Made by a program: the position numbers and the translations under genes. The notes beneath the pieces were generated by a model that ran no database searches, had not been told where the DNA came from, and worked only from the letters and a program-made list of their open reading frames with translations. From contig JAKSVI010000001.1 in assembly GCA_024408095.1 (NCBI GenBank), forward strand, positions 33,814 through 97,813: a stretch of DNA of 64,000 bases, read 5' to 3'. Of the stretch, positions 1-64,000 are shown piece after piece. This DNA is from Bacilli bacterium (GTDB lineage: Bacteria > Bacillota_I > Bacilli_A > RFN20 > CAG-826). Within the stretch, counting starts at the first letter, position 1. Every line of letters starts with the position of its first letter.

Positions 1-1296
1 CACGGAGTCGACGATTTAAATCCTGTTTCATATAACTGGGGGTATGATCCAATTTCATATTTTGCGTTAGAAGGAAGCTATGCTAAAGATCCAGCCAATC
101 CGTTATCTAGACTTCTTGAATTTAGAAAAATGGTGGATGAACTTCACAAAAACGGGATAAAAGTAATAATCGATGTTGTTTACAATCATATCTATGATTA
201 CAAGACATCTTATTTGGAAAAAACATACCCTGGTTTTTATTTTAGAAAATATAAAGATGGAAAGATGGATTTATCTTCTGGTTGTGGAAATGTTATTGCA
301 AGTGAAAAACCATTTGTAAGAAAAATGATTTTAGATTCACTTAGATATTTATTAGAAACATTTGATGTTGATGGTTTTCGTTTTGACTTAATGGGTCTAA
401 TAGATATTACCACAATAAAAGAGGCGGAAAAAATGGTTCGTTCCATTAAACCAGATTCATTATTTTATGGCGAAGGTTGGAATATGGGTGACATTTTGAA
501 AAATAATGAAAAGGCCTCTAGTGACAATGCTAAAAAATTACCAGGTGTAGGTTTTTTCAACAATACATTCAGAGATCTCTTATGCGGATCAGCATTTGAT
601 AAAAAAGATGGTGGATTTATTAACGGCAAAGAGGAACTCGTCTATGATTTTGAGTATCATTTCTTTGGTTCAACATTAAACATGAAATATCCTGGGAAAT
701 TTTTGAATCCACAGCAATCCATTAATTATGTTGAATGTCATGACAATCACACAGTTTTCGATAAAATTAAGATGGCATCTGGAGAAGATGATGAAACTGT
801 CTTGAACAAAATTAAATTTGCTAATGCTTTAACAATGTTTTCTTTAGGATACCCATTTTTTCACATGGGACAAGAAATTGGCCAAACAAAACATGAAAAT
901 GATAATACATACAATATAGCTAAAATTAATAACATGCGATGGGACATAGTTGATTCAAGATGGGATTATGTTAAATATTTTTGTGACTTAGTTAAATGTA
1001 GGTTTTCGTTATCTGAGTATGAATTAAGCGATTACGATGAAATCTGCAAGTCATTTTCATGTTCAATTATGCCCAATAATGTTTTTGCAGTAATTGTTGA
1101 TAGGAGTGTTTATAATTACACATTTGTTATTAATGCTTCAGAAAAAACTAAACCATATGAGTTTGATGATTATAAAACAATATATTTCACACCTAGCGGA
1201 TTGATATTTAAGCACAAAATGAAAGTAAAGAATTTCTTGGTGTCACCATATTCACTATACATAACTGTAAACGATAATAAATTTAAAGAGGAATAA
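1..1296 (+). CDS. pulA: Pullulanase type I (glycoside hydrolase family 13), C-terminal portion. The reading frame is open to base 1, so the 5' end lies upstream of the window.
   Basis: Frame 1 is open from nt 1 and reads HGVDDLNPVSYNWGYDPISYFA. GH13 conserved regions are present: YNWGYDP, DVVYNH, GFRFDLMG (catalytic Asp), EGW (catalytic Glu) and YVECHDNHT. Confidence 0.8.
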   Translation, partial: HGVDDLNPVSYNWGYDPISYFALEGSYAKDPANPLSRLLEFRKMVDELHKNGIKVIIDVVYNHIYDYKTSYLEKTYPGFYFRKYKDGKMDLSSGCGNVIASEKPFVRKMILDSLRYLLETFDVDGFRFDLMGLIDITTIKEAEKMVRSIKPDSLFYGEGWNMGDILKNNEKASSDNAKKLPGVGFFNNTFRDLLCGSAFDKKDGGFINGKEELVYDFEYHFFGSTLNMKYPGKFLNPQQSINYVECHDNHTVFDKIKMASGEDDETVLNKIKFANALTMFSLGYPFFHMGQEIGQTKHENDNTYNIAKINNMRWDIVDSRWDYVKYFCDLVKCRFSLSEYELSDYDEICKSFSCSIMPNNVFAVIVDRSVYNYTFVINASEKTKPYEFDDYKTIYFTPSGLIFKHKMKVKNFLVSPYSLYITVNDNKFKEE

Positions 1297-1297
1297 C

Positions 1298-2083
1298 ATG
1301 TCTAGAATTACTAATGTTGCGTTAAAATGTGCTCCTCGAATAATTAAAGACTATTTTAAATGGATGAATAAATATTCAAATCATCCTGAAAAATATCCAA
1401 TCAAAGAGAGATATTTTCAGCTTGTAAGTTTAACTAGATTTGTTATGAATAAATTAAAAATTGAAGTGATTTCTGAAGGATTAGAAAATTTACCAAAAGA
1501 AGCATCACTTATTGTTTCTAATCATCTATCGAGTGCGGATCCATTACCATTTTTTCAGGTAATAGATGAACCATGTACTTTTTTAGCAAAAGTAGAAATT
1601 GAAAAATTTCCTTTTGTGCCCAAATGCATCAAGTCTATTGGTGGTCTATTTCTTGACCGTGATAATTTAAAGCAATCTTTAAAAACAATGATGAAAATTC
1701 AAGATGACTTAACAGTAGGTGAAAAACATTGGATTATTTTTGCTGAAGGAACGAGAAATAAAGATCCTTTAAAAAACATGAAAGAATTTCATCATGGAAC
1801 TTTTAGACCCGCTGTGAAAGCGAAAAGACCAATTGTTCCTGCGGCATTATATGGCACTTTTAGAATGATAAAATCTAAACCCGTATTTAATTCATATCCA
1901 GTTCACATTAAATTTTTAAAACCAATTTATTATGAAGAATATAAAGATTTAACCACTGAACAAATAGCCAAAATGGTGAATGAGAGAATACAAAGAGAAG
2001 TTAGTTATTCACTTAGACAATTAGACCACAAAAAAATGACAAACGATAGCGCTCAAACATATAATATTTATAATATTATATAA
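1298..2083 (+). CDS. plsC: 1-acyl-sn-glycerol-3-phosphate acyltransferase
   Basis: Acyltransferase HX4D motif (SNHLSSADP) and FAEGTRN motif. 261 aa. Confidence 0.8.
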   Translation: MSRITNVALKCAPRIIKDYFKWMNKYSNHPEKYPIKERYFQLVSLTRFVMNKLKIEVISEGLENLPKEASLIVSNHLSSADPLPFFQVIDEPCTFLAKVEIEKFPFVPKCIKSIGGLFLDRDNLKQSLKTMMKIQDDLTVGEKHWIIFAEGTRNKDPLKNMKEFHHGTFRPAVKAKRPIVPAALYGTFRMIKSKPVFNSYPVHIKFLKPIYYEEYKDLTTEQIAKMVNERIQREVSYSLRQLDHKKMTNDSAQTYNIYNII

Positions 2084-3350
2084 TGTAATTTTTTCTCAAT
2101 CCTTTTGGGAAATGATTTTTTATAATTCTTCCATCGCTTTTGCCAAAGGATAGAGGAATATTTTTATATTTCAAAAGAATATAACCTTTTTTATCGCTAA
2201 CAAAAGGTAGCGTCATACCTTGAATGTATTGTTTCAAATCATTATCACTTAATTCAACTGCATTATCAAAAGTGCTTATAACATGAGATAAATTGTAGTC
2301 CAGTTTGATTAAATCTTTATCAATTTCTCCTATTTTGAAACCATATTTAATCACATTTAATTGTTTAAAATGTATGTTGCTTCTTAATCCAAATAAGAAA
2401 TTTCCAAATTTATTAATATGATATTTAGATAAAAACGGAAGCTGCTTGACATAATTATTTGAATTTCGTTCATAAATAGTCTCGTTTGAGATTCCAGGTT
2501 TAGTTATTTGACAGATATATTGTCCCTCACCTGGAAATTTATTGGACATAAGATGAACTCCTATGCCTTTATTTAAGAATAATGGATTAGCTATATCAAT
2601 TATTTGTGCATCGCTATTTAATAGTAAATAAGAAATTACATCTTCATCTTCTTCTTTGGAATATGAACAAGTTGAATAAGATAATATTCCTCCTGGTTTT
2701 AGCATTGAATAAGCGATTTTAATTAATTTTTTTTGCTCTTCTGCATATTTGAGCACTTTATTAATTGACCAATCTTCGATAAATTTTGGATCTTTTCTAA
2801 ACATGCCGCTGCCTGAACAAGGCGCATCTAAAATGATTTTGTCAAAGGTATTCATAAAAGATTCATATATTAAATCAAAATCGTTATTTGTGATGATTAC
2901 ATTATCAAGACCTAATCTTTCAATATTATTAGAAAGCTCGTAACATCTTTCCTTTGATATATCATTCGCAATAACAATTCCTTTACCTTTAATGTTTTGG
3001 GAGGCTTGAATAGTTTTTCCACCAGGAGCAGCGCACATATCTAAGACAAGATCATTATCGTTAAATTTTATCAAGGAGCTAACAACCATTGCGGAAGGTT
3101 CTTGAATATAGAAACACCCTAACGTGTGGTAGAAAGATTTACCTAGTTGGTAAGTTTTATTATCAAACATATATGCATGTTTTACTAAAGGATGTCTTTT
3201 AACATTTGGGTAAATATTTAAAAAAGTCTCATCACTCATTTTTTTAGAATTTAACAAAATTGCATGCAAATCTTCATTATTTAATGCGTTTTTTAAATCT
3301 ACAATTTCGTTTTTTGTTAAATAAGTCTCAAGATGCTTATAAAAATCCAT
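2076..3350 (-). CDS. NOL1/NOP2/Sun-family rRNA cytosine-C5 methyltransferase (RsmB/RsmF-like, no NusB domain)
   Basis: SAM-binding motif DMCAAPGGKT. Catalytic motifs DAPCSGSG and the TCS Cys. 424 aa with a C-terminal extension. Its 3' end overlaps plsC by 8 nt (convergent). Confidence 0.75.
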   Translation of the reverse strand: MDFYKHLETYLTKNEIVDLKNALNNEDLHAILLNSKKMSDETFLNIYPNVKRHPLVKHAYMFDNKTYQLGKSFYHTLGCFYIQEPSAMVVSSLIKFNDNDLVLDMCAAPGGKTIQASQNIKGKGIVIANDISKERCYELSNNIERLGLDNVIITNNDFDLIYESFMNTFDKIILDAPCSGSGMFRKDPKFIEDWSINKVLKYAEEQKKLIKIAYSMLKPGGILSYSTCSYSKEEDEDVISYLLLNSDAQIIDIANPLFLNKGIGVHLMSNKFPGEGQYICQITKPGISNETIYERNSNNYVKQLPFLSKYHINKFGNFLFGLRSNIHFKQLNVIKYGFKIGEIDKDLIKLDYNLSHVISTFDNAVELSDNDLKQYIQGMTLPFVSDKKGYILLKYKNIPLSFGKSDGRIIKNHFPKGLRKNYII

Positions 3351-3421
3351 ATAAATAATTTTAGCAAAAACTATTATAAAAATATATTTTTAATGTTAGT
3401 ATAGACAATGAGGTAATTCTT

Positions 3422-4723
3422 ATGAGAATGGTTGACCTAATTTGCAAAAAACGTGATGGACATGAATTAACAGATGAGGAAATTCGTTTTTGGATTTCAG
3501 AATATGTTAAGGATAGTGTTCCTGATTATCAATCTTCGGCTATGAATATGGCTATTTTATTTCGTGGTATGAACAAACGCGAAATAGCAACACTAACAGA
3601 TGCTATGGAACACAGTGGAACTGTTATTGATTTAAGTGCCATAGAAGGAATAAAAGTTGATAAGCATTCTACTGGAGGAGTTGGAGATAAAACAACATTA
3701 GTTTTAGCACCAATGGTTGCTGCGGTTGGAGCAAAAGTAGCTAAAATGAGCGGGCGTGGTTTAGGCCACACAGGCGGAACACTTGACAAACTTGAATCAA
3801 TTCCTGGCCTTTCAATTTCAAAATCTGAGCAGGAGATGATTAATCAAGTCAATAAAATTGGACTTGCTGTAATTGGACAAACTAGATCATTGGTCCCAGC
3901 TGATAAAAAATTATACGCATTAAGAGATGTTACCGGAACTGTGGAATCAATTCCATTAATCGCATCGAGTGTTATGAGTAAAAAATTAGCTTCAGGAACT
4001 GACGCTATTCTCCTTGATGTGACAGTTGGCAATGGGGCTTTCATGAAAAATTTGGAAACCGCAAGAGAATTATCAAAAACAATGGTTGAGATTGGAAAAT
4101 CTCTTAATAGAGATACAAAAGCCATAATTTCTGATATGAATGAACCATTAGGATTAGCAGTTGGAAATTCATTAGAAGTTAAAGAAGCTATTATGTCTTT
4201 ACACGGCAATGGACCAGATGATTTAATGGAACTTTGCTATTCAGCTGGTTCTATAATGCTTACCCAAGCAAAACTATGTAAAAATAGGGATGAAGCAAGA
4301 AAAAAACTTGAAGAAGTAATCAAGAATGGCGAAGCATTCAATAAATTTTTACTAATGGTTAAGGAACAAGGTGGAGATATTTCATATATCGAACATCCTG
4401 AAAAATTTGAAATAAGCAAAAATATTATCGAGATTAAATCTAAACAAAGTGGTTATGTTAAGAAGTGTGAAGCCTTAGATATTGGTGTTTCTGCTATGAA
4501 ACTTGGCGCCGGAAGAGAAACCATTGAAGACATAATTGATATGTCGGCAGGAATTATCTTAAATAAAAAAGTTGGATCTTATGTTAATATTGGCGATACC
4601 TTATGCACTGTTTATACAAATAAAGATAATGTTGATGACGTGCTAAAGGATATTGAAAACGCATACGAAATTACTAAAGAAAAAATCGAACCTATTAAAG
4701 TTATCAAAGAAGTTATTGAATAA
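3422..4723 (+). CDS. pdp: Pyrimidine-nucleoside phosphorylase
   Basis: 433 aa. Glycosyl transferase family 3 / thymidine phosphorylase motifs (STGGVGDKTTLVLAPMVAA). Typical N-terminus MRMVDLIxKKRDG. Confidence 0.85.
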   Translation: MRMVDLICKKRDGHELTDEEIRFWISEYVKDSVPDYQSSAMNMAILFRGMNKREIATLTDAMEHSGTVIDLSAIEGIKVDKHSTGGVGDKTTLVLAPMVAAVGAKVAKMSGRGLGHTGGTLDKLESIPGLSISKSEQEMINQVNKIGLAVIGQTRSLVPADKKLYALRDVTGTVESIPLIASSVMSKKLASGTDAILLDVTVGNGAFMKNLETARELSKTMVEIGKSLNRDTKAIISDMNEPLGLAVGNSLEVKEAIMSLHGNGPDDLMELCYSAGSIMLTQAKLCKNRDEARKKLEEVIKNGEAFNKFLLMVKEQGGDISYIEHPEKFEISKNIIEIKSKQSGYVKKCEALDIGVSAMKLGAGRETIEDIIDMSAGIILNKKVGSYVNIGDTLCTVYTNKDNVDDVLKDIENAYEITKEKIEPIKVIKEVIE

Positions 4724-4735
4724 AGAAAAACTCGA

Positions 4736-6013
4736 TTAATTCGAGTTTTTTTGTGCTTTTAATTTTCTTAAATCGGACGTCCTTTTAATTTTTTTAAGCT
4801 TCTCATAATTCTCGTTAAGTATTTTTTCGTATGCACTTGGATTTGAGTTTGGCTCGTAAAATTTCATATCCTTTATCATTGTTGGTAAATATTGAATTTT
4901 ATTCCATAGATCTGGCCGATCATATGGATATTTATCTTCCTCATCAACATTTACGGGTGTTAATTTTAAATAATCCATTACTGTCATAGGATGGTGTTCG
5001 GCATAATCCATAGCTTTATGAATAGCTAAACATGCTTTTTTACTTTTTGGTGATAGCGCTAAATCAACAACGGCAAATCCTAATGGAATAACAGCTTCTG
5101 GCAAACCGACCATTTCAGCAGCCTTGCATGCATTATATACTCTATCAACAGCTTGAGGATTTCCTAATCCTATATCTTCATAAGCGGTTACCGTTAATCT
5201 CCGAGTTATACTTTCTAAATCCCCAACAATACAAAGCCTTGCTAAATAATATAATGCCGCATCAACGTCTGATCCTCTGATGGATTTTTGTAATGCTGAT
5301 ACAGAATCGTAATGTTCGTTATCGTTTTCATCCATTTGCCAGTTAGGAACACGTAAAATTTTATTTACATCTTCTTTAGTGACGGTTTTTGATGATGAAG
5401 AGATATTAATAACTTCTAAGTAGTTTAAAGCATATCTCATATCGCCAGATGTCAATTTTGCTATAGTTTGTAATGATTCATCAGTAAATTTTTTATCTGT
5501 TTTTAAACCATCTTTATGTTTCAAAGCTCTCTTCAATCCGTTCACTATATCAGCGTTTTCTAAAGGCTTTACCTCACACAAATGACATCTGCTTCTTATC
5601 GCTTTATTAATAGCAAAATAAGGATTTTGCGTAGTCATTCCAAGCAAATAAATTGTGCCATCTTCAATATAAGGAAGTAGGATATCTTGTTTATCTTTAT
5701 TCAGTCTATGAACTTCATCAAAAATGATGAATGCTTGAGGATACATTTTGCATTCTTCAATAGCGTTTTCTAAATCATTTTTATTGCTAGTGACAGCATT
5801 TAATTTTACATATTTAACACCCATATCTTCGGCGTAAGCCTCAGCAATTGTAGTTTTTCCACATCCTGGATTCCCATAGAAAATAATTGATAGCATAGTT
5901 CTGCTATGAACAGATTTTTTCAATAATCCTTCTGGTCCAACTAAATGAGGCTGGCCTATTACTTCATCAAGATTTTTGGGTCTTACTCTATACGCTAATG
6001 GTTTTAAGTTCAT
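4736..6013 (-). CDS. rarA: Replication-associated recombination protein A (AAA+ ATPase MgsA/RarA)
   Basis: Walker A GNPGCGKTT, Walker B IIFDEVHR and MgsA C-terminal helical domains. 425 aa. Confidence 0.85.
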   Translation of the reverse strand: MNLKPLAYRVRPKNLDEVIGQPHLVGPEGLLKKSVHSRTMLSIIFYGNPGCGKTTIAEAYAEDMGVKYVKLNAVTSNKNDLENAIEECKMYPQAFIIFDEVHRLNKDKQDILLPYIEDGTIYLLGMTTQNPYFAINKAIRSRCHLCEVKPLENADIVNGLKRALKHKDGLKTDKKFTDESLQTIAKLTSGDMRYALNYLEVINISSSSKTVTKEDVNKILRVPNWQMDENDNEHYDSVSALQKSIRGSDVDAALYYLARLCIVGDLESITRRLTVTAYEDIGLGNPQAVDRVYNACKAAEMVGLPEAVIPLGFAVVDLALSPKSKKACLAIHKAMDYAEHHPMTVMDYLKLTPVNVDEEDKYPYDRPDLWNKIQYLPTMIKDMKFYEPNSNPSAYEKILNENYEKLKKIKRTSDLRKLKAQKNSN

Positions 6014-6061
6014 ATCTAAAATTGATTATATCAATATTGTATAATTTTCTCTATAATATTA

Positions 6062-6520
6062 GTGATTATGAGAGTTTTATTACAAACTGTTAATGAAGCA
6101 CATGTTGAAATATCTAACAAATGCGTAGGTAAAATTAATAAAGGCTATCTATTATTAGTTGGCTTTACCGATACAGATAGTGAAGAAATTGTTACTAAAA
6201 TGGTGGATAAAATCCTCTCTTTACGTGTTTTTGCTGATGAAAATAGGCAAATTAATTTATCTCTTTATGATGTGAACGGTGACATACTATCTATAAGTCA
6301 ATTTACTCTTTATGCTGATGCTTCAAAAGGAAGAAGGCCCAGTTTCATAAATGCGATGAGGCCTCATGAAGCAGAAAATTTATATGATTTATTTAATAAA
6401 TTATTGGAACAAAAATATCGACCAATAGCCACTGGTGTATTTGGTGCTGATATGCAGGTATATTCCGACAATGATGGTCCATTTACACTTATTTTAGATA
6501 GTGAGGAACTTTTCAAATGA
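6062..6520 (+). CDS. dtd: D-aminoacyl-tRNA deacylase
   Basis: 152 aa. SQFTLY and NDGPFT signature motifs. The TGA stop overlaps the mnmA ATG (ATGA). Confidence 0.85.
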   Translation: MIMRVLLQTVNEAHVEISNKCVGKINKGYLLLVGFTDTDSEEIVTKMVDKILSLRVFADENRQINLSLYDVNGDILSISQFTLYADASKGRRPSFINAMRPHEAENLYDLFNKLLEQKYRPIATGVFGADMQVYSDNDGPFTLILDSEELFK

Positions 6521-7653
6521 GCAAAAAAGTTCTATTAGGATTATCAGGCGGAGTTGATAGTGCAGTTGCAGCTTATCTTTTAAAAAAACAAGGCTATGAT
6601 GTAACTGGTTGCTTTATGCGCAATTGGGATGCTTTGGCAAATGGTGATTATTTAGGCAATCCCACAATAAATAACGATCAATGTCCTCAAGAAAAAGATT
6701 ACGATGATGCAGTTTTAGTTGCGAAAAAACTCAATATTCCACTTCTAAGAATTGATTTCGTTAAAGAATATTGGGATGACGTGTTTTCATATTTAATTAG
6801 AGAATATCAATCAGGAAGAACCCCAAATCCCGATATTTTTTGTAATAAATATATTAAATTTGATGCTTTTTTAAAATTTGCATATAAAAATGGCTTTGAT
6901 ACTATCGCTATGGGACATTATGCCAAACGTGTTGATAAAAATAATACTGCTTATTTGCTAAAGGCATTTGATAAAAACAAAGATCAATCTTATTTTTTAA
7001 GTCAAATAAATCAAGAGCAATTATCTCATGCATTATTTCCTTTAGGTAATATCGATAAAACTGAAGTTAGAAAAATTGCGCATGAACTCAACCTTGACAG
7101 TGTGATGGACAAGAAGGATTCAACAGGAATATGTTTTATTGGTGAGCGCCATTTTAAAGAATTTTTAAAAAATTATATTCCAGCCCAAAAAGGAAAGATT
7201 ATCGATGTAGAAACTCAAAAAGTTATTGGAAATCACGATGGCGCTATGTATTACACAATTGGCCAGCGAAAAGGACTTGGTATTGGTGGAATACATGGAG
7301 AAATCGCAAAAGGATGGTTTGTTGTTAAAAAAGATATAAAGAAAAACATCGTTTATGTAGCTAGCGGTAGTGAAAATGACTATTTATTTTCTGACCGCTG
7401 CATCGTTACAAATATCAATTTTATTTCTGAAAAACCTAAAGATGGAGAGCATATTAATGTTAAATTCCGCTATAGACAATGTGATAACCCAGTGACAATA
7501 CATTATCTAAGTGATGATAAAATTGAATTAATTTTTGATGAACCATATAAAGCTGTGACACCTGGTCAAGCAGCAGTTTTTTATAAAGAAGAAATATGTT
7601 TAGGCGGTGGTCTAATTGACTCAACCTATTATAAAGAAAAGAGGACTGATTAA
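6517..7653 (+). CDS. mnmA: tRNA-specific 2-thiouridylase
   Basis: PP-loop SGGVDSAVAA. 378 aa. Typical MnmA Cys residues. Confidence 0.9.
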   Translation: MSKKVLLGLSGGVDSAVAAYLLKKQGYDVTGCFMRNWDALANGDYLGNPTINNDQCPQEKDYDDAVLVAKKLNIPLLRIDFVKEYWDDVFSYLIREYQSGRTPNPDIFCNKYIKFDAFLKFAYKNGFDTIAMGHYAKRVDKNNTAYLLKAFDKNKDQSYFLSQINQEQLSHALFPLGNIDKTEVRKIAHELNLDSVMDKKDSTGICFIGERHFKEFLKNYIPAQKGKIIDVETQKVIGNHDGAMYYTIGQRKGLGIGGIHGEIAKGWFVVKKDIKKNIVYVASGSENDYLFSDRCIVTNINFISEKPKDGEHINVKFRYRQCDNPVTIHYLSDDKIELIFDEPYKAVTPGQAAVFYKEEICLGGGLIDSTYYKEKRTD

Positions 7654-8664
7654 GTGGACAAAATTTGTATATTAGGAAGCGGTACTTGGGGTACTGCTTT
7701 AGCAAATAATTTAGCTGAAAAAGGATTAGAAGTTACCTTATGCTCAAAATTTAAAGAAGATAACGATAAATTAAAAGCAAGTCTCGAACATCCTAATTTA
7801 CCTGGGACAAAACTTAATAAAAACATAAATTTTGTTTATGAATTTTCAAAGGCAATTCCTGGAAATGATATTGTCTTATTTGCGGCCCCATCTATTTTTA
7901 TTAGAGAAAGTGCTGTCGAGGCTAAACCTTTTTTAAATGAAAACCAGATATTAGTATGTGTTGCTAAAGGTATTGAAGAAAACACTTTATTTACAATGAA
8001 CGAAGTCATCCAAGAAGTTGTAGGGGATAAATTTAAAATAGTGGCTTTATCAGGGCCTACCCATGCAGAAGAGGTTGTAAAAGGACTTCCGACATGTATC
8101 ACAGCCGCTTCATTTGATAGAGATGCAAGAAAATATATACAAAAAGTTTTCACGCATGATCAATTTCGTGTCTATACAAATAGTGATCCAAAAGGAGTTG
8201 AAGTTGGAGCAGCATTAAAAAACATTATTGCCTTAGCGTGTGGCATTTCTGATGGACTTGGATACGGCGATAACGCCAAAGCAGCAATTATAACTAGAGG
8301 TTTGTTTGAAATTACCAATCTTGGTAGAGCCATTGGCTGCGACCCTTTAACATTTTTGGGATTATCAGGCGTTGGTGATATAGTCGTTACAGCCATTTCT
8401 AATCATTCACGCAATCATAACGCTGGCTATTTAATTGGAAAAGGATATTCTGTTGAAGAAACATTAGCAAAGGTTGGAATGGTTGTTGAAGGAATTAACT
8501 CATTGAATTCCGCCATTAAACTTGCTGAGAAATATAATGTTGAAATACCAATTATTTCAACTGTTTATGACATTATTAAAAACGGAAAATCACCAAAAGA
8601 AAGCGTTAATGATTTATTTGCTAGAAAATTAATAGGCGAAAAAGTATTTCAAAGTAAAGAATAA
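7654..8664 (+). CDS. gpsA: NAD(P)H-dependent glycerol-3-phosphate dehydrogenase
   Basis: N-terminal Rossmann motif ILGSGTWGTALA. 336 aa. Confidence 0.9.
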   Translation: MDKICILGSGTWGTALANNLAEKGLEVTLCSKFKEDNDKLKASLEHPNLPGTKLNKNINFVYEFSKAIPGNDIVLFAAPSIFIRESAVEAKPFLNENQILVCVAKGIEENTLFTMNEVIQEVVGDKFKIVALSGPTHAEEVVKGLPTCITAASFDRDARKYIQKVFTHDQFRVYTNSDPKGVEVGAALKNIIALACGISDGLGYGDNAKAAIITRGLFEITNLGRAIGCDPLTFLGLSGVGDIVVTAISNHSRNHNAGYLIGKGYSVEETLAKVGMVVEGINSLNSAIKLAEKYNVEIPIISTVYDIIKNGKSPKESVNDLFARKLIGEKVFQSKE

Positions 8665-8689
8665 TTTTTATAGAAAATTAATATAAGTT

Positions 8690-8913
8690 TCGTTATTATA
8701 AGAATAATAGAGGGAACTAATTCCACAATGTCATTATAGAGAATCCGAGATGGTGGAAGTCGGATATGACTAATGGAAATGCCACTCCCTGACATACGGG
8801 TAATGCCGTCGAATTGTTAACGTAATTAACTTAATTAAGTGCTTAGCTCAATATAAGGGATAAGAAATAGGATGGTAACACGGCAATTGTCGTTCCTATA
8901 AGGAACTTTTTCT
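8690..8913 (+). promoter_or_regulatory. T-box riboswitch leader of alaS (tRNA-Ala sensing), including the terminator/antiterminator
   Basis: Conserved T-box sequence AAATAGGATGGTAACACGG at about 8862-8883. It is followed by a terminator hairpin GTTCC-TATA-GGAAC plus TTTTT (8891-8913). The upstream Stem-I-like region has AGAGA and a probable specifier GCC followed by A (GAAATGCCAC). It lies directly 5' of alaS. Confidence 0.75.
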
Positions 8914-8931
8914 GTATTGGAGTAAATTGTT

Positions 8932-11544
8932 ATGAAAAAAATGACCGCAAATGAAATTAGAACAACTTGGTTGAAGTTCTTTCAAAGTAAAGGACACCAT
9001 ATTGAGCCAGGAAGTTCATTAATTCCTAAAAATGATCCAACTTTATTATGGATTAACGCTGGAGTCGCTGCCTTAAAAAAATATTTTGACGGTAGTGAAA
9101 TACCACCTTCACGTCGTATAACTAACGCTCAAAAAAGTATTAGAACAAACGATATTGAAAATGTTGGCAAAACTGATAGACATCATACTTTTTTTGAAAT
9201 GATGGGTAATTTCTCCATAGGCGATTATTTTAGAAAAGAAGCTATTGCCTATGCATATGAACTATTATTTTCTGACAAATATTTTGGATTTGATAAAAAT
9301 AATTTGTATATGACATATCATACCGATGATTTAGAAACAAAAAAATGTTGGATAGAAAATGGTGTTGAAGAATCTCACCTAATCCCATTAGATGGTAATT
9401 TTTGGGAAATAGGAGAGGGACCCTGTGGACCTGACACAGAAATGTTTTATGATCGTGGCGAAAAATACGATCCAAAACATTTGGGCATAAAAATGCTAAA
9501 AGAAGACATTGAAAATGATAGATACATAGAAATTTGGAACATTGTTTTTTCTCAATACAACGCAGTAAGTGGAGTTGAAAGAAAAAATTATAAAGAGTTG
9601 CCAAGCAAAAATATTGATACTGGTGCAGGATTAGAACGTTTTGCTTGTATCATGCAAGAAACAGAAAGTAATTTTGAGACAGATTTATTTTGGCCAATAA
9701 TTGAAAAAACCATGCAAATGTCCGGCAAAAAATACGAAAATAACAAAATGGCATTCCGTGTAATTGCTGATCATATACGTGCTTGCACATTTGCTCTTGC
9801 AGATGGCGAAATGTTTTCTAATGAAGGCCGTGGATATGTATTAAGACGTTTAATTAGACGTGCAGAGCGATATGGAAGAGTCTTAGGAATCGAGAAACCA
9901 TTTTTGTACGAACTTGTTGACACTGTTGTCTCAATAATGAAGGATTACTACCCATATTTGTTAGAAAAACGTGATCAAACGATAAAAATGATTAAATCTG
10001 AAGAAGAAAAATTTCTCAAAACTTTGGTTAATGGTGAAGTGGTTTTAAAGAAAATGATTAAAGACAGCAAATCTTTATCAAAGGAAGATATGTTTAAACT
10101 TTATGACACATATGGCTTTCCAAAAGAATTAACAATGGAGATTTGCGATGAAAATAATGTTTCTTATGATCTTGATGGATTTAATTCTTTAATGGAGGAA
10201 CAAAAACAAAGAGCACGATCTGCTCGAGGAGACCTCCAAAGCATGAATAAGCAAAGTTTTGATCTAATGAATTTTACTGAAAAAAGTGAATTTAGTTATG
10301 ATGATTTGGTTTTGGATGCAAAAATCATTGGTTTGTTTGTTGATGGAAAGAAAGTTGATTCAATTAATGGTTCTGGAGAAGTTATTTTTGATAAAACATG
10401 CTTCTACGCCGAAAGTGGAGGTCAAGTAGCAGATACTGGTTTAATCAGCAACAAAGATGTTGAAGCTAAAGTTAATAATGTTACAAAGGCTCCAAATAAA
10501 CAATTTTTACATTCTGTTGAAGTTTTATATGGCGAATTAAAAATAGGCGATAAACTCACATTAAAAGTTGATAGAAATAGAAGAAACAAAATAACCAGAA
10601 ACCACTCAAGCGTGCATTTATTGCAAAGGGCTTTAAACGATGTTTTAGGTGATTCTATTGCTCAACACGGTTCATTTGTTTGTGAAGAATATTCACACTT
10701 TGACTTTAATTATGGATCAAAAATGAGCGAAGAGCAGTTAAATGAAGTTGAACGCAAAGTAAACGAGTGGATTTCGGAAGAAATTGAAGAAAAAACGTTA
10801 ATTTTGCCTATTGAAGAAGCAAAGAAATTAGGTGCTAAAGCCTTATTTGATGAAAAATATGGAGATGTTGTAAGAGTTGTTACATTTGGAGATGTTTCAA
10901 AAGAATTCTGTGGAGGAACTCACGTCAAAAATTCCAATGGTATTGGATTATTTGTAATTGAATATGAAGAAAGTGTGGCATCTGGAATAAGACGTATTCA
11001 ATCAAGAACTTCTATAAATGCCTTTGAATTGATGAAAAAACGCGAAAATGTTTTGAATAGAGTTAAGAACACTTTATCAGCAAATAGTTATTCAGAAGTT
11101 GAAAATCGTCTAAATACATTGAATAATGAAAAAATGTTTTTGAAAAAAGAAAATGAATCACTAAATTCTAAATTAGCAAATAATAGTGCCAATAACTTAA
11201 AGTCTTTATTTGCAAAAAATAGCAACAATATTGATGTTCTGGTTGAATTTATTAAAGATTCCAAAAGAGATAATTTATTATCTATGATTGATAAATTAAA
11301 AGCCGATTTCAAAAATAGTGTTATTTTGTTAATAGGAGATGACGGTCAAACATTACCTATAGTTTGTTCAGTCAATGGTGATGCATTGAAAATGTATCAA
11401 GCTGGTGCTGTTGTTAGAAATATTGCCCCAATTTTAAACGGATCTGGTGGCGGAAGACCAGATTTAGCTAGCGGTGCAGGTAAAGACAAACAATCCATTA
11501 ATAAAGCTATTAAAGCTGCAAAGGAATTATTAAATAATGCCTAA
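8932..11544 (+). CDS. alaS: Alanine--tRNA ligase
   Basis: 870 aa. Class II motifs, editing domain HxxxH (NHSSVHLLQ) and C-terminal DHHA1 (GGGRPDLASGAG). Confidence 0.95.
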   Translation: MKKMTANEIRTTWLKFFQSKGHHIEPGSSLIPKNDPTLLWINAGVAALKKYFDGSEIPPSRRITNAQKSIRTNDIENVGKTDRHHTFFEMMGNFSIGDYFRKEAIAYAYELLFSDKYFGFDKNNLYMTYHTDDLETKKCWIENGVEESHLIPLDGNFWEIGEGPCGPDTEMFYDRGEKYDPKHLGIKMLKEDIENDRYIEIWNIVFSQYNAVSGVERKNYKELPSKNIDTGAGLERFACIMQETESNFETDLFWPIIEKTMQMSGKKYENNKMAFRVIADHIRACTFALADGEMFSNEGRGYVLRRLIRRAERYGRVLGIEKPFLYELVDTVVSIMKDYYPYLLEKRDQTIKMIKSEEEKFLKTLVNGEVVLKKMIKDSKSLSKEDMFKLYDTYGFPKELTMEICDENNVSYDLDGFNSLMEEQKQRARSARGDLQSMNKQSFDLMNFTEKSEFSYDDLVLDAKIIGLFVDGKKVDSINGSGEVIFDKTCFYAESGGQVADTGLISNKDVEAKVNNVTKAPNKQFLHSVEVLYGELKIGDKLTLKVDRNRRNKITRNHSSVHLLQRALNDVLGDSIAQHGSFVCEEYSHFDFNYGSKMSEEQLNEVERKVNEWISEEIEEKTLILPIEEAKKLGAKALFDEKYGDVVRVVTFGDVSKEFCGGTHVKNSNGIGLFVIEYEESVASGIRRIQSRTSINAFELMKKRENVLNRVKNTLSANSYSEVENRLNTLNNEKMFLKKENESLNSKLANNSANNLKSLFAKNSNNIDVLVEFIKDSKRDNLLSMIDKLKADFKNSVILLIGDDGQTLPIVCSVNGDALKMYQAGAVVRNIAPILNGSGGGRPDLASGAGKDKQSINKAIKAAKELLNNA

Positions 11545-11959
11545 GGCTATTGGTTTAGATCTCGGAACAACTACACTAGGTATCGCTATAAGCGATTCTT
11601 TAGGAATTGTCCATGGTTTGGAAACCTTTCATTTTCAAGCCAATGCTTATTCAAAAGCTCGTGAAAAAGTTCACGAGATTGTTAATGAAAAAGATATAAA
11701 AATTATTGCTCTTGGATACCCATTAAATATGGATGGGACAATAGGAGAAAGGGCAAAATCTTGTCTAAAATTTAGAGATGATTTATTAAAAGAAGATGAT
11801 TCCTTAACCATCGAAATGGTGGATGAAAGATTAACAACCGTCATGGCACATCGTAGTTTATCAGACATGAATGTTAATCATGAGAAAAGAAAACAAGTTG
11901 TTGATACATTGGCGGCAAGCGAAATATTAGAAACATTTGTTAGAAGCAAAGGATGGTAA
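11537..11959 (+). CDS. ruvX: Putative pre-16S rRNA nuclease / Holliday junction resolvase-like YqgF
   Basis: 140 aa. N-terminal GLDLGTTTLGIAISD RNase H-like motif. It is in the conserved alaS-yqgF arrangement. Confidence 0.85.
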   Translation: MPKAIGLDLGTTTLGIAISDSLGIVHGLETFHFQANAYSKAREKVHEIVNEKDIKIIALGYPLNMDGTIGERAKSCLKFRDDLLKEDDSLTIEMVDERLTTVMAHRSLSDMNVNHEKRKQVVDTLAASEILETFVRSKGW

Positions 11960-12227
11960 TTTTATGGAAATTAAAGACAATCAAATCATTATTAAAGATG
12001 ACAATGGCGTGGAACATGTTCTATCCATTTTATTTACATATGATAATGATGAAAGAAAGAAAAAATATGTTTTCTTTTTTGATCCAAGTAACGAAGAAGA
12101 AATTATGGTTATGTCTTATAACGATAGTGGGGAGTTATTTGAAATAGAGGATGACGAAGAATACGAAGAAATAGAAGAAGTCTTCGCTGCGTATAACGAG
12201 GATCCTAAAATTCAAGAAATTAAATAA
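11937..12227 (+). CDS. DUF1292 family protein (YrzB-like)
   Basis: 96 aa acidic protein. Motif VFFFDP and conserved position after yqgF in Firmicutes. Confidence 0.7.
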   Translation: MLEAKDGNFMEIKDNQIIIKDDNGVEHVLSILFTYDNDERKKKYVFFFDPSNEEEIMVMSYNDSGELFEIEDDEEYEEIEEVFAAYNEDPKIQEIK

Positions 12228-12795
12228 ATATAATTAAGCCTAATACTCCTGATATTAATAATATCAATAAAGGATTGAGGCTTTTTTTATTTACTCTTTT
12301 AAAGGTAATCACAAGTATCGCCAAAATTATTATTAATGTAAATGATTGTCTGTCAAAAATGTAATTACAAGCAGAGATATTATTATTTGCAAAAAATGAA
12401 AGTTTTATTGTTAAAATGATAGCTGTTGCTAATATCAAACCAACAACAATAGGTTTTACCCCACTTAATGCTCCTTGTATATATTTGTTTTTTGAAAACT
12501 TTTTAAATAAAATAGCAATGATGGTGATAATGATCATTGATGGTAAAATTACACCTAAAGTTGCCATAAAGGCCCCAAAAGGACCAGCCACACTGTTCCC
12601 AACAAATGTTGCAATATTAATGGCAAAAGGTCCTGGCGTAGCTTCACTTATAGCGATAAAATCAGTTAACGTTGAACTAGTAATCCAACCCTTAGATACA
12701 ATTTGGTCTTGTATCATTGGAATCATTGCGTATCCACCGCCAATGGTGAATAATCCAATTAAGAAAAATGTTGAAAAAATTTGAAAAACAATCAT
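12220..12795 (-). CDS. chrA: Chromate transporter family protein (short-chain CHR, downstream member of the pair)
   Basis: 191 aa. CHR signature GGGYAMIPMIQ, 5-6 TM helices. It overlaps its partner by 4 nt (ATGA) and its 3' end overlaps DUF1292 by 8 nt (convergent). Confidence 0.75.
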   Translation of the reverse strand: MIVFQIFSTFFLIGLFTIGGGYAMIPMIQDQIVSKGWITSSTLTDFIAISEATPGPFAINIATFVGNSVAGPFGAFMATLGVILPSMIIITIIAILFKKFSKNKYIQGALSGVKPIVVGLILATAIILTIKLSFFANNNISACNYIFDRQSFTLIIILAILVITFKRVNKKSLNPLLILLISGVLGLIIFI

Positions 12796-13391
12796 TTCTT
12801 TTTCTCCCTTTTCTTACAATTATTTTGGAAAACTATGCAAATTAGGCCTGAAATTAATCCTGTTGCAATAAATATAATACTTATCCATGAGAATGAGACA
12901 TTTAAAATTGCAAATAATAACAAACCAATTGCTGTTATAGAGAATAATATAATCGATAAGACATTCCATTTTAAATTTTTATAGAATTTTAAAACAGCAA
13001 TGAACAATAACACACAAACGCCAGCCTTTAATCCTTTAAACAAAGCAATCATTGGCGCAAACGTAATAAATGTTTCATAAAAATAACTAATCAATAAAAC
13101 GATGACAAAACTTGGGATGGCTAAAGATATTGTTGCTACAATTCCACCAATAATTCCAGCGACTTTATACCCTACAAACGTAGCGGCATTAACTGAAATT
13201 GGTCCTGGTGTTGATTCGCTGATAGCGATGATGTCTAAAAGCTCTGATTCTGAGGACCATTTTCTTTTTTCAACCACGTCTTTTTGAATTAGAGGAATCA
13301 TTGCGTAGCCACCTCCGAAAGTAAAAAGACCTATCTTGGCAAAGGTAATAAATAATTGAAACAAACGCTTGATTAATGGTTCTTTTTTCAT
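12792..13391 (-). CDS. chrA: Chromate transporter family protein (short-chain CHR, upstream member of the pair)
   Basis: 199 aa. CHR signature GGGYAMIPLIQ, multi-TM. Arranged as a two-gene split ChrA. Confidence 0.75.
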   Translation of the reverse strand: MKKEPLIKRLFQLFITFAKIGLFTFGGGYAMIPLIQKDVVEKRKWSSESELLDIIAISESTPGPISVNAATFVGYKVAGIIGGIVATISLAIPSFVIVLLISYFYETFITFAPMIALFKGLKAGVCVLLFIAVLKFYKNLKWNVLSIILFSITAIGLLLFAILNVSFSWISIIFIATGLISGLICIVFQNNCKKREKKK

Positions 13392-13490
13392 TGCTTTCTT
13401 ATTATATAGAAAGGAATAAGGTAAATAAACTATGGAATTGTTTATTCGTTATTGATATAATAACGTTCGCAACAAAAGAAGGTAATTATT

Positions 13491-13961
13491 ATGGCAGAAA
13501 AATCTAAGCTTACAAAAGAAGGATACAAAAAACTTGAAAACGAATTACGTGATTTAATTGACAACGTTCGTGAACAAGTCAAAAAACAATTAGCAGAAGC
13601 ACGCGCACAGGGTGACTTGAGTGAAAATGCAGATTATGATGCAGCACGCGCTAGACAAGCTGAAGTTGAAGGTAGAATTAAACAAATTGAAGAAATTTTA
13701 AGCAATGCCGAGATTATTTCTGATTCAAAAAATACAAATAAGGTTTCATTAGGATCGACTGTTTGCGTTAAATATCTTGAAACAGGTAAGGAATATACTT
13801 ACATGATTGTCGGAACTGTTGAGAGCGACCCATTTAACAATAAAATCTCTAATGCTTGCCCTTTAGGTGAGGCTTTAATTGGCAAAACTGTTAACGACAT
13901 CGTAGATGTCAAAGGTAAAACCGTCAATAAAGTTCAAATTTTAAAAATTGAAAATAAATAA
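13491..13961 (+). CDS. greA: Transcription elongation factor GreA
   Basis: 156 aa. N-terminal coiled-coil and C-terminal FKBP-like domain. Confidence 0.9.
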   Translation: MAEKSKLTKEGYKKLENELRDLIDNVREQVKKQLAEARAQGDLSENADYDAARARQAEVEGRIKQIEEILSNAEIISDSKNTNKVSLGSTVCVKYLETGKEYTYMIVGTVESDPFNNKISNACPLGEALIGKTVNDIVDVKGKTVNKVQILKIENK

Positions 13962-13982
13962 AAATTTTAAAAAATTTAAAAA

Positions 13983-14031
13983 AAATTAATAAAAATTGAA
14001 AAAACTTCCGAACTACTTATATAGGAGGTTT
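13983..14031 (+). promoter_or_regulatory. Copy 1 of a conserved 49-nt leader element (promoter-like TTGAAA-N16-TATATA plus inverted repeat AACTTCC-N14-GGAGGTT covering the SD), 8 nt upstream of comEA
   Basis: AAATTAATAAAAATTGAAAAAACTTCCGAACTACTTATATAGGAGGTTT. It is at least 96% identical to copies at 33331-33379 and 57371-57419 (minus strand). Confidence 0.7.
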
Positions 14032-14039
14032 TTTTATTT

Positions 14040-14576
14040 ATGTTCAAAATAATTATCGGTGTAATTATTGCGGGAATACTTGCAATTGGCGCATTCATGA
14101 TATTAGATCCAAATATCAAAATAGCAAACAGCACGCAAGATCCAACAGTTGACACCACAAACACATTCCAAGTTTCTATTGAAGGAGAAATTTTTAAAAG
14201 TGGAACGTACACGCTACAAGAGGGCGCGACAATGAATGATTTAATTACGGCGGCTGGCGGATTAACAAATAACGCTGATGAATATGCATTCTTTGAAGAT
14301 GCTGTTTTAACAAAAGGCCAGAGCTATTATATAGCTCCAAAATTTGATGTAGGAGATATATGCAACCAAAACGAAATTAAGAAGGTGAACATTAATAGTG
14401 ATGAAAGCGAAACATTACTGTCAGTTAACGGTTTTACAACCTCAATTGTATCTTCAATCATTTCATATCGAACAGAAAATGGTGCCTTTTCAACAATTGA
14501 AGCATTGATGGATGTTTATGGAATTGGCAATGCCACGTATCGTAAAGTACGAAACTATGTAATATTGCATAAGTGA
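14040..14576 (+). CDS. comEA: Competence protein ComEA (DNA receptor: TM anchor, SLBB domain and tandem helix-hairpin-helix)
   Basis: 178 aa. N-terminal TM, SLBB-like region (GTYTLQEGATMNDLITAAGG) and C-terminal HhH (FSTIEALMDVYGIGNATYRKV). Confidence 0.8.
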   Translation: MFKIIIGVIIAGILAIGAFMILDPNIKIANSTQDPTVDTTNTFQVSIEGEIFKSGTYTLQEGATMNDLITAAGGLTNNADEYAFFEDAVLTKGQSYYIAPKFDVGDICNQNEIKKVNINSDESETLLSVNGFTTSIVSSIISYRTENGAFSTIEALMDVYGIGNATYRKVRNYVILHK

Positions 14577-16582
14577 AGCTACTATTTCTCTTTCTTTCTA
14601 TATTTTTAGGCTTTTCTTTATTTTCATCGCCAATTGGATTTGGAATAACATTCGTAATTTTAATAATCTGTTCAATTAAAAGATTTAAGGCAAAATTTAC
14701 TATTCTTTGTTTGCTTTTATTCACAGTTTTTACATTATTATCGCTTATTAAACTAAATGTTATTAGGGATTGTTACCAAGGAGTTGTAATCGAGGCGAAA
14801 GAAAATTATGCAATTTTACTATGCAGATTTGAAAGAATATATCTACCTATTAAAGAAAATAATATAGAAATAGGTGATATCATTAACGTAACTGGGACAA
14901 AAAGTGATTTAAATTTTATCACGATTCAATCACAATTTGATTTCTCACATTATTTAAATAACAAAGGTATATTTAATCAATTAAATGTTGATACCATCAA
15001 TACAATATTTAAAAATCCAATACGTCTTAAACAGATAAGAATGGATTTTTTAAATCACTTTGACGAAAATACAAAATCATTAATCGGGAGCATATTGTTT
15101 TCTGAAGGGGAAACTGGTGAAGCAACCGAATTGATGAGTCAGTTGCATCTATCAAGATTAGCAACTGTATCTGGCGTTTATATCTATGCTTTTCTTAAAA
15201 TGCTAAATGGTCTTTATTCTCGTAAATTTAGCGAGAAAAACTCTAAAATTTTAGCATTAATTACCTTATCGCCATATTTAATTTTTACATTCAATAAGTT
15301 ATCGATTAAAAGAATTGTTTTTCTATATATATTCAGATTAATAAATGAGTATAAGTTCAATAAAAAGATAGACAATTTATCCATAATTTCCATAATCGCT
15401 ATTATATTTCTATTATTAGATCCATATTTATCTAGGCAGGATTCATTCATATTAGGATTTTTTATACCGATTGTATCCCATTTTATTAATCAGGCCTTTC
15501 GAAAGAAGAAAAAAACTAAAAAATATATATTATCATCATTATTAATTTATGTTTTTTATATTCCGTTTGAAATTAAATTTTTTAACGAAATTTCACCTTT
15601 ATCAATTGTTTTTCAAACAATATATTCGCCGATATTTATTTTATTAGCTTTGTTCTCGCTTTTATGTTTTATTAAAATTCCTTTGTATCCAGTTGTTAAC
15701 ACACTAGCTAAAGGTTGCACCAACTTACTTGGATGGTGCAACAAAATTAATCCAAAACTGTTTATACCGCCATTCCCAGATTGGCTAACTCTGATTTATT
15801 ATTTATTATTCGCCCTTTGTTTGGTCTTAATAACTATTAAATTATTACCTATTTCAAGATTTATTTTTGTTATATCAATATGCTTGTCGATTATTTATGT
15901 TCTCCCAATACAAAATTTTGTTACCGCTGAAGTAGATTTTATTAATGTTGGTCAGGGTGATTCGTGTTTAATTAGATATAAAACAACAACCATTTTAATA
16001 GATACTGGTGGCTCCTTATACCTAGATGTTGCAAAAGATTCTTTAATTCCTTATTTAAAAAGTAAAAGAATCTACAACATAGATTGCGTTATTACGACCC
16101 ATGATGATAACGACCATAAAGGAGCATTAGAAAGTCTTTGCAGCAATTTTAATGTAAAAGAATATATAAATGATATCGGCAATTTTCCATTGTCTTTTAA
16201 TAATTTAACCTTAATAAACTACAATAATTTTGTTTCTGAATGGAAAGAAGAAAATGACACAAGTTTGGTGATTGGATTTGCTTTGTGTGATACAAATTTT
16301 TTAATCATGGGTGATGCACCTAAAAAAATAGAAAATCTAATTATGAAAGAGTTTGACTATATACCTTGTGACGTTTTAAAAATAGGACATCATGGTTCAA
16401 ATACATCTACAAGCGATAAATTCATTAAGTATTTGAAGCCTCAAGATGCAGTCATATCGGTTGGCAAAAATAAATACGGTCATCCAGATAGTTCAGTAAT
16501 AGGTATTTTAAAAAATAATAATGTAACAATTAAAAGAACAGATAAAATTGGCACAATTATATATTCATATTATTGCTTTTAA
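14573..16582 (+). CDS. comEC: DNA internalisation competence protein ComEC/Rec2
   Basis: 669 aa polytopic membrane protein with a C-terminal metallo-beta-lactamase domain (INVGQGDSCLI, HDDNDH, GHHGSNTSTS). It overlaps the comEA stop by 4 nt. Confidence 0.85.
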   Translation: MKLLFLFLSIFLGFSLFSSPIGFGITFVILIICSIKRFKAKFTILCLLLFTVFTLLSLIKLNVIRDCYQGVVIEAKENYAILLCRFERIYLPIKENNIEIGDIINVTGTKSDLNFITIQSQFDFSHYLNNKGIFNQLNVDTINTIFKNPIRLKQIRMDFLNHFDENTKSLIGSILFSEGETGEATELMSQLHLSRLATVSGVYIYAFLKMLNGLYSRKFSEKNSKILALITLSPYLIFTFNKLSIKRIVFLYIFRLINEYKFNKKIDNLSIISIIAIIFLLLDPYLSRQDSFILGFFIPIVSHFINQAFRKKKKTKKYILSSLLIYVFYIPFEIKFFNEISPLSIVFQTIYSPIFILLALFSLLCFIKIPLYPVVNTLAKGCTNLLGWCNKINPKLFIPPFPDWLTLIYYLLFALCLVLITIKLLPISRFIFVISICLSIIYVLPIQNFVTAEVDFINVGQGDSCLIRYKTTTILIDTGGSLYLDVAKDSLIPYLKSKRIYNIDCVITTHDDNDHKGALESLCSNFNVKEYINDIGNFPLSFNNLTLINYNNFVSEWKEENDTSLVIGFALCDTNFLIMGDAPKKIENLIMKEFDYIPCDVLKIGHHGSNTSTSDKFIKYLKPQDAVISVGKNKYGHPDSSVIGILKNNNVTIKRTDKIGTIIYSYYCF

Positions 16583-16651
16583 AGCGTAAAAATATTTTAA
16601 AAAAACATTAAAAATGTTTATTTGGTTAATATATAATTTATATTAGTAGGT

Positions 16652-17623
16652 ATGATTTATTTAATTTTTGGAACAGAAATTTCTATTATAAAAAATAGAA
16701 TAAATAAAATTGCAAAAGAAGCATTATCTGAAATCGATGAAATGAATTTTGTTCGTTTTGATGGCAATAATATTTTAATACAAGATGTCATCGATGAATG
16801 TAATTATATTTCTTTGGGATATGACCATAAAGTTGTTTCATTTGAAAATTGCTATTTTTTGCTAAAACCAAAACCACGAAATAGTATTGAATCAGATCAA
16901 GATTACAAAGCCTTAACAACATATCTTAATAACCCTAATGAACAAACAGATCTTATTCTTTCAGTTAATGAAAATAATATTGATGAGAAATCAACAATAG
17001 TTTCCATTTTAAAAGAAAAAGGAAAAGTTATGCAGGTTGCTGAACCTGATGAAAAGAATTGGCTTGATTATGTTAAAAGTTATATAAAAGACAAGCTTCA
17101 AGTTCAAATTGATAATGACGCGATGCTTGAATTAGCGGATAGAACACAAGGTGACATCGCTTTGTTTAAAAATAACGCTATAAAATTATCTTTATACACA
17201 AATCATATAACTTACGACGATATAAATTTAATGGTTCCAAGAGTTTTGGAAGATAACGCTTTTCAAATATTTAACTATCTTTTGATGAAAAAAAATATAG
17301 ATGCTGTTGCTTTATTTAACGATTTAAAAGTGTCATCTGTTGAACCTGTTACATTAATTTCTATGTTGAGCAATCAATTTAGATTACTTAGTCAAGTTTC
17401 ATATTTGGTCAAAAATGGCGATAGTGATGATGAAGGTGCAAAAAAAATCGGAATAAAACCTATAAGATTTAAAATATTACGCAAAAATTCATATACTTTT
17501 TCAGAAAGTTCTATTTTGAAAGTATTAGATGATTTGTATAATCTCGATTTACAAATAAAAAGCGGACAAGTTGACCGCTTTTATGCATTTGAATTATTTT
17601 TAATAAAATTCAAGGTTGATTAA
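16652..17623 (+). CDS. holA: DNA polymerase III delta subunit
   Basis: 323 aa. N-terminal MIYLIFGTE typical of HolA. In the conserved comEC-holA-rpsT synteny. Confidence 0.7.
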   Translation: MIYLIFGTEISIIKNRINKIAKEALSEIDEMNFVRFDGNNILIQDVIDECNYISLGYDHKVVSFENCYFLLKPKPRNSIESDQDYKALTTYLNNPNEQTDLILSVNENNIDEKSTIVSILKEKGKVMQVAEPDEKNWLDYVKSYIKDKLQVQIDNDAMLELADRTQGDIALFKNNAIKLSLYTNHITYDDINLMVPRVLEDNAFQIFNYLLMKKNIDAVALFNDLKVSSVEPVTLISMLSNQFRLLSQVSYLVKNGDSDDEGAKKIGIKPIRFKILRKNSYTFSESSILKVLDDLYNLDLQIKSGQVDRFYAFELFLIKFKVD

Positions 17624-17887
17624 TTATTTAATAGAATTAACTAATTTGGACAATTCGCTCTTTTGACGTGCAGCAGTATTTGCGTGTTGAACGTGATCGG
17701 AAACGGATTTATCAATTAATTTAAACGCACTAACTAAAAGGGATTCTGCAGATTTAAGATCTTTAGCAGCGACAGCTTCTCTAACTTTTTTCATTTCTGA
17801 ACGAATAGCAGATTTTGCAGCTTTGTTTCTTAAACGAGCTTGTTCATTAGTTTTGTTACGTTTAATTTGTGATTTAATGTTTGCCAT
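17624..17887 (-). CDS. rpsT: 30S ribosomal protein S20
   Basis: 87 aa, MANIKSQIKR N-terminus. Convergent with holA with zero intergenic spacing. Confidence 0.9.
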   Translation of the reverse strand: MANIKSQIKRNKTNEQARLRNKAAKSAIRSEMKKVREAVAAKDLKSAESLLVSAFKLIDKSVSDHVQHANTAARQKSELSKLVNSIK

Positions 17888-17966
17888 ATTTTATTCCTTC
17901 TTTTCAGTGTCGTTTTATATGCTATCAAAACTATATTAAGAATGCAAATATAATTTGAGCATCTAA

Positions 17967-19964
17967 TTACTTTTTATTTTTTTGTAATCGTGCAATTTCC
18001 ATTGCGAAATCATTAATGCAAGTTAATTGGCCATATTTTGTTTCTGGAATTGTTACCTTAAATTGTTCTTGAATATCCAATATTAATTGCACATAGTTCA
18101 TTGAATCGCCACCTAAATCATTTATCCAGTGTCCATCGTCTTCAATTTTAAACTTTGGTAAAACCAAAATTTTTGAGAATAAATCTCTTAAAGGGACAAC
18201 AATCGACTCAATGGTTTTTTGGTCAAAACCTTTGAATTTTTTTGTTTCCTTTTTAGCGTTGATATTAACATAATCTTTTGAATTGGTCTCAATACCTTTT
18301 TTAACCATAAAACGTTTTACTTTCATGTTATTAGCCATTGGCAATTTACCAGTCGCGAGATAAATATCCTTTATAACTGTTTTTTTAGGTAATGTCTTTC
18401 CAATTTCAATTACATCGTTTTTAACCTGCTCTAATTGTTCATCGGTAATATGGTTTGGAACTTCTAATGCAATAACGATTTTTTGATTTGTTGTTCCTGG
18501 AACATCAACTCCTAAGACACACAAGTTAGTAACGTTCGGTATCTTTTTATAGAATATCTCCAGTTCATCAGGAAAAATGTTCTCACCATCTGAATTAATG
18601 ATGATGTCTTTGATTCTACCTCTAATGTAGTATCTATTAGATGAATCGCATTCGGCTATATCACCTGTAGCAAAATAACCTTCTTCATCCAAATTAACAT
18701 CTTGTTCTTTGCCACCGATTATTTCTCTAACATGCGTGATTTTAGATCTAACAAACAATTCGCCAGTAGCATCTTTTTTGTTTTTCTTTTTAAGTTTAAA
18801 ATCAATACCTAAAAATGGTTTTCCAATAGATCCTTTTAATCTATCTAATACATCAGGAGATAGCTCAACACTTATGACACCTAATTCAGTCATGCCGTAT
18901 CCGTTATATAAATGGTATCCGACTCCATTAATAAGATTTAACGTCTTACTATTTAAATATCCCCCACCAGAAATACAAAATCTAACTTTGTTACCAAGCA
19001 GATTTTTCTGAACGGCAGAAAGTACAACTTTGCTTGAAGCGTTTCCAGCTTCCATCATGGAAATCTTTTTAGTGTTGAAACCAATCATTTTATCCATCAA
19101 ATCTTTCTTATCGTCTGAAAGCATGGCAAATTTTCTCTCGATTCCAAGAGCTAAAGAATCCCAAAATAGTGGAACGCTGTACACATGTGTTATCTTAACT
19201 TTTTGGCACATTGTTAATATTTCGTTGGATGCAACTGAGCGTGGATAAACCATACACGCACCATAAAACGCATACCAAAGATATACAGCAACAAATCCAA
19301 ATATATGATGAAACGGAATCATGGCAAGCATTCTCATTGGTTTTGAAGTGACAATGTCACTAGTACTTTCATACATATTGGAAGAGGCGTTTAATTGATG
19401 ACATAAATTTTCGCCATTGAATACCATCAATTTCACATCGCCAGTTGTTCCACTCGAGCAAAAAATTACTTCATTTTCCCAATCCAAGGCATGTGAAAGT
19501 GTTTTTTCTTCCTTAAGAAGATCATTTAATGAAAATTTATGTATTTCATATTCATTTTTATCATCAGTTACTATTGCAATAGCCTTGCTTTGATTTATTA
19601 AATTATCAGTTCCTTCTTTAGAAGTGCGAGCATCAATCAAAAGTGGTTTGTAACCGCTCATTAAAATGGCCCAAAAAGCTTCTGACCAGTGTGGACCATT
19701 GCTTAGTTTCAAAACGATTGGCCTATGTTTTGGCTTTTGTAACATATATTTTGAAATAACCGATGCAAATTCATAAGCATTTCTTTTGGTTTTGGAATAT
19801 TTATAAGTCTTAAGATGGCCCTTTTCATCGTAATAAATAGCAGCTTTTTTATTATCATTACGACTCATAATTGCTGCAAAAATGTCTTCCATTTTCATCG
19901 AAGTATTTAAAATACTTGCAGTTGAAGACATTATTTTTTTAATTTTGTTATAATCTGAGTTCAT
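17967..19964 (-). CDS. Standalone adenylation-thiolation (A-T) didomain protein: ANL-superfamily adenylating enzyme fused to a C-terminal phosphopantetheine carrier domain
   Basis: 665 aa. A-domain core motifs are A3 SSGTTGDVK, A5 NGYGMTELG, A7 YFATGD, A8 GRIKDIIINSDGENIFPDELE and A10 LPMANNMKVKR. The C-terminal carrier motif is DLGGDSMNYVQL, whose Ser is the presumed phosphopantetheine attachment site. Confidence 0.7.
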   Translation of the reverse strand: MNSDYNKIKKIMSSTASILNTSMKMEDIFAAIMSRNDNKKAAIYYDEKGHLKTYKYSKTKRNAYEFASVISKYMLQKPKHRPIVLKLSNGPHWSEAFWAILMSGYKPLLIDARTSKEGTDNLINQSKAIAIVTDDKNEYEIHKFSLNDLLKEEKTLSHALDWENEVIFCSSGTTGDVKLMVFNGENLCHQLNASSNMYESTSDIVTSKPMRMLAMIPFHHIFGFVAVYLWYAFYGACMVYPRSVASNEILTMCQKVKITHVYSVPLFWDSLALGIERKFAMLSDDKKDLMDKMIGFNTKKISMMEAGNASSKVVLSAVQKNLLGNKVRFCISGGGYLNSKTLNLINGVGYHLYNGYGMTELGVISVELSPDVLDRLKGSIGKPFLGIDFKLKKKNKKDATGELFVRSKITHVREIIGGKEQDVNLDEEGYFATGDIAECDSSNRYYIRGRIKDIIINSDGENIFPDELEIFYKKIPNVTNLCVLGVDVPGTTNQKIVIALEVPNHITDEQLEQVKNDVIEIGKTLPKKTVIKDIYLATGKLPMANNMKVKRFMVKKGIETNSKDYVNINAKKETKKFKGFDQKTIESIVVPLRDLFSKILVLPKFKIEDDGHWINDLGGDSMNYVQLILDIQEQFKVTIPETKYGQLTCINDFAMEIARLQKNKK

Positions 19965-19989
19965 ATTTTCACCTCAAACATTGTATATT

Positions 19990-20484
19990 TTATATTATTT
20001 TTTTTTTTAAAAAAACTTTTTTATTTTCGACAGAATAGAAATCTATTTTAACATTTGAAGGACATATGTTCAAAATAGCGTAACTTTCACCAGTAGCATC
20101 ACGAGAAAAAGCAACGCTCCCTGGACAAATTGTTATAACGCCATTGTTACAAATCGCTTCAATCTTGTGGGTGTGTCCGTGCACAAATATTTTGATTCCA
20201 TCTGCATAAGTTGTGTTAGGATAGTGCGTCATCAAAAGATTTCCATATGGTGTACTTATCATTCTTTTATTAAATTCAATATCGTAATGATCGCAGTTGC
20301 CTCTAACTGTTTCAAACGGGCATAATGATGATTCGAAATCTTCGCTGTCACCTGCATGCAAATATAAATCGCAATCAGGATGCTTTTTATATATTTTTGC
20401 AATCTCTTCAGTCAAGCCATGACTGTCGCTTACCAAACATATTTTCATCACAAATAATATAAAATCTAAATAAATTTTCTTCAA
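19990..20484 (-). CDS. Metallophosphoesterase, YfcE/MJ0936 family
   Basis: 164 aa. Motifs LVSDSHG, GDSED and GHTH. Confidence 0.8.
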   Translation of the reverse strand: MKKIYLDFILFVMKICLVSDSHGLTEEIAKIYKKHPDCDLYLHAGDSEDFESSLCPFETVRGNCDHYDIEFNKRMISTPYGNLLMTHYPNTTYADGIKIFVHGHTHKIEAICNNGVITICPGSVAFSRDATGESYAILNICPSNVKIDFYSVENKKVFLKKKII

Positions 20485-20507
20485 TACTTTTCCTTAAAAG
20501 GAAATTT

Positions 20508-21458
20508 ATGTATAATATTTGCATGATTATGAAGAAACCGAAAATTGTTTTTATGGGAACACCAGAAATATCAGCCTTTGTTTTAGAGAGCTTGATACAA
20601 AACGGATATAACGTTGTTGCAGTTATAGCTCAACCAGATAGGCCTGTTGGGAGAAAGCAAATTTTAGAGGCTGTTCCTACAAAAGTTGTCGCTAATAAAT
20701 ATGGAATACGATGTTTTCAACCAATAAAAATAAGAAATGACTATAGTTTCTTGCTTGAAATAAAGCCAGATTTAATTATTACATTAGCTTATGGGCAAAT
20801 AGTTCCGCAGTCAGTTCTTAATATTCCAAAATTTGGTTGCGTAAATTTACATGGCTCTATATTACCAAAATATCGAGGAGCCGCTCCTATACAATATGCA
20901 TTGTTGAATGGAGATAAGGAAACTGGAATGTCATTAATGAAAATGACAGCAGCAATGGATGCTGGCGATGTTTACGCTGTTAAACAAATTAAAATAGATG
21001 ATGATGATAATTGCACAACCTTATTCAATAAAATGGCAGTAGTTGCTAGAGATTTAATATTAGAATCGTTGCCTAAATTATTTACAAAAGAGTTAATTGC
21101 TATGCCGCAAGATGAAAACTTTGTTACTTTTTCTCCATCCATCAAGCCAGAGGAAGAAAAAATTGATTTGTCATCCAGCTGTAGCCAAATAATAAACAAA
21201 ATTCGCGCTTTAAGTTATCAACCTGGCGCTTATTTATTACTTAACGACGAAAAATTAAAAATTTATAAAGCCAAATTAATCGATCGATCCTCAGGCGAAA
21301 CTGGAAAAATTATTAAGGCAGATAAAAACGGTTTATATCTCCAATGTCAAGATGGCGTTATTTCTTTATTAGAAGTCCAACGTCAGGGCAAGAAAAGAAT
21401 GAAATATAATGATTTTGTAAATGGAAATAGCAATATTTTAGGACAAAAACTTATATAA
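20508..21458 (+). CDS. fmt: Methionyl-tRNA formyltransferase
   Basis: 316 aa. IVFMGTPE N-terminus, formyltransferase SLLP motif, C-terminal Fmt domain. The true start is probably at 20526 (MKKPK). Confidence 0.9.
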   Translation: MYNICMIMKKPKIVFMGTPEISAFVLESLIQNGYNVVAVIAQPDRPVGRKQILEAVPTKVVANKYGIRCFQPIKIRNDYSFLLEIKPDLIITLAYGQIVPQSVLNIPKFGCVNLHGSILPKYRGAAPIQYALLNGDKETGMSLMKMTAAMDAGDVYAVKQIKIDDDDNCTTLFNKMAVVARDLILESLPKLFTKELIAMPQDENFVTFSPSIKPEEEKIDLSSSCSQIINKIRALSYQPGAYLLLNDEKLKIYKAKLIDRSSGETGKIIKADKNGLYLQCQDGVISLLEVQRQGKKRMKYNDFVNGNSNILGQKLI

Positions 21459-21467
21459 CCTACTTAT

Positions 21468-23810
21468 ATGAATAAGAATATTGTATTATCCGTTCATCAA
21501 CTTGTTGATTTCATATTAAGAAATGGTGATATTGATACAAGGATTTTTAATCGTTCTTCTATGATGGAAGGAACATTGCTGCATGGATTATATCAATCAA
21601 AGCAAGGTGACAATTATATATCAGAATACTCAATGAAAACCAATGTAGAATTGGATGGTTTTTTCATCACTCTTGAAGGGCGAGCTGATGGGATAATTAA
21701 AAATGGCGAAAACGATTATATAATTGATGAAATTAAAACTACTATTGCTGATTTAGAAGAATTTAAAAATAATAATTTTGAATGGCATTTGGGTCAGGCA
21801 AAATGTTATGCGTATATGTTTGCCAAAGAACATCATTTAGATAAAATTGGTATTCGCTTAACATACATTAAACAAGGTGAAAAACAAGACAAATTATTTG
21901 AGAATTTAGAGTTTTATTTTGCAGAATTAGACCAATTTCTGCACAATTTACTTGAGAATTACTTAGATTTTTACAATATTGTGTATAGAAATGGTGTGAT
22001 AAGAGATGAAACAATTCTCAAATTAAATTTCCCTTTTGATAAATACAGGAAAGGCCAAAGAGAACTCGCAAAATATGCATTTGGTATTGCTAAGAATGGC
22101 GGTGTACTTTTTGCCGAAGCACCCACTGGGATAGGCAAAACAATTTCAACTCTATATCCATATATAAAAAATCTGCCTAGCGATCAAGACTCGAAGATCT
22201 TTTATTTAACAGCAAAAAACAGTGGAAGAGACAGCGCTTTTGACACTATATCATTGTTAAAAAATAATGGTTTAATATTAAACAACATTGTTATTACAGC
22301 CAAAGAAAAAATTTGTTTTTGCAAAGACAAATCATGCAATCCAGAAGAATGCCCTTTTGCTAAAAACTACTATAATAAAATACAATCTATTATTAGATAT
22401 GCTTTATTAAACTACAATACGTTTGATTTTGATACAATAACGTCATTGGCCAAAGAGAACGAAGTTTGTCCTTTTGAATTGGAGCTAGATTTATCATTAT
22501 TTAACGACATCATTATTTGTGATTATAACTATTTATTTGATCCAACATCGTATTTAAAACGCTTTTTCGATGAAGATTCTTCACATCATTTAGTCTTGGT
22601 TGATGAAGCCCATAATTTAGTCCAAAGATCTAGAGACATGTATAGTGCTTCTATTTGCGAATTAGGATTTTTAAAAGCAAAGAAATCATGCCGTCACTGT
22701 GACAACAAGGATATTAAAAAAATTATCAGCAAAATGTCAAAATTGTTTAAAGAAACTAGAGAAAATTTTGAATCTGGTAATACAATCGTGGAAGATTTTA
22801 ATGTTCAACAATATAGAACTTTTAACTATTTTGTAAATAAGTTTCAAGAAATTAATAAAGATTTTAGCAAATTAATAACCAAAGAATTGCTCAATTTTTA
22901 TCTTGATGTGAATAGATTTTTAAAAATGTCTGAATTAATAAGCGAACGCTATTTATGTTATTTATCAAAAACTGACGACGACATAATATTTCATATAAGT
23001 TGTTTAGATGCCTCTCGTTTTATTAAAAAATGCATAAATAAAGTAAAGGCAACAACTTTTTTCTCAGCAACACTAACGCCAACAGATTATTTTGTTGATA
23101 GTTTAGGTGGAGACAAACAAATTAATCCAATTTTAAAGCTCGCCTCTCCATTTCCAAAGCAAAATCTTGGAATACTTGTTGCTCCCAAAATCTCTATTAA
23201 ATATAAAAACAGAGAAAAAACATACGGAGAAGTGGCTGATTACATAAAAACATTTATTAGAAATAAAGTGGGTAATTATCTTGTGTATTTGCCAAGTTAT
23301 GAATATTTAGCAAACATTAAGCAATATTTTGAAAACTTTCTAGATGCTGACGTTTGTTACCAAACTATCGAAATGAGCGAACAAGAAAAAATTGATTTTC
23401 TTAATCACTTTTCTTATTCTCCAAACAAAACAGCATTAGGATTTGCAATAATGGGTGGATCTTTTAGTGAAGGGATCGATTTGGTAAGTGACAGGCTTAT
23501 TGGAGTTGTTATAATCGGCATTGGATTATCCAAAATAAACTTTGAAAACGATCAAATATCACAATATTATTCAGATTCTGGATATGATGGTTATAAATAT
23601 GCATATTTATATCCTGGTATGAATAAAGTCTATCAAGCAGTTGGCAGAGTAATTAGGAGTGAAAACGACAAAGGCATGGCGCTATTAATTGATGAGCGAT
23701 ACATGACGAAAGATTATCAAGAATTATATAGAACTGAATGGAAAAACTATGAAGTCGTTCTAAATATTAATGAAATAGATGAAGCCACAAAAAAATTCTA
23801 TAAAAACTAA
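21468..23810 (+). CDS. DinG/XPD-family (Rad3-like) Fe-S DNA helicase with an N-terminal RecB-like PD-(D/E)XK nuclease domain
   Basis: 780 aa. The N-terminal roughly 190 aa carry GRADGII, IIDEIKT (D...ExK) and QAKCYAY (the QxxxY of RecB/AddB/Cas4 nucleases). The helicase core has Walker A AEAPTGIGKT, a 4-Cys Fe-S cluster CFCKDKSCNPEECPF and DEAH box VLVDEAHNL. Confidence 0.75.
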   Translation: MNKNIVLSVHQLVDFILRNGDIDTRIFNRSSMMEGTLLHGLYQSKQGDNYISEYSMKTNVELDGFFITLEGRADGIIKNGENDYIIDEIKTTIADLEEFKNNNFEWHLGQAKCYAYMFAKEHHLDKIGIRLTYIKQGEKQDKLFENLEFYFAELDQFLHNLLENYLDFYNIVYRNGVIRDETILKLNFPFDKYRKGQRELAKYAFGIAKNGGVLFAEAPTGIGKTISTLYPYIKNLPSDQDSKIFYLTAKNSGRDSAFDTISLLKNNGLILNNIVITAKEKICFCKDKSCNPEECPFAKNYYNKIQSIIRYALLNYNTFDFDTITSLAKENEVCPFELELDLSLFNDIIICDYNYLFDPTSYLKRFFDEDSSHHLVLVDEAHNLVQRSRDMYSASICELGFLKAKKSCRHCDNKDIKKIISKMSKLFKETRENFESGNTIVEDFNVQQYRTFNYFVNKFQEINKDFSKLITKELLNFYLDVNRFLKMSELISERYLCYLSKTDDDIIFHISCLDASRFIKKCINKVKATTFFSATLTPTDYFVDSLGGDKQINPILKLASPFPKQNLGILVAPKISIKYKNREKTYGEVADYIKTFIRNKVGNYLVYLPSYEYLANIKQYFENFLDADVCYQTIEMSEQEKIDFLNHFSYSPNKTALGFAIMGGSFSEGIDLVSDRLIGVVIIGIGLSKINFENDQISQYYSDSGYDGYKYAYLYPGMNKVYQAVGRVIRSENDKGMALLIDERYMTKDYQELYRTEWKNYEVVLNINEIDEATKKFYKN

Positions 23811-23834
23811 AATTATGTTATAATTTCAAAAATT

Positions 23835-25652
23835 ATGAATTTTGATAAAAAACTTACTAGAAATTTCTCTATTATCGCTCATATTGATCACGGTAAAAGT
23901 ACTTTAGCCGATCGAATTCTTGAGCAAACTGGTGCAATTGAAGCCAGAGAAATGAAAGAACAGATTCTTGATTCTATGGATCTTGAGCGTGAAAGAGGAA
24001 TTACAATAAAACTTAACGCTGTAACTATTTCTTATAAAGCAGATGATGGTGAGACATATATTTTTAATTTAATTGATACTCCAGGGCACGTTGACTTTAC
24101 TTATGAAGTATCAAGATCTTTGGCCGCTTGTGAAGGAGCTCTTTTGGTTGTTGATGCGACTCAAGGAGTTGAAGCCCAAACCTTGGCAAATGTGTATTTA
24201 GCTGTTGATAATGATTTAGAAATCGTACCTGTTATCAACAAAGTTGATTTACCAAGCGCCAGACCAGAATGGGCAAAAAAGGAAGTCGAAGAGAGAATTG
24301 GTATTTCTAGCGAAAAAGCAATAGAGGTTTCAGCTAAAACTGGATACCACATACATGAACTGCTGGAGTCTATAGCAAAAAATATCCCTGCACCAAGTGG
24401 AGATGAAAATTTACCTTTAAAAGCTTTGATATTTGATAGTTATTACGACCCATATAGAGGCGTAGTTATTTTGGTTAGTGTTAAAGATGGTCAAATTCAT
24501 ATAAACGACAAGATACGTCTAATGCAAGCTGATAAAGAGTACGAAGTTACAGAACTAGGCATTAGAACACCTGATGAAATCAAATTAAATTGTCTTAAAG
24601 CTGGTCAAGTTGGGTATATCTGCGCTCAAATAAAAGATATCCGTGATGTTCATCCAGGAGATACTGTTACTTTATTTGAGAATCCTGCAAGCAAAGCGTT
24701 AGAAGGATACAGAGTAATGAATCCAATGGTTTATTGCGGTTTATATCCAGTAGATAGTGATGATTATCAAGATTTAAAAGATGCTTTGGAAAAGCTTTGC
24801 TTAAACGATGCATCACTTCAATTTATTCCAGAAACAAGTAAAGCTTTAGGATTCGGCTTTCGATGCGGTTTTTTGGGACTATTACATATGGACATAGTTC
24901 AGGAACGTCTTGAACGAGAATATAATTTAGACTTAATATTAACTGCTCCAAGTGTCATTTATAATGTTTATTTGACCGATGGATCTATGTTAAAAATTGA
25001 TAATCCAAGCAGTCTGCCAGATGTTAGCACAATCGATAGAATTGAAGAGCCATACATAAAGGCAAACATCATGACTCCTAAAGAATATGTCGGCCCAATA
25101 ATGGAATTGTGTCAAGAAAGAAGAGGAATTTATCTAGATTTGCAATATTTTGATGACACAAGGATGAATTTAATATATGAATTGCCACTTAGTGAAATTG
25201 TTTACAATTTCTTTGATAAATTAAAAAGCTACACTAAAGGTTATGCTTCATTCGATTACGAATTCTCCACATATAAACAAAATGATTTAATAAAAATGGA
25301 TGTTCTATTGAATGGTCAAATAGTAGATGCATTATCTAGTATTGTATTTAGAGCAAACGCATACAATCGTGGCCTTGGCATAATTAGAAGAATAAAAGAA
25401 GTTATACCGAGACAACAATTTGAAATACCAATTCAAGCTGCTATTGGTGGAAAAATTATAGCTAGAGTTGATGTTAAGGCAGTAAGAAAAGATGTTTTAG
25501 CAAAATGCTATGGTGGAGATATCTCTAGAAAGAAAAAATTGCTCGAAAAACAAAAAGAAGGCAAAAAAAGAATGAAAAAGATTGGCTCTGTCGAGGTTCC
25601 TCAAGAAGCATTTATGTCCATTTTATCTATTGACGAAAGCAACAATACTTAA
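23835..25652 (+). CDS. lepA: Translation elongation factor 4
   Basis: 605 aa. GTP-binding AHIDHGKST and DTPGHVDF motifs, LepA C-terminal domain. Confidence 0.95.
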
Positions 25653-25726
25653 ATTTAGTAGATTTTTGGTATTGTTTCTTGTAAAAGAAATGTTTAATAA
25701 ATATAATAACAATAAGGAAAAATCAC

Positions 25727-27133
25727 ATGGCAAATAATGAATTGGCAATAAGATTTACTGAAAATAAATATGCGACTAAAAACGAAGTTGCCCGAGAACT
25801 TAAAATGTCATTAATTGACAATATATGGAGTAACATTCTTTCTTATCGCTCAAATTTTAATCGTTATTTGAATATTCGTAGCATCGAAAGATCTCAGCTA
25901 ATAATTTGCATGTGCCACACAATATCAGCGCAAAACTCAAATATTGAGACAAAATTAAGCAGATTAATCACTAGAAAAAATGAATTAAATCCAACCAATG
26001 GAGATGCAAGATATTTTAGGTTATCTTGTTTATCTGAATGCTTAAAAACTATCGCTCATAAAAACTCTATTAATATGGATGATGATTCAATACATACAAT
26101 TGTCAATAACGCTAATAGTGAAGCAAATGAATTTCTTTATAGATACAATGAGGGGTTAAAGTTTGTAGAAGATAAATTTTCTAATCAAATAAATATCGAT
26201 TTTATTATTTCTCTTTACACCAAGATTAATGGAAAGGCTTCTTTGGATTCTTTATTTAGAAATAAAGAAGATGGAAATCCCGATAATAGAGTTTTAATTG
26301 ATAGAATTTATTCTTCGGCTCCATCAAATCTTATTGAACCAATGATGAATTCTCTTATCGAATTTATTGATAATAAAGATGTTCCAATATTTATAAAATC
26401 ATTAGTTGCATTTTATTACATCATTTATATTAAACCATTCCCAATTTTAAATGATGAAATTGCAGTTTTAACTGCAAAGAGCATTTTATGCCACGAAACA
26501 GGCGATTCAACAGCTGTTTATTTAAAGTTAGAAGATTTACTTTATTCCCGCTTAAGCGAAACGCAGAAGCGTTTTATTGATGTTCAAAAAACTGCAGATG
26601 TTACATATTTTTTAACTTTTGCATTAACTGAATTAGATAATGGCATTACTAATTTATTAGATCAATTGGCGAATTTCTCCGCTTTCGAATTACGTAAAGA
26701 CTTTTATCAAGAAGATAAAATAGAAACTGAAGATTCTGAAAATAAAGAGGAACAACCAGTTAAAGAAACTAAGGATGAACCAAAGGAAATAGTTGATAAA
26801 AAAACTAAAATAAATCCTGTTGAAATATCAAGCGAAGCAGAAAAATCTTCTGTTTCTATCGGTTATATTCCACCTGCTATCGATGAAAAAGAGGCTCAAA
26901 GATTAGAAATGCATTTACTAGAACTGGAGCCATTTATGAAAAAGAAAGAAGCAAAATTCTTTGCCAGACATTGTACAGTTGGAAAAATGTACACAATAGA
27001 TCAATTCAAAAGAAGCATTGGATGCGTTTATGAAACAGCAAGAACTTCTATGGATCATCTTGCAGAAATGGGATATTACAAAAAACAACAAATCAAAAAT
27101 AAATTTGTTTATACACCAATCGTTAGAAAGTAG
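25727..27133 (+). CDS. Fic-fold protein with a degenerate active-site motif plus a C-terminal winged-HTH-like domain (likely a non-catalytic Fic homologue)
   Basis: 468 aa. The region SLVAFYYIIYIKPFPILNDEIAVLTAKSIL aligns to the Fic core (AxxHxxfvxIHPFxDGNGRxxRll). The catalytic His is replaced by Lys and DGNGR by LNDEI. There is a low-complexity K/E-rich linker and a C-terminal helical domain. Confidence 0.5.
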   Translation: MANNELAIRFTENKYATKNEVARELKMSLIDNIWSNILSYRSNFNRYLNIRSIERSQLIICMCHTISAQNSNIETKLSRLITRKNELNPTNGDARYFRLSCLSECLKTIAHKNSINMDDDSIHTIVNNANSEANEFLYRYNEGLKFVEDKFSNQINIDFIISLYTKINGKASLDSLFRNKEDGNPDNRVLIDRIYSSAPSNLIEPMMNSLIEFIDNKDVPIFIKSLVAFYYIIYIKPFPILNDEIAVLTAKSILCHETGDSTAVYLKLEDLLYSRLSETQKRFIDVQKTADVTYFLTFALTELDNGITNLLDQLANFSAFELRKDFYQEDKIETEDSENKEEQPVKETKDEPKEIVDKKTKINPVEISSEAEKSSVSIGYIPPAIDEKEAQRLEMHLLELEPFMKKKEAKFFARHCTVGKMYTIDQFKRSIGCVYETARTSMDHLAEMGYYKKQQIKNKFVYTPIVRK

Positions 27134-27141
27134 GTATTAAT

Positions 27142-27390
27142 ATGGTTTTAGCAAATAGCACAATTAACAATCCAGGAATTATATTAGCAATTATTGTTGG
27201 CGTTGCAGCTGCAATTGCCATTATTGCTTTTATAATTTATAAAATATTACATCCAAAACTAAAGTCCGAAAAAGAGAAACCATCTGAAGAACAAATCGTC
27301 AAAGAAGAAATGGAAAGAATTTTAAAGCCAATTGAAGATGACGATGTGGCAGAGAAGGTTAACGAATATAAAGAGGATGATGACGAATAA
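27142..27390 (+). CDS. Small single-pass membrane protein with an acidic C-terminal tail
   Basis: 82 aa. Hydrophobic segment GIILAIIVGVAAAIAIIAFIIY followed by a K/E/D-rich tail ending DDDE. A GGAGG-less weak RBS lowers confidence. Confidence 0.4.
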   Translation: MVLANSTINNPGIILAIIVGVAAAIAIIAFIIYKILHPKLKSEKEKPSEEQIVKEEMERILKPIEDDDVAEKVNEYKEDDDE

Positions 27391-28483
27391 TAAAGTTAAA
27401 TCTTTATACGTTCACATACCATTTTGTGAGCACATCTGCGATTACTGCGACTTTCCAAAGTTGCAGTATTTTCGTAATTTGGCAATTCAATATTTAGTGA
27501 GCTTAAAAAAAGAAATATCTGATTTGCATATACAAAATAATTTAGACACAATTTATATAGGTGGAGGGACACCCACAGTTTTAGAAAGTGATCTTTTGAT
27601 AGAACTATTTGAAATTTTAAAGCCTTACACACTTAATTTAAAAGAATATTGCATCGAAACAAACCCTGAAACATTAACACAAGAAAAAGTCTCAATAATT
27701 GAGAAATACCATATAAATCGTATATCAATTGGTGTAGAATCTACATCCAATCGTATTTTAAAATCCATAAATAGACATCATACATTCGAAGATGTAATAT
27801 CATGTGTTTCTTTATTAAAAAAGCACTCAATAAATAATATTAATGTTGATCTAATTTTAGGCCTTCCTAATGTAACTAAAGATATGTTGAAGGATGATTT
27901 GAAAAATATATTAAACCTCAATGTTGAGCATATATCAGCTTATTCATTAACCGTACATCCAAATACCATATTTTATATGAAAGGAATTACTGAAAATAGT
28001 GCTGATTACGAACGTGAACTATATGATATCATTCATACCACTTTAACAGATGCAAACTACATACATTATGAAATTAGCAATTTCGCAAAAGAAGGTTATT
28101 TCTCAAAACATAATTTCACATATTGGAATAATGAGCAGTATTATGCTGTAGGATTGGGCGCAAGTGGTTATATAAACAACATAAGATATTCAAATACGAA
28201 AAATCTAAGCAAGTACAACAATTTCAAATACGAAAGAAAAGAAGAACAAGTTACCAAAGAGTCTTATATTACATATGCCATTATGCTCAATTTAAGAACC
28301 TACAAAGGTTTAGATTGCCAAAAATTAAAAGAAGAGACTGATTATGACATATTATTTGAGAAAAAAAATTATTTGCGCGCATGTATTAACAATAAGGATT
28401 TAATAAAAGAAAAAAACATTATTAAGCCAACGTATAAAGGTATGATGATTTTGGATCAAATTATATTAAATTTACTTCCATAG
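27332..28483 (+). CDS. hemW: Radical SAM heme chaperone HemW (HemN-like, oxygen-independent coproporphyrinogen III oxidase family)
   Basis: 383 aa. Radical SAM CEHICDYCDF (CxxxCxxC). Conserved lepA-hemN/hemW-hrcA synteny. The real start is probably at an internal Met (about 27377). Confidence 0.85.
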   Translation: MKMTMWQRRLTNIKRMMTNNKVKSLYVHIPFCEHICDYCDFPKLQYFRNLAIQYLVSLKKEISDLHIQNNLDTIYIGGGTPTVLESDLLIELFEILKPYTLNLKEYCIETNPETLTQEKVSIIEKYHINRISIGVESTSNRILKSINRHHTFEDVISCVSLLKKHSINNINVDLILGLPNVTKDMLKDDLKNILNLNVEHISAYSLTVHPNTIFYMKGITENSADYERELYDIIHTTLTDANYIHYEISNFAKEGYFSKHNFTYWNNEQYYAVGLGASGYINNIRYSNTKNLSKYNNFKYERKEEQVTKESYITYAIMLNLRTYKGLDCQKLKEETDYDILFEKKNYLRACINNKDLIKEKNIIKPTYKGMMILDQIILNLLP

Positions 28484-28512
28484 CGTTATTTTATGATTCA
28501 TAAATATAAATT

Positions 28513-28534
28513 TGATACAAAGTATCATTTTTTT
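28513..28534 (+). terminator. Rho-independent terminator after hemW
   Basis: Hairpin TGATAC-AAA-GTATCA followed by TTTTTTT. Confidence 0.6.
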
Positions 28535-28561
28535 ATTTTAAAATATTTTAGCAATCATCTA

Positions 28562-28589
28562 TTGACAGTGCTAACAAACTCACTATAAT
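28562..28589 (+). promoter_or_regulatory. Sigma-A-type promoter of the hrcA-grpE-dnaK-dnaJ operon
   Basis: TTGACA (28562-28567), 16-nt spacer, TATAAT (28584-28589). Confidence 0.65.
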
Positions 28590-28594
28590 AGTAA

Positions 28595-28621
28595 TTAGCA
28601 ATCTCAAAAAAAGAGTGCTAA
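28595..28621 (+). promoter_or_regulatory. CIRCE operator (HrcA binding site)
   Basis: TTAGCAATC-N9-GAGTGCTAA, one mismatch from the consensus TTAGCACTC-N9-GAGTGCTAA. It lies between the promoter and the hrcA RBS. Confidence 0.85.
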
Positions 28622-28637
28622 AAAGGAGGTTGATACT

Positions 28638-29684
28638 ATGGCATTAAATAGAAGCGACATTATTCTCAAATATATTGTTGAATACTTTATTAAACATGCC
28701 CAACCAGTTGGCAGCCAAACCCTTATTGATGAATATAAGCTAAATTATTCAAGTGCTACAATACGAAACGAAATGGTTTTATTAGAAAAACTTGGATACC
28801 TAGAAAAAACACATACATCAAGTGGGCGCGTTCCTTCTAGTAAAGGTTATAAATACTATTGTGAGCACCTTAGAAGTGGTGAAGTTGACGAATCGTTGAA
28901 AAACTCGTTGCAAACAGTATTAACCCAAAAAATTCAATCAATTGAAGAGGTTATTAAAGAAAGTTGTGAGATATTATCTCATATGACAAATCTGGTCAGT
29001 GTTGTTATGGGTCCGGATGAAAAAAGTGAAAGACTCGCCAGCATACAGCTAATTCCAATTAGTGAAACAAGTATAACCGCAGTATTTGTAACCGATAAAG
29101 GATATGTCGAAAACAAAACATTTATCGTTCCAAACCAAATGAAAGTTAATGAGATTGTTCAATGTGTTCAATTATTAAACGATCGATTAAAAGGGACGCC
29201 AATTACAGAATTAGTCGACAAAATGCAATCTTTAAAACCTTTATTAAGCGATTACGTAATAAGCCACGATTTAATATATCAAGCATTGCTTGAAACATTC
29301 GTTAGATTCGCAGGCGATAGACTTAGCCTTTATGGAAGAGAAGAATTATTCAGCCATCCAGAGTTTAAAAATAATAGTGATAAGTTGTTAAATGTTCTGA
29401 AATTATTAAACGATTCAAGCATATTGAAGGAAATAGATGGCGAAATGAGGCATGATAATAATGGTGTTGCTCTAAATATTGGCGACATTGAAGGTAACCC
29501 TGACATTTCAATGGTTACTGCCAAATTCAAGCTGGGAAACGAAGGAGAAAGTACAATTGCTCTATTAGGACCGACAAGAATGGATTACGATAAAGCCATG
29601 AGCGCACTCGAATATCTATCAAATGAATTAGCTAAATATTTCGATGGTCAAAATAAAGGAGGTACAAGCGGTGGTGAAGCATAA
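28638..29684 (+). CDS. hrcA: Heat-inducible transcription repressor HrcA
   Basis: 348 aa. N-terminal winged HTH. Operon context with CIRCE. Confidence 0.9.
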   Translation: MALNRSDIILKYIVEYFIKHAQPVGSQTLIDEYKLNYSSATIRNEMVLLEKLGYLEKTHTSSGRVPSSKGYKYYCEHLRSGEVDESLKNSLQTVLTQKIQSIEEVIKESCEILSHMTNLVSVVMGPDEKSERLASIQLIPISETSITAVFVTDKGYVENKTFIVPNQMKVNEIVQCVQLLNDRLKGTPITELVDKMQSLKPLLSDYVISHDLIYQALLETFVRFAGDRLSLYGREELFSHPEFKNNSDKLLNVLKLLNDSSILKEIDGEMRHDNNGVALNIGDIEGNPDISMVTAKFKLGNEGESTIALLGPTRMDYDKAMSALEYLSNELAKYFDGQNKGGTSGGEA

Positions 29685-30237
29685 CGAAGATAAAGAAATT
29701 AACGAAGAAGTTGTTGAACCAACAAAAAAAGAAAAAAAGAAGATTGAAAAGCTCGAAGAAGAAATAGCAAAACTCAAAAGTGATGCAGAGCATTGGAAAA
29801 ATGAGTATTATCGAGCTTACGCAGATACAAAAAACCTTCGAAATAATCTAGAAAAAGATCATAGTGAAGCAATGAAGTATCGTGCGGAAGGATTTATTGA
29901 AAATCTATTACCAATCCTCGACAGTTTCCATCTCGCACTTGGAAGCGAACCTGAAGACCCGAACTTAAAGAATTATCTTACAGGATTCCAATTTATATAT
30001 AAAAATCTCGTAAGCGTATTAGAGAGCGAAGGGGTAACGGAAATATCACCAAAAATAAATGAAAAGTTCGATCCAAACGTCATGGAAGCGGTAGATACTG
30101 TTGAAGATGATGGAGAAAGCAATTTAATTAAAAAAATCTACGGAAAAGGATACAAATTACACGATCGTTTAGTAAGACCCGCAATGGTGAGTGTTACTAA
30201 GAAAAAAGAAGAAAAAAAGGACAATGCTGATGCATAA
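29644..30237 (+). CDS. grpE: Nucleotide exchange factor GrpE
   Basis: 197 aa. Coiled-coil N-terminus and GrpE C-terminal beta domain. Confidence 0.9.
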   Translation: MVKIKEVQAVVKHNEDKEINEEVVEPTKKEKKKIEKLEEEIAKLKSDAEHWKNEYYRAYADTKNLRNNLEKDHSEAMKYRAEGFIENLLPILDSFHLALGSEPEDPNLKNYLTGFQFIYKNLVSVLESEGVTEISPKINEKFDPNVMEAVDTVEDDGESNLIKKIYGKGYKLHDRLVRPAMVSVTKKKEEKKDNADA

Positions 30238-32088
<1,851 letters not shown>

Positions 32089-32112
32089 ATTAAATAAACG
32101 AATTTGTCCATT

Positions 32113-32132
32113 GGGGCCTATAGGCCCCTTTC
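32113..32132 (+). other. GC-rich hairpin in the dnaK-dnaJ intergenic region (possible partial terminator or processing site)
   Basis: GGGGCC-TATA-GGCCCC followed by TTTCGGG. It stands out in 30% GC DNA. Confidence 0.4.
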
Positions 32133-32154
32133 GGGCATATAGAAAGGATATTAT

Positions 32155-33297
32155 ATGGCAGAAAAGAAAGATTATTATGAATCTCTAGGTGTAAGCAAAA
32201 ACGCTAGCAAAGACGAAATCAAAAGTGCCTATCGAAAATTAGCAAAAAAATACCATCCAGACAACAAAGAAACTGGTAGTGAAGCCAAATTCAAAGAGGT
32301 TCAAGAGGCATATGATGTTCTTTATGATGACCAAAAACGAAGCGCGTATGACCAATTTGGGCATGCTGCTTTTAGCCAAACGGGTGGTGGTCCAGGAGGT
32401 GGAAATCCATTTAATGGTGCTGATTTCTCCAATTTCCAAGGATTTGGTGACATGGGTGGATTTGGTGACATTTTCTCCTCATTTTTTGGAGGCGGATCCC
32501 GTTCTAATAGAAACACCGGCCCAACACAAGGTGAAGACATGGTCATGCGTGTCAAAATTGACTTTATGGATGCTGTTTTGGGAAGAGATATTGAAATATC
32601 TATTAATCACGATGAAGAGTGCCCAAATTGTCACGGAACCGGTGCAAAAACACCAAACGATATAAGAACATGTCCTACTTGCGGTGGAACTGGTTCAGTT
32701 CGTATGCAAAGAAGAACAATGTTCGGAGTTATGGAAAATCAAGAAGTTTGTCCTAACTGCCACGGTAGTGGAAAAGTTATTTCTGATTATTGTCCAAAAT
32801 GTGGTGGAAAAGGCTATGTTAGAGTTAAAAAACAACTCAAAATTCATATTCCAGTTGGCATCAATGAAGGTCAGCAGATTCGCGTTGCAGGAATGGGCGA
32901 AATCGGGCAAAGGGGTGGCCCACATGGCGATTTATATGTCGAAGTCACCATCAAACCACATCAATATTTCAAACGCGAAAGAAATGATATTCATATAAAT
33001 GTTCCAATTGATTTTACTGACGCTATTTTAGGAACTAATCTTGATATTCCTACTGTAAACGGCGATGTTTCTTTAACAATTCCACCTGGTACTCAAGTTA
33101 ATCAAATTTTAAGAATGAGAGGTCAAGGAATAAAGGATTTAAGAAACGGAAAGCCAGGCGATCAATATGTCCATCTTGATATCAAAATGCCTTCTAATTT
33201 AAATAAAGAGCAGAGAGCAATTTTAGAGAATTATCGAAACACTTATACCAAAAAAGACTCATGGTTCTCAAAATTCAAAAAAAATTTCACAAATTAA
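32155..33297 (+). CDS. dnaJ: Chaperone DnaJ (Hsp40)
   Basis: 380 aa. J-domain HPD (KYHPDNK), G/F-rich region, four CxxCxGxG zinc-finger repeats. Confidence 0.95.
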
Positions 33298-33318
33298 GAC
33301 CCTTTGGGTCTTTTTTTA
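33298..33318 (+). terminator. Rho-independent terminator after dnaJ
   Basis: AGACCC-TTT-GGGTCT followed by TTTTTTT. Confidence 0.7.
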
Positions 33319-33330
33319 TTCTCAAAAAAT

Positions 33331-33379
33331 AAATTAATAAAAATTGAAAAAACCTCCGAACAACTTATATAGGAGGTTT
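33331..33379 (+). promoter_or_regulatory. Copy 2 of the conserved 49-nt leader element, 4 nt upstream of the ATG of the C39-like membrane protein
   Basis: AAATTAATAAAAATTGAAAAAACCTCCGAACAACTTATATAGGAGGTTT. It has 2 mismatches against copy 1. The inverted repeat AACCTCC/GGAGGTT is perfect here. Confidence 0.7.
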
Positions 33380-33383
33380 AAAA

Positions 33384-34577
33384 ATGTATTTTATCCAACA
33401 AAGTAATGACAGCGATTGTGGCTTCGCTTGTCTAAAAATGATTCTCGCTATTAAAAATAAGGATAAAAATTATCTATATTTGTTTTGTCCAGATATTGAA
33501 CATAAAAATTATTCTTATAAAGAGTTAATTGATTTAGCGAAACAAAACGGTTTATCTTTAAACGGTTATCGGTTTACAAACAAACTCGAAATCAAAAAGG
33601 AAAAAAATTTTCCATTTATTGCGTCAATCAGGAATGCCAATCATGCAGTAGTGATAAAGAGCATCAAGATGGGACGTGTAAAAATTTATGATCCAAGTTT
33701 AGGAGTATATTCACTTTCTCTCAAGAAATTTTGTGAGATTTGGGATGGAACAGCTCTGCTTGTTGAAAGTTTTGAAAAGAGGCAATATCCATTTGCAATA
33801 GATAATATATTATCTATAAAACATCGAATTTGTTTAGCATCTTTGCAAATTTTTGATGTTATATTATGTGCATTAGCAATTTTCTTTATGGACAAAAAAT
33901 ATCCAAGTATTTTAATGTGGATATTCACAATCGCATTTATATTGCTAGCAATTATAACGCTTTTTTATTCATTCAACATTTCCAACAAAATGGATAAAAA
34001 ATTTGAAAGTAAAGCTAGTAATGTTAAAAGTAACAAATATTACGACTACTATATAAATTGTGAAAAATTAAAAGCTAAAACAATAAGTTATCCAACCAAT
34101 TTTATAAGTGCATTGTTTATTTCCGTAATTGCGATGGTAATTATTTTATTAAACGGTTATATCAATATTGTATATATCGTTTCATGTTTAGTTGTTGCAA
34201 TTATTAGAGCGCTTCTTGTCGATCCATATACAAGAAAAAAGAATGTCACAATGTACGAACTAGAAAATAAAATGCGAAATCTTAATAATCTCAATGATTA
34301 TATGTCCAACGTAAAATTATGCCACGCCCATTCTAAAAGCTATTCCAAGGTTGTTCTAATCGGAACAATCATTGAAGTTGTTACATTAATGATGATTCCA
34401 GTCATTATGATGCTGTCGAACAACATCGCGAATGTAACTTATGTCTTATTATATTTGTGCCTTGAGTTATGTTTATCTAAATCATTACGAGATTTGCTTA
34501 ATTGTAGCAACGATAAAAACGACTACCATTTGCTTCTATCTAATTTCTACAATCAAACAAATAATAAAAACAAGTAA
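33384..34577 (+). CDS. Peptidase C39-like domain fused to a polytopic membrane domain (no ABC ATPase domain)
   Basis: 397 aa. The N-terminal roughly 140 aa contain the C39 catalytic signature QQSNDSDCGFACLKMILAI (Cys), His in ANHAVVIKS and Asp in KIYDPSLG. At least 5 predicted TM helices follow. There is no Walker A or B. Confidence 0.6.
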   Translation: MYFIQQSNDSDCGFACLKMILAIKNKDKNYLYLFCPDIEHKNYSYKELIDLAKQNGLSLNGYRFTNKLEIKKEKNFPFIASIRNANHAVVIKSIKMGRVKIYDPSLGVYSLSLKKFCEIWDGTALLVESFEKRQYPFAIDNILSIKHRICLASLQIFDVILCALAIFFMDKKYPSILMWIFTIAFILLAIITLFYSFNISNKMDKKFESKASNVKSNKYYDYYINCEKLKAKTISYPTNFISALFISVIAMVIILLNGYINIVYIVSCLVVAIIRALLVDPYTRKKNVTMYELENKMRNLNNLNDYMSNVKLCHAHSKSYSKVVLIGTIIEVVTLMMIPVIMMLSNNIANVTYVLLYLCLELCLSKSLRDLLNCSNDKNDYHLLLSNFYNQTNNKNK

Positions 34578-34610
34578 TAATCAGACAGTTATCTGTGATA
34601 AAATCAAAGT

Positions 34611-35057
34611 ATGAATTTTGATTTCACATCATATAATAAAAATTTTGATAACTATGAAGCAATTTTTATTCAAATAGCCGAAAAAGCCTTAAAGTATTTA
34701 GAAATTAAAGCTGACATCACTTTAAGTGTGTCACTAGTTGACAATAAGTTTATTCACCAGTTAAACAAGGAATACCGCAAAATCGATTCCCCAACTGATG
34801 TAATATCGTTCGCCTTTTTAGACAACAATGTTAATAGAGAAAAATTATTAAAATCTACTGCAAGTTTAGTATTGGGTGATATTTATATCTCAATAGAAAA
34901 AGCCAAACAACAGGCCGCTGAATATGGCCACAATATCGATAGAGAACTATCTTTCTTGTTCGCTCATGGATTATTGCACTTATTAGGTTACGATCATATG
35001 ACAAAGCAAGATGAAGAAATTATGTTTCCACTTCAAGAAAAATTACTATCTTTATAA
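34611..35057 (+). CDS. ybeY: Endoribonuclease YbeY (rRNA maturation factor)
   Basis: 148 aa. Zinc-binding HGLLHLLGYDH motif. Confidence 0.9.
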   Translation: MNFDFTSYNKNFDNYEAIFIQIAEKALKYLEIKADITLSVSLVDNKFIHQLNKEYRKIDSPTDVISFAFLDNNVNREKLLKSTASLVLGDIYISIEKAKQQAAEYGHNIDRELSFLFAHGLLHLLGYDHMTKQDEEIMFPLQEKLLSL

Positions 35058-35071
35058 GGAGAGATGCGTTT

Positions 35072-35476
35072 ATGGACAAAATGGAATTAATTGAAAAAGC
35101 AAAAGAAGCTAGAAACCTTTCTTATTCGCCTTACAGCAACTTTGCAGTTGGCGCTGCAATTTTATGCAAAGACGGGAGAATTTTCTTAGGTGCAAATGTA
35201 GAAAATGCTTCTTACCCTTTATGCATGTGTGCTGAAAGAAATGCAGTATACAATGCATATATGAATGGCTACAAAAAAGATGATTTTGAGGCTCTTGCGT
35301 TATGTACCGATACAGATGAGCCATCTTCACCTTGTGGAGCATGTAGACAGGTTTTAAGTGAATTATTTCCAGCTAAGGCGCCAATTTATATGAGTGCAGT
35401 TAATGGCAAAATAGTGGAAACCACAATTAAAGAACTCTTGCCATATGCTTTTAGCGAAGAAGATTTGAAAAAATGA
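35072..35476 (+). CDS. cdd: Cytidine deaminase
   Basis: 134 aa. CAERNA and PCGACRQ zinc-binding motifs. Confidence 0.9.
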   Translation: MDKMELIEKAKEARNLSYSPYSNFAVGAAILCKDGRIFLGANVENASYPLCMCAERNAVYNAYMNGYKKDDFEALALCTDTDEPSSPCGACRQVLSELFPAKAPIYMSAVNGKIVETTIKELLPYAFSEEDLKK

Positions 35477-36360
35477 AATCAGGTTTTGTTTCCATTTTAG
35501 GCAGACCAAATGTTGGCAAATCAACGCTTTTAAATGCGATATTGAATCATAAAATCAGTATTGTTACAGATAAAAGTCAAACAACAAGAAATACAATCCG
35601 CGGTATCTATAATAGCGATCATTCACAAATTATTTTTATTGATACTCCAGGAATTCACAAACCATATGCTAAATTGAGTCAAGAAATGAACAATATGGCT
35701 TATTCTTCTGCTCATAATGCCGATATCAATATTCTTGTAGTTGATTCTGGCGAACAATTTGGCGATGGTGATGAATATATTTTGTCCCATTTAGATATAA
35801 GCAACACACCGTTGATAATTGTTTTTAACAAAATTGATTTAACAAGAATTGATAAAATTACTAAATTAAAAGAAATTTATTCAAATAAGTTTCCGAAAGC
35901 AGTTTTAATCGAAACAGTAGCAAAGGAAAAGTTTAACGTTGATCAACTTATTTCTAGTATTGAAGCTTTGCTTCCTGAATGCGAAAGATACTATAGTGAT
36001 GATTTATTATCTGATAAGGATGAAATTTTTCAAATAAAAGAAATTATAAGAGAAAAAACTTTAAAAATATTAAAACAAGAGGTCCCACATTCTATCGCTA
36101 TTTATATTGATAACATTGAATGGGAGAAGAATCCAATGCTGATTCAGGCCACAATTTTTGTCGAAAAGGAAAGCCAAAAAGGAATCGTGATTGGAGCCAA
36201 CGGCAAAAGAATTAAACTTATTGGTCAAAAATCAAGAGAAAGTATAGAAGCATTGTTGCATAAACATGTTTATTTGGAGCTACTTGTAAAAGTTGAACCA
36301 GACTGGCGAGACAACCCTGAACTTTTAGAAAAATTTGGATACAAATACAAAAACAATTAA
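35473..36360 (+). CDS. era: GTPase Era
   Basis: 295 aa. G1 GRPNVGKST, G3 DTPG and KH domain at the C-terminus. Confidence 0.9.
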   Translation: MKSGFVSILGRPNVGKSTLLNAILNHKISIVTDKSQTTRNTIRGIYNSDHSQIIFIDTPGIHKPYAKLSQEMNNMAYSSAHNADINILVVDSGEQFGDGDEYILSHLDISNTPLIIVFNKIDLTRIDKITKLKEIYSNKFPKAVLIETVAKEKFNVDQLISSIEALLPECERYYSDDLLSDKDEIFQIKEIIREKTLKILKQEVPHSIAIYIDNIEWEKNPMLIQATIFVEKESQKGIVIGANGKRIKLIGQKSRESIEALLHKHVYLELLVKVEPDWRDNPELLEKFGYKYKNN

Positions 36361-37073
36361 TGAAATGCATAATTATTTCAACTAAAAAATATAAAGAGAA
36401 GGACGCTTTAATAACCGCTATAACAGAAAAAGAAGTTATAACGTTCCATGCCAAAAGTGTCTTAGATTCAAAAAGTAAATTCACTTTTCTGAATGTTCCT
36501 TTATCTAAAATTGATGTCACCTTTATTGAAGGAAAATATAAATACCCTTTAATGAAAGAAGCATCTATAGTTTCTAGCCCTTTGAAAAATAAATCGACAT
36601 TATATCAAATGTCTTTATTAATGCTAATTCAAGAAGCGATAAATGGCATGCTTCAAGAAGAGGAAAAATATTTAGTTTATCCGATATTATCTGATATTTT
36701 AGATAATTTAGATAAAAATGTTTCTCCACAATTCATATCAATTTATTTTTTATGCCATTTGTTAAAAATATCGGGATATGAATTTGAATTGAATCGCTGT
36801 TTATTTTGTGGCGAAAAGAAAGATATTGTCGCTTTTTCCTTTAAAGATGGTGGATTTGTTTGCCGAAACTGTATAACTGATGACATAGATCAAGACTTAA
36901 CTGTCGAACAAATGAAAATTATTTTAGCTTTATTTAAGTCACAAAACATATCTGATCTTTCTAAATATGAATTTTTAAATGAAGATATTATGGACTTATT
37001 CAATAAATTGAATGTTTTCATTATTGACAACTATTCAATTCGTTTGAGAAGTCTAGACTTATTAAATAATTAA
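36360..37073 (+). CDS. recO: DNA repair protein RecO
   Basis: 237 aa. OB-fold N-terminus and zinc finger CLFCGEKK...CRNC. Conserved era-recO-glyQS synteny. Confidence 0.8.
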   Translation: MKCIIISTKKYKEKDALITAITEKEVITFHAKSVLDSKSKFTFLNVPLSKIDVTFIEGKYKYPLMKEASIVSSPLKNKSTLYQMSLLMLIQEAINGMLQEEEKYLVYPILSDILDNLDKNVSPQFISIYFLCHLLKISGYEFELNRCLFCGEKKDIVAFSFKDGGFVCRNCITDDIDQDLTVEQMKIILALFKSQNISDLSKYEFLNEDIMDLFNKLNVFIIDNYSIRLRSLDLLNN

Positions 37074-37168
37074 TTATTTATTTTATAAAAAGTTCACTCA
37101 TAATAGGTTGACACATTGACCATAAAAGTGTATTCTTTTTTCACATACTTTTTGGGAGGCAAATTATT

Positions 37169-38542
37169 ATGTCGAATAATCAATTTGAAAAATATTGTAA
37201 TCACTTTATTACCTCAGGATTTTATTATCAGGGTTCTGAAATATATGGTGGTTTATCAAATACATGGGATTATGGTCCATTAGGAGTTGAAATTAAATCT
37301 AACATTCAAAAAATGTGGTGGAAAAAATTTGTTCAAGAATCTGAAACAAATGTTGGAATAGATGCAGCTATTTTAATGAATCCAAAAGTTTGGGAGGCCA
37401 CCGGACACGTTCAAACATTTAATGATCCATTAATTGATTGCAAAAAATGTAAACAACGTTTTAGAGCTGATCAGCTTATCGAAAATCAATTTCCAGATGT
37501 CGATGTTAACGCCATGACAAACGAGCAAATGATTGATTTTATTAGAAAAAATCATGTCAAATGTCCAAATTGTGGATCAGAAGATTTTACTGATATAAGA
37601 CAATTTAACATGATGTTTAAAACGCACATCGGTGTAACAGAAGATAGTAAATCCACAGTTTATATGAGGCCAGAAACCGCCCAAGGCATGTTCACTAACT
37701 TCAAAAATGTTATTAGAACAACAAGAAGAAAACTCCCAATAGGCATTTGCAATGTTGGCAAAGCTTTTAGAAATGAAATTACTCCTGGGCAAATGACATT
37801 TAGAACAAGAGAATTTACCCAGATGGAGATGGAATTTTTCTGTAAGCCAGGCGAAGATCTTGAATGGTTTAAATACTGGAAAAATCAATGTTTAAATTTT
37901 GTTTCCGATTTAGGAATTAAAAAAGAAAATTTAAGATACAGAGATCACGAACCTGCTGAATTAGCATTTTATTCAAAAGCTACAACAGATATCGAATTTT
38001 TATTTCCTTTTGGTTGGGGCGAAGTCTGGGGCATTGCGGACAGAACAGATTATGATTTAAAACGTCATATGCAATATAGCGGGGAATCACTAGAATATTT
38101 AGATCCAGAAACAAATGAAAAATTAATTCCTTATTGTATAGAACCTTCTGTTGGTTTGGATAGATTGGTTTTAATGACATTATGTAATGCATACGATGAG
38201 GAAGCTCTCGATGGTGGGGATACTAGAATAGTAATGCATTTTACTCCTGCAGTTGCGCCTTATAAAGCTGCAATTTTCCCATTGAGTAAGAAACTGGAAG
38301 AAAAAGCGAAAGAAGTACTACATTTATTGAATAAAAAGATGGTTGTTGTCTACGATGATACTGGAAGCATTGGAAAACGTTATCGTCGTCAAGACGCTAT
38401 TGGAACACCATTTTGCGTAACAATAGATTTTCAAACTGAAGAAGATAACGCAGTCACAATAAGAGAACGTGATTCAATGCAACAAGTACGAATCCCAATA
38501 AACGAATTGGCAGCATATTTGGAGGAAAAAATTAATTATTAA
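37169..38542 (+). CDS. glyQS: Glycine--tRNA ligase (homodimeric GlyQS type)
   Basis: 457 aa. Class II motifs and C-terminal anticodon-binding domain. No T-box in the 95-nt upstream region. Confidence 0.9.
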
Positions 38543-38544
38543 TT

Positions 38545-40329
38545 ATGGCTTTTGATCAATCGCTAATTGATGACATTTTGAAACATGCAGATATTGTAAG
38601 AGTAATTTCTTCATATCTCAATTTGACAAAAAAAGGCAAAAACTTTTTAGCTGTTTGCCCTTTTCACGATGATTCAAATCCATCATTAACGATTTCTCCT
38701 GAAAAGCAAATATTTAAATGCTTTGTTTGCGGTACCAGCGGCAACGCTATAACATTTGTTCAAAAATATGAACACTTAACTTTTATGGAAGCCATGAAAA
38801 AGGTTGCAGATTTAAGTGATTATCATCCTGATTTTCTATCTTCATTTGCAAAAGAAGAACATGTTGATGAAAGAAAAAAAACAATTTTGAAATGCTTAAA
38901 AGATTTGACAACCTATTATCAATACGCTTTAAACACTGAAGAAGGCAAAGCGGGCCTAGAATATTTTGAATCACGACACCTAGATAGTGAAATGAGAAAC
39001 AAATATATGCTTGGTTACGCCTTTAATGACGGAAGATCCAATTGCCAATATTTATTAAATAAAGGACATTCGTTAAAAACAATAGAAGATACTGGAATCG
39101 CTCTAGCAAATAGTGGTTCTTGTGTTGATAAGAATCAGGGCAGAGTTATTTTTCCTATCGCTGATCAGGACGGAAATATAATAGGCTATTCAGCTAGAAG
39201 AATTAAAGATAATGATGAGGCAAAATATGTAAATTCACCTGAAACATATGTATTTAATAAGAGCTCTGTTTTATATAATTATCACATTGCAAAATCTGCT
39301 TCTAAACTTAAAGGCTACATATATGTTCTAGAAGGATTTATGGATGTTTTTGCGCTTTCACGAATCGGTATAGACGCCGCCGTTGCTTTAATGGGCACAG
39401 CCTTAACTAGCGAACACATTTCAATGTTAAGAAAACTAAATGTTGAAATTAGATTATGCCTCGATGGCGATTTGCCAGGCCAAAAAGCAATGATGAAATG
39501 TGCAAAAATGTTTGATGAAGCCGGATTAAATTACAGAATCGTTGATAATCAAGGCTCTTCAAAAGACCCTGATGAAATTCTTAATGATGATGGACCAGAG
39601 GCGCTTAAAAATTACCTAAATAATTTAATTAATAGAATTGATTTTTCATTAAATTTCTACCTAAGAAACAATCAGCTTTCTACAAATAAAGACAAAAAGG
39701 ATTTAATTATTAATTTTTTACCTATCTTATTGAACGTTAAAAGTAGATTAGAATTTGATAATTATGTCCATAAATTGAGCAAAATTACTGGCTTTGATTC
39801 CGAATCTATTACTTCATTAGTTAATCGTTCAAGACAGTCTAATAAAGATGAAATTTCTAAGCAAATTCAAAACTTTCATCCTGAACGAAAATTAATGAGA
39901 AGGCTTCAACTTGCCGAAAGAGAAGTTTTGTTTCAAATGTTAAATAATAAGTACGCTATTCAATTTTATGAAGAAAAAATCACTGGATTCTATGATGAAA
40001 TATATCGTTCAATCGCCAATTTTGTAATTGAATATGCTGAAAAACACGATGACATTGATGCATCAGGACTAATATCTAACATAGAAGCTAGTGGAATCAA
40101 TAATAAGGATGAACTAATTAATGAATTATCAACGTTAATATTGGAAAAAAATCATCCCAATACATGCGACGATGTATATTTAAACAATTTGCTTGCATCA
40201 ATTAGTGATGAAAAAGAGAAAATATTTGAAAAAGATATATTGTCTTCATCTTTAGAAGGCAAAGACCCATTGGAACAAGCGCGAATAATCGCTGACTATA
40301 ATGCTCGTAGAAAAAGCAAATTACATTAG
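38545..40329 (+). CDS. dnaG: DNA primase
   Basis: 594 aa. Zinc ribbon [32 protein letters not shown] domain (EGFMDV), C-terminal helicase-binding domain. Confidence 0.9.
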
Positions 40330-40340
40330 GAGGATCTATC

Positions 40341-41660
40341 ATGAGTAAAGAAGAAAAGAAAGAAAAGCAGGCATCCAAAACAGTTAAGAAAACTGAGCCA
40401 AAGAAGAAACCAAAAAAATCTTCAAAAAAAGAGAATACTAAAAAAACTACTTCAAAAAATGGAAAAGAATTGAAAGAAATTCCAACATTGACAGAAGTTA
40501 AAGAAAAGCTACTAAAAAAAGCAAATGAAAATGACAATTCTCTTGATCAAAGCGAAATATATGATGTTTTACAAAAATATGAACTAGATGATGACATTAT
40601 TGATGAATTGATTGATTATTTTAAGGAAAATGGCATCGAAGTTGAGAGCCTTGATGGAGAAGATGAAGACTTCGAAGAGGAATTTGATGAGAGCAAAATT
40701 GATTTCAACGAAGTAGAAGAACCTGATGATTCATTTTTTGAAAAACAGGATGAAGGTGAAACGGAAGAAGACCTTGATTTTGATATGGAACATCTAGACG
40801 CGACATTAGGTGGAGAAGTCCGCGTCAACGATTCAGTTAAAATGTATCTAAAAGAAATCGGTAAATACAACTTATTAAAGCAGGACGAAGAGCAATTGCT
40901 TGCAAAAAGAGCTCGTGATGATCATGACGAAGAAGCAAAAGCTAAATTAATCAATTGTAATTTACGTTTAGTTGTTAATATTGCTAAACACTATGTTGGA
41001 AGGGGAATGCTCTTCCTAGATTTAATTCAAGAAGGCAATCTTGGCTTAATGAAGGCGGTTGAAAAATTCGAATATCAAAAAGGATTTAAATTTTCAACTT
41101 ATGCGACATGGTGGATTAGGCAAGCCATTACTCGTGCTATTGCCGATCAAGCAAGAACAATTAGAATTCCAGTCCACATGGTTGAAACAATTAATAAAAT
41201 GACTCGTGTCCAAAGACAATTAATTCAAGAATATGGACGTGAACCTACTGCGGAAGAAATTTCAAAAGAAATGGGTGGAGATTTATCACCAAAACGTATT
41301 CGCGAAATTCAAAGAATCGCCATGGAACCAGTTTCACTTGAAACACCAATTGGTGAAGAAGACGATTCTCATTTAGGAGACTTTATCGAAGATAAAGATA
41401 GCGAATCACCTGTTGATTTTACAACTAAGCAATTATTAAATGAAAAATTAGAAATGCTTCTTGGGGATTTAAACGATCGTGAAGAAAAAGTTATTAGAAT
41501 GCGTTATGGACTAGATGATAATCATCCACGCACATTAGAGGAAGTTGGACGTGAATTTGGCGTTACCAGAGAGAGAATTCGTCAAATTGAAGCAAAGGCT
41601 ATCAAAAAATTAAAGCATCCAAATCGTAAAAAACAACTTGGAGACTATAAACTTTCATGA
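40341..41660 (+). CDS. sigA: Primary RNA polymerase sigma factor SigA/RpoD
   Basis: 439 aa. Acidic N-terminal region and regions 2-4, including the rpoD box [24 protein letters not shown]. Confidence 0.95.
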
Positions 41661-42313
41661 GATTATCCAAAAGATTAGAGACAATATTCAATATGGTGCC
41701 TCCTGGTGTTGCTGCCGATGTCGGTGCAGATCATGGACATTTGATTATTGCTTTAATTGAAGAAAATAAAATCAGTCATGGAATTGCAATTGAAAACAAA
41801 AAAGGTCCATTCAATCGACTAAAAAAGTCAATTGAAGAACATTGTTTAACTAATGAAATAGATGTTATTTTAAGCGATGGAATCAAAGATATTAACAGCG
41901 AAGTTAACACTGTGATTTTGGCTGGAATGGGCGGAAATACGATAATAAATATATTAAAATCTGATATTTCAAAACTTAAATATATAGACACAATAATAGT
42001 TGATGCACACAGTTGTGTTCCAAAATTAAGGAAAGAAGTGTGCGAACTCGGCTATGCTATTGCTGATGAAAAGATTGTTTTTGAAGATAACATCTATTAC
42101 GAAATTATTAAATTCAAAAAGGCTGATAAAGCTGTGTATTCACCAATAGATATTGAATTTGGACCAATTTTAAGAAATGAAAAATCAACTTTATTTAAAG
42201 CAAAATATTCTTCTAGACTAGAAGAAATTGAAAATCTATTAAGAAAAGATCTGCCAAATAACAAAATTGAGGCTTTGAAAATAGAAGAATCAAATATTAG
42301 GGGTATATTATGA
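41657..42313 (+). CDS. trmK: tRNA (adenine22-N1)-methyltransferase TrmK (YqfN-like)
   Basis: 218 aa. SAM-MTase motif [10 protein letters not shown]. Conserved sigA-yqfN-yqfO order. Confidence 0.75.
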
Positions 42314-43083
42314 TTGAGAGCAAAACTTTATTAAATAAATTAGCAAAAAAATTTCCAAAAAGAATTGCTAAATCATACCACGATTATGTAGGCTTAATGA
42401 CCGGAAAAGTTCCACAAAAAATCAACAAAATATTACTTTGCTTAGATTGTGACTGGGAATTATTACCTTACATAAAGGAAATTAAACCAGATATAATCAT
42501 TTCTCATCACCCGTTTATATATGGCACACGAGCAAAGGTATTCAAATTTGATTCAAGTAAAAAAGAGCTTTGCGAAACAATTGATAAAATGGGTATTCCA
42601 GTATATAGTTATCACACAAATTTTGATGCAGGAGATGGCGGAATGAACGATGCGCTTTCTAATGCATTAGGTTTATTAAACATTCGCAAACCTGAAAATG
42701 AAATGATGATGAGAATTGGTGAATTGCCAAACGAAATGGATGCTATTACATTTGCAAATTTTGCCAGAAAAACATTTAACGTGGACTATTCGTTATTAAT
42801 TAATAAGGGTAAAAAGCAAATAAAAACAGTTGGTATTATAGGCGGTGCAGGTAGCAGAGATTGGAGATTGGCCAAGAAAGAAGGATGCGATATCTATATT
42901 TCAGGCGACGCACCTCATTATGTAAGAAGAGATATTTCAAACGATAAATATAATTATTTAGATATGCCGCATGAAATAGAAAAAATTTTCATGCCAACGA
43001 TGAAAAAACTACTATTAAGTTATGATAAAAACTTGGACGTTGTAATTATTGATCACGAGCAATTGCCTAAAGTAATTCAATAA
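42310..43083 (+). CDS. Nif3-family dinuclear metal-centre protein (YqfO)
   Basis: 257 aa. NIF3 motifs IISHHP and YHTNFD. Confidence 0.8.
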   Translation: MIESKTLLNKLAKKFPKRIAKSYHDYVGLMTGKVPQKINKILLCLDCDWELLPYIKEIKPDIIISHHPFIYGTRAKVFKFDSSKKELCETIDKMGIPVYSYHTNFDAGDGGMNDALSNALGLLNIRKPENEMMMRIGELPNEMDAITFANFARKTFNVDYSLLINKGKKQIKTVGIIGGAGSRDWRLAKKEGCDIYISGDAPHYVRRDISNDKYNYLDMPHEIEKIFMPTMKKLLLSYDKNLDVVIIDHEQLPKVIQ

Positions 43084-43922
43084 TTTTTTAAATAAGTATA
43101 AATGCTGTCAATTATTTCTTTTGGAGTTGAAGCTCCAGAACATATGGCAGCTTTTTTTATGTTCTTAAGGTCGATCGATTTTAATTCGACAGCAGAAGAA
43201 GCCATGAATATCTTAGAATTTTTGTGCGATTCAGCAGCAATTTCATAAAGCCTATTAGTATTGCTGCTAATCGAATCGCCTACAATCACAATTAAATCGG
43301 TATCTTGAGAAATTTTTGTAACTTCTTCTTGTCTTAATCTAGTTGCAGCACAAATCTCATTATAAAAACGAGCATTTGGTTTTGCTTCTCTAATCATAGT
43401 GTGAATTTTTGTTAAATCATTTATATTTAAGGTCGTTTGATTAATAACAGCAGGTGAATCATCATTAATTAGTTCGAAATTACATCCTTGTTTAACATCA
43501 TAAATATATACACGCTTATCTTGAGACAATGCACTTTCTGTTTCAGGGTGGCTGGACATTCCGACATAAATAACATCATGATTTGAAGCAATTTCATCAT
43601 TTATTAATTTGATGTTTTGTTTAACTTTTGGACAAGTTGCATCATAAAATTTTATTTTTTTATTTACTAATAATTCTTCCAAAGCTTTTGTGTGGCCATG
43701 AGCAGTTAAAACAACTACATCCCCAACGTTAATATCATTAATTTGATTGATATAATCAATTCTTTTTTTCTTAAGATAATCAACAACAAAGTTATTATGA
43801 ACAAGCTTTCCAAATATAATAACCCTTGATTCAGGGTTGTCATTTTTCGCTTTTAATGCAATATTAATGGCATTTTTAACGCCAGAACAATATCCCAAAG
43901 GTTCAACTAAACTTACTTTCAT
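43077..43922 (-). CDS. ispH: 4-hydroxy-3-methylbut-2-enyl diphosphate reductase
   Basis: 281 aa. LytB family with three conserved Cys (GYCSGV, TCP, ICAAT). Confidence 0.9.
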   Translation of the reverse strand: MKVSLVEPLGYCSGVKNAINIALKAKNDNPESRVIIFGKLVHNNFVVDYLKKKRIDYINQINDINVGDVVVLTAHGHTKALEELLVNKKIKFYDATCPKVKQNIKLINDEIASNHDVIYVGMSSHPETESALSQDKRVYIYDVKQGCNFELINDDSPAVINQTTLNINDLTKIHTMIREAKPNARFYNEICAATRLRQEEVTKISQDTDLIVIVGDSISSNTNRLYEIAAESHKNSKIFMASSAVELKSIDLKNIKKAAICSGASTPKEIIDSIYTYLKNY

Positions 43923-43958
43923 AACTTTATTATGATACCATATTAACGGAGAAAGATT

Positions 43959-44840
43959 ATGGGAAAAATTTTATTAGGTAGTCACGTTAGTATGAATGGC
44001 CCTAAATTCTATTTAGGTAGTGTAGAAGAAGCTTTGAGTTATGGATCTACAACATTTATGTTTTACACTGGAGCTCCTCAAAATTCATTTAGAAAACCAA
44101 TTAATGAACTAAAAATTCAAGAAGGTAGGAAATTGCTAAAAGATGCTGGCATTGATGAAAATAAAATTATTGTACATGCGCCTTATATCGTTAATGGTGC
44201 AAATAAAACAAAACCAGAACTTTTCCAAATGTCTATAGATATAATTACGAACGAATTAAGAAGAACTGCAGCGTTTCATTGTAAAACATTAGTTCTTCAT
44301 CCTGGAGCACATGTAGGTCAAGGAAGCGAAGAAGGAATTAAAAATCTTGCCGAATGTCTTGATCGTGTTTTTGAAAACGATGGAACAGATGTTAAAATTG
44401 CATTAGAAACAATGTCAGGAAAAGGGTCTGAAATCGGAATCAATTTTAACGAAATCAAAAAAATTATAGATTTATGTAAGTATAAAAATAGATTGGGCGT
44501 TTGCTTAGATACATGCCATATTTCAGATGCTGGTTATGACATAACTGATTTTGATAATATACTTAATGAGTTTGATAAAATTATCGGATTGGATAAACTT
44601 TTAGTCATCCACTTAAATGATTCAAAAAATCCAAAAGGAGCTCATAAAGATAGACACGAAAATCTTGGATACGGGGAAATTGGATTTGAGATTTTACATA
44701 AAATCGCTGCAAATCCACGATTAATTGATGTTCCAAAAATTCTTGAGACACCTTATATAAATGAAAAACCACCTTATAAACAAGAAATTTCAATGTTACA
44801 AAGTGGTCAATATATCAATAATTGGAAAGAAAATTTTTAA
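43959..44840 (+). CDS. nfo: Endonuclease IV (AP endonuclease, TIM barrel)
   Basis: 293 aa. Motifs HAPYIVN, HPGAH and CLDTCH. Confidence 0.9.
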
Positions 44841-45889
44841 AATTTATCAATCTCGTTTTTTAATGTCTCAAAAGCTTCAACTTCTGGGACTTTTTTTATG
44901 ATTTTATCTTTTTTAAAAATAACATATTCATGTTTCCCACCAGCAATCCCTATATCAGCATTTTTTGCTTCGCCAGGACCATTAACAACGCAGCCCATTA
45001 CAGCAACATGAATATTTTTATTTATAGTTTCTAAATAATCCATAACTTTTCTGGCTAATTTTTCAACATCTACTTGTGTTCTTCCACAAGTTGGACAAGC
45101 AACTAGTGTAGGGTAATTTTCATATAAGCCACAATCATGCAATAAACGTTTACAAGCAATTATTTCATCTTTTGGATCTCCAGAAATTGAAATTCTTATT
45201 GTATCGCCAATACCTTCAAGCAATAGGGGTGAAAGGCCAGCAGCAGATCTGATAACAGAAATATCTTTGAATCCAGCCTCTGTAATACCTAAATGCAGTG
45301 GATACGGAAAAACCTTAGATGCCATTCTATATGCTTCAACGGTTTCTAAAACAGAAGACGCTTTCAAAGAAATAACAATATCAGTGAAACCATATTTTTC
45401 TAAAATAGCGACATGTTTTTGGGCAGATTGAACCAGTTTTTCTGCATTATACAACGACGAATAGTCATGAATGGTTTTATCTAAAGAACCTGAATTAACT
45501 CCAATTCTAATAGGAACATGTTTCTTTTTTGCAAGACTAACAACTTTTTTAACTGCTTCTTCATCTCCTATATTTCCAGGATTGATGCGAATTTTGTCTA
45601 CGCCATTTTCCATAGCAATTAACGCTAATCGATAATCGAAATGGATGTCTGCAACCAAAGGTATATATATACCTTTCTTAATTTCCTTTATAGCATTTGC
45701 ATCCGCTTCATCCATAACGCTCACACGCATTAAATCAGCTCCTAGAGCGGCGCATTCATTGATTTGATTTATAACTTCTTTATATCGCTCAGTTTTAATA
45801 TTGCACATTGACTGAATTAAAACACGATTTTGTCCGCCTAAAGCAATATTTCCAACTATAACTTGATGAGTTTCAGTTCTCTTGGTCAT
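44837..45889 (-). CDS. ispG: 4-hydroxy-3-methylbut-2-en-1-yl diphosphate synthase (flavodoxin)
   Basis: 350 aa. GcpE family, C-terminal Fe-S Cys (CPTCGRT, GCVVNG). Confidence 0.9.
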
Positions 45890-45993
45890 AAATTGATTAT
45901 ATCATTACATGTAATGAAATCTACTGTAAAAATTATTTGAATATTTATTTATCTATGATAATATATTGAAAGCGTCTAAGGAGAATATAACTT

Positions 45994-46158
45994 ATGGCAA
46001 AAGATGATCGTGTATCTATAACATTAAAATGCACAGAATGTGGTGAAGAAAACTATCTCACTTCTAAAAATAAAAAGAAGAATCCTGATCGTTTAGAAAA
46101 ACAAAAATATTGTCCACGTTGTCAAAAAAAGACACTTCACCGTGAGAAAAAGAAATAG
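45994..46158 (+). CDS. rpmG: 50S ribosomal protein L33 (below the ORF-track size cut-off; found by reading the sequence)
   Basis: 54-aa [57 protein letters not shown]. The four-Cys zinc ribbon is typical of L33. GGAGA RBS 7 nt upstream. Confidence 0.85.
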
Positions 46159-46181
46159 GTTATAAACCTATTTTTCTTTAT

Positions 46182-46820
46182 ATGAAAATTGAATGTTTTA
46201 ATTATAAAGGTATAGACGATTTATTTTCAAATACATATGTTGTATCTGATGATTTTTTAAATTGCATAGTCGTTGACCCGTCATGCGATTATGATGGGAT
46301 TATTAAATATATCGAAAAAAATAGCCTAAATTTACAGGGCATTTTATTAACTCATGGCCATTTTGACCATATTAGAGGGGTAACTCGATTAACTGAAAAA
46401 TTTAAAGTTAAGACATATATAACAAACAATGATAAGGAATTATTAACTGATCCAGAATTAAATTGCTCAAATTATGGTGCATATTTAAGACCTATTATTG
46501 TCAAAGCAAATGTTAATGTTGTTTTTGATAATGACCAATTAGATCTATTAAACGAGCCTATTCGTGTAATTTTTACCCCATATCATACATCTGGAAGCGT
46601 TTGTTACTATTTACAAACAAGTAAAATTTTATTATCTGGTGATACATTGTTTAAAAAAATGATTGGTCGAAGTGATTTGCCAACATCTCAGCCAAGTTTA
46701 AAGAGAGATTCATTAAACAAAATAATGGTTTTGCCAGATGATGTTAAGGTATATCCTGGACACGGTTCATCAACAACCATAGGCGCCGAAAGAATATCTA
46801 ATCCTTTTATTAATCGATGA
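46182..46820 (+). CDS. Metallo-beta-lactamase-fold hydrolase (glyoxalase II-like)
   Basis: 212 aa. THGHFDH motif plus downstream His/Asp ligands. Confidence 0.75.
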   Translation: MKIECFNYKGIDDLFSNTYVVSDDFLNCIVVDPSCDYDGIIKYIEKNSLNLQGILLTHGHFDHIRGVTRLTEKFKVKTYITNNDKELLTDPELNCSNYGAYLRPIIVKANVNVVFDNDQLDLLNEPIRVIFTPYHTSGSVCYYLQTSKILLSGDTLFKKMIGRSDLPTSQPSLKRDSLNKIMVLPDDVKVYPGHGSSTTIGAERISNPFINR

Positions 46821-46863
46821 TTGTTTGGTATAATACCAAAGAATCTTTGAGAAAGGAGAAGTT

Positions 46864-47421
46864 ATGATAAACGTAACAGAATTAAGACCTGGACACTATT
46901 TCCTAGAAGAAGGAAATATCTATCAAGTTTTAGATATAATGCTTAATAAAACTGCCATGCGTAAGATGGTTGCTAAATTAAAAGTTAAAAATTTAAGAAG
47001 TGGCGCTGTTATAGAAATGGCTAGAAATAGTGGCTATGCTATTGAAGAAATAAGATTAGATAAAAAATCTATGCAATATTTATACGATACAGGCGATTCA
47101 TTATGCTTTATGGATCAAAAAACATATGAACAAATTGAAATTTCTAAAGATAGACTAGAATGGGAGATTAAATTTTTAAAAGGTGATGAAATTGTTGAAA
47201 TCACATCTTATGATGGTGAAGTTTTAGGCATAAATCTACCTGCAAAAGTAGCTTTAAAGATAGTGAATTGCGAACAAGCGGTACGTGGAGACACTGTTAA
47301 TAGAGCTTTGAAAGGTGCTGAATTAGAGACGGGCCTTAAAGTAAAAGTTCCATTATTTATAAATGATGGAGATACAATATTAGTTAGTACGTTGACTGGC
47401 GAATATGACGGAAGAGCATAA
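46864..47421 (+). CDS. efp: Translation elongation factor P
   Basis: 185 aa. KOW-like N-terminus and the conserved loop around KVKNLRSGA. Confidence 0.9.
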   Translation: MINVTELRPGHYFLEEGNIYQVLDIMLNKTAMRKMVAKLKVKNLRSGAVIEMARNSGYAIEEIRLDKKSMQYLYDTGDSLCFMDQKTYEQIEISKDRLEWEIKFLKGDEIVEITSYDGEVLGINLPAKVALKIVNCEQAVRGDTVNRALKGAELETGLKVKVPLFINDGDTILVSTLTGEYDGRA

Positions 47422-47437
47422 AGGAGAGTAGAAAAGT

Positions 47438-47656
47438 ATGGTCACAGGATCTTGGATTGGTGTAGTTATCGCCGCCTTAATTGGCGGACTCATTATTGGA
47501 TTTTTTGTTTCGAGATTCATTTTCAAAAGACAAATCGAAAAGAATCCACCTATTAATGAAGACATGATTAGAGCGCTTTATAGAAGTGTTGGCAGAACAC
47601 CAAGCGAAGCTGATATTAGACGCACATTAAACGCTGTTAAATCAAAGCAAAAATAG
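47438..47656 (+). CDS. UPF0154 small membrane protein (YneF-like)
   Basis: 72 aa. N-terminal TM and conserved KNPPINE motif. Conserved yneF-plsY-parE-parC neighbourhood. Confidence 0.75.
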   Translation: MVTGSWIGVVIAALIGGLIIGFFVSRFIFKRQIEKNPPINEDMIRALYRSVGRTPSEADIRRTLNAVKSKQK

Positions 47657-47679
47657 TGGACTAAATTAGCTCAAAAATT

Positions 47680-47704
47680 AGCATCAAAATTGATGCTTTT
47701 TTTA
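47680..47704 (+). terminator. Rho-independent terminator after the efp/yneF unit
   Basis: AGCATCA-AAAT-TGATGCT followed by TTTTTTT. Confidence 0.7.
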
Positions 47705-47801
47705 TGTTTGCAAGAACAAAGAGAAAAAAATACGTATTTTTATTTTATTTCTGAAATTTTGTCAATGAAAAATAGTGATATAATCGAAATAAATTAAAAT
47801 A

Positions 47802-47845
47802 AAATCCCAATGTTGATAATTAATTCACACTGGGATTTTTCGACT
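47802..47845. terminator. Bidirectional hairpin terminator (serves minus-strand plsY; also has a T-run on the plus strand)
   Basis: AAAATCCCAATG...CACTGGGATTTTT. An imperfect 9-bp stem flanked by A-run and T-run. Confidence 0.5.
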
Positions 47846-47875
47846 AAATAACTACTAATTTTATACTAATTATTA

Positions 47876-48649
47876 TTATTTCATCCACTTAATTTTACGT
47901 TCATTTCCAGCCTTTAATCTATGGATATTTTCGTTATGTCTAATAATCATAATTATGGCCATTAAAGTAACAACAGTTGCATACATCCAATTTGGGTTTA
48001 ATGTTTGACCATACATTACAATCCAAGACCATTCAATCGGTATAACTTTAGTCAATAACAATATCGCCCATATCCAAGCTACTATTGAACCAACGATTCC
48101 AGTAAGAATGCTTGTTAAAGAAACATATTTTTTCCATTTAAGAAAAGCAAAATATGATAAACCAGGAATAAATCCAAGGCCCCAACTTGTTCCAACAGTT
48201 GTGCCCATAAAACAAGAAACACCTTTTCCACCTTTAAAATTTGTAAAAATTGGCCAACAATGTCCAACTAAACAGCCTAAGGCTGAAAGCCAATAAACAG
48301 GGTATTGAATAGCGTACCAACTACCAAGCAATTCATCACAACCAACAGTTGCAATTAAAGGATGATTAGCTGAATTAAGATAGGGGAAATTAATAAATGT
48401 TAATAAAGCCCAACATATCCAAACTGGAGCAAAAGTTTTGATCATATCGATAACAATGATACAAAAGCCAACCTTTTTTCCCCATAATCTGCCAGCATTA
48501 GTTCCTCCGGCATTATGAGAACCATAATCACGTGGATCCTGATGAAAAAACACCTTGCCTACGATAATGGATGTTTGGAAACTTCCAAAAAAGTAACCCA
48601 AAAGTAAACAAAAAATTGGAACAAATATATTATATAAAATAATATCCAT
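47876..48649 (-). CDS. plsY: Glycerol-3-phosphate acyltransferase PlsY (with an internal insertion)
   Basis: 257 aa. PlsY motifs GSHNAGGTNAGR, FKGGKGVS and IRHNENIHRLKAGNE. About 50 aa longer than typical PlsY. Confidence 0.85.
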   Translation of the reverse strand: MDIILYNIFVPIFCLLLGYFFGSFQTSIIVGKVFFHQDPRDYGSHNAGGTNAGRLWGKKVGFCIIVIDMIKTFAPVWICWALLTFINFPYLNSANHPLIATVGCDELLGSWYAIQYPVYWLSALGCLVGHCWPIFTNFKGGKGVSCFMGTTVGTSWGLGFIPGLSYFAFLKWKKYVSLTSILTGIVGSIVAWIWAILLLTKVIPIEWSWIVMYGQTLNPNWMYATVVTLMAIIMIIRHNENIHRLKAGNERKIKWMK

Positions 48650-48744
48650 TTTTTTACCCCCTCGATACGTTATTTATTCTACTAAATAACTTTATATTTT
48701 CAACACAATTTGTTTATAATTATACACGATTAGGAGGACATAGT

Positions 48745-50679
48745 ATGGGAGCTACCGCATATACAGCAAATGACATTCACATAATGCAAGGCCTTGAAGG
48801 CGTTAGAAAAAGACCAGCTATGTACATTGGCTCAACTGGTTCATCAGGCCTCCATCATTTAGTGTGGGAAGTTGTAGACAATAGTGTTGACGAAGCTCTT
48901 TCAGGTTACGGTTCAATTATAACAGTGACATTGCATAGAGATGGATCTTGCTCCGTTTTAGATGAGGGGCGTGGAATCCCAGTCGATATTAACAAAGAAT
49001 ATCAAAAATCTGGTGTTGAGATAGTTTTTAGTGAACTTCATGCTGGTGGAAAATTTAATGATTCAGTCTATAAAAGTGCAGCAGGATTGCATGGTGTCGG
49101 CGCAGCTGTAACTAATGCATTGTCAACCTATTGCGATGTTACTGTTTATCGTGATGGTGGAGCATATCATCTTCGTTTTGAAGATGGCGGACAATTAGTG
49201 ACTCCACTTGAAAATATCGGAAATTCAAAAAAACACGGCACTCTTGTCCGTTTTAAACCTGATAAAACAATATTCTCTACTGTTGATTTTAAATGGGACA
49301 CAATTTCAAACCATTTACAAGAAAGCGCCTTTTTGATGAAAGGTGTAAAATTCATTCTAATTGATGAGAGAAGTGGTGATTCCATCGAATATTACTATGA
49401 GAATGGATTAGTTGAATACGTAAATAATTTAAATGCTGATAAAGATCCATTGACACCGGTATTAAGCTTTTCGGATATTGATGAACAAAGCGGAATTTCC
49501 ATTGAGGTCGCACTTCAATATTGCAACAATGATTACAATGAAACGATGTGTTCTTACGTTAATAATGTAAGAACTAGAGATGGTGGAACACACGAAACAG
49601 GTTTTAGAACTGGGATTTCTAGAGCAGTAAATGATTTCGCAGAAAATCAAAATTTAGCTAAGGCGAAAAAGCTTGAAGGAACTGATATTCGCGAAGGTTT
49701 AACAACCATTTTATCTCTCAAAATTCCGGAAACTTTACTTGAATTCGAAGGACAAACAAAAGGCAAACTTGGCACTCCTGAAGCAGTTCAAGCAGTATCA
49801 AATTTTATATATAATAAGTTAACTTATTATTTGACTGAAAATAAAGAAATAGCTATAAATATCATAAAAAAATGTGTTGATAGCCAAAACGCAAGATTGG
49901 CAGCAAGAAAAGCAAAAGATGAAGCCAGAAGTGCAAAAAAAGTTAAAAATGATGTCATTCTATCAGATAAATTGACTCCAGCTCAAAGCAAAGAATATCT
50001 GAAAAATGAATTATTCATCGTAGAAGGTGATTCCGCAGGTGGTACAGCAAAAAAAGGTAGAGACAGAATTCACCAAGCTATATTACCACTTCGTGGTAAA
50101 CCATTAAACACAGATTCAATTGCTTTGGATAAACTGTTACACAATGAAGAAATAGCTACAATTATTAATACAATTGGCGCAGGATTTGGCCAATCATTCG
50201 ACATTGAAGATATTCATTATGGCAAAATAATTATTATGACCGATGCCGACACAGATGGCGCACACATTCAAACGCTTTTATTAACGTTCTTTTATCATTA
50301 TATGAGAACATTAATTACAACTGGTCACGTTTATATTGCCGTTCCTCCTTTATATAGAATATATAAAGAAGATGGAAAGAAAATGTTACAAGAATACGCC
50401 TGGGATGATGAAGGATTAGAGGAAGCTAAAAAGAAACTTGGCGGAAAAGTTAATGTTTCAAGATATAAAGGTTTGGGAGAAATGGATGCCAATCAATTAA
50501 AAGAGACAACCATGGATCCAAGAACACGTTTATTACTACAAGTTGATATAGCTGATCCTTTCTTAGTTGAGAAAAAAGTTAATATTTTAATGGGTAAAGA
50601 TGCTTCTATCAGAAGAAAATGGGTAGAAGAAAATGTTGATTTCGGTAAAATAGATACTTTCCAAAAGGAGGGCAAATAA
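48745..50679 (+). CDS. parE: DNA topoisomerase IV subunit B
   Basis: 644 aa. GHKL ATPase, TOPRIM (EGDSAGG) and PLRGK. Assigned ParE rather than GyrB from the plsY-parE-parC synteny. Confidence 0.8.
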   Translation: MGATAYTANDIHIMQGLEGVRKRPAMYIGSTGSSGLHHLVWEVVDNSVDEALSGYGSIITVTLHRDGSCSVLDEGRGIPVDINKEYQKSGVEIVFSELHAGGKFNDSVYKSAAGLHGVGAAVTNALSTYCDVTVYRDGGAYHLRFEDGGQLVTPLENIGNSKKHGTLVRFKPDKTIFSTVDFKWDTISNHLQESAFLMKGVKFILIDERSGDSIEYYYENGLVEYVNNLNADKDPLTPVLSFSDIDEQSGISIEVALQYCNNDYNETMCSYVNNVRTRDGGTHETGFRTGISRAVNDFAENQNLAKAKKLEGTDIREGLTTILSLKIPETLLEFEGQTKGKLGTPEAVQAVSNFIYNKLTYYLTENKEIAINIIKKCVDSQNARLAARKAKDEARSAKKVKNDVILSDKLTPAQSKEYLKNELFIVEGDSAGGTAKKGRDRIHQAILPLRGKPLNTDSIALDKLLHNEEIATIINTIGAGFGQSFDIEDIHYGKIIIMTDADTDGAHIQTLLLTFFYHYMRTLITTGHVYIAVPPLYRIYKEDGKKMLQEYAWDDEGLEEAKKKLGGKVNVSRYKGLGEMDANQLKETTMDPRTRLLLQVDIADPFLVEKKVNILMGKDASIRRKWVEENVDFGKIDTFQKEGK

Positions 50680-50680
50680 T

Positions 50681-53338
50681 ATGGCAAAAAAATCAAAAAT
50701 AATTGATGAAATTATTAATGAAAATATTTCCGTTGAACCTCTCGAGGAAGTGATGGGCGATCGATATGCTACATATGCAAAATATGTTATTCAAGATAGA
50801 GCCATTCCAGATGTAAGAGATGGTTTAAAACCAGTCCAAAGACGTATTATTTTCACTATGTTTAAAAGTAATAATACTTTTAATAGACCAACAAAAAAAT
50901 GTGCGCATACTGTTGGAGCGGTTATGGGTACATTCCATCCACACGGCGACACTTCAATTTATGAAGCATTAGCAAGAATGAGCCAAGACTGGAAGGTTAG
51001 ATATCCATTAATAGATTTCCAAGGTAATAATGGTTCTATTGACGGAGATGCTCCCGCCGCTTATCGTTATACTGAATCTAGATTAAGCGAGCTTTCAAAC
51101 GAATTAATTAGGGATATTGAAAAACATACAGTGGATATGCAATTAAATTTTGATGATACTGAATATGAACCTGTCGTTCTACCATCAAGATTTCCAAATT
51201 TATTAATTAATGGTGCCGAAGGAATTGCAGTTGCTTTAGCAACAGAAATTCCCCCTCATAACTTACGTGAAGTTATTGAAGCAACTATTTATCGAATAAA
51301 CCATAAAAACGCAACAATTGCTGACCTATTAACGTTTGTTCAAGGTCCTGATTTTCCAATGGGTGGATTTATTTATAAATCCCAGGGTCTAGAAAGCATA
51401 TATCAAACTGGTAGAGGAAGAATAGAAGTTGCGGCAAAAACCGAAATTATAAAAAATAAAGATGAACAACAAATAATTGTTACTGAAATACCCTATAAAG
51501 TGCAGAAAAATTTGCTTGTCTATGAAATAGACAAAATTCGGCATTCAAAAGCCATTGATGGCATTTTAGAAGTTAGAGATGAGTCTGAAGGCGAAACAAT
51601 ACGCATTGTTATAGATATCAAAAAAGGGTGCAAAACCGATTTAATTCTTCAATATTTGATGGATAAAACATCATTAAAAACCGGTTACAGCGCAAATATG
51701 GTTGCCATTGTAGATGGAAGACCAAAAACATTAAATTTATTAGATTTTATCGATAGTTATATATCTCATCAGGTCGATGTAATAACTAGAAAAACAAATT
51801 TTGATTTACAAAAATACAAAGAACGTTTGCATATTGTAAATGGTTTAATTTTGGCATCAATTAATATAAATGAGGTTGTTGAAATAATAAGGCACAGCAA
51901 TGATAAAGGCGATAGTAAAATTAACTTAATGAATCGTTTTAACTTATCAAACGAACAAGCCGAAGCCATAGTTACAATGCCGTTATACAAATTAAGCCAT
52001 ACTGACGAATTGGTTTTAAAGGAAGAAAAAGCCCAATTAGAATTAGACATCTCTGAATGTGAAGAAATATTAAAAGATCCCAATAAGCTCAATAGATCTT
52101 TAATAAAAGATCTCAAAGAGATCTCTAATAAATATGGTGATGATCGTAGAACTGAAATTATTGAAAAAGGTGAAGAAAAGAAAATTGATAAACGCGAACT
52201 CATATTAGAAGAATCAACAATGGTCGCGGTTACTTACGATGGATATGCGAAACGTTCATCCATTAAATCATATAAATCATCAGAAGGTTCACTTCCAGGA
52301 ATTAAAGATGGAGATAAACTAATAGCCTATGGTGAGGCGTTAACAACTGATTTCGTGGTTTGTTTTACAAACCAAGGAAATTATTTCAGCATTCCAGTAC
52401 ATGTTTTGCAAGAAGTTAGATGGAAGGATGAAGGCAATCACTTAAATGATTTTATTAATTTAAACCAAGGCGAAAAGATTATAAAAGCTCTCTCAGTTCA
52501 CGAAATACGAAACGATATATATTTATCTATATTAACTAAGTTCGGTCAAATTAAACGTATGTCGCTTGCTTCTATTGATACATTGAAACATTCTAGACCA
52601 ATGAGATGCATGCGTTTGCTCAATAATGATACTGTGGTGGGCGTCGACGTTTTAACCGGCAATAGTGATTTACTTGTTATTACAAGTAACGGAAATTTGT
52701 CCATGTATAACGAAAATGAACTAACTATTTTAGGCAGTGGAGCAGGAGGAGTTAAATCAATATCAGGATTAGGAAGCAATAGCGCTGTAGCGCTTATCGC
52801 TGTTTCAGAAAACGAAAGATGCAAAATTGCTTTATTTACTGATAAAGGTCATTTACGCATTTTTGATCCAAAAAATATAAATAAAACAGCTAGGCTAGGC
52901 AAGGTGACACATATTTGTCCTTCCTTTAAGGGTGAACCTCATAATGTTGTTTCAGCTATTAAAATTTCAAAAGAACTAGATTCTAAAAATGTTAATTTAT
53001 ATTTGAGTAACAACGAAACAGTTCAGTTATTAATAACTGATTTTACTAATACAGAGGCACAATATGCCAAGAAAAATATTAATGAAGTGCCTTCCAAAGT
53101 GGATATTTTAAATGTTTTTGATGATAATCTATGCACAATCAACCAAAATACCGTTGCTGTCCCTATAAGAGTAGTAGAACAATCTATCGATATTAAAAAC
53201 GAATCTTCAAATGATGCGAAAATAGAAAATAATATAGAGACAGAAGTTGAAGAAAAACAAATGCAAAGCAAAGAAAATGAAGATAAAAAAGGAAATGGAT
53301 TTGAACAGATTTCTATTTTTGATGATATTGACGAATAA
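50681..53338 (+). CDS. parC: DNA topoisomerase IV subunit A (with an extended acidic C-terminal tail)
   Basis: 885 aa. Active-site region around AAMRYTE-like YRYTESRL. No GyrA box. The C-terminal roughly 80 aa are low-complexity and acidic. Confidence 0.8.
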   Translation: MAKKSKIIDEIINENISVEPLEEVMGDRYATYAKYVIQDRAIPDVRDGLKPVQRRIIFTMFKSNNTFNRPTKKCAHTVGAVMGTFHPHGDTSIYEALARMSQDWKVRYPLIDFQGNNGSIDGDAPAAYRYTESRLSELSNELIRDIEKHTVDMQLNFDDTEYEPVVLPSRFPNLLINGAEGIAVALATEIPPHNLREVIEATIYRINHKNATIADLLTFVQGPDFPMGGFIYKSQGLESIYQTGRGRIEVAAKTEIIKNKDEQQIIVTEIPYKVQKNLLVYEIDKIRHSKAIDGILEVRDESEGETIRIVIDIKKGCKTDLILQYLMDKTSLKTGYSANMVAIVDGRPKTLNLLDFIDSYISHQVDVITRKTNFDLQKYKERLHIVNGLILASININEVVEIIRHSNDKGDSKINLMNRFNLSNEQAEAIVTMPLYKLSHTDELVLKEEKAQLELDISECEEILKDPNKLNRSLIKDLKEISNKYGDDRRTEIIEKGEEKKIDKRELILEESTMVAVTYDGYAKRSSIKSYKSSEGSLPGIKDGDKLIAYGEALTTDFVVCFTNQGNYFSIPVHVLQEVRWKDEGNHLNDFINLNQGEKIIKALSVHEIRNDIYLSILTKFGQIKRMSLASIDTLKHSRPMRCMRLLNNDTVVGVDVLTGNSDLLVITSNGNLSMYNENELTILGSGAGGVKSISGLGSNSAVALIAVSENERCKIALFTDKGHLRIFDPKNINKTARLGKVTHICPSFKGEPHNVVSAIKISKELDSKNVNLYLSNNETVQLLITDFTNTEAQYAKKNINEVPSKVDILNVFDDNLCTINQNTVAVPIRVVEQSIDIKNESSNDAKIENNIETEVEEKQMQSKENEDKKGNGFEQISIFDDIDE

Positions 53339-53509
53339 CACAAAGTGTTAAATAATATTTGTAGTATAAATTTAGTATATTTTTAGTATATGGATATTTT
53401 ATTGTAAAAATTTATACCACGTTGTTTTATGACCTTTATTATGCTCATATTGTTTATAAAAGTATGTATTTATACAACTTTTTAGTTTAATATATTTACA
53501 TAACAAGAT

Positions 53510-54031
53510 ATGTTTAAGCGTTTTATTCCATTTGCTCATGCTAATTCAATTTATGAAATTGATCCTTCGTTTTATAAAAAGTATGGCGTTAAGACGCTAT
53601 TGGTTGATTTAGACAACACATTAGATAGTTATAAACTATATAATCCAACGGAGAAAGCAATAAATCTTGTTAACAAGCTTAAGAAGGAAGGAATAAATGT
53701 CGTTGTAATTAGCAATAATAGGGGGCCGCGAGTATCCTCATATGCAAAAGGCTTAAATGTTCCTTACATATGGAGTGCTCGAAAACCTTTCCCCAATGCA
53801 ATTAATCGCTATATCAAACAAAATTCTTTAAAACGAGAAAATGTAATGTTTGTTGGCGATCAAATGATGACTGATGTTCTTGCTACACATTATGCGCATG
53901 TTAGAATCGTGCTAACAGAAAAAATAGTGAAGGAAGATCAGTGGACGACACATATTAATCGAATATTCGGTAAAAGAATACGCAAATATCATGCAAAACA
54001 CGGAAATTTACGTGACTGGAGGACACTATAA
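53510..54031 (+). CDS. HAD-IIIA phosphatase, YqeG family
   Basis: 173 aa. Motifs LLVDLDNTL, VVISNN and VGDQMMTD. Confidence 0.8.
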   Translation: MFKRFIPFAHANSIYEIDPSFYKKYGVKTLLVDLDNTLDSYKLYNPTEKAINLVNKLKKEGINVVVISNNRGPRVSSYAKGLNVPYIWSARKPFPNAINRYIKQNSLKRENVMFVGDQMMTDVLATHYAHVRIVLTEKIVKEDQWTTHINRIFGKRIRKYHAKHGNLRDWRTL

Positions 54032-55167
54032 TGGCAAAAGCAAAAAGAGTGGCAAGATGCTATCATTGCGGAGCAATCTTACAATCAGAAAACAAAAATG
54101 AGGAAGGCTTCATTTCCAAAGAATTTACAGGAGAAAATACACCAAAAATTCCTTACTGCAATAAGTGCTACGAAAAAATGCAAAGTTTGAACTCTGGGTA
54201 TCTTGATTTATCAGTTCAAGATGATGTTTTAAAAGTGTTAAAAGACGCCAACGCAACTGATGCTTACATTATTTGGGTTGTTGATTTATTCTCATTTAAT
54301 GGAACAATTAATCCAGAAATTGCTAAAAGTGTTAAAAAACTGAATGTTTGCGTTGTTGGAACAAAACGTGATTTATTTTCTAGAACAATTAAAAATGAAA
54401 CCTTTGAAAGATATCTTAATGAAACATTCACTAGTGTTGGAATTAAACCAGTTAAGGTTTTGATTTTGGGCAATGAAGATTCATGGGACACTGATACGTT
54501 ATATAAGAAATTACAAAAAGTTAGACAAGGTCACGATGTTTATATGATTGGCTCTTTACAAAGTGGCAAAACAACATTAATTAACAAGATGTTAAAATCT
54601 TATAAAAATAAAACTAAGTGGAATGTTAATTCTGAATTTTATCCAGATACTAACCTTAAGGTTTTAGAAATTCCATTTGATAATTCAAGTTTTTTCTACG
54701 AACTTCCAGGATGGCCTCTCGCGACTTCTATCGTCTCAAAAGTTGAGAAAGAACTGGCTAAATTTATTATTCCTAGAAAAAAGATTCATCCAACTTTAAG
54801 AACATTAGCAAGAGGCGAATCAATTTTATTAGGCGGTTTAGCTGCATACTCGTTGGTTAAAGGCAGATCAACAGCAATTAAGTTATATTGCAGTGGCGAA
54901 GTGGAAAATAAAAAGGTTCCAACTAGCAAATTAACTGAGATTATGCGTACAAACTATCATAAACGTATTTTACGTCCTGTCAGTGATAGATTTAATGACT
55001 TTAGTGATTATGACTTATTTGAATATGAAATGGAAAACGATAATCAAGTACATGACATTTCTATTGAGGGACTCTGCTGGATTTCATTTATCGGTAGAGG
55101 ACAAACTATTCGTGTAATGCTACCAAAAGGCTGTGCGCTTAAAGAATCCTTAGCAAAAATAAGATAA
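54031..55167 (+). CDS. yqeH: Ribosome biogenesis GTPase YqeH
   Basis: 378 aa. N-terminal Cys4 zinc finger (CYHCG...CNKC), circularly permuted G domain (GSLQSGKTT). Confidence 0.85.
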   Translation: MAKAKRVARCYHCGAILQSENKNEEGFISKEFTGENTPKIPYCNKCYEKMQSLNSGYLDLSVQDDVLKVLKDANATDAYIIWVVDLFSFNGTINPEIAKSVKKLNVCVVGTKRDLFSRTIKNETFERYLNETFTSVGIKPVKVLILGNEDSWDTDTLYKKLQKVRQGHDVYMIGSLQSGKTTLINKMLKSYKNKTKWNVNSEFYPDTNLKVLEIPFDNSSFFYELPGWPLATSIVSKVEKELAKFIIPRKKIHPTLRTLARGESILLGGLAAYSLVKGRSTAIKLYCSGEVENKKVPTSKLTEIMRTNYHKRILRPVSDRFNDFSDYDLFEYEMENDNQVHDISIEGLCWISFIGRGQTIRVMLPKGCALKESLAKIR

Positions 55168-55171
55168 AAAT

Positions 55172-55465
55172 ATGCTTACTCAGTCCCAAAAAAAACAATT
55201 AAAGGCACTTGCCAGTAAATTAGATGTTAAATATCAAGTCGGCAAAAAAGAAATAACTGAAAGTCTTTTAAATATGCTGAGCAACGCTTTAACAGCACAT
55301 GAACTCATAAAAATTGACATTATGAAATCCATCGATAAGCCAATTATGGAAATTGCACTTGACTTATCAAGCAAATTGAACGCTGATATTGTACAGGTGG
55401 TTGGCAGAGCAATTGTCCTTTACAAGAAAAATAAAGATAAAACCATCATAAAGCTAGTAAAATAA
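55172..55465 (+). CDS. yhbY: RNA-binding protein YhbY/YqeI (CRS1/YhbY domain)
   Basis: 97 aa. CRM-domain pattern KQLKALAS...HELIKI...VQVVGRAIVLYK. Confidence 0.8.
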   Translation: MLTQSQKKQLKALASKLDVKYQVGKKEITESLLNMLSNALTAHELIKIDIMKSIDKPIMEIALDLSSKLNADIVQVVGRAIVLYKKNKDKTIIKLVK

Positions 55466-55466
55466 T

Positions 55467-56546
55467 ATGGCTAAAATAATTTTTGGTGGCGCTTTTGATC
55501 CGATACATTTAGGCCATACTAATATGGCTGAATTAGCAAGCAAGCAATTTAATGCTGATGTTATTTTTGTTCCTGCAAAAATAGCTATTTGGAAAGAACA
55601 ATCAGTAGATTCGAAACATAAATTAAAAATGATAGAACTTGCTGTTAAAGGCCATAAAAACTTTGTAATTGATGATTTCGAAATCAAATCTGAAGGTGTT
55701 TGTTATACAATTGACACGTTAAGACATTTTTTAAAGAAATATCCAAATGAAAAATTATATCTGCTCATTGGTGTTGATCAAGTAAATAAATTTGATGCTT
55801 GGAAATGCGCCGATGAAATCTCAAATATCGCACAAATAATTTATTATTCTCGTCCTAGATATAAAGCTAATGCAAAAATCGTTTCTAAATATAACATGCA
55901 GCCTATAAATGGTGCAGGAATTGATATTTCATCAAGTGATATTAGATCGCTGAAAGACATTGCCTTAGACGAAGAAGTTATTAAATACATTGAAAAGAAC
56001 AATCTTTACTACATTCCAAGAGTTAAATCCTATCTGTCAGAATCCCGATTCAATCATTGTGTTTCTGTAGCGCATTTAGCTTATAAAATAGCTTTAACAA
56101 ATAAATTGGAAAATAGTGGTTCCTATTACATTGCAGGATTATTACACGACATCGGAAAAGATATATCGGATGAGCAAAAAAACACTATTATGAATGCTTA
56201 TTTTAAAGAATATGTGTCATTTGGAAAATGGAGTTATCACCAATTTGTTGGATCATATTTGGCAAAAAATGATTTTAAAATCACAAGCACATCCATCTTG
56301 AACGCAATTATGTTCCACGCGACAGGCTCCGATTCCATGGATATTTTAGCAAAGGTAATATACGCGTCTGATAAAATTGAACCTTCACGTGGATTTGATA
56401 GCAGTGACTTAATAAAATCTATGATGCAAAATCCTGAAATTGGCTTTTTGACTGTACTAAATGCAAACAAAATTTTTCTAACTTCTCAAAACAAGGATAT
56501 TTATAACAACTTGACCTACAAATGCTTTAAAAAATATTTAGGGTAA
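55467..56546 (+). CDS. nadD: Fusion of nicotinate-nucleotide adenylyltransferase NadD (N-terminal) with HD-domain hydrolase YqeK (C-terminal)
   Basis: 359 aa. N-terminal GGAFDPIHLGH (HxGH) nucleotidyltransferase motif. The C-terminal half has the HD motif (HC...LLHDIGKD). These are normally two adjacent genes (nadD, yqeK). Confidence 0.85.
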   Translation: MAKIIFGGAFDPIHLGHTNMAELASKQFNADVIFVPAKIAIWKEQSVDSKHKLKMIELAVKGHKNFVIDDFEIKSEGVCYTIDTLRHFLKKYPNEKLYLLIGVDQVNKFDAWKCADEISNIAQIIYYSRPRYKANAKIVSKYNMQPINGAGIDISSSDIRSLKDIALDEEVIKYIEKNNLYYIPRVKSYLSESRFNHCVSVAHLAYKIALTNKLENSGSYYIAGLLHDIGKDISDEQKNTIMNAYFKEYVSFGKWSYHQFVGSYLAKNDFKITSTSILNAIMFHATGSDSMDILAKVIYASDKIEPSRGFDSSDLIKSMMQNPEIGFLTVLNANKIFLTSQNKDIYNNLTYKCFKKYLG

Positions 56547-56798
56547 CTCAACAATCTGATCATCATAACAAGGCAGAAGCATAATAGTTCATTCTGGTGA
56601 TAGGGTTGTTTTTTATTTTACTGACAACTTCGCATAATTTCCGTTATGTTGTTTATTTTTTATCTTTATATGATTTAATCGTGTTTTATTTAACAATTTA
56701 ATAAGACAAATCAATTAACATTTTTGATATTTGTCTAAGTTTTCCACAAAAAAACGACAATTCTTAACTACTAATTATCTACTAATATTTTTCCAGCT

Positions 56799-57367
56799 TT
56801 AGCCATTATTATTCACAATCATTGCAAAATAAGCATTAATTAATAGGTTGACTTTAACCTCATTTAACATTGTAACATATCCATATTCTTCATCATCTTC
56901 TTCGGATAAATGTAGATTTTTGTCCCCAATAGCTTGACGTTTGTAAATTCGTAATTTATCAATTGCGCGTATTTGGTTAACAACAGCCAATGTTGAAGAT
57001 GTTGTGCCTAATCCAGGTATTATGCCTAAATCAAGATCACTTCTTGGATGTGCTCCGTTGTGATTTGTTTTTAAAGACAAACAATAACAAGCGGATTAAA
57101 TTCATTTGAATCCATAAGTACAACGCCATAATGCCTATTTGAAAATTCAGCATTAACATTTAATCCCCAATCAATTTCATAAATTTCACCGCGTTTAAGA
57201 TTGTATCTTAACTTATATTGCTCTGAGAAAGTTATATATTCCATCTGCCTTTTCATCCAATCAAGTTGATCTCTCATTCCTCCATAACGACCACCTTCAG
57301 ATGTAGGAAACCTGTCCTTTTTTATAACGCCAAACTTTTCATTGGAGCTAACTTCTAACTCATTCAT
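56799..57367 (-). pseudogene. MazF/PemK/EndoA-family endoribonuclease toxin gene interrupted by a frameshift at about 57071-57080, with an unusual roughly 55-aa N-terminal extension
   Basis: Two overlapping minus-strand ORFs (57071-57367 and 56799-57080) together align to B. subtilis EndoA/NdoA and Kid: RGEIYEIDWG...GVVLMDSNEFNPLVIVC | LSLKTNHNGAHPRSDLDLG...AVVNQIRAIDKLRIYKRQAIGDKNLHLSEEDDEEY. The break falls in the run CTTTAAAAAC. No antitoxin gene is adjacent. Confidence 0.6.
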
Positions 57368-57370
57368 AAA

Positions 57371-57419
57371 AAACCTCCTATATAAGTAGTTCGGAAGTTT
57401 TCTCGATTTTTATTAATTT
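57371..57419 (-). promoter_or_regulatory. Copy 3 of the conserved 49-nt leader element (minus strand), ending 3 nt upstream of the mazF-like ATG
   Basis: The minus strand reads AAATTAATAAAAATCGAGAAAACTTCCGAACTACTTATATAGGAGGTTT. It is identical to copy 1 except that TTGAAA becomes TCGAGA. Confidence 0.7.
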
Positions 57420-57434
57420 TTTTGAAAATTTTTT

Positions 57435-58019
57435 CTAAATTTTAATTAAAGCTTTGCTTTCTTTTTTTATTTTTTTCTCATAAATCAATGAAGATATCAT
57501 TCTAGAGGTCGCTTCTCTTGTTAAAAATAACTTATTTGCAAGTTCAGTTATACTTTTGTAATGAATGATTCCACCATTAATTTGAAAATAATAATCTAAA
57601 CGCTCAGTTGCCTTTGAAAAATTAAGAATTTTTATCTGCGAATTTAAAGTTTTACAAAATTCTGATTGCATATTGAGATAGCGTGATAGAAATTCTGTGT
57701 TATCTTTAAGTATGGAAACAAAATTATCCTTGGAAAAAAAGATTACTTTTGATTGTTCGACTGAAACAACATCGCCTTTATATGCAGAATCGCTCGAAAA
57801 AATCAAATTATTGCCAAACATCATACCAGGTTTAATAATATTAAAAACTACTTCCTTGCCACTATCTAAATATGAAACAATCTTTAGCTTACCTTGAAGC
57901 AAAACACCTATGTTACTACAAATTTCATCTTCTGAGAAAATTGTCGAGCCCTTTAAAAAGCTTTTAATATAACCTGTGCTAAATTCGTCTTTAGTTAATA
58001 CATCTAAAATATTTGTCAT
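57435..58019 (-). CDS. Crp/Fnr-family transcriptional regulator (cNMP-binding domain plus C-terminal HTH)
   Basis: The cyclic-nucleotide-binding-like beta-roll (GVLLQGKLKIVSYLDSGKEVVFNIIKPGMMFG) and C-terminal HTH (ITELANKLFLTREATSRMIS). The ORF-track start at 58145 would overlap the divergent lipoprotein gene by 68 nt, so the internal Met at 58019 is preferred. Confidence 0.7.
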   Translation of the reverse strand: MTNILDVLTKDEFSTGYIKSFLKGSTIFSEDEICSNIGVLLQGKLKIVSYLDSGKEVVFNIIKPGMMFGNNLIFSSDSAYKGDVVSVEQSKVIFFSKDNFVSILKDNTEFLSRYLNMQSEFCKTLNSQIKILNFSKATERLDYYFQINGGIIHYKSITELANKLFLTREATSRMISSLIYEKKIKKESKALIKI

Positions 58020-58021
58020 AT

Positions 58022-58037
58022 CGTGATTATAATCACA
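58022..58037. promoter_or_regulatory. CRP-like palindromic operator GTGA-N6-TCAC in the divergent intergenic region between the Crp/Fnr gene and the lipoprotein/permease genes
   Basis: cGTGATTATAATCACa is a perfect 4-6-4 palindrome matching the CRP half-site core TGTGA-N6-TCACA. It overlaps a TATAAT-like hexamer. Confidence 0.5.
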
Positions 58038-58077
58038 TATTTGTATATAAAAGTCCACTATTATATTAAGGAGAATT

Positions 58078-58998
58078 ATGAAGAATTTACTATTACTACC
58101 ATTACTAAGCATATCATTAACATCCTGCGGAAATTGGATATCCAAAGGATTAACAATTATTTCACCAACCGGAGCACCAGCAATTGCATTTTATAACCAT
58201 TATGCCAACAGCGCTTTTGAAACAAATAGCATCCCAGGCAATATAGTTGCGATGATGGTTGGCAAAAATGCAAAAGATATAGTTGTAATTGATATTACAA
58301 GTGGAATATCTGCTATTAATCAAGGAGTCAATTACAAATTGGCTGCATGTTTAACATTTGGCAATTTCTATCTATGTGGCACAGGAAATGATGAAAATAA
58401 GCAATTAAATCCAGGAGATAAAATTATATTGTTTAAACGACATGGACTCCCAGATATTGTATTTCATTACTTGTATGGCAACGAATATGATTCACAAATA
58501 CAATATGTCGATAGCGCAGCAACAGCGAGTACCTGCCTTGCAAAAGGAAAAGATTTGAATAATAATCCAATTGACTATGTTTTCCTAGCGGAACCTGCGG
58601 TTACGACGGTTTTAAACAACAAACAAGCACCAACTTATGGAAAATCATATGTTTATAGAAGTATTCAAGAAGATTTTAAAGAAAAATCTGGTAAAGATAT
58701 GATTCAAGCTTCTATTTTCATTAATAACAATGTTACAAAATCTGATGCTGTTTCATTTCTGAATGGTCTTCAAAAAGATATAGCAGAAGGAATTTTAAAC
58801 CCTTCTGTTGTAAAAGAATGTATAGAAAAAGATGCTAATAATCGATATGGAATGACACCTGATCAAGCATATAATTGTTTGTTAACAAATACTATTGGCT
58901 TAGGTTTTAAAGATGCATACGAAATGAAAGATGACATAGATAACTTTGTTACTCTTTTTGGATTGGAAAAGACACATGAAGAAATTTATTTCAAATAA
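58078..58998 (+). CDS. Lipoprotein, probable ABC-transporter substrate-binding component
   Basis: 306 aa. Lipobox LTSCG after an N-terminal signal peptide (MKNLLLLPLLSISLTS-C). Cotranscribed with a downstream TauT/NitT-type permease. Confidence 0.55.
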   Translation: MKNLLLLPLLSISLTSCGNWISKGLTIISPTGAPAIAFYNHYANSAFETNSIPGNIVAMMVGKNAKDIVVIDITSGISAINQGVNYKLAACLTFGNFYLCGTGNDENKQLNPGDKIILFKRHGLPDIVFHYLYGNEYDSQIQYVDSAATASTCLAKGKDLNNNPIDYVFLAEPAVTTVLNNKQAPTYGKSYVYRSIQEDFKEKSGKDMIQASIFINNNVTKSDAVSFLNGLQKDIAEGILNPSVVKECIEKDANNRYGMTPDQAYNCLLTNTIGLGFKDAYEMKDDIDNFVTLFGLEKTHEEIYFK

Positions 58999-59755
58999 AT
59001 ATTTTTTAACCCTCATTGGTATTATTTTGTTCCTTGGATTATGGGCTCTTATTGCAGCCATTATTCATGAACCAATTTTAATATTTCCAGGGCCAATAGA
59101 TACAATAAAATATTCATTTAAATTATTAGGACAACCAGAAACATATCTACATATCGGCTATTCAGTTTTGAGACTTCTAATTGGATTTCTCATTAGTGCA
59201 GTTTTAGCGTTGATTTTAGGTCTAATTGTAGGTAATTTTAAAAAATCAGGTTATGTATTTAAGCCCACAATTATAGCTCTTAAAACAATTCCGACAGCGG
59301 CTTTAGTTTTATTGCTTCTCAGTGCTGTTGGCGCATCTAACACTCCTATTTATGTGGTTGCAGTTATATGCTTTCCAATTCTATTTGAAGCTGTAGCAGG
59401 AGGAATAGGAAATATTGACCCACAAATCCTTTTTGCGCTTAAAGTAGATGGACAAAATTTTTTCATTGAAAATATAAAAGTAAAAATACCATTAGCAGCA
59501 CCATATATAGTTGTAGGAATGGCATCAAGTTTTGCATTATCTTTTAAAATAGAAATTATGTCTGAAGTCATCGCTGGATCAACTGGCTATGGACTTGGAT
59601 CGGCTATTTCAAAAGCATCAACGGGAAGTGACATGCTAAATAAAGTTCCCTTATTTTCATATGCTTTTATTGCAATCCTACTAGCGTTATTAACATCATT
59701 TCTTTCGTTTGGAATTAAAAAAATTTTTGCATATAAGAAAAAGAGAGCTAGTTAA
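58946..59755 (+). CDS. ABC transporter permease (binding-protein-dependent inner-membrane component, NitT/TauT-like)
   Basis: 269 aa, 6 TM helices. EAA-type loop FEAVAGGIGNIDPQILFALKVDGQNFFIENIKVKIPLAAP. The likely true start is the internal Met at about 58976. No ATPase gene is adjacent. Confidence 0.7.
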   Translation: MLLFLDWKRHMKKFISNKYFLTLIGIILFLGLWALIAAIIHEPILIFPGPIDTIKYSFKLLGQPETYLHIGYSVLRLLIGFLISAVLALILGLIVGNFKKSGYVFKPTIIALKTIPTAALVLLLLSAVGASNTPIYVVAVICFPILFEAVAGGIGNIDPQILFALKVDGQNFFIENIKVKIPLAAPYIVVGMASSFALSFKIEIMSEVIAGSTGYGLGSAISKASTGSDMLNKVPLFSYAFIAILLALLTSFLSFGIKKIFAYKKKRAS

Positions 59756-59764
59756 TTAGCCTCT

Positions 59765-60967
59765 TTAATCTTCAAATATTTCGTTAATAGCATTGCCAAG
59801 TAAGTTACTAGGTTTATTTAGTTTGAAATTCTTAAGAATTGTTGCACCGATATCGCCAAATGTCATTCTTTCTTCAATATAGCGACCATTTTTAATTTTA
59901 GGAGAATAAATTAATAAAGGTATTTTTTCTCGAGTATGATCAGTTCCTGTCCAAGTTGGATCATTACCATGATCGGCAGTAATTACAACTAAATCGTCTT
60001 CTTTCATTGATTTCATGAACTCACCAAGGCGTTTATCAAACCTTTCTAAACATTCGCCATACCCAACTGCATTTCTTCTATGCCCATATTCACTATCAAA
60101 CTCAACGAGATTAACAAAACAAATGCCTGTAAAATCATGGTTGTGTAATTCATCTATAGTTTTATCCATTCCGTCTTCATTAGATACTGTTTTTTGTGTT
60201 TTAGTTACACCATATCCGTCAAATATGTCGCTAATTTTTCCAACACAAGAAACCATAAAATCATTGTCTTGTAAAATATTCATACATGTTGGAACTGATG
60301 GTCTCAATGCAATATCATGTCTGTTTGATGTTCTTTTGAACGTTTCAGAAGAATTTCCTAAATATGGCCTTGCAATGATTCTTCCTACCATCCATTCAGG
60401 TTTCATGCAAATTTCTCTAGCTATTTCACAGCATCTATATAATTCATTAAGGCCTGTAACCTCTTCGTGTGCCGCAATTTGTAACACGCTATCAGCAGAA
60501 GTATAAACGATGAGAGAATTTTCTCGCATTTGTTGTTCACCTAGAACTTTTAATATTTCAGTACCGCTGGCTGCACAATTACCAATAACCTTATGCCCAG
60601 TTTTATCTTCTAGTTCTTTAATTAATTCAGGAGGAAAACCATTTTCTGTAAAGGTTAAGAATGGTTTAGTTGTATGAACGCCCATCATTTCCCAGTGGCC
60701 TGTCATTGTATCTTTTCCGTTGCTCATTTCATTGCTTCTAGCACAATAAGAATGAGGGTGTGATACCTTTTTACAACCATTTATATCATCAAGATCCGCA
60801 ATTCCTAAGGAATTTAGATTTGGGATGTTTAATCCATTTGGCATTTTTTCAGAGATATGCTTAAAAGTATTGGCTCCAAAGTCGCCAAATTTCTCGGCAT
60901 CTTTTTGATAACCGACTCCAGCTGAGTCCATTACTATAATAAATATTCTTTTAAATTTATAATCCAT
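59765..60967 (-). CDS. deoB: Phosphopentomutase
   Basis: 400 aa. N-terminal IFIIVMDSAGVG and metal-binding residues of the alkaline-phosphatase-like core. Confidence 0.9.
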   Translation of the reverse strand: MDYKFKRIFIIVMDSAGVGYQKDAEKFGDFGANTFKHISEKMPNGLNIPNLNSLGIADLDDINGCKKVSHPHSYCARSNEMSNGKDTMTGHWEMMGVHTTKPFLTFTENGFPPELIKELEDKTGHKVIGNCAASGTEILKVLGEQQMRENSLIVYTSADSVLQIAAHEEVTGLNELYRCCEIAREICMKPEWMVGRIIARPYLGNSSETFKRTSNRHDIALRPSVPTCMNILQDNDFMVSCVGKISDIFDGYGVTKTQKTVSNEDGMDKTIDELHNHDFTGICFVNLVEFDSEYGHRRNAVGYGECLERFDKRLGEFMKSMKEDDLVVITADHGNDPTWTGTDHTREKIPLLIYSPKIKNGRYIEERMTFGDIGATILKNFKLNKPSNLLGNAINEIFED

Positions 60968-60996
60968 AACACTACATCTTTCCTTAATATATTAAA

Positions 60997-61887
60997 TTAT
61001 TTCTTTTTCATATACAAATCATACGCGGAAATAATGCGTTTGGTGGAAACATGTGTATAAATTTGTGTTGTTGAGATATTTGTGTGTCCGAGCATTTCTT
61101 GAACAGACCTTAAGTCTGCTCCATTTTCTAATAAATGCGTTGCAAAACTATGTCTCAGAGTGTGAGGCGAAATGTTTTCTATTATTCCAGCGTCAAAGGC
61201 ATATTTTTTAACTCTTTTGAAAAAATAGATTCTTGAAATTGGCTTGCCTTTATTATTTAAAAATAAATATTTGCTGTCCTTATAGCCCATTTTATATCTG
61301 ACTTCATTTATATATTTTGCAATATAATCAACCGCAACTTGTCCTAACGGAACTTTTCTTTCTTTTGACCCTTTACCCATTACATCAATTATTTTTTTGA
61401 CTAAATTGACTTTATTTATTTCAAGTGATAATAATTCGCTGACTCGGAGCCCAGTCGAATACATCGTTTCAAGCATGGCTTTGTCTCTTAATCCGGATTT
61501 TGTTTTTAAATTTGGTGCATTAAGTAACGCTTCAACCTCTTCATAACTTAAACATGTAGGTAATCTTGAAGGCTTTTTAGGAGGCTCCACATCAGGAATA
61601 TCACCAACATAAAGGCCTTCTTTTTTTAAAAATAAGTAAAAATCTTTTGTAGATGCTAATCTTCTTAAAACAGTTGAAACTGATTTTCCTTTGCTCAATT
61701 CAACTCTTACGAATTCTTCTAAAAAATAACCTTCCAGGTCATCTGTATCGCCGACATTTTTATAGAATAAGAAAAATTGTTTTAAATCCTGTGTGTAGGA
61801 AGTAACAGTTTGGGGAGAAAGTCCCTTTTCTACTAATAAAAACTGCATATAATTGTCTATTGCATCATTTATTAACATTTTTTTCAA
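60997..61887 (-). CDS. xerD: Tyrosine recombinase XerD (chromosome dimer resolution)
   Basis: 296 aa. Catalytic R...HxxR...Y pentad region HTLRHSFATHLLENGADLRSVQEMLGHTNISTTQIYTHV. B. subtilis-like ripX-drm(deoB) adjacency. Confidence 0.75.
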   Translation of the reverse strand: MKKMLINDAIDNYMQFLLVEKGLSPQTVTSYTQDLKQFFLFYKNVGDTDDLEGYFLEEFVRVELSKGKSVSTVLRRLASTKDFYLFLKKEGLYVGDIPDVEPPKKPSRLPTCLSYEEVEALLNAPNLKTKSGLRDKAMLETMYSTGLRVSELLSLEINKVNLVKKIIDVMGKGSKERKVPLGQVAVDYIAKYINEVRYKMGYKDSKYLFLNNKGKPISRIYFFKRVKKYAFDAGIIENISPHTLRHSFATHLLENGADLRSVQEMLGHTNISTTQIYTHVSTKRIISAYDLYMKKK

Positions 61888-63052
61888 CCTCGCTGGCTCT
61901 TTTTAATAATGGTTTTTTAAGTTTTCTATTTAGTTCATTTATCAATAATTTTGTTTTACTTTCTTCTTCATATTTTTCATAATCAAAAAAAGTCATTTGT
62001 ACTGCAATTTCTCTAGGGTCAATTAAATTTTGAAGCGTTAGCCCAACAAGTCTAACAGTTTTGTTAGCAAAATTCTTTTCAAAAAGTTTTATTGCAGTTT
62101 GAAAAATTAGTTGACTATCATTTGTTGGTTCTTTCAAAGTTATTGATTTATTTCGAGTTGTAAATAAAGGATCTTTAACAACAATTTGTATTGTGCTACC
62201 TAATTTATTTTCTTTTTTTGCACGATTAGAAACTTCATAAGCAAGATTTTTAAACATAATACTAATTTCATCAATTGAGGATGTATCATGCGGAAACGTT
62301 GAAGAATTGCCAATTGATTTTGGATCGTCAGGACTGCTGACAACTAAATCATCACCATTACCCGAGAGCCAGTCTTTTAAAACATAGGCAAATTTACCTA
62401 ATATGTTCATCGTGTCAAAATCTTCATTCATTAATTTTTCATATAAATCACCAATTGTTTTAACACCAATATTTTCTAATCTCGGACATGTTTTTTTGCC
62501 AACACCAAACATTTTGTCTATTGACAATGGAAATAAAATCGCAGAAATGTCCCGTTTCCTAATAATTGTTACACCCATTGGTTTTTTATAATCACTGCCC
62601 ATTTTAGCTAAAAATTTAGTGGGTCCAACACCAATTGAACATTTTAATTTTGTTTGTTTAAATAAATCTTCCTGGATTGTTTTTAAATATTTCTCAACAT
62701 CCTTAACTTCTCTGATGACATCTGTAAAATCTGCGTACACTTCATCAATGGAGGCAACTTCTACTTTAGGCGTTATTTTTTTAATGTGTTTAACAAATAA
62801 TTCACTAAATGTGTGATAATACGCAAAATCAACAGGCTTAATAATTAAATTAGGGCACAATTGTTTTGCTTTATACATCGGCATTCCGCTATTTACACCA
62901 TATTTACGAGCCTCATATGAACAAGTGGAAACAATTCCACATCTTCCTTCATGGCCAATAGCAACAGCTTTTCCTACCAAAGATGGATTCTTAATTTCCT
63001 CACATCTCACAAAAAAAGCATTTAAATCAATATGGACAATTACCTTACGCAT
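61865..63052 (-). CDS. dinB: DNA polymerase IV (Y-family translesion polymerase)
   Basis: 395 aa. N-terminal IVHIDLNAFFVRCEE (catalytic Asp) and the SIDE motif. Confidence 0.9.
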   Translation of the reverse strand: MRKVIVHIDLNAFFVRCEEIKNPSLVGKAVAIGHEGRCGIVSTCSYEARKYGVNSGMPMYKAKQLCPNLIIKPVDFAYYHTFSELFVKHIKKITPKVEVASIDEVYADFTDVIREVKDVEKYLKTIQEDLFKQTKLKCSIGVGPTKFLAKMGSDYKKPMGVTIIRKRDISAILFPLSIDKMFGVGKKTCPRLENIGVKTIGDLYEKLMNEDFDTMNILGKFAYVLKDWLSGNGDDLVVSSPDDPKSIGNSSTFPHDTSSIDEISIMFKNLAYEVSNRAKKENKLGSTIQIVVKDPLFTTRNKSITLKEPTNDSQLIFQTAIKLFEKNFANKTVRLVGLTLQNLIDPREIAVQMTFFDYEKYEEESKTKLLINELNRKLKKPLLKRASEVEKNVNK

Positions 63053-63093
63053 AAACCATCATTATTATATAATGGCTGGATAGATTATGTTAA

Positions 63094-64000
63094 CTATTTT
63101 GAAGAAATTAGATCAATAATGTCATTTATGGTCAAACCAAATTCTTGTCTTTGTTCTTCGATTGTCGCCTGTTTAACGAAAGTGTTGGGAATTGCTTTAA
63201 CAACAATATCACCTTTATATTTTAAAGAAACAAGTTTGCTTGATAAAATCGAAGCAAAACCTTCCTTAACAGAATATGGATCATAAATAATGATACGTTT
63301 ATAATTTAAGAGCTTTTGAATATATTCTTCATCCATAGGCTTTTGATATATGGCATCAACTAAGGTAACATCAAGATTTTGGGACTTAATTTCACGAGAA
63401 AGCTGAACTCCGACAGGGCCAACGGAAACTATACATGTGTTGTTTCCTTTGATAATTTCCCTCCACTTTCCGTATGAAAGTTCAATGTTTTCTTGTTTCG
63501 TATCATCAAAACTTTCTCTTGGATAACGTATACAAAATGGTCCATGATGGTTAAATGATTCTTTAAATAAAATCTCAGCTTCACATTTACTAGCTGCCAT
63601 TGCGACAGTAACATTTGGAATTCCTAAAAGGAATTGTTCATCATATATGCCTTGATGCGTTTCTCCATCTTGACCTACTAAACCAGCGCGATCGATTAAG
63701 ATTGTAGAATCGCAATTCATTCTCGCCAAATCATGGCTCAATTGGTCGTAACCTCTTTGTAAAAATGTGGAATAAATAGAGATAATTGGATGTAGACCAC
63801 TTATTGAAATAGCGCTGGACATCGTTAAAGCGTGCTCTTCAGCTATTCCAACATCAAAACAACGGTCTGGATATTTATCAAAAACAGGTTTCAAATAGCT
63901 TCCAAATCCTGTTGCTGGAACGATAGTAACAACATTTTTGTCTGTTTCCATCTTTTCAGCAACCAATTTTTCATAAAATTCAGACCAGCTATGGTGATTA
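63094..64000 (-). CDS. dxs: 1-deoxy-D-xylulose-5-phosphate synthase, C-terminal roughly two-thirds. The 5' end lies beyond the window end.
   Basis: The minus-strand frame stays open to base 64000. Transketolase pyrimidine-binding motif DVGIAEEHA and C-terminal domain present. Confidence 0.85.
   Translation of the reverse strand, partial: NHHSWSEFYEKLVAEKMETDKNVVTIVPATGFGSYLKPVFDKYPDRCFDVGIAEEHALTMSSAISISGLHPIISIYSTFLQRGYDQLSHDLARMNCDSTILIDRAGLVGQDGETHQGIYDEQFLLGIPNVTVAMAASKCEAEILFKESFNHHGPFCIRYPRESFDDTKQENIELSYGKWREIIKGNNTCIVSVGPVGVQLSREIKSQNLDVTLVDAIYQKPMDEEYIQKLLNYKRIIIYDPYSVKEGFASILSSKLVSLKYKGDIVVKAIPNTFVKQATIEEQRQEFGLTINDIIDLISSK

Follow-up and report, generated by a model that had tools for sequence, protein, structure and literature searches.

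The 49-nt sequence that stands before three genes of the window, by which I mean the whole 64-kb stretch of DNA analysed here, is probably (I put this at roughly 0.6) a compact 5' leader with an RNA stem-loop that occludes the ribosome-binding site (RBS), and the three genes behind it would be translated poorly unless that helix is opened. The genes encode ComEA, followed by ComEC; a membrane protein with a C39 peptidase domain; and a MazF-like protein. The repeat itself is real and non-random. A degenerate pattern allowing up to 3 mismatches finds three copies in the 64-kb window, at 13983-14031 (+), 33331-33379 (+) and 57371-57419 (-), with 0, 0 and 2 mismatches to the degenerate consensus, and finds nothing in 100 shuffled sequences. 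No further degenerate copy turned up in the window, even with as many as 16 of the 49 positions allowed to mismatch. The copies differ from one another at 2, 2 and 4 positions (92-96% identity over 49 nt), and pattern search and pairwise comparison thus agree on the three copies and the 2-4 differences reported in the first-pass annotation of this DNA. Four positions vary overall. Copy 3 departs twice from the TTGAAA word; the 5' arm of the predicted stem has a C/U difference, opposite a G, and the loop has an A/U difference.

Beyond the 49-mer, identity continues for about 3-4 more A-rich bases on the 5' side, and the flanks are otherwise unrelated, in a window of 31.5% GC. All three copies lie in register before an ATG, at the short distance already noticed in the annotation; a dispersed intergenic repeat of the REP/MITE kind would be expected in many copies placed without regard to gene starts, and the count of three covers the 64 kb of the window. 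Copy 1, between the greA stop (13961) and the comEA ATG (14040), ends 8 nt before the start codon; copy 2, just 3' of the dnaJ terminator, ends 4 nt before the C39 gene; and copy 3 ends 3 nt before the mazF-like gene. Copy 2 is unchanged in a 99%-identical strain (L012). An independent Logan assembly of the same organism (contig L004, SRR17543907) has its position 1 inside the element, starting with TCCGAACTACTTATATAGGAGG, as is expected of an assembler that breaks at a repeat longer than its k-mer. Scans with CCGAACNNNTTATATAGGAGG returned three matches in a genome collection, one in a metagenome collection and none in a viral collection, the source assembly standing outside these collections; two of the matches (L002 and L005) lie in GC-rich surroundings, with no similarity to the element around the match. 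Rfam gave no match at the gathering threshold over the whole window, and in permissive mode only chance-level ones (E > 0.3) at copies 1 and 2. Elsewhere in the window, a T-box leader upstream of alaS (8695-8900, +) scores 73 bits (E 3e-16), under its Rfam gathering score of 93, and is therefore not reported at the default threshold.

The predicted stem-loop of copy 1 spans 13997-14036 (+), with a 5' arm at 13997-14009 (UGAAAAAACUUCC), a 14-nt loop at 14010-14023 and a 3' arm at 14024-14036, in which the Shine-Dalgarno (SD) sequence GGAGG occupies 14024-14028 and is followed by a U-run. Its minimum free energy (MFE) is -13.4 kcal/mol (z -3.8), and none of 200 shuffles is equally stable. In copy 2 (33350-33379, +) the arms at 33350-33357 (AAACCUCC) and 33372-33379 (GGAGGUUU) enclose a loop at 33358-33371, with the SD at 33372-33376 (MFE -11.0 kcal/mol, z -3.7). 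In copy 3 (57403-57368, -) the 5' arm lies at 57403-57393, the loop at 57392-57379 and the 3' arm at 57378-57368, with the SD at 57378-57374 (MFE -11.2 kcal/mol, z -3.4). The leader thus folds into a stable stem in all three copies (z -3.4 to -3.8; 0-1 of 200 shuffles fold as well as the window copies), and GGAGG is wholly paired in both the MFE and the centroid structure of each. An inverted repeat whose right arm is the SD had been described before, and this stands; its length of 7-8 bp does not, as the predicted stem has 8-13 bp with A-run/U-run extensions and one G.U. The stems in the window are nevertheless modest: five of the pairs contain G or C, the others are A-U, and the loop, at 14 nt, is large. 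No alternative pairing was found inside the leader, and the exact 10-mers in the window that might serve as a complementary 'anti-anti-SD' were only AT-rich chance words. An upstream open reading frame (TTG at 13996, 18 codons) was considered and rejected: copy 3 has TCG at that place, and no SD precedes the frame.

Behind copy 1, comEA (14040-14576, +) encodes HHH_3 and SLBB domains and is overlapped by comEC (14573-16582, +; Competence and Lactamase_B domains), after which comes holA (16652-17623, +). Behind copy 2, the C39 gene (33384-34577, +) encodes 397 residues with an N-terminal Peptidase_C39 domain in which the Cys and His motifs are present. The C-terminal two-thirds of the protein are hydrophobic, and as a whole it looks like a bacteriocin PCAT exporter cut down to its N-terminal half, without the ATPase. 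Next come ybeY, cdd, era and recO, at spacings of 0-33 nt. Such ATPase-less proteins, with C39 and membrane domains, make up a conserved family, about 397 aa long and 30-35% identical (L013, L015, L021), and its place in the clade is fixed between dnaJ (or deoB) and ybeY. Two relatives have, after ybeY, a gene whose called product of 599-609 aa unites FtsK/SpoIIIE translocase domains with a cytidine deaminase domain (L013 11692-13521, L014 2743-4542); this product, which adjoins the C39 gene, is either a fusion or a miscall.

The third gene, mazF/PemK-like, occupies 56799-57367 (-) and would encode about 190 aa if intact, with an N-terminal extension of about 55 aa. The annotation had named all three downstream genes correctly, except that the mazF-like gene is not a single intact ORF: a 1-nt deletion near 57077-57080 splits it into ORFs at 57367-57071 and 57080-56799, and PF02452 is matched (2e-7) only after frame repair. 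The closest intact homologue reads ...VCPLKTNHNG..., and therefore the base missing from the window belongs to the Pro codon near 57077-57080. Both the NCBI MAG and a Logan assembly have an entry for the shortened product of 98 aa. Intact homologues number more than 140, measure 180-200 aa, share 50-68% identity and are better conserved than ComEC; a homologue aligns to S. aureus MazF structures. Across the clade the gene is syntenic and monocistronic, convergent with nadD-yqeK, yhbY, yqeH, yqeG, parC and parE. It shares the PemK/MazF fold with type II MazEF systems, but their adjacent, co-transcribed antitoxin gene was not found: no small ORF lies up- or downstream in the window, L017 or L019. 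Its synteny across the clade and the lack of a neighbouring antitoxin gene set it apart from typical mobile toxins. Directly upstream of copy 3 lies a Crp/Fnr-like ORF with a cNMP-binding domain (57435-58145, -), which is absent at this position in relatives and whose link to the element is positional only. Together with divergent ABC-transporter genes it fills 57435-59755, between deoB (59765-60967) and the mazF-like gene. In L017 and L019 deoB directly precedes mazF, and therefore a lineage-specific insertion or rearrangement has taken place beside copy 3.

The leaders of the same genes were compared in eight other genomes. Their ComEC proteins are 44-49% identical to that of the window and 42-74% identical among themselves, and these are therefore separate genera; gene order is conserved nonetheless, and the synteny greA-comEA-comEC-holA-rpsT is kept. 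An anti-SD/SD stem-loop is present in 9 of 10 orthologous leaders of comEA, the C39 gene and the mazF-like gene, and the tenth has only a weak one. In five relatives (L006, L007, L009, L010, L011) the comEA leader runs from an A-run through the anti-SD arm, an AU-rich loop, the SD arm and a U-run to the ATG. The anti-SD arms of these five are ACCUCCUA, ACCCCCUA, AAAAGCCUC, GCCCCCUC and CCCCCCUAU, with cores ACCUCC, ACCCCC, GCCUC or CCCCCC facing GGAGG(U/C/G), and the SD arms are UAGGAGGU, GGAGGC and GGAGGG; the loops, of about 5-15 nt, are AU-rich and share no conserved sequence. The C39 leader of L013 reads AAAACUUCCUA-UUUCCAAG-UAGGAGGUUUU (an N8 loop) and lies 3' of a separate dnaJ terminator. 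In L021 it reads CCCCCUA...UAGGGGG, the SD itself being GGGGG facing CCCCC, changed to match its arm. Of the mazF-like leaders, that of L017 has UUCUUCC-N14-GGAGGAA, 3' of a separate terminator, and that of L019 has AAAAUCCCCCUA-N9-UAGGAGGAUUUU.

Among 12 distinct lineage leaders, 10 have a predicted MFE of -9 to -19 kcal/mol and z of -2.5 to -6, and the weak hairpins are those of L017 (z -0.7) and L015 (z +0.7). The C39 gene of L015 has a different leader of about 300 nt (3774-4079; also in L016), richer in G+C and with apparent structure, in which the hairpin is weak. It matches nothing in Rfam, at gathering or in permissive mode; the gene may here carry another regulatory RNA, unrelated to the hairpin. 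Judged from the sequences, the leaders of these three gene families keep one design from genus to genus. One cis-regulatory principle for the three genes had been proposed from the window, and the presence of the hairpin on the same three families in other genomes bears this out. An RBS-sequestering hairpin in the 5' UTR, one of the two readings offered at that time, is likewise favoured by orthologous leaders in other genera, which combine compensatory changes with variable loops.

Nine leaders, three of which are near-identical rows, were aligned (alignment A2). Here 87% of cells are paired versus 81% in shuffles, these controls being inflated by a structure derived from the same sequences that it is tested on. 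Both sides change in 4 of 13 pairs, and the covariation score of 0.233 (0.123 when shuffled) is reached by none of 500 shuffles. Every measure drops when the 3' partners are slid, and RNAalifold returns the same helix from A2. The pair just 3' of GGAGG is A-U, G-C, C-G, U-A or G.U, depending on the lineage. The pairing is also specific to the target genes, which come out at the top of the ranking for SD pairing among 203 SD-bearing candidate starts at 11 loci. Over a fixed span of -16 to -5 the pairing scores are 0.83 for comEA, 0.76 for C39 and 0.73 for mazF, against 0.15-0.62 for 18 neighbouring control families. Furthermore, a covariance model built from nine leaders recovers the comEA leaders withheld from it, with 37 bits for L010 and 21 bits for L009, and its other matches in 273 kb are only two terminators between convergent genes. 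A fourth family, a conserved gene of unknown function after lepA, was considered and dropped; it has an SD hairpin in L011 only and lacks one in seven other lineages. The L011 hairpin (21100-21147) has 9 bp and contains the SD (UCCUUGUUU/AAACGAGGA).

A helix of this kind could also be a palindrome in DNA. An RNA is preferred over a protein-bound DNA palindrome because the loops vary, because G.U pairs occur in the sense strand and because the U/C difference keeps its pair with G. The preference has its counterweight, in that the compensatory changes also keep a DNA palindrome and the recurrent C.A mismatch, which faces the A of GGAGG in four lineages, weakens the RNA-strand argument; G.U pairs, which can form in the sense RNA alone, exceed C.A cells by a ratio of no more than about 2:1. 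The other reading in the annotation was a shared sigma-A promoter, TTGAAA-N16-TATATA, with an operator, AACYTCC-N14-GGAGGTT, bound by a dimer such as the Crp/Fnr-like protein. This I consider unlikely, and it fared poorly in the comparison, although it has points in its favour: in copies 1 and 2 an AT-rich hexamer lies 16 nt from TTGAAA, a good -35-like word; some promoter for C39-ybeY-era must lie within about 65 nt after the dnaJ terminator; the Crp/Fnr-like gene adjoins copy 3; and the identity of the copies takes in the loop and also the 22 nt that precede the stem, which a hairpin alone would not demand. However, TATATA has A at position 6 where a T is near-invariant, the -35 of copy 3 is TCGAGA, and a promoter scan calls nothing at any copy. 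TATATA also abuts GGAGG, and a start 6-8 nt downstream would give a leader of about 3-10 nt and an mRNA without an SD; promoter and SD are therefore unable to serve the same transcript. Neither hexamer is kept at a suitable spacing in nine related leaders (L006-L021), and a -10 element in their loops was rejected, an A2 + T6 hexamer being present in only 3 of 9. As for the operator, arms whose distance varies from about 5 to 15 nt are ill-suited to a DNA-binding dimer, the palindrome is broken in DNA wherever the RNA has G.U, and the repeat reads unlike Crp/Fnr half-sites.

A second promoter reading invokes an alternative sigma factor of the ComX/SigH type. The cin-box consensus is TACGAATA, and the box stands about 10 nt upstream of the start sites of late com genes. 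The loop word TTCCGAACTA would then be a cin-box-like -10, transcription would start in TATATA, 3' of the anti-SD arm, and the SD would be free in the new mRNA but still locked in read-through transcripts. Such an arrangement would account neatly for lock and release alike, the loop word agrees with the consensus at 6 of 8 positions and has its CGAA core, and CCGAAC is intergenic in the window only within the three elements. I nevertheless find this reading very unlikely: the loops of relatives have no CGAA, CGA words occur at inconsistent places 5' of the stem in L007, L009, L011 and L021, and no exact cin-box (no CGAATA) lies near any of the three genes. The absence of a ComX cin-box had been pointed out before and is confirmed, the best candidate being the 6/8 loop word, which relatives lack. 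More generally, the element resembles cin-box, ComK-box and CRP-S promoters in its place upstream of comEA-type late competence genes, but the conserved feature here is the helix and not a DNA box; ComK boxes, being pairs of A/T-runs, are not judgeable at 31% GC.

The resemblance to Rho-independent terminators, in particular bidirectional ones, is closer. They too have an A-run, a G/C-containing stem and a U-run, and the leader model weakly matches true terminators. The hairpins could thus be plain intrinsic terminators or insulators of the upstream gene (greA or the crp-like gene), in which the SD serves as the G-rich arm by chance in an AT-rich genome, with neither a switch nor co-regulation. 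The layout fits, a U-run follows all six comEA hairpins, greA has no other terminator, and the off-target matches of the covariance model are terminators between convergent genes only. The comEA hairpins of relatives fit a Rho-independent terminator as well, for example that of L006, with an 8-bp stem, an 8-nt loop and CUUUUUU. However, a canonical dnaJ terminator (33296-33319, +; AAGACCC-TTT-GGGTCTT plus a T-run) lies immediately upstream of copy 2, and separate canonical terminators likewise lie just upstream of the leaders in L013, L021 and L017, where a second one would be superfluous. The C39 versions have merely UUU or UUUU and then A-runs. In the window the 14-nt loops are beyond terminator criteria, which ask for a loop of 3-8 nt, and a terminator scan calls none of the three copies. 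Finally, a terminator at this place leaves no space for a promoter and an SD, and the gene would be expressed only by read-through, with the hairpin in its 5' UTR anyway; a further difference from terminators is that the next gene has its SD in the 3' arm. I therefore regard this account as rather unlikely. A terminator or insulator role is plausible at greA-comEA and is not the general role of the hairpins, because four leaders follow separate canonical terminators and the C39 versions lack a U-run.

The near-identity of the three copies is a matter apart from their fold. In two related genomes with two leaders each, the leaders of different genes are 57% and 67% alike, compared with 65 +/- 8% between genomes, and concerted evolution of leaders within one genome was not seen in these two. 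The 92-96% identity in the window, loop and 5' flank included, is therefore lineage-specific and by itself no proof of a shared sequence-specific factor; it may come from recent copying or from a lineage-specific factor that reads the sequence. That the repeat is recently copied sequence without a function of its own, spread by gene conversion or rearrangement and replacing older leaders, strikes me as highly improbable. Only this lineage shows the near-identity, and the DNA before mazF is rearranged relative to L017 and L019, but all three copies stand in the same register before an ATG, and the leaders that they would have replaced have the same structural design in relatives. The sole stem difference among the copies is the C/U facing G, at which pairing is retained, and copying is in any case no argument against function.

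On the preferred reading, that of an RNA helix over the RBS, the anti-SD arm (A-run and CYUCC) would pair with the SD arm (GGAGG and U-run) of the gene that begins 3-8 nt further on. Transcripts with both arms could arise by read-through from greA or the crp-like gene, or could start in the AT-rich 5' part of the leader, and on any transcript containing both arms the RBS would be occluded. ComEA (with ComEC), the C39 membrane peptidase and the long MazF RNase would then be translated at a low level until the helix opens. Where a U-run follows the stem, as at comEA in six lineages and at mazF here, the hairpin may also terminate or insulate upstream transcription. Transcription probably passes through the C39 leader routinely, with control acting on translation of the first gene, because ybeY, era and recO come so closely behind that no promoter would fit, 3' of the dnaJ terminator. 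Candidate openers are a protein, an sRNA or a processing event; there may also be none, and the hairpin would then be a constitutive damper. Transcription of the leader, repression of translation and joint release of the three genes are all steps that I infer. A competence regulon spanning the three genes would be plausible. That the same lock on each RBS is opened jointly by one trans-acting factor, such that a clade of uncultured Bacilli with small genomes would control a competence-like set (ComEA/ComEC, C39 and MazF) at translation initiation and not via ComK/ComX/Sxy-type factors, is a tentative extension, and one that I am inclined to doubt; such an opener, protein or sRNA, would perhaps be sequence-specific in this genome, given the 49-nt identity.

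Comparable locks are familiar elsewhere. In the tfoX mRNA of V. cholerae, controlled by the sRNA TfoR, and in the E. coli rpoS leader, controlled by DsrA, an upstream anti-SD pairs with the RBS and blocks initiation, and tfoX/TfoR links SD-sequestering control to natural competence. Those leaders are longer, target a regulator and are opened by an sRNA, whereas here the design sits on three structural genes and no partner was found in the window. In the type I toxin mRNAs hok, tisB, zorO and aapA1, too, the toxin ORF is kept inert by an intramolecular anti-SD/SD helix. These toxins are small membrane peptides, activated by 5' or 3' processing and with an antisense RNA partner; in contrast, the product here is a 190-aa protein of the MazF family, and the same lock stands on non-toxin genes too. 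For control of a comE operon after transcription initiation I know of no precedent other than ComN. According to the citation of Ogura & Tanaka (2009) in PMC4949633, ComN exerts such control on the comE operon of B. subtilis, and the likeness is that of a Firmicute comEA-comEC operon controlled post transcription initiation. The literature search found no paper on an SD-sequestering hairpin at comEA, and none that connects RF39-type Bacilli to competence.

If the hairpins are only constitutive dampers or insulators, they would amount to a tidy gene architecture of a compact genome and to little more. An RBS lock on comEA-comEC across genera would be a concrete and testable handle on how, if at all, DNA uptake is regulated in the uncultured gut Bacilli to which this MAG is related, a small RNA element suited to reporters, pull-downs and probing. 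Furthermore, the presence of the same lock on the other two genes suggests that an ATPase-less C39 peptidase-permease and an antitoxin-less MazF of 190 aa may work together with the DNA-uptake proteins.

Follow-up and report, generated by a model that had tools for sequence, protein, structure and literature searches.

The gene considered here lies on the forward strand, at 33384..34577 of a 64-kb window, by which we mean the whole stretch of DNA that was analysed. It codes for a protein of 397 aa in which a C39 peptidase is followed by a six-helix membrane part, that is, for a homologue of the PCATs lacking a nucleotide-binding domain (NBD). Upstream of it, dnaJ ends at an intrinsic terminator (33296..33312, forward strand; stem AAGACCC/GGGTCTT, then a T-run), the only terminator-like site that a terminator scan found within 33200-34700, and this terminator splits the dnaK operon from the unit headed by the C39 gene. 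Downstream, on the same strand, ybeY (34611-35057), cdd (35072-35476), era (35473-36360) and recO (36360-37073), together spanning 34611..37073, are its invariant neighbours. Since the gap between the stop of the C39 gene and the start of ybeY is 33 nt and holds no terminator, the C39 gene and ybeY-cdd-era-recO are probably co-transcribed. A sigma-70 promoter scan gave no site between the dnaJ terminator and the C39 gene. The arrangement TTGAAA-16-TATATA was spotted by eye and overlaps the leader hairpin described below.

Directly in front of the gene lies a leader block of about 49 nt (33331..33379, forward strand), the second of three copies of a repeated 30-mer within the window; 0/100 shuffles gave any match. 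The first copy (14002-14031, forward strand) stands directly upstream of comEA (14040-14576) and comEC (14573-16582), and the third (57371-57400, reverse strand) directly before a frameshifted gene (57367-56799) for a PemK/MazF-like toxin. The initial annotation had placed the start codon of the C39 gene 4 nt past the second copy, as is indeed the case, the 30-mer ending at 33379 and the ATG lying at 33384. Like the other two copies, this one forms a hairpin; it lies on the forward strand and is composed of a 5′ arm AAACCTCC (33350-33357), a 14-nt loop (33358-33371) and a 3′ arm GGAGGTTT (33372-33379), with a minimum free energy of -11 kcal/mol and a z of -3.1. The Shine-Dalgarno sequence GGAGG (33372-33376) is contained within the 3′ arm and stands 7 nt before the ATG. 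No known Rfam family was found in the window or in the leader.

Conservation of the leader was tested by folding each sequence separately, by comparing pairing probabilities with those of neighbouring genes as a control, and by counting pair types anchored on the Shine-Dalgarno sequence. The orthologues keep a hairpin that pairs the Shine-Dalgarno sequence, the median pairing probability being 0.89. For comparison, six neighbouring genes reach 0.10-0.63 and era reaches 0.78; thus, the hairpin is specific to the C39 gene. By the anchored counts its flanks covary across orthologues, yet its sequence differs in every species, and it is kept regardless of any com gene. RNAalifold, applied to a MAFFT alignment of the 5′ leaders, gave no consensus because the stem positions shift between species, and a search of metagenome contigs for the exact leader pattern found nothing.

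The peptidase domain covers aa 2-129 (33387..33770, forward strand), as delimited by Pfam, the alignment to PCAT1, conservation and fold matches. It matches PF03412 (Peptidase_C39) over profile positions 3-130 of 133 with 72.8 bits (E 3e-20), where the gathering score is 22, and phmmer against PDB places aa 4-136 onto the peptidase domain of PCAT1 (E 5e-9). In this alignment the motifs DCGFACL (Cys12), NANHAVV (His87) and IYDP (Asp103) fall on the DCG, HFVV and ADP of PCAT1, and Gln6 (codon 33399-33401), Cys12 (33417-33419), His87 (33642-33644) and Asp103 (33690-33692) are partnered with its catalytic residues. Among 179 diverse relatives, Gln6 is conserved in 98%, His87 in 99% and Asp103 in 98%, and Cys12 in 177/177 non-gap rows; the catalytic Gln/Cys/His/Asp set is under strong purifying selection. 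Foldseek superposed the predicted domain on LahT (6mpz) with an rmsd of 2.6-2.7 Å and a TM-score on the target of 0.75-0.78, and matched the ComA peptidase domain (3k8u/5xe8) as well, the range for 6mpz and 3k8u together being 0.75-0.80. Identity to the LahT and PCAT1 counterparts is 27-29% in the fold alignments. The C39 domain with a triad signature proposed in the initial annotation is therefore borne out by profile search and structure prediction alike, its Cys and His being conserved among homologues; by profile, catalytic set and papain-like fold, the domain is a genuine member of peptidase family C39.

The membrane domain (aa 145-392; 33816..34559, forward strand) was delimited from the AlphaFold model (pLDDT 89, pTM 0.81) with DSSP, from Foldseek and from conservation. 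In the model it consists of six long helices, at residues 145-167, 175-213, 216-256, 259-298, 303-345 and 351-392. Pfam gave no match to it at E<=0.1, ABC_membrane included; a profile built from 24 membrane-domain sequences found nothing significant in PDB, the best being MsbA at E 1.8; and separate NCBIfam and Pfam scans of 24 members at E<=1 returned no recurrent membrane-domain family. It is the predicted structure that relates the domain to the ABC exporters. The top Foldseek match in PDB is PCAT1 with substrate (6v9z; E 1e-13, TM 0.61), which covers both domains, while the ATP-bound outward-facing PCAT1 (7t54) is a poorer match at TM 0.42, and the membrane part, taken by itself, has further matches in TAP, McjD, MsbA and BmrCD. 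The model thus assigns to the whole chain, with high confidence, the fold that the peptidase and membrane domains of PCAT1 adopt in the ATP-free, inward-facing state, and the global TM-score suggests that the peptidase is docked on the membrane domain.

In the model, helices 2-5 keep their cytoplasmic extensions, each about 40 residues long. The turns that link helices 2-3 and 4-5 there have only 2-4 residues, and separate coupling helices seem to be missing. As the 397 residues of the protein take up 461 alignment columns, the membrane domain falls about 65 residues short of its PCAT1 counterpart. Asp204, Lys230, Asn257 and Glu294 are 96-97% conserved among the 179 relatives, which exceeds the need of a simple anchor, and Asn261 is a further conserved polar residue. 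The earlier description of the protein as a C39 domain fused to a multi-TM domain of about 250 aa without an ATPase agrees with the six helices, with the ABC-exporter-like predicted fold and with the profile searches, since neither Pfam nor NCBIfam gave an ABC_tran or other ATPase match in the protein. In fact, the NBD is missing because the chain stops at residue 397, just past helix 6.

Of the flanks inspected around the C39 gene (8-10 kb), none held a gene for an NBD, for an accessory protein or for a double-glycine peptide; an ABC ATPase partner adjoined the C39 gene in 0/56 loci. The sole ABC ATPase seen, in loci L021, L024 and L030, appears by inspection to be of the two-domain ABC-F type and sits kilobases upstream of the C39 gene, and most loci are without it. 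When small ORFs with double-glycine leaders were sought by regex in the window and in 47 related loci, only spurious in-gene ORFs came up, in agreement with the initial annotation, which had seen no gene for such a peptide nearby. As no substrate was found, we infer protease activity and double-glycine specificity from homology only. The comEA link had also raised the idea of a substitute for prepilin peptidase, which was judged unlikely on the type of leader, as prepilin leaders are short, whereas the leader recognised by C39 enzymes is long and amphipathic and terminates in GG.

The protein is by no means alone. At least 357 clusters (50% identity; E<=1e-30) have the same architecture of about 395 aa, and among the top 150 clusters nearly all members measure 377-415 aa, the exceptions being about 10 shorter, fragment-like entries. 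A truncated pseudogene was ruled out by this uniform length and by the conserved catalytic residues over hundreds of clusters. ybeY-cdd-era lies directly downstream, 12-184 nt away, in 47/48 related loci, counting those with a complete C39 gene and enough downstream sequence. This synteny takes in a subfamily only 24-29% identical and is maintained between genomes whose DnaG proteins are 36-49% identical. In the more remote genomes, dnaJ and the C39 gene are 4-7 kb apart, the space being filled with housekeeping genes; judged by eye from their translations, these appear to be a tadA-like deaminase, rsmE, mtaB, deoC and small ribosomal proteins. Since it is the linkage on the ybeY side that distant relatives conserve, adjacency to dnaJ is a derived state in close relatives. 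Housekeeping genes are the neighbours of the C39 gene in 56/56 loci; plasmid and phage records held no full-length relatives, the matches there being only to the C39 domain of ordinary PCATs. Literature searches returned no description of NBD-less PCAT-like proteins. The protein thus belongs to a large unstudied family adjoining ybeY in uncultured, small-genome gut and rumen Bacilli, in which the C39 gene is passed on vertically in the chromosome, next to ybeY-cdd-era.

These observations do not support the initial annotation in its picture of a gene inserted between the dnaK operon and ybeY. An insertion or island at the dnaJ-ybeY junction is ruled out by synteny over the 56 loci and by the lack of full-length relatives on plasmids and phages, and the C39 gene is instead the fixed upstream neighbour of ybeY-cdd-era in all but one of the loci counted. 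Its fixed place beside ybeY across the family marks it as a core gene of long standing and not as a bacteriocin gene that was inserted here. Nor is the dnaJ-ybeY junction usually direct in Firmicutes, as had been stated, given that in Bacillus subtilis many genes lie between the two. A comparison of the junction among relatives had been proposed as a way of disproving the earlier reading; the ubiquity of the gene at the junction was found, whereas a known unrelated function was not, as none exists.

The explanation we favour, and hold to be somewhat better than evenly probable, is that the protein descends from a PCAT (an AMS-type exporter) which kept its C39 peptidase and membrane domain and lost its NBD, leaving a membrane-bound leader peptidase without an ATPase of its own. 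The protein would probably work as a dimer, like other exporter membrane domains, and would bind a double-glycine-type precursor encoded elsewhere in the genome. This precursor would be cut at the cytoplasmic face of the membrane, its cargo lodged in or beside the cavity of the membrane domain, and the product might be released passively, by the proton-motive force, laterally into the membrane, or by handover to another transporter. The hairpin that sequesters the Shine-Dalgarno sequence would keep translation low or conditional while the downstream essential genes are transcribed along. PCAT1 requires its transporter core in order to cleave, and does so in the ATP-free state (PMC6959990, PMC6363468). 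A version lacking the NBD would accordingly be competent for cleavage without an ATP switch.

Comparison with known systems shows how much of a PCAT has been retained. Like PCAT1 of Clostridium thermocellum and other AMS/PCAT proteins (ComA, LahT, CvaB, NukT), the window protein carries an N-terminal cytoplasmic C39 domain with the Gln/Cys/His/Asp set, followed, as in PCAT1, by a six-helix domain, predicted here to be of the exporter type, and the predicted fold superposes on PCAT1 over both. Unlike the PCATs, it has no NBD, its shorter membrane domain is unrecognisable to sequence profiles and has tight turns at the positions of the coupling helices, and its gene adjoins no substrate, immunity or accessory genes, lying in the ybeY housekeeping locus rather than in a bacteriocin or quorum-sensing cluster. 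The HlyB-type transporters also join an N-terminal papain-like domain to an ABC-exporter membrane domain, and HlyB structures are among the fold matches, but HlyB has an NBD, and its C39-like domain (CLD) belongs to a class that has no catalytic Cys and does not cleave (PMC6363468). The invariant Cys12 of the window family shows that it is not a CLD protein. Stand-alone or excised C39 domains such as LahT150 cleave double-glycine leaders independently of ATP and with the C39 domain alone; these are soluble constructs or small proteins, unlike the membrane-bound window protein. Several C39 domains show little activity once excised from the transporter core (PMC6363468), and this may explain why the family keeps its membrane domain. 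As for the transport of peptides without an ATPase, a precedent exists by analogy only. SbmA and BacA are peptide transporters related to ABC membrane domains, free of an ATPase and driven by the proton gradient. They may lend plausibility to the scheme, not membership, as the window family gave no sequence match to them (Pfam at E<=0.1; 24 members at E<=1), and SbmA/BacA carry no peptidase and act as importers.

Perhaps the missing ATPase is supplied in trans. The retained helix extensions, in which the conserved Asp204, Lys230 and Glu294 lie, could form a docking surface, as in a split or heteromeric ABC exporter whose NBD is encoded elsewhere or which pairs with a full-length ABC half-transporter. 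We consider this unlikely, however, as no ABC ATPase adjoins the gene in the 56 loci, the one ABC-F-like protein being remote and missing from most, as the membrane domain is shorter than that of PCAT1, and as the model has short turns in place of the coupling helices, which grip the NBD in exporters.

Equally unlikely in our estimation is a housekeeping protease of the ybeY/era module, whose membrane domain would serve as a scaffold. Its C39 domain would act not on a secreted peptide but on a conserved protein of the cell, such as one located in the membrane or associated with ribosomes, either maturing or degrading it. The near-universal adjacency to ybeY, the operon-like spacing, the absence of the gene from plasmid and phage records and a context that is housekeeping rather than accessory all point in this direction, and the tight ybeY/era linkage may mean a role unrelated to peptide export. 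Yet unrelated membrane proteins are often encoded beside ybeY in other bacteria (pgpH and dgkA in Bacillus and ybeX in E. coli), and adjacency to ybeY need not mean a shared function. Moreover, the highest scores of the domain are those to the C39 model for bacteriocin processing and to the LahT, ComA and PCAT1 structures.

The leader raises a further question, whether the protein is a competence factor, co-regulated with comEA-comEC and processing a pheromone, a fratricide-type peptide or a pilin-like precursor for DNA uptake. Streptococcal C39 exporters such as ComA process competence pheromones, ComA peptidase structures are among the fold matches, and one of three near-identical leader copies in 64 kb directly precedes comEA-comEC. 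Nonetheless, we regard this role as quite improbable. The third copy precedes a toxin gene and not a com gene, the orthologous hairpins differ in sequence and persist whether or not com genes are present, the exact pattern is absent from the metagenome contigs scanned, and the C39 gene is co-linear with the essential housekeeping genes ybeY and era; the leader may do no more than damp the translation of membrane proteins that are of low abundance or toxic. A decaying remnant, either a PCAT gene cut short by a deletion or a stop codon, or a protein whose C39-like domain is inactive as in the HlyB type, is suggested by the missing NBD and by a membrane domain diverged past sequence recognition, but it is effectively refuted by the conservation data, namely the uniform length over the clusters, the catalytic Cys that C39-like domains by definition lack (PMC6363468), the conserved polar residues of the membrane domain and the synteny kept between distant genomes.

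Returning to the NBD-less PCAT descendant, we tentatively put forward a more specific version of it, possible but doubtful as a whole, namely a naturally ATPase-free PCAT that is kept as a core gene, co-transcribed with ybeY/era, in a whole clade of uncultured gut and rumen Bacilli. Without hydrolysing ATP it would process a conserved precursor, of a cellular kind or linked to competence, and perhaps release it across or into the membrane; a leader that sequesters the Shine-Dalgarno sequence and is shared with comEA-comEC would switch it translationally. If this is true, leader-dependent peptides would be matured or exported in a new mode, and the family would be a minimal system, provided by nature, in which PCAT cleavage can be separated from transport.

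PCATs are defined by the strict coupling of leader cleavage to ATP-driven export. The long conservation of protease and membrane domain after loss of the ATPase shows that the two retained parts, on their own, do something that selection can maintain, and the family is a natural case in which to ask how the transporter core contributes to cleavage and whether small cargo can exit without ATP. The conserved hairpin sequestering the Shine-Dalgarno sequence is an added layer of regulation. The automated label "C39 domain-containing protein" hides a distinct family, for which a model of its own is warranted. C39 proteins are usually found in accessory bacteriocin or quorum-sensing loci; the core-gene context next to ybeY and era therefore points to an unrecognised conserved substrate in these Bacilli.

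The protein encoded at 33384..34577 (+), a 397-aa ORF between dnaJ (32155-33297) and ybeY (34611-35057), is a bona fide member of the C39 peptidase family. Peptidase_C39 (PF03412) covers residues 2-129 with a Pfam score of 72.8 bits (curated cutoff 22), and in a phmmer search of all PDB sequences the peptidase domain of PCAT1, a peptidase-containing ABC transporter (PCAT; 4ry2 and related entries), aligned with residues 4-136 (E 5e-9). In this alignment, DCG (Cys12), NANHAVV (His87) and IYDP (Asp103) coincide with the matching PCAT1 motifs, bearing out the C39 triad recognized in the initial annotation. The triad is also intact in the family, where 98-100% conservation was observed across 179 diverse aligned members (Gln6 98%, His87 99%, Asp103 98%, and Cys12 in 177/177 ungapped rows). 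The annotated absence of an ATPase was equally upheld, as neither Pfam nor NCBIfam detects such a domain; every NCBIfam match fell far under its cutoff, which leaves the protein outside all curated families.

An AlphaFold2 model built from a 41-sequence alignment was confident (mean pLDDT 89, pTM 0.81) and consists of an alpha/beta domain followed by six helices (145-167, 175-213, 216-256, 259-298, 303-345 and 351-392). The best Foldseek match in the PDB spanning both domains was PCAT1 6v9z (E 1e-13, query TM 0.61), and inward-facing ATP-free PCAT1 states fit the model better than the ATP-bound outward-facing 7t54 (TM 0.42). Taken by itself, the peptidase part matches the LahT and ComA peptidase domains, and the membrane part matches TAP, McjD, MsbA and BmrCD. 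Since the whole-chain TM-score exceeds that of either domain alone, we infer from this global score that the peptidase would be placed against the membrane domain in nearly the PCAT1 manner. In the model, helices 2-5 retain their cytoplasmic extensions, yet the membrane domain is ~65 residues shorter than that of PCAT1, the turns between helices 2-3 and 4-5 are just 2-4 residues long and separate coupling helices are not visible; these features would fit a protein that no longer docks a nucleotide-binding domain (NBD). In sequence searches, no Pfam match was obtained for the membrane domain alone, a 24-sequence profile against the PDB reached MsbA in the right register at a non-significant E of 1.8, and per-member Pfam and NCBIfam scans found no recurrent family. 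In view of this, what suggests an exporter-type membrane domain is its predicted fold and its fusion to C39, a domain whose typical fusion partners are ABC exporters. Read directly from the sequence, the Lys/Arg pattern of the loops and the location of the peptidase at the N-terminus indicate a cytoplasmic protease, as in PCATs.

Scanning a single genome for each species yielded 47 loci, all in uncultured Bacilli MAGs from rumen, gut and faeces, one of them belonging to the named Candidatus Fiminaster equi, and a second scan with a distant subfamily (KDCAF active-site motif, 24-29% identity to the window protein) yielded nine metagenome loci. By tblastn with the window's own proteins, ybeY-cdd-era-recO-glyQS-dnaG follow wherever downstream sequence exists, and ybeY starts 12-184 nt past the C39-gene stop codon in 47/48 such loci. 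The sole exception, L023, has a 1.4-kb insert (9191-10602) between the two genes, with two ORFs of 175 aa (-) and 189 aa (+), both with signal-like N-termini. In another locus, L041, a mere 91-aa remnant of the C39 gene is kept (307-582). Upstream, dnaJ is adjacent only in closer relatives, while in the others 4-7 kb intervene, with genes whose translations resemble, by inspection, a tadA-like deaminase, a small TM2-type membrane protein, rsmE, mtaB, deoC and small ribosomal proteins. As the ybeY linkage is held across genomes whose DnaG is just 36-49% identical to that of the window, while dnaJ spacing varies, the stable linkage is that with ybeY. Comparison of orthologous junctions thus rules out the initial view of a gene inserted between the dnaK operon and ybeY; the C39 gene is an ancient part of the clade's core genome and has been inherited vertically. 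Plasmid and phage collections contained no full-length relatives; what matched there were ordinary 'peptidase domain-containing ABC transporters', and these only through their C39 domain.

In PCAT1, cleavage needs the transporter core, and it is the binding of ATP that releases the peptidase from its docked position and opens an outward path (PMC6959990). C39 domains cut away from the membrane domain often show poor activity (PMC6363468). By analogy, a peptidase and core lacking the NBD should keep a cleavage-competent arrangement without the ATP switch. We propose that the protein descends from a PCAT and would work like one, cutting a double-glycine-type precursor, encoded elsewhere, as a membrane-bound and probably dimeric leader peptidase. 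Its membrane domain may serve to activate the protease or hold it in position, and possibly to accept cargo; the 96-97% conservation of Asp204, Lys230, Asn257 and Glu294 in the 179-member alignment argues that it is more than an anchor. The window protein itself departs from the consensus at three otherwise well-conserved membrane-domain positions, with Met at 178 (nt 33915-33917; Pro in 84% of the family), Ala at 189 (nt 33948-33950; Glu in 83%) and Leu at 356 (nt 34449-34451; Phe in 82%), so that the membrane-embedded Glu189 is not essential in every lineage. Cargo may then cross the membrane, with passive movement, proton-motive force, lateral release into the membrane or another transporter as possible routes. 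SbmA and BacA are NBD-less peptide transporters that use the proton-motive force.

Provision of an NBD in trans, or pairing with a complete ABC half-transporter as a heterodimer, seems improbable, as none of the locus flanks contains an NBD partner gene; they likewise hold no accessory protein and no double-glycine-leader ORF, in agreement with the annotated absence of such a peptide gene nearby. In three distant genomes, the dnaJ-to-C39 interval contains a ~511-aa ABC ATPase that resembles, by inspection, a two-domain ABC-F protein (L021:1851-3386 and the equivalent position in L024 and L030). Because it is not adjacent to the C39 gene there and is absent from the other loci, it is an unlikely partner. 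A housekeeping role for the protease, linked to the neighbouring ybeY/era module, we regard as no more probable than an NBD in trans.

Expression of the proposed leader peptidase appears to be controlled at its ribosome-binding site. The 30-mer ending 4 nt before its ATG, annotated earlier as a shared leader, occurs three times in 64 kb with <=2 mismatches, and 0/100 shuffles gave any match. The conserved block spans ~49 nt and ends 4-8 nt ahead of a start codon in each copy: copy 1 (13983-14031, +) directly before comEA-comEC (confirmed by Pfam), copy 2 (33331-33379, +) before the C39 gene and copy 3 (57371-57419, -) before a small PemK-like gene. With a terminator at 33296-33312, just after dnaJ, and no other from the C39 gene to ybeY, the C39 gene probably heads a transcription unit including ybeY-cdd-era-recO. 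The leader forms an 8-bp hairpin with arms AAACCUCC / GGAGGUUU, the 3' arm being the Shine-Dalgarno (SD) sequence; z-scores were -2.5 to -3.5 over the three copies, and a C-to-U change in copies 1 and 3 preserves pairing as G-U. Orthologous upstream regions differ in sequence, and almost all have an equivalent anti-SD/SD hairpin. The C39-gene SD has a median mean pairing probability of 0.89 (>0.7 in 95% of loci), versus same-locus control medians of 0.10-0.63 for dnaK, dnaJ, hrcA, dnaG, cdd and glyQS and 0.78 for era. Four positions 3' of GGAGG have AU, UA, CG, GC or GU partners by species, which is compensatory variation. RNAalifold did not succeed on a plain MAFFT alignment of the orthologous leaders because the stems are offset between species; no Rfam family matches the leader, and an exact-pattern search of metagenomes found no more copies. 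The simplest reading is that translation of the membrane protease is held low or conditional while the mRNA serves essential downstream genes, with a translational damper, a thermosensor and a binding site all candidates for the leader's role.

One orthologue clade (L018, L022, L023, L026, L027, L029, L040) has neither SD sequence nor hairpin, and carries a conserved CTTATATAT near the ATG, some 17-25 nt ahead of the C39-gene start (locus ~7970-7995 or equivalent). In L026, L027 and L029, TTGATT or TTCAAA lies 17 nt before it, an arrangement that looks like a sigma-A promoter yielding a very short leader. CTTATATA is also found in the window hairpin loop with TTGAAA 16 nt before it; a candidate promoter may thus overlap the hairpin, and transcripts starting within it would escape SD sequestration.

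A competence-specific role could be advanced from the leader before comEA-comEC, which is compatible with co-regulation. However, the same module precedes a PemK/MazF-like toxin gene, and the pattern would equally suit a module that generally damps the output of proteins required at low levels; the competence link is therefore suggestive only, and we hold such a role to be slightly less probable still than either alternative considered so far. The toxin gene (56799-57367, -) is split into two overlapping ORFs of 98 and 93 aa by a frameshift near 57075, within the run 'tgtctttaaaaac', reflecting either a pseudogene or an assembly error; the merged translation, with an N-terminal extension of ~57 aa, matches PF02452 (35 bits, cutoff 23.1). 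Directly upstream of copy 3, a 236-aa protein with a Crp/Fnr-like cyclic-nucleotide-binding domain (57435-58145, -) is a candidate regulator.

Searching 5.8 billion proteins turned up 43 relatives; almost all of these measure 391-408 aa, show 30-35% identity and carry C39 as their sole Pfam domain. Among 1.84 billion cluster representatives, a profile search gave 357 clusters at E<=1e-30, the best 150 of which are nearly all 377-415 aa long with end-to-end matches; about ten shorter entries among these resemble fragments. Of the alternatives to the proposed leader peptidase, only a decaying remnant of a PCAT gene is effectively excluded, by the conservation of catalytic and membrane-domain residues; excluded likewise is a C39-like domain without catalytic Cys by Cys12 in every ungapped row. 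The only source name found for the cluster, 'cysteine peptidase family C39 domain-containing protein [Bacilli bacterium]', is generic and from a MAG; no curated NCBIfam model covers this family, and the searchable literature yielded no description of NBD-less PCAT-like proteins. As the protein lacks both the NBD that defines PCATs and their usual genomic association, it should be classed neither as a PCAT nor as an ABC transporter. Its anatomy is clear and its family both large and conserved, and a core-gene position beside ybeY combined with probable riboregulation is unexpected for a C39 protein.

What the first reader, a model, noticed from the sequence alone, without database searches (positions are those of the whole stretch)
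56799..57419. MazF/EndoA-like toxin gene with a frameshift, a 55-aa N-terminal extension, no antitoxin, and driven by the comEA-type leader
The two overlapping minus-strand ORFs reconstruct a full MazF/PemK fold. The C-terminal half QIRAIDKLRIYKRQAIGDKNLHLSEEDDEEY aligns closely to EndoA QIRTIDKQRLTDKITHLDDEMMDKVDE. The frame break falls at the homopolymeric CTTTAAAAAC (about 57071-57080), precisely within the conserved VIV-x-T strand. This could be a genuine pseudogene, a sequencing indel in an A-run, or a recoding site. The N-terminal roughly 55 aa preceding the RGEIYEID start of the toxin fold have no counterpart in canonical MazF. No MazE/RHH antitoxin gene precedes it. The position immediately upstream is occupied by copy 3 of the 49-nt leader, with a mutated -35.
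Basis: partly seen in the sequence, partly recalled or inferred. Interest (0 to 1): 0.6.

Follow-up and report, generated by a model that had tools for sequence, protein, structure and literature searches.

The report
Broken copy of solitary long MazF
This is a recently broken copy of a MazF-type RNA-cutting toxin gene that a whole group of uncultured gut bacteria keeps at one fixed chromosomal spot, always without an antidote gene, with an extra N-terminal helix, and here behind the same control sequence as the DNA-uptake genes.

Summary
Two overlapping minus-strand ORFs (57071-57367 and 56799-57080) are halves of one MazF/PemK gene. Only the repaired protein passes Pfam's PemK threshold, and a model of the closest intact ortholog superposes on solved MazF structures. 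The lesion is one base lost from an invariant proline codon (CCT to C-T, at 57075/57076), not a slip in the A-run. An independent Logan assembly carries the same lesion, it is the only split gene in 64 kb, and no intact near-identical allele exists in public data. A recent pseudogene is the best reading; recoding is not supported.

The 55-aa extension is not an oddity of this gene. It marks a conserved long-form MazF subfamily with more than 230 intact relatives. In 55 genomes of uncultured gut and rumen Bacilli the gene sits in the same slot, next to the convergent yqeH-yhbY-nadD/yqeK operon. It is conserved about as well as its housekeeping neighbours and never has a neighbouring antitoxin gene.

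The upstream leader is one of three near-identical copies in the window; the others precede comEA-comEC and a C39-peptidase gene. It can fold into a hairpin that hides the ribosome-binding site. Such a helix occurs in 14 of 52 orthologous leaders and 0 of 150 control genes. Function, and co-regulation with DNA uptake in other genomes, remain inferred.

The parts
57071..57367 (-). ORF-A. It encodes residues 1-97 of the ancestral protein: an unstructured tail, the long N-terminal helix and the first three strands of the MazF barrel. It then reads Leu and a premature TAA (57073-57071). NCBI annotates it as MCQ2814745.1, 'PemK/MazF family toxin'.
56799..57080 (-). ORF-B, in the -1 frame relative to ORF-A. 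It encodes residues 99-189: the rest of the barrel, an acidic disordered loop and the C-terminal helix. Its listed TTG start (57080-57078) has no ribosome-binding site. NCBI annotates it as MCQ2814744.1, 'hypothetical protein'.
57075..57076 (-). Site of the lesion. One base of the invariant Pro98 codon is missing (ancestral TGY CCN TTA AAA ACA; here TGT C-T TTA AAA ACA).
   Evidence: the Logan contig L056 is identical here
57218..57301 (-). Coding region of the conserved N-terminal helix (residues 23-50; motif QLDWxKRQxEYxxFSExY; W37 and Y44 are invariant).
56934..57196 (-). MazF/PemK domain (residues 58-145 of the repaired protein), interrupted by the frameshift.
57371..57419 (-). Copy 3 of the conserved leader of about 49 nt, lying between the stop codon of the cNMP-binding regulator gene and the ATG of the MazF-like gene.
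57393..57402 (-). 5' arm of the predicted hairpin (GAAAACTTCC), containing the anti-Shine-Dalgarno sequence.
57369..57378 (-). 3' arm of the hairpin (GGAGGTTTTT). It contains the Shine-Dalgarno GGAGG (57378-57374), 6 nt before the ATG (57367-57365).
13978..14044 (+). Leader copy 1, directly upstream of comEA (14040-14576), comEC (14573-16582) and holA.
33326..33392 (+). Leader copy 2. It follows a terminator-like hairpin after dnaJ and lies directly upstream of a 397-aa membrane protein with a Peptidase_C39 domain (33384-34577).

Best explanation
The locus is a recently inactivated copy (pseudogene) of a conserved, antitoxin-less 'long-form' MazF/PemK-family gene. The ancestral product of about 189 aa has five parts: a variable tail, a 28-residue helix with invariant Trp and Tyr, a MazF beta-barrel, an acidic disordered loop and a C-terminal helix. 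In this strain one base was lost from the invariant Pro98 codon. Translation therefore stops after residue 98, and the C-terminal half has no start signals of its own.

Shown: family membership and fold; the exact lesion; its presence in a second assembly; intactness in about 53 of 55 other genomes; a fixed chromosomal position; absence of any adjacent antitoxin gene in the whole family; and a leader shared with comEA-comEC and a C39-peptidase gene in this genome.

Inferred, for the intact relatives: the protein is an endoribonuclease kept harmless in two ways rather than by a separate antitoxin. The first is a leader whose inverted repeat pairs the ribosome-binding site with an upstream anti-SD arm, so translation is off by default. 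The second may be the N-terminal helix acting as a built-in regulator. Because this genome uses the same leader for its DNA-uptake genes, the protein would be made together with the uptake machinery. A plausible role is to impose a transient growth or translation arrest. This strain has lost that function.
For: Domain: the repaired protein scores 35 bits on PemK_toxin against a cutoff of 23.1; the separate halves do not pass.
Fold: an AF2 model of the 69%-identical ortholog P0001 has core pLDDT of 88-94. Foldseek's top hits are S. aureus, B. subtilis and M. tuberculosis MazF, with TM about 0.75 and probability 1.0.
Family: more than 230 intact homologs of 176-228 aa cover the extension. W37, Y44, H79, P92, D111, Q132, K138 and R140 are invariant in 119 sequences.
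Lesion: orthologs read TGC CCR TTA AAA ACA; the window lacks one base of the CCN codon.
Independent support: the Logan assembly of SRR17543907 is 100% identical over 3129 bp, including the lesion. No intact allele above 69% identity exists in 5.8 billion clusters. The window is 92.8% coding with no other split gene.
Recency: all family-invariant residues are kept. pN is 0.17 and 0.23 in the two halves, against a saturated pS of about 0.76.
Synteny: all 55 genome loci carry the same neighbour genes, and nearly all include the convergent yqeH-yhbY-nadD/yqeK block. Median identity is 58%, against 49-72% for the housekeeping neighbours.
No antitoxin: upstream gaps are mostly 41-134 nt, and no conserved small ORF lies on either side.
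Leader: three copies in the window. The predicted hairpin has a free energy of -9 to -11 kcal/mol. An SD-sequestering helix is present in 14/52 orthologous leaders and 0/150 other genes in the same loci, Fisher p = 1.3e-9. The same architecture precedes comEA in other species.
Against: No read-level data were inspected, so a sequencing error is not formally excluded. The Logan run may be the read set the MAG was built from.
RNase activity is untested. The catalytic assignment is ambiguous: EndoA Arg25 aligns with R78 in the HMMER alignment but with invariant H79 in MAFFT, and EndoA Thr48 aligns with K100.
The N-terminal helix has no detectable similarity to MazE or to any solved chain. Its contacts in a dimer could not be modelled.
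The transcription start is unknown. If transcription starts downstream of the anti-SD arm, the hairpin never forms in RNA. RNAalifold on an unbiased MAFFT alignment found no consensus pairs.
Co-occurrence of the identical leader on comEA and the MazF-like gene is shown in this genome only. Two metagenome scans failed to provide a second same-genome case.
Confidence: 0.7

Rival explanations
1. Sequencing or assembly indel: the gene is intact in the living organism and the frameshift is an artefact of the MAG.
For: It is a single-base difference in a metagenome-assembled genome. The rest of the gene is flawless and keeps every invariant residue. The Logan run that reproduces the lesion may be the same read set.
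Against: The missing base is in a CC dinucleotide, not a long homopolymer. A different assembler gives the identical sequence over 3129 bp. The other 64 kb contain no split gene. No intact near-identical allele is present in any public source searched.
Confidence: 0.12
2. Programmed ribosomal frameshift (recoding): the full-length protein is made by slippage at CTTTAAAAAC.
For: ORF-A ends in CUU UAA A, which superficially resembles the CUU UGA C site of prfB, and the two ORFs overlap by 10 nt.
Against: The frame needed is -1. A prfB-type +1 slip from CUU to UUU enters the third frame, which stops after 11 codons. There is no X XXY YYZ heptamer in the ORF-A frame. All other full-length orthologs examined are encoded in a single frame; the one broken case (L049) is a point stop, not a frameshift. 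A slipped product would lack the invariant Pro98. The two other fragments that looked broken at this spot are a low-coverage chimera and a truncated remnant.
Confidence: 0.02
3. An ordinary type II MazEF toxin whose antitoxin was missed or is encoded elsewhere in the genome.
For: NCBI names ORF-A a type II toxin-antitoxin system toxin. Only 64 kb of the genome could be searched for a partner.
Against: No small conserved ORF flanks the gene in any of 54 genomes, and there is no antitoxin-like ORF in the window. The gene is syntenic and vertically inherited across a deep clade, and is conserved like housekeeping genes; in established knowledge, type II modules are mobile and patchily distributed. 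Distant long-form relatives on plasmids and prophages are also solitary.
Confidence: 0.05
4. The family uses the MazF fold but is not a toxic RNase. It could be a nucleic-acid-binding or regulatory factor of the DNA-uptake programme, which would explain why no antitoxin is needed.
For: The canonical catalytic pair is not cleanly conserved: Arg25 aligns with R78 or H79, and Thr48 with K100. The divergent syntenic versions in L052-L054 replace R78 with Asp. The gene is universally solitary yet stably inherited. No PADLOC defence model matches it.
Against: The RNA-binding motifs typical of EndoA-type MazF (NQIRxIDKxR, PLK[TS]) are retained, and an invariant His lies at or next to the catalytic position. 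Occasional loss by a nonsense or frameshift mutation (window, L049) and tight masking of the ribosome-binding site are what one expects for a harmful product.
Confidence: 0.15

Closest known systems
EndoA/MazF of Bacillus subtilis (YdcE) and MazF of Staphylococcus aureus (Pfam PF02452; PDB 4MDX, 4ME7, 4MZP)
   Same: They share the fold (Foldseek TM about 0.75), the Pfam domain, the C-terminal helix, and the motifs G(D/E)I, NP.V.V.P and QIR.IDK.R.
   Different: This family is about 70 residues longer, with a conserved N-terminal helix and an acidic disordered insert. No mazE gene is adjacent in any genome, and the gene occupies a fixed syntenic position. Profile similarity to the solved structures is only E about 1e-3. 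The residues aligned with the catalytic Arg and Thr are ambiguous or changed.
Uncharacterised long-form PemK proteins of plasmids and prophages (PHROG 1412, labelled 'antitoxin mazE-like'; Staphylococcus phage StB27 gp02; B. subtilis pSX01705-2 WP_157694098.1; Natranaerobius pNTHE02 WP_012451960.1)
   Same: They have an N-terminal helix with the same W...Y spacing. The core motifs VVPLSS, HP and NQMR.SK.RI are shared, and the His equivalent to H79 is invariant. They are solitary genes with no annotated antitoxin.
   Different: Identity is only 21-30%. They sit on mobile elements, next to rep or integrase genes, rather than in a fixed chromosomal slot, and the phage forms have longer C-terminal regions. 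None has a tested function, and the 'antitoxin' label in PHROGs looks like a mis-transfer because the match is to the PemK core.
Single-polypeptide (fused) toxin-antitoxin proteins such as CapRel-SJ46 (PMC9712102)
   Same: This is a conceptual parallel only: a toxin domain with no separate antitoxin gene and an extra segment in the same chain that could autoinhibit it.
   Different: The toxin fold is unrelated. Autoinhibition by the N-terminal helix is not shown here, and the helix shows no similarity to MazE. The chromosomal, syntenic, clade-wide distribution is unlike a defence island gene, and there is no PADLOC hit.
Late-competence regulons marked by a shared upstream element (for example the streptococcal ComX cin-box TACGAATA and SigH-dependent com promoters of staphylococci; from my own knowledge, not tested here)
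   Same: A near-identical short element lies directly upstream of comEA-comEC and of a few other genes in the same genome. Its core TCCGAAC loosely resembles CGAA-type -10 boxes.
   Different: No cognate sigma factor or regulator has been identified. Here the element overlaps the ribosome-binding site and forms an inverted repeat. No MazF-type gene is known in those regulons, and other com operons lie outside the window.

Membership tests
MazF/PemK toxin family (PF02452) | Sequence match to the family profile above the curated threshold | tested here: met
   The repaired protein scores 35 bits against a 23.1 cutoff, over residues 58-145. The halves alone score 11.8 bits and nothing. All listed homologs but one carry PF02452.
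MazF/PemK toxin family (PF02452) | MazF/CcdB-type SH3-like barrel fold with a C-terminal helix | tested here: met
   The AF2 model of ortholog P0001 has pTM 0.71 and core pLDDT of 88-94. Foldseek's top 50 PDB hits are all MazF, with TMt 0.66-0.77.
MazF/PemK toxin family (PF02452) | Catalytic residues of EndoA-type MazF (Arg25 and Thr48 in B. subtilis) | tested here: inconclusive
   HMMER aligns R78 with Arg25, whereas MAFFT aligns invariant H79 with it. Thr48 aligns with K100, followed by T/S101.
MazF/PemK toxin family (PF02452) | Endoribonuclease activity and growth inhibition | not testable with these tools
   This needs expression and cleavage assays with an intact ortholog.
MazF/PemK toxin family (PF02452) | Intact open reading frame in this window | tested here: not met
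   One base is missing from the Pro98 codon, giving a premature TAA at 57073-57071.
Type II toxin-antitoxin module (MazEF operon) | An adjacent co-transcribed antitoxin gene (MazE/PemI: AbrB, RHH or similar) | tested here: not met
   No conserved small ORF lies on either side in 54 genomes, and upstream gaps are mostly 41-134 nt. No antitoxin-like ORF exists in the 64-kb window.
Type II toxin-antitoxin module (MazEF operon) | Patchy, mobile-element-like distribution | tested here: not met
   All 55 genome loci carry the same neighbour genes, and nearly all include the convergent yqeH-yhbY-nadD/yqeK block. Conservation is comparable to the housekeeping neighbours.
Programmed ribosomal frameshift site | A slippery sequence that fits the required frame change | tested here: not met
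   The frame needed is -1. There is no X XXY YYZ heptamer, and a +1 slip at CUU UAA A enters the wrong frame.
Programmed ribosomal frameshift site | Frameshift conserved among orthologs | tested here: not met
   All other full-length orthologs are encoded in one frame, and the single broken one (L049) carries a point stop rather than a frameshift. The apparent fragments are artefacts or remnants.
Regulon sharing the comEA leader (competence-type) | The same cis-element upstream of comEA and of this gene in one genome | tested here: met
   There are three copies, more than 90% identical over about 49 nt, at 13978, 33326 and 57371-57419, with 0 expected by chance.
Regulon sharing the comEA leader (competence-type) | The association is conserved in other genomes of the clade | tested here: inconclusive
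   The same anti-SD/loop/SD architecture is found on 14/52 MazF-like leaders and on comEA leaders of other species (8, 5 and 4 bp), against 0/150 control genes. No second genome could be obtained with both leaders.
Fused (single-chain) toxin-antitoxin | An extra segment of the same chain occludes the toxin's active site | tested here: inconclusive
   The N-terminal helix is confidently modelled (pLDDT about 90). However, only a monomer summary was available, and the helix shows no sequence similarity to MazE.

The most novel reading that the evidence does not exclude
A large clade of uncultured gut and rumen Bacilli has domesticated an antitoxin-free MazF endoribonuclease as a core chromosomal gene. 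The protein is co-expressed with the DNA-uptake machinery through a shared leader that masks the ribosome-binding site, and it carries its own regulator in the form of the conserved N-terminal helix. It would be a built-in growth-arrest or RNA-reprogramming arm of a competence-like state. That would be a new way of controlling a MazF toxin, by translational masking plus cis-regulation instead of a labile antitoxin.
Probability: 0.25. Interest if true: 0.65.

Novelty: new variant of a known kind. Interest (0 to 1): 0.45.

Why it matters
MazF toxins are normally understood as one half of a two-gene module that can be mobile and dispensable. This family breaks that pattern. It is always solitary, is inherited vertically at one chromosomal position across at least 55 species-level genomes, and is conserved like a housekeeping gene. 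In the one genome where it could be checked, it shares its control region with comEA-comEC.

If the inferred control is right, it gives a testable example of a toxin domesticated into a cellular programme. It would also give a first handle on how competence-type genes are regulated in a large, uncultured, genome-reduced gut lineage. For genome annotation the lesson is practical: the two NCBI entries (MCQ2814745.1 and MCQ2814744.1) are one pseudogene, and PHROG 1412's label 'antitoxin mazE-like' appears to be wrong.

Tried and rejected
1. A-run slippage as the cause of the frameshift. Rejected: the DNA alignment places the missing base in the Pro codon.
2. Recoding. Rejected on frame arithmetic, the absence of a slippery heptamer, and orthologs encoded in a single frame. 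I first suspected a hotspot because several database fragments start near residue 93-98. Two of these are the window's own halves. L062 is a contig of 0.76x coverage that jumps into a spoVG-like gene, and L063 is a truncated remnant at a contig start.
3. Known RNA families in the leader or downstream gap: no Rfam match.
4. Sigma-70 promoter in the leader: not called by the scan.
5. Defence-system membership: no PADLOC hit.
6. Similarity of the N-terminal helix to MazE or any solved chain: nothing below E = 0.3, and no Pfam hit.
7. Literature on solitary or fused long MazF proteins, or on competence in this clade: nothing relevant found.
8. Finding more leader copies outside the window. The metagenome scan with the window's leader gave 0 hits. 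The scan with the leader of a species known to be in JGI data returned only the MazF-like leader itself. No extra copies exist within three 20-kb comEA loci.
9. An unbiased consensus fold of the leaders. RNAalifold found no pairs because variable loop lengths put the arms out of register.
The AFDB50 library was unavailable.

Full report
**1. Observation**

The minus strand between 56799 and 57367 carries two overlapping ORFs, 57071..57367 (98 aa) and 56799..57080 (93 aa). Against Pfam, the N-terminal ORF scores only 11.8 bits on PemK_toxin and the C-terminal ORF gets no hit. When one base is restored, the joined 189-aa protein scores 35 bits against a gathering cutoff of 23.1, over residues 58-145.

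**2. The lesion**

More than 230 intact homologs of 176-228 aa exist, at 50-69% identity and covering 80-99% of the query. They are invariant or nearly so across the break, reading NPLVxVCPLK(T/S)N, and Pro98 is invariant in the 22-sequence alignment.

- At the DNA level the orthologs read TGC CCG/CCA TTA AAA ACA. The window reads TGT C-T TTA AAA ACA.
- The missing base therefore belongs to the Pro codon, between 57076 and 57075.
- ORF-B is in the -1 frame relative to ORF-A. The ORF-A frame has no X XXY YYZ slippery heptamer.
- A prfB-like +1 slip on CUU UAA A would enter the third frame, which terminates after 11 codons.
- Database fragments that seemed to begin at the same place turned out to be the window's own halves, a 0.76x-coverage chimeric contig and a truncated remnant.

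Recoding is therefore not supported.

**3. Real mutation or error?**

Several results favour a real mutation.

- The exact 98-aa product and the same 93-aa second ORF occur on a Logan contig assembled from SRR17543907. That contig is 100% identical to the window over 3129 bp.
- The window's source is an NCBI 'Bacilli bacterium' MAG in which the halves are annotated separately, as MCQ2814745.1 and MCQ2814744.1.
- No intact allele closer than 69% identity exists among 5.8 billion protein clusters.
- The window is 92.8% coding, it has no other candidate split gene, and its largest non-coding gap is this locus.
- The gene has no second lesion and keeps every family-invariant residue. Against the closest ortholog, pN is 0.17 and 0.23 for the two halves, while synonymous sites are saturated.

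I conclude that this is a recent, genuine frameshift (about 0.8). Sequencing error is the main rival (about 0.12), because the Logan run may be the same read set and I could not inspect reads.

**4. What the gene is**

An AlphaFold2 model of the 69%-identical ortholog P0001, built with 119 family sequences, has pTM 0.71 and pLDDT of 88-94 over the core. It shows:

- a disordered tail;
- one long helix (residues 23-50);
- the beta-barrel;
- a disordered acidic loop (residues 145-163);
- a C-terminal helix.

The 50 best PDB matches are all MazF proteins, with TM about 0.75 normalised to the target.

Sequence similarity to solved MazF/EndoA is remote, at a profile E of about 1e-3. The catalytic assignment is ambiguous. 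HMMER aligns R78 with EndoA Arg25, whereas MAFFT aligns the invariant H79 with it. Thr48 aligns with K100, which is followed by T/S101.

The N-terminal helix is a conserved family feature with the motif QL(D/E)WIKRQLEYxxFSEKY, in which W37 and Y44 are invariant in 119 sequences. It has no detectable similarity to MazE or to any solved chain.

**5. Genomic context across relatives**

A genome scan returned 55 loci, all from uncultured gut, rumen or sediment Bacilli/Erysipelotrichales-type MAGs.

- All 55 loci carry the same neighbour genes, and in nearly all of them the gene lies in the same slot. That slot is downstream of deoB, and in some genomes also of an ABC-transporter pair and a cNMP-binding regulator. 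It is convergent with the yqeH-yhbY-nadD/yqeK operon.
- Across 27 loci with all markers, the protein's median identity to the window's is 58%. The corresponding values are 49% for nadD/yqeK, 52% for yqeH, 64% for yhbY and 72% for deoB.
- Upstream intergenic gaps are mostly 41-134 nt. No small ORF on either side recurs across genomes, apart from rsfS of the convergent operon.
- In the window, none of the 17 free-standing small ORFs is antitoxin-like.
- One other genome (L049) has an in-frame stop inside the helix. L044 is cut off by its contig end, and the rest are intact.
- Three genomes (L052-L054) hold a very divergent 206-aa version in the same slot.

This is a vertically inherited, selectively maintained, solitary gene. 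It is not a classical type II module.

**6. Wider relatives**

An exhaustive profile search found only 607 cluster representatives at E <= 1e-3, and 24 at E <= 1e-30. Many of these are proteins of 180-290 aa that match from the helix onward.

- PHROG 1412, a phage family of about 237 aa labelled 'antitoxin mazE-like', matches residues 36-104 at E = 1.2e-15.
- Annotated examples sit next to the integrase in Staphylococcus prophages, and directly after rep on small Bacillus and Natranaerobius plasmids. No antitoxin is annotated beside them.
- These relatives keep the W...Y spacing and the invariant His.
- BFVD holds many long 'PemK-like' phage proteins.
- I found no experimental work on this subfamily, and no PADLOC model matches.

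**7. The leader**

The 67-nt gap upstream of the gene contains a conserved element of about 49 nt, at 57371-57419. It recurs at 13978-14044, directly before comEA-comEC-holA, and at 33326-33392, directly before a membrane protein with a Peptidase_C39 domain.

- Each copy ends in GGAGG followed 6-11 nt later by the start codon.
- Each copy can form a hairpin of 8-10 bp, AAAAC(U/C)UCC with GGAGGUUUU, and a 14-nt loop. The free energy is -9.2 to -11 kcal/mol, with z-scores of -2.1 to -3.3.
- The closest ortholog's leader is recognisably homologous, and its arms pair as CCTCCTA/TAGGAGG.
- I applied a strict test: a contiguous helix covering at least 4 of the 5 SD bases, at least 3 G-C pairs, and a loop of 4-22 nt. 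By this test, 14 of 52 MazF-like leaders have such a helix, against 0 of 150 other genes in the same loci (Fisher p = 1.3e-9).
- Among window ORFs of at least 120 aa, only comEA and the C39 gene have helices of 8 bp or more.
- ComEA leaders from three other species show the same architecture, with helices of 8, 5 and 4 bp.

There are four caveats.

- The transcription start is unknown.
- A sigma-70 reading (TTGAAA-16-TATATA) is not called by the scan. If that reading were correct, transcription would start after the anti-SD arm.
- RNAalifold on a MAFFT alignment finds no consensus pairs, because variable loops put the arms out of register.
- I could not obtain a second genome with both leaders.

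There is no Rfam match.

**8. Interpretation**

Shown:
- the locus is a frameshifted copy of a conserved, solitary, syntenic long-form MazF gene;
- its leader is shared with the DNA-uptake genes in this genome.

Inferred:
- the intact protein is an RNase, because the fold and the RNA-binding motifs are kept while the catalytic residues are altered;
- it is restrained by masking of its ribosome-binding site, and perhaps by its own N-terminal helix, rather than by an antitoxin;
- it is produced together with ComEA/ComEC.

By analogy with the growth arrest of competent B. subtilis cells (my own knowledge, not tested here), a transient arrest function is plausible.

The main functional rival is that the fold has been re-used for a non-nuclease role (about 0.15).

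**9. Verdict**

The framing needs correcting in three ways: the cause is not an A-run slip, the gene is not an orphaned mobile toxin, and the extension is not unique to this gene. The window's copy is an ordinary pseudogene. The family it belongs to is a new variant of a known kind and is moderately interesting.

Noticed in passing
window 33384-34577 (+), leader copy at 33326-33392: A 397-aa membrane protein with an N-terminal Peptidase_C39 domain (72.8 bits) but no ABC ATPase carries the same leader as comEA and the MazF-like gene. In streptococci, C39 domains process double-glycine signal or bacteriocin peptides, so this hints at a peptide-signalling link in the regulon.
   Followed up: partly
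L049 3914-4460 (CANQQL010000012.1): The ortholog in this rabbit-gut MAG has an in-frame stop inside the N-terminal helix (RQLEYISY*DRY). This is a second, independent inactivation of the gene in the clade.
   Followed up: partly
L052, L053, L054 (about 3842-4621): Three genomes hold a very divergent 206-aa PemK-domain protein in the same syntenic slot. It is 32-35% identical, lacks W37, and has Asp in place of R78. This could be rapid divergence or replacement by a paralog.
   Followed up: partly
L059 1860-2459; L060 1926-2486; L061 2468-3211: Distant long-form PemK proteins stand alone directly after the rep gene on small Bacillus and Natranaerobius plasmids, and next to the integrase in Staphylococcus prophages. 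RefSeq and PHROG 1412 label the phage ones 'antitoxin mazE-like' although the match is to the PemK toxin core, so the label is probably a mis-annotation.
   Followed up: partly
L068 6409-8405: In one strain of a related species, comEC is split into 135-aa and 436-aa ORFs. In sister contigs (L067, L069) it is a single 666-aa gene. DNA-uptake genes therefore also decay sporadically in this clade.
   Followed up: no
window 57435-59755 compared with L027, L040 and others: The cNMP-binding (Crp/Fnr-like) regulator gene lies directly upstream of the MazF-like gene on the same strand in this window only. In other genomes it is about 2 kb away, in the opposite orientation, beyond the ABC-transporter pair. 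This suggests a local inversion of the regulator-SBP-permease block.
   Followed up: partly
window 14040-17887 and 54031-56546: The orders comEA-comEC-holA-rpsT(-) and yqeH-yhbY-nadD/yqeK match the two halves of one contiguous B. subtilis region (yqeG...yqeM-comER-comEA-comEB-comEC-holA-rpsT; recalled from memory, not checked). Here the halves are 40 kb apart. The gene convergent with the yqe operon is the MazF-like gene carrying a comEA-type leader.
   Followed up: no
window 28590-28640 (+): Besides the leader copies, the only window gene with an SD-pairing helix is the 348-aa ORF starting at 28638. The helix is 7 bp with a 20-nt loop, and the sequence is unrelated to the leader.
   Followed up: no
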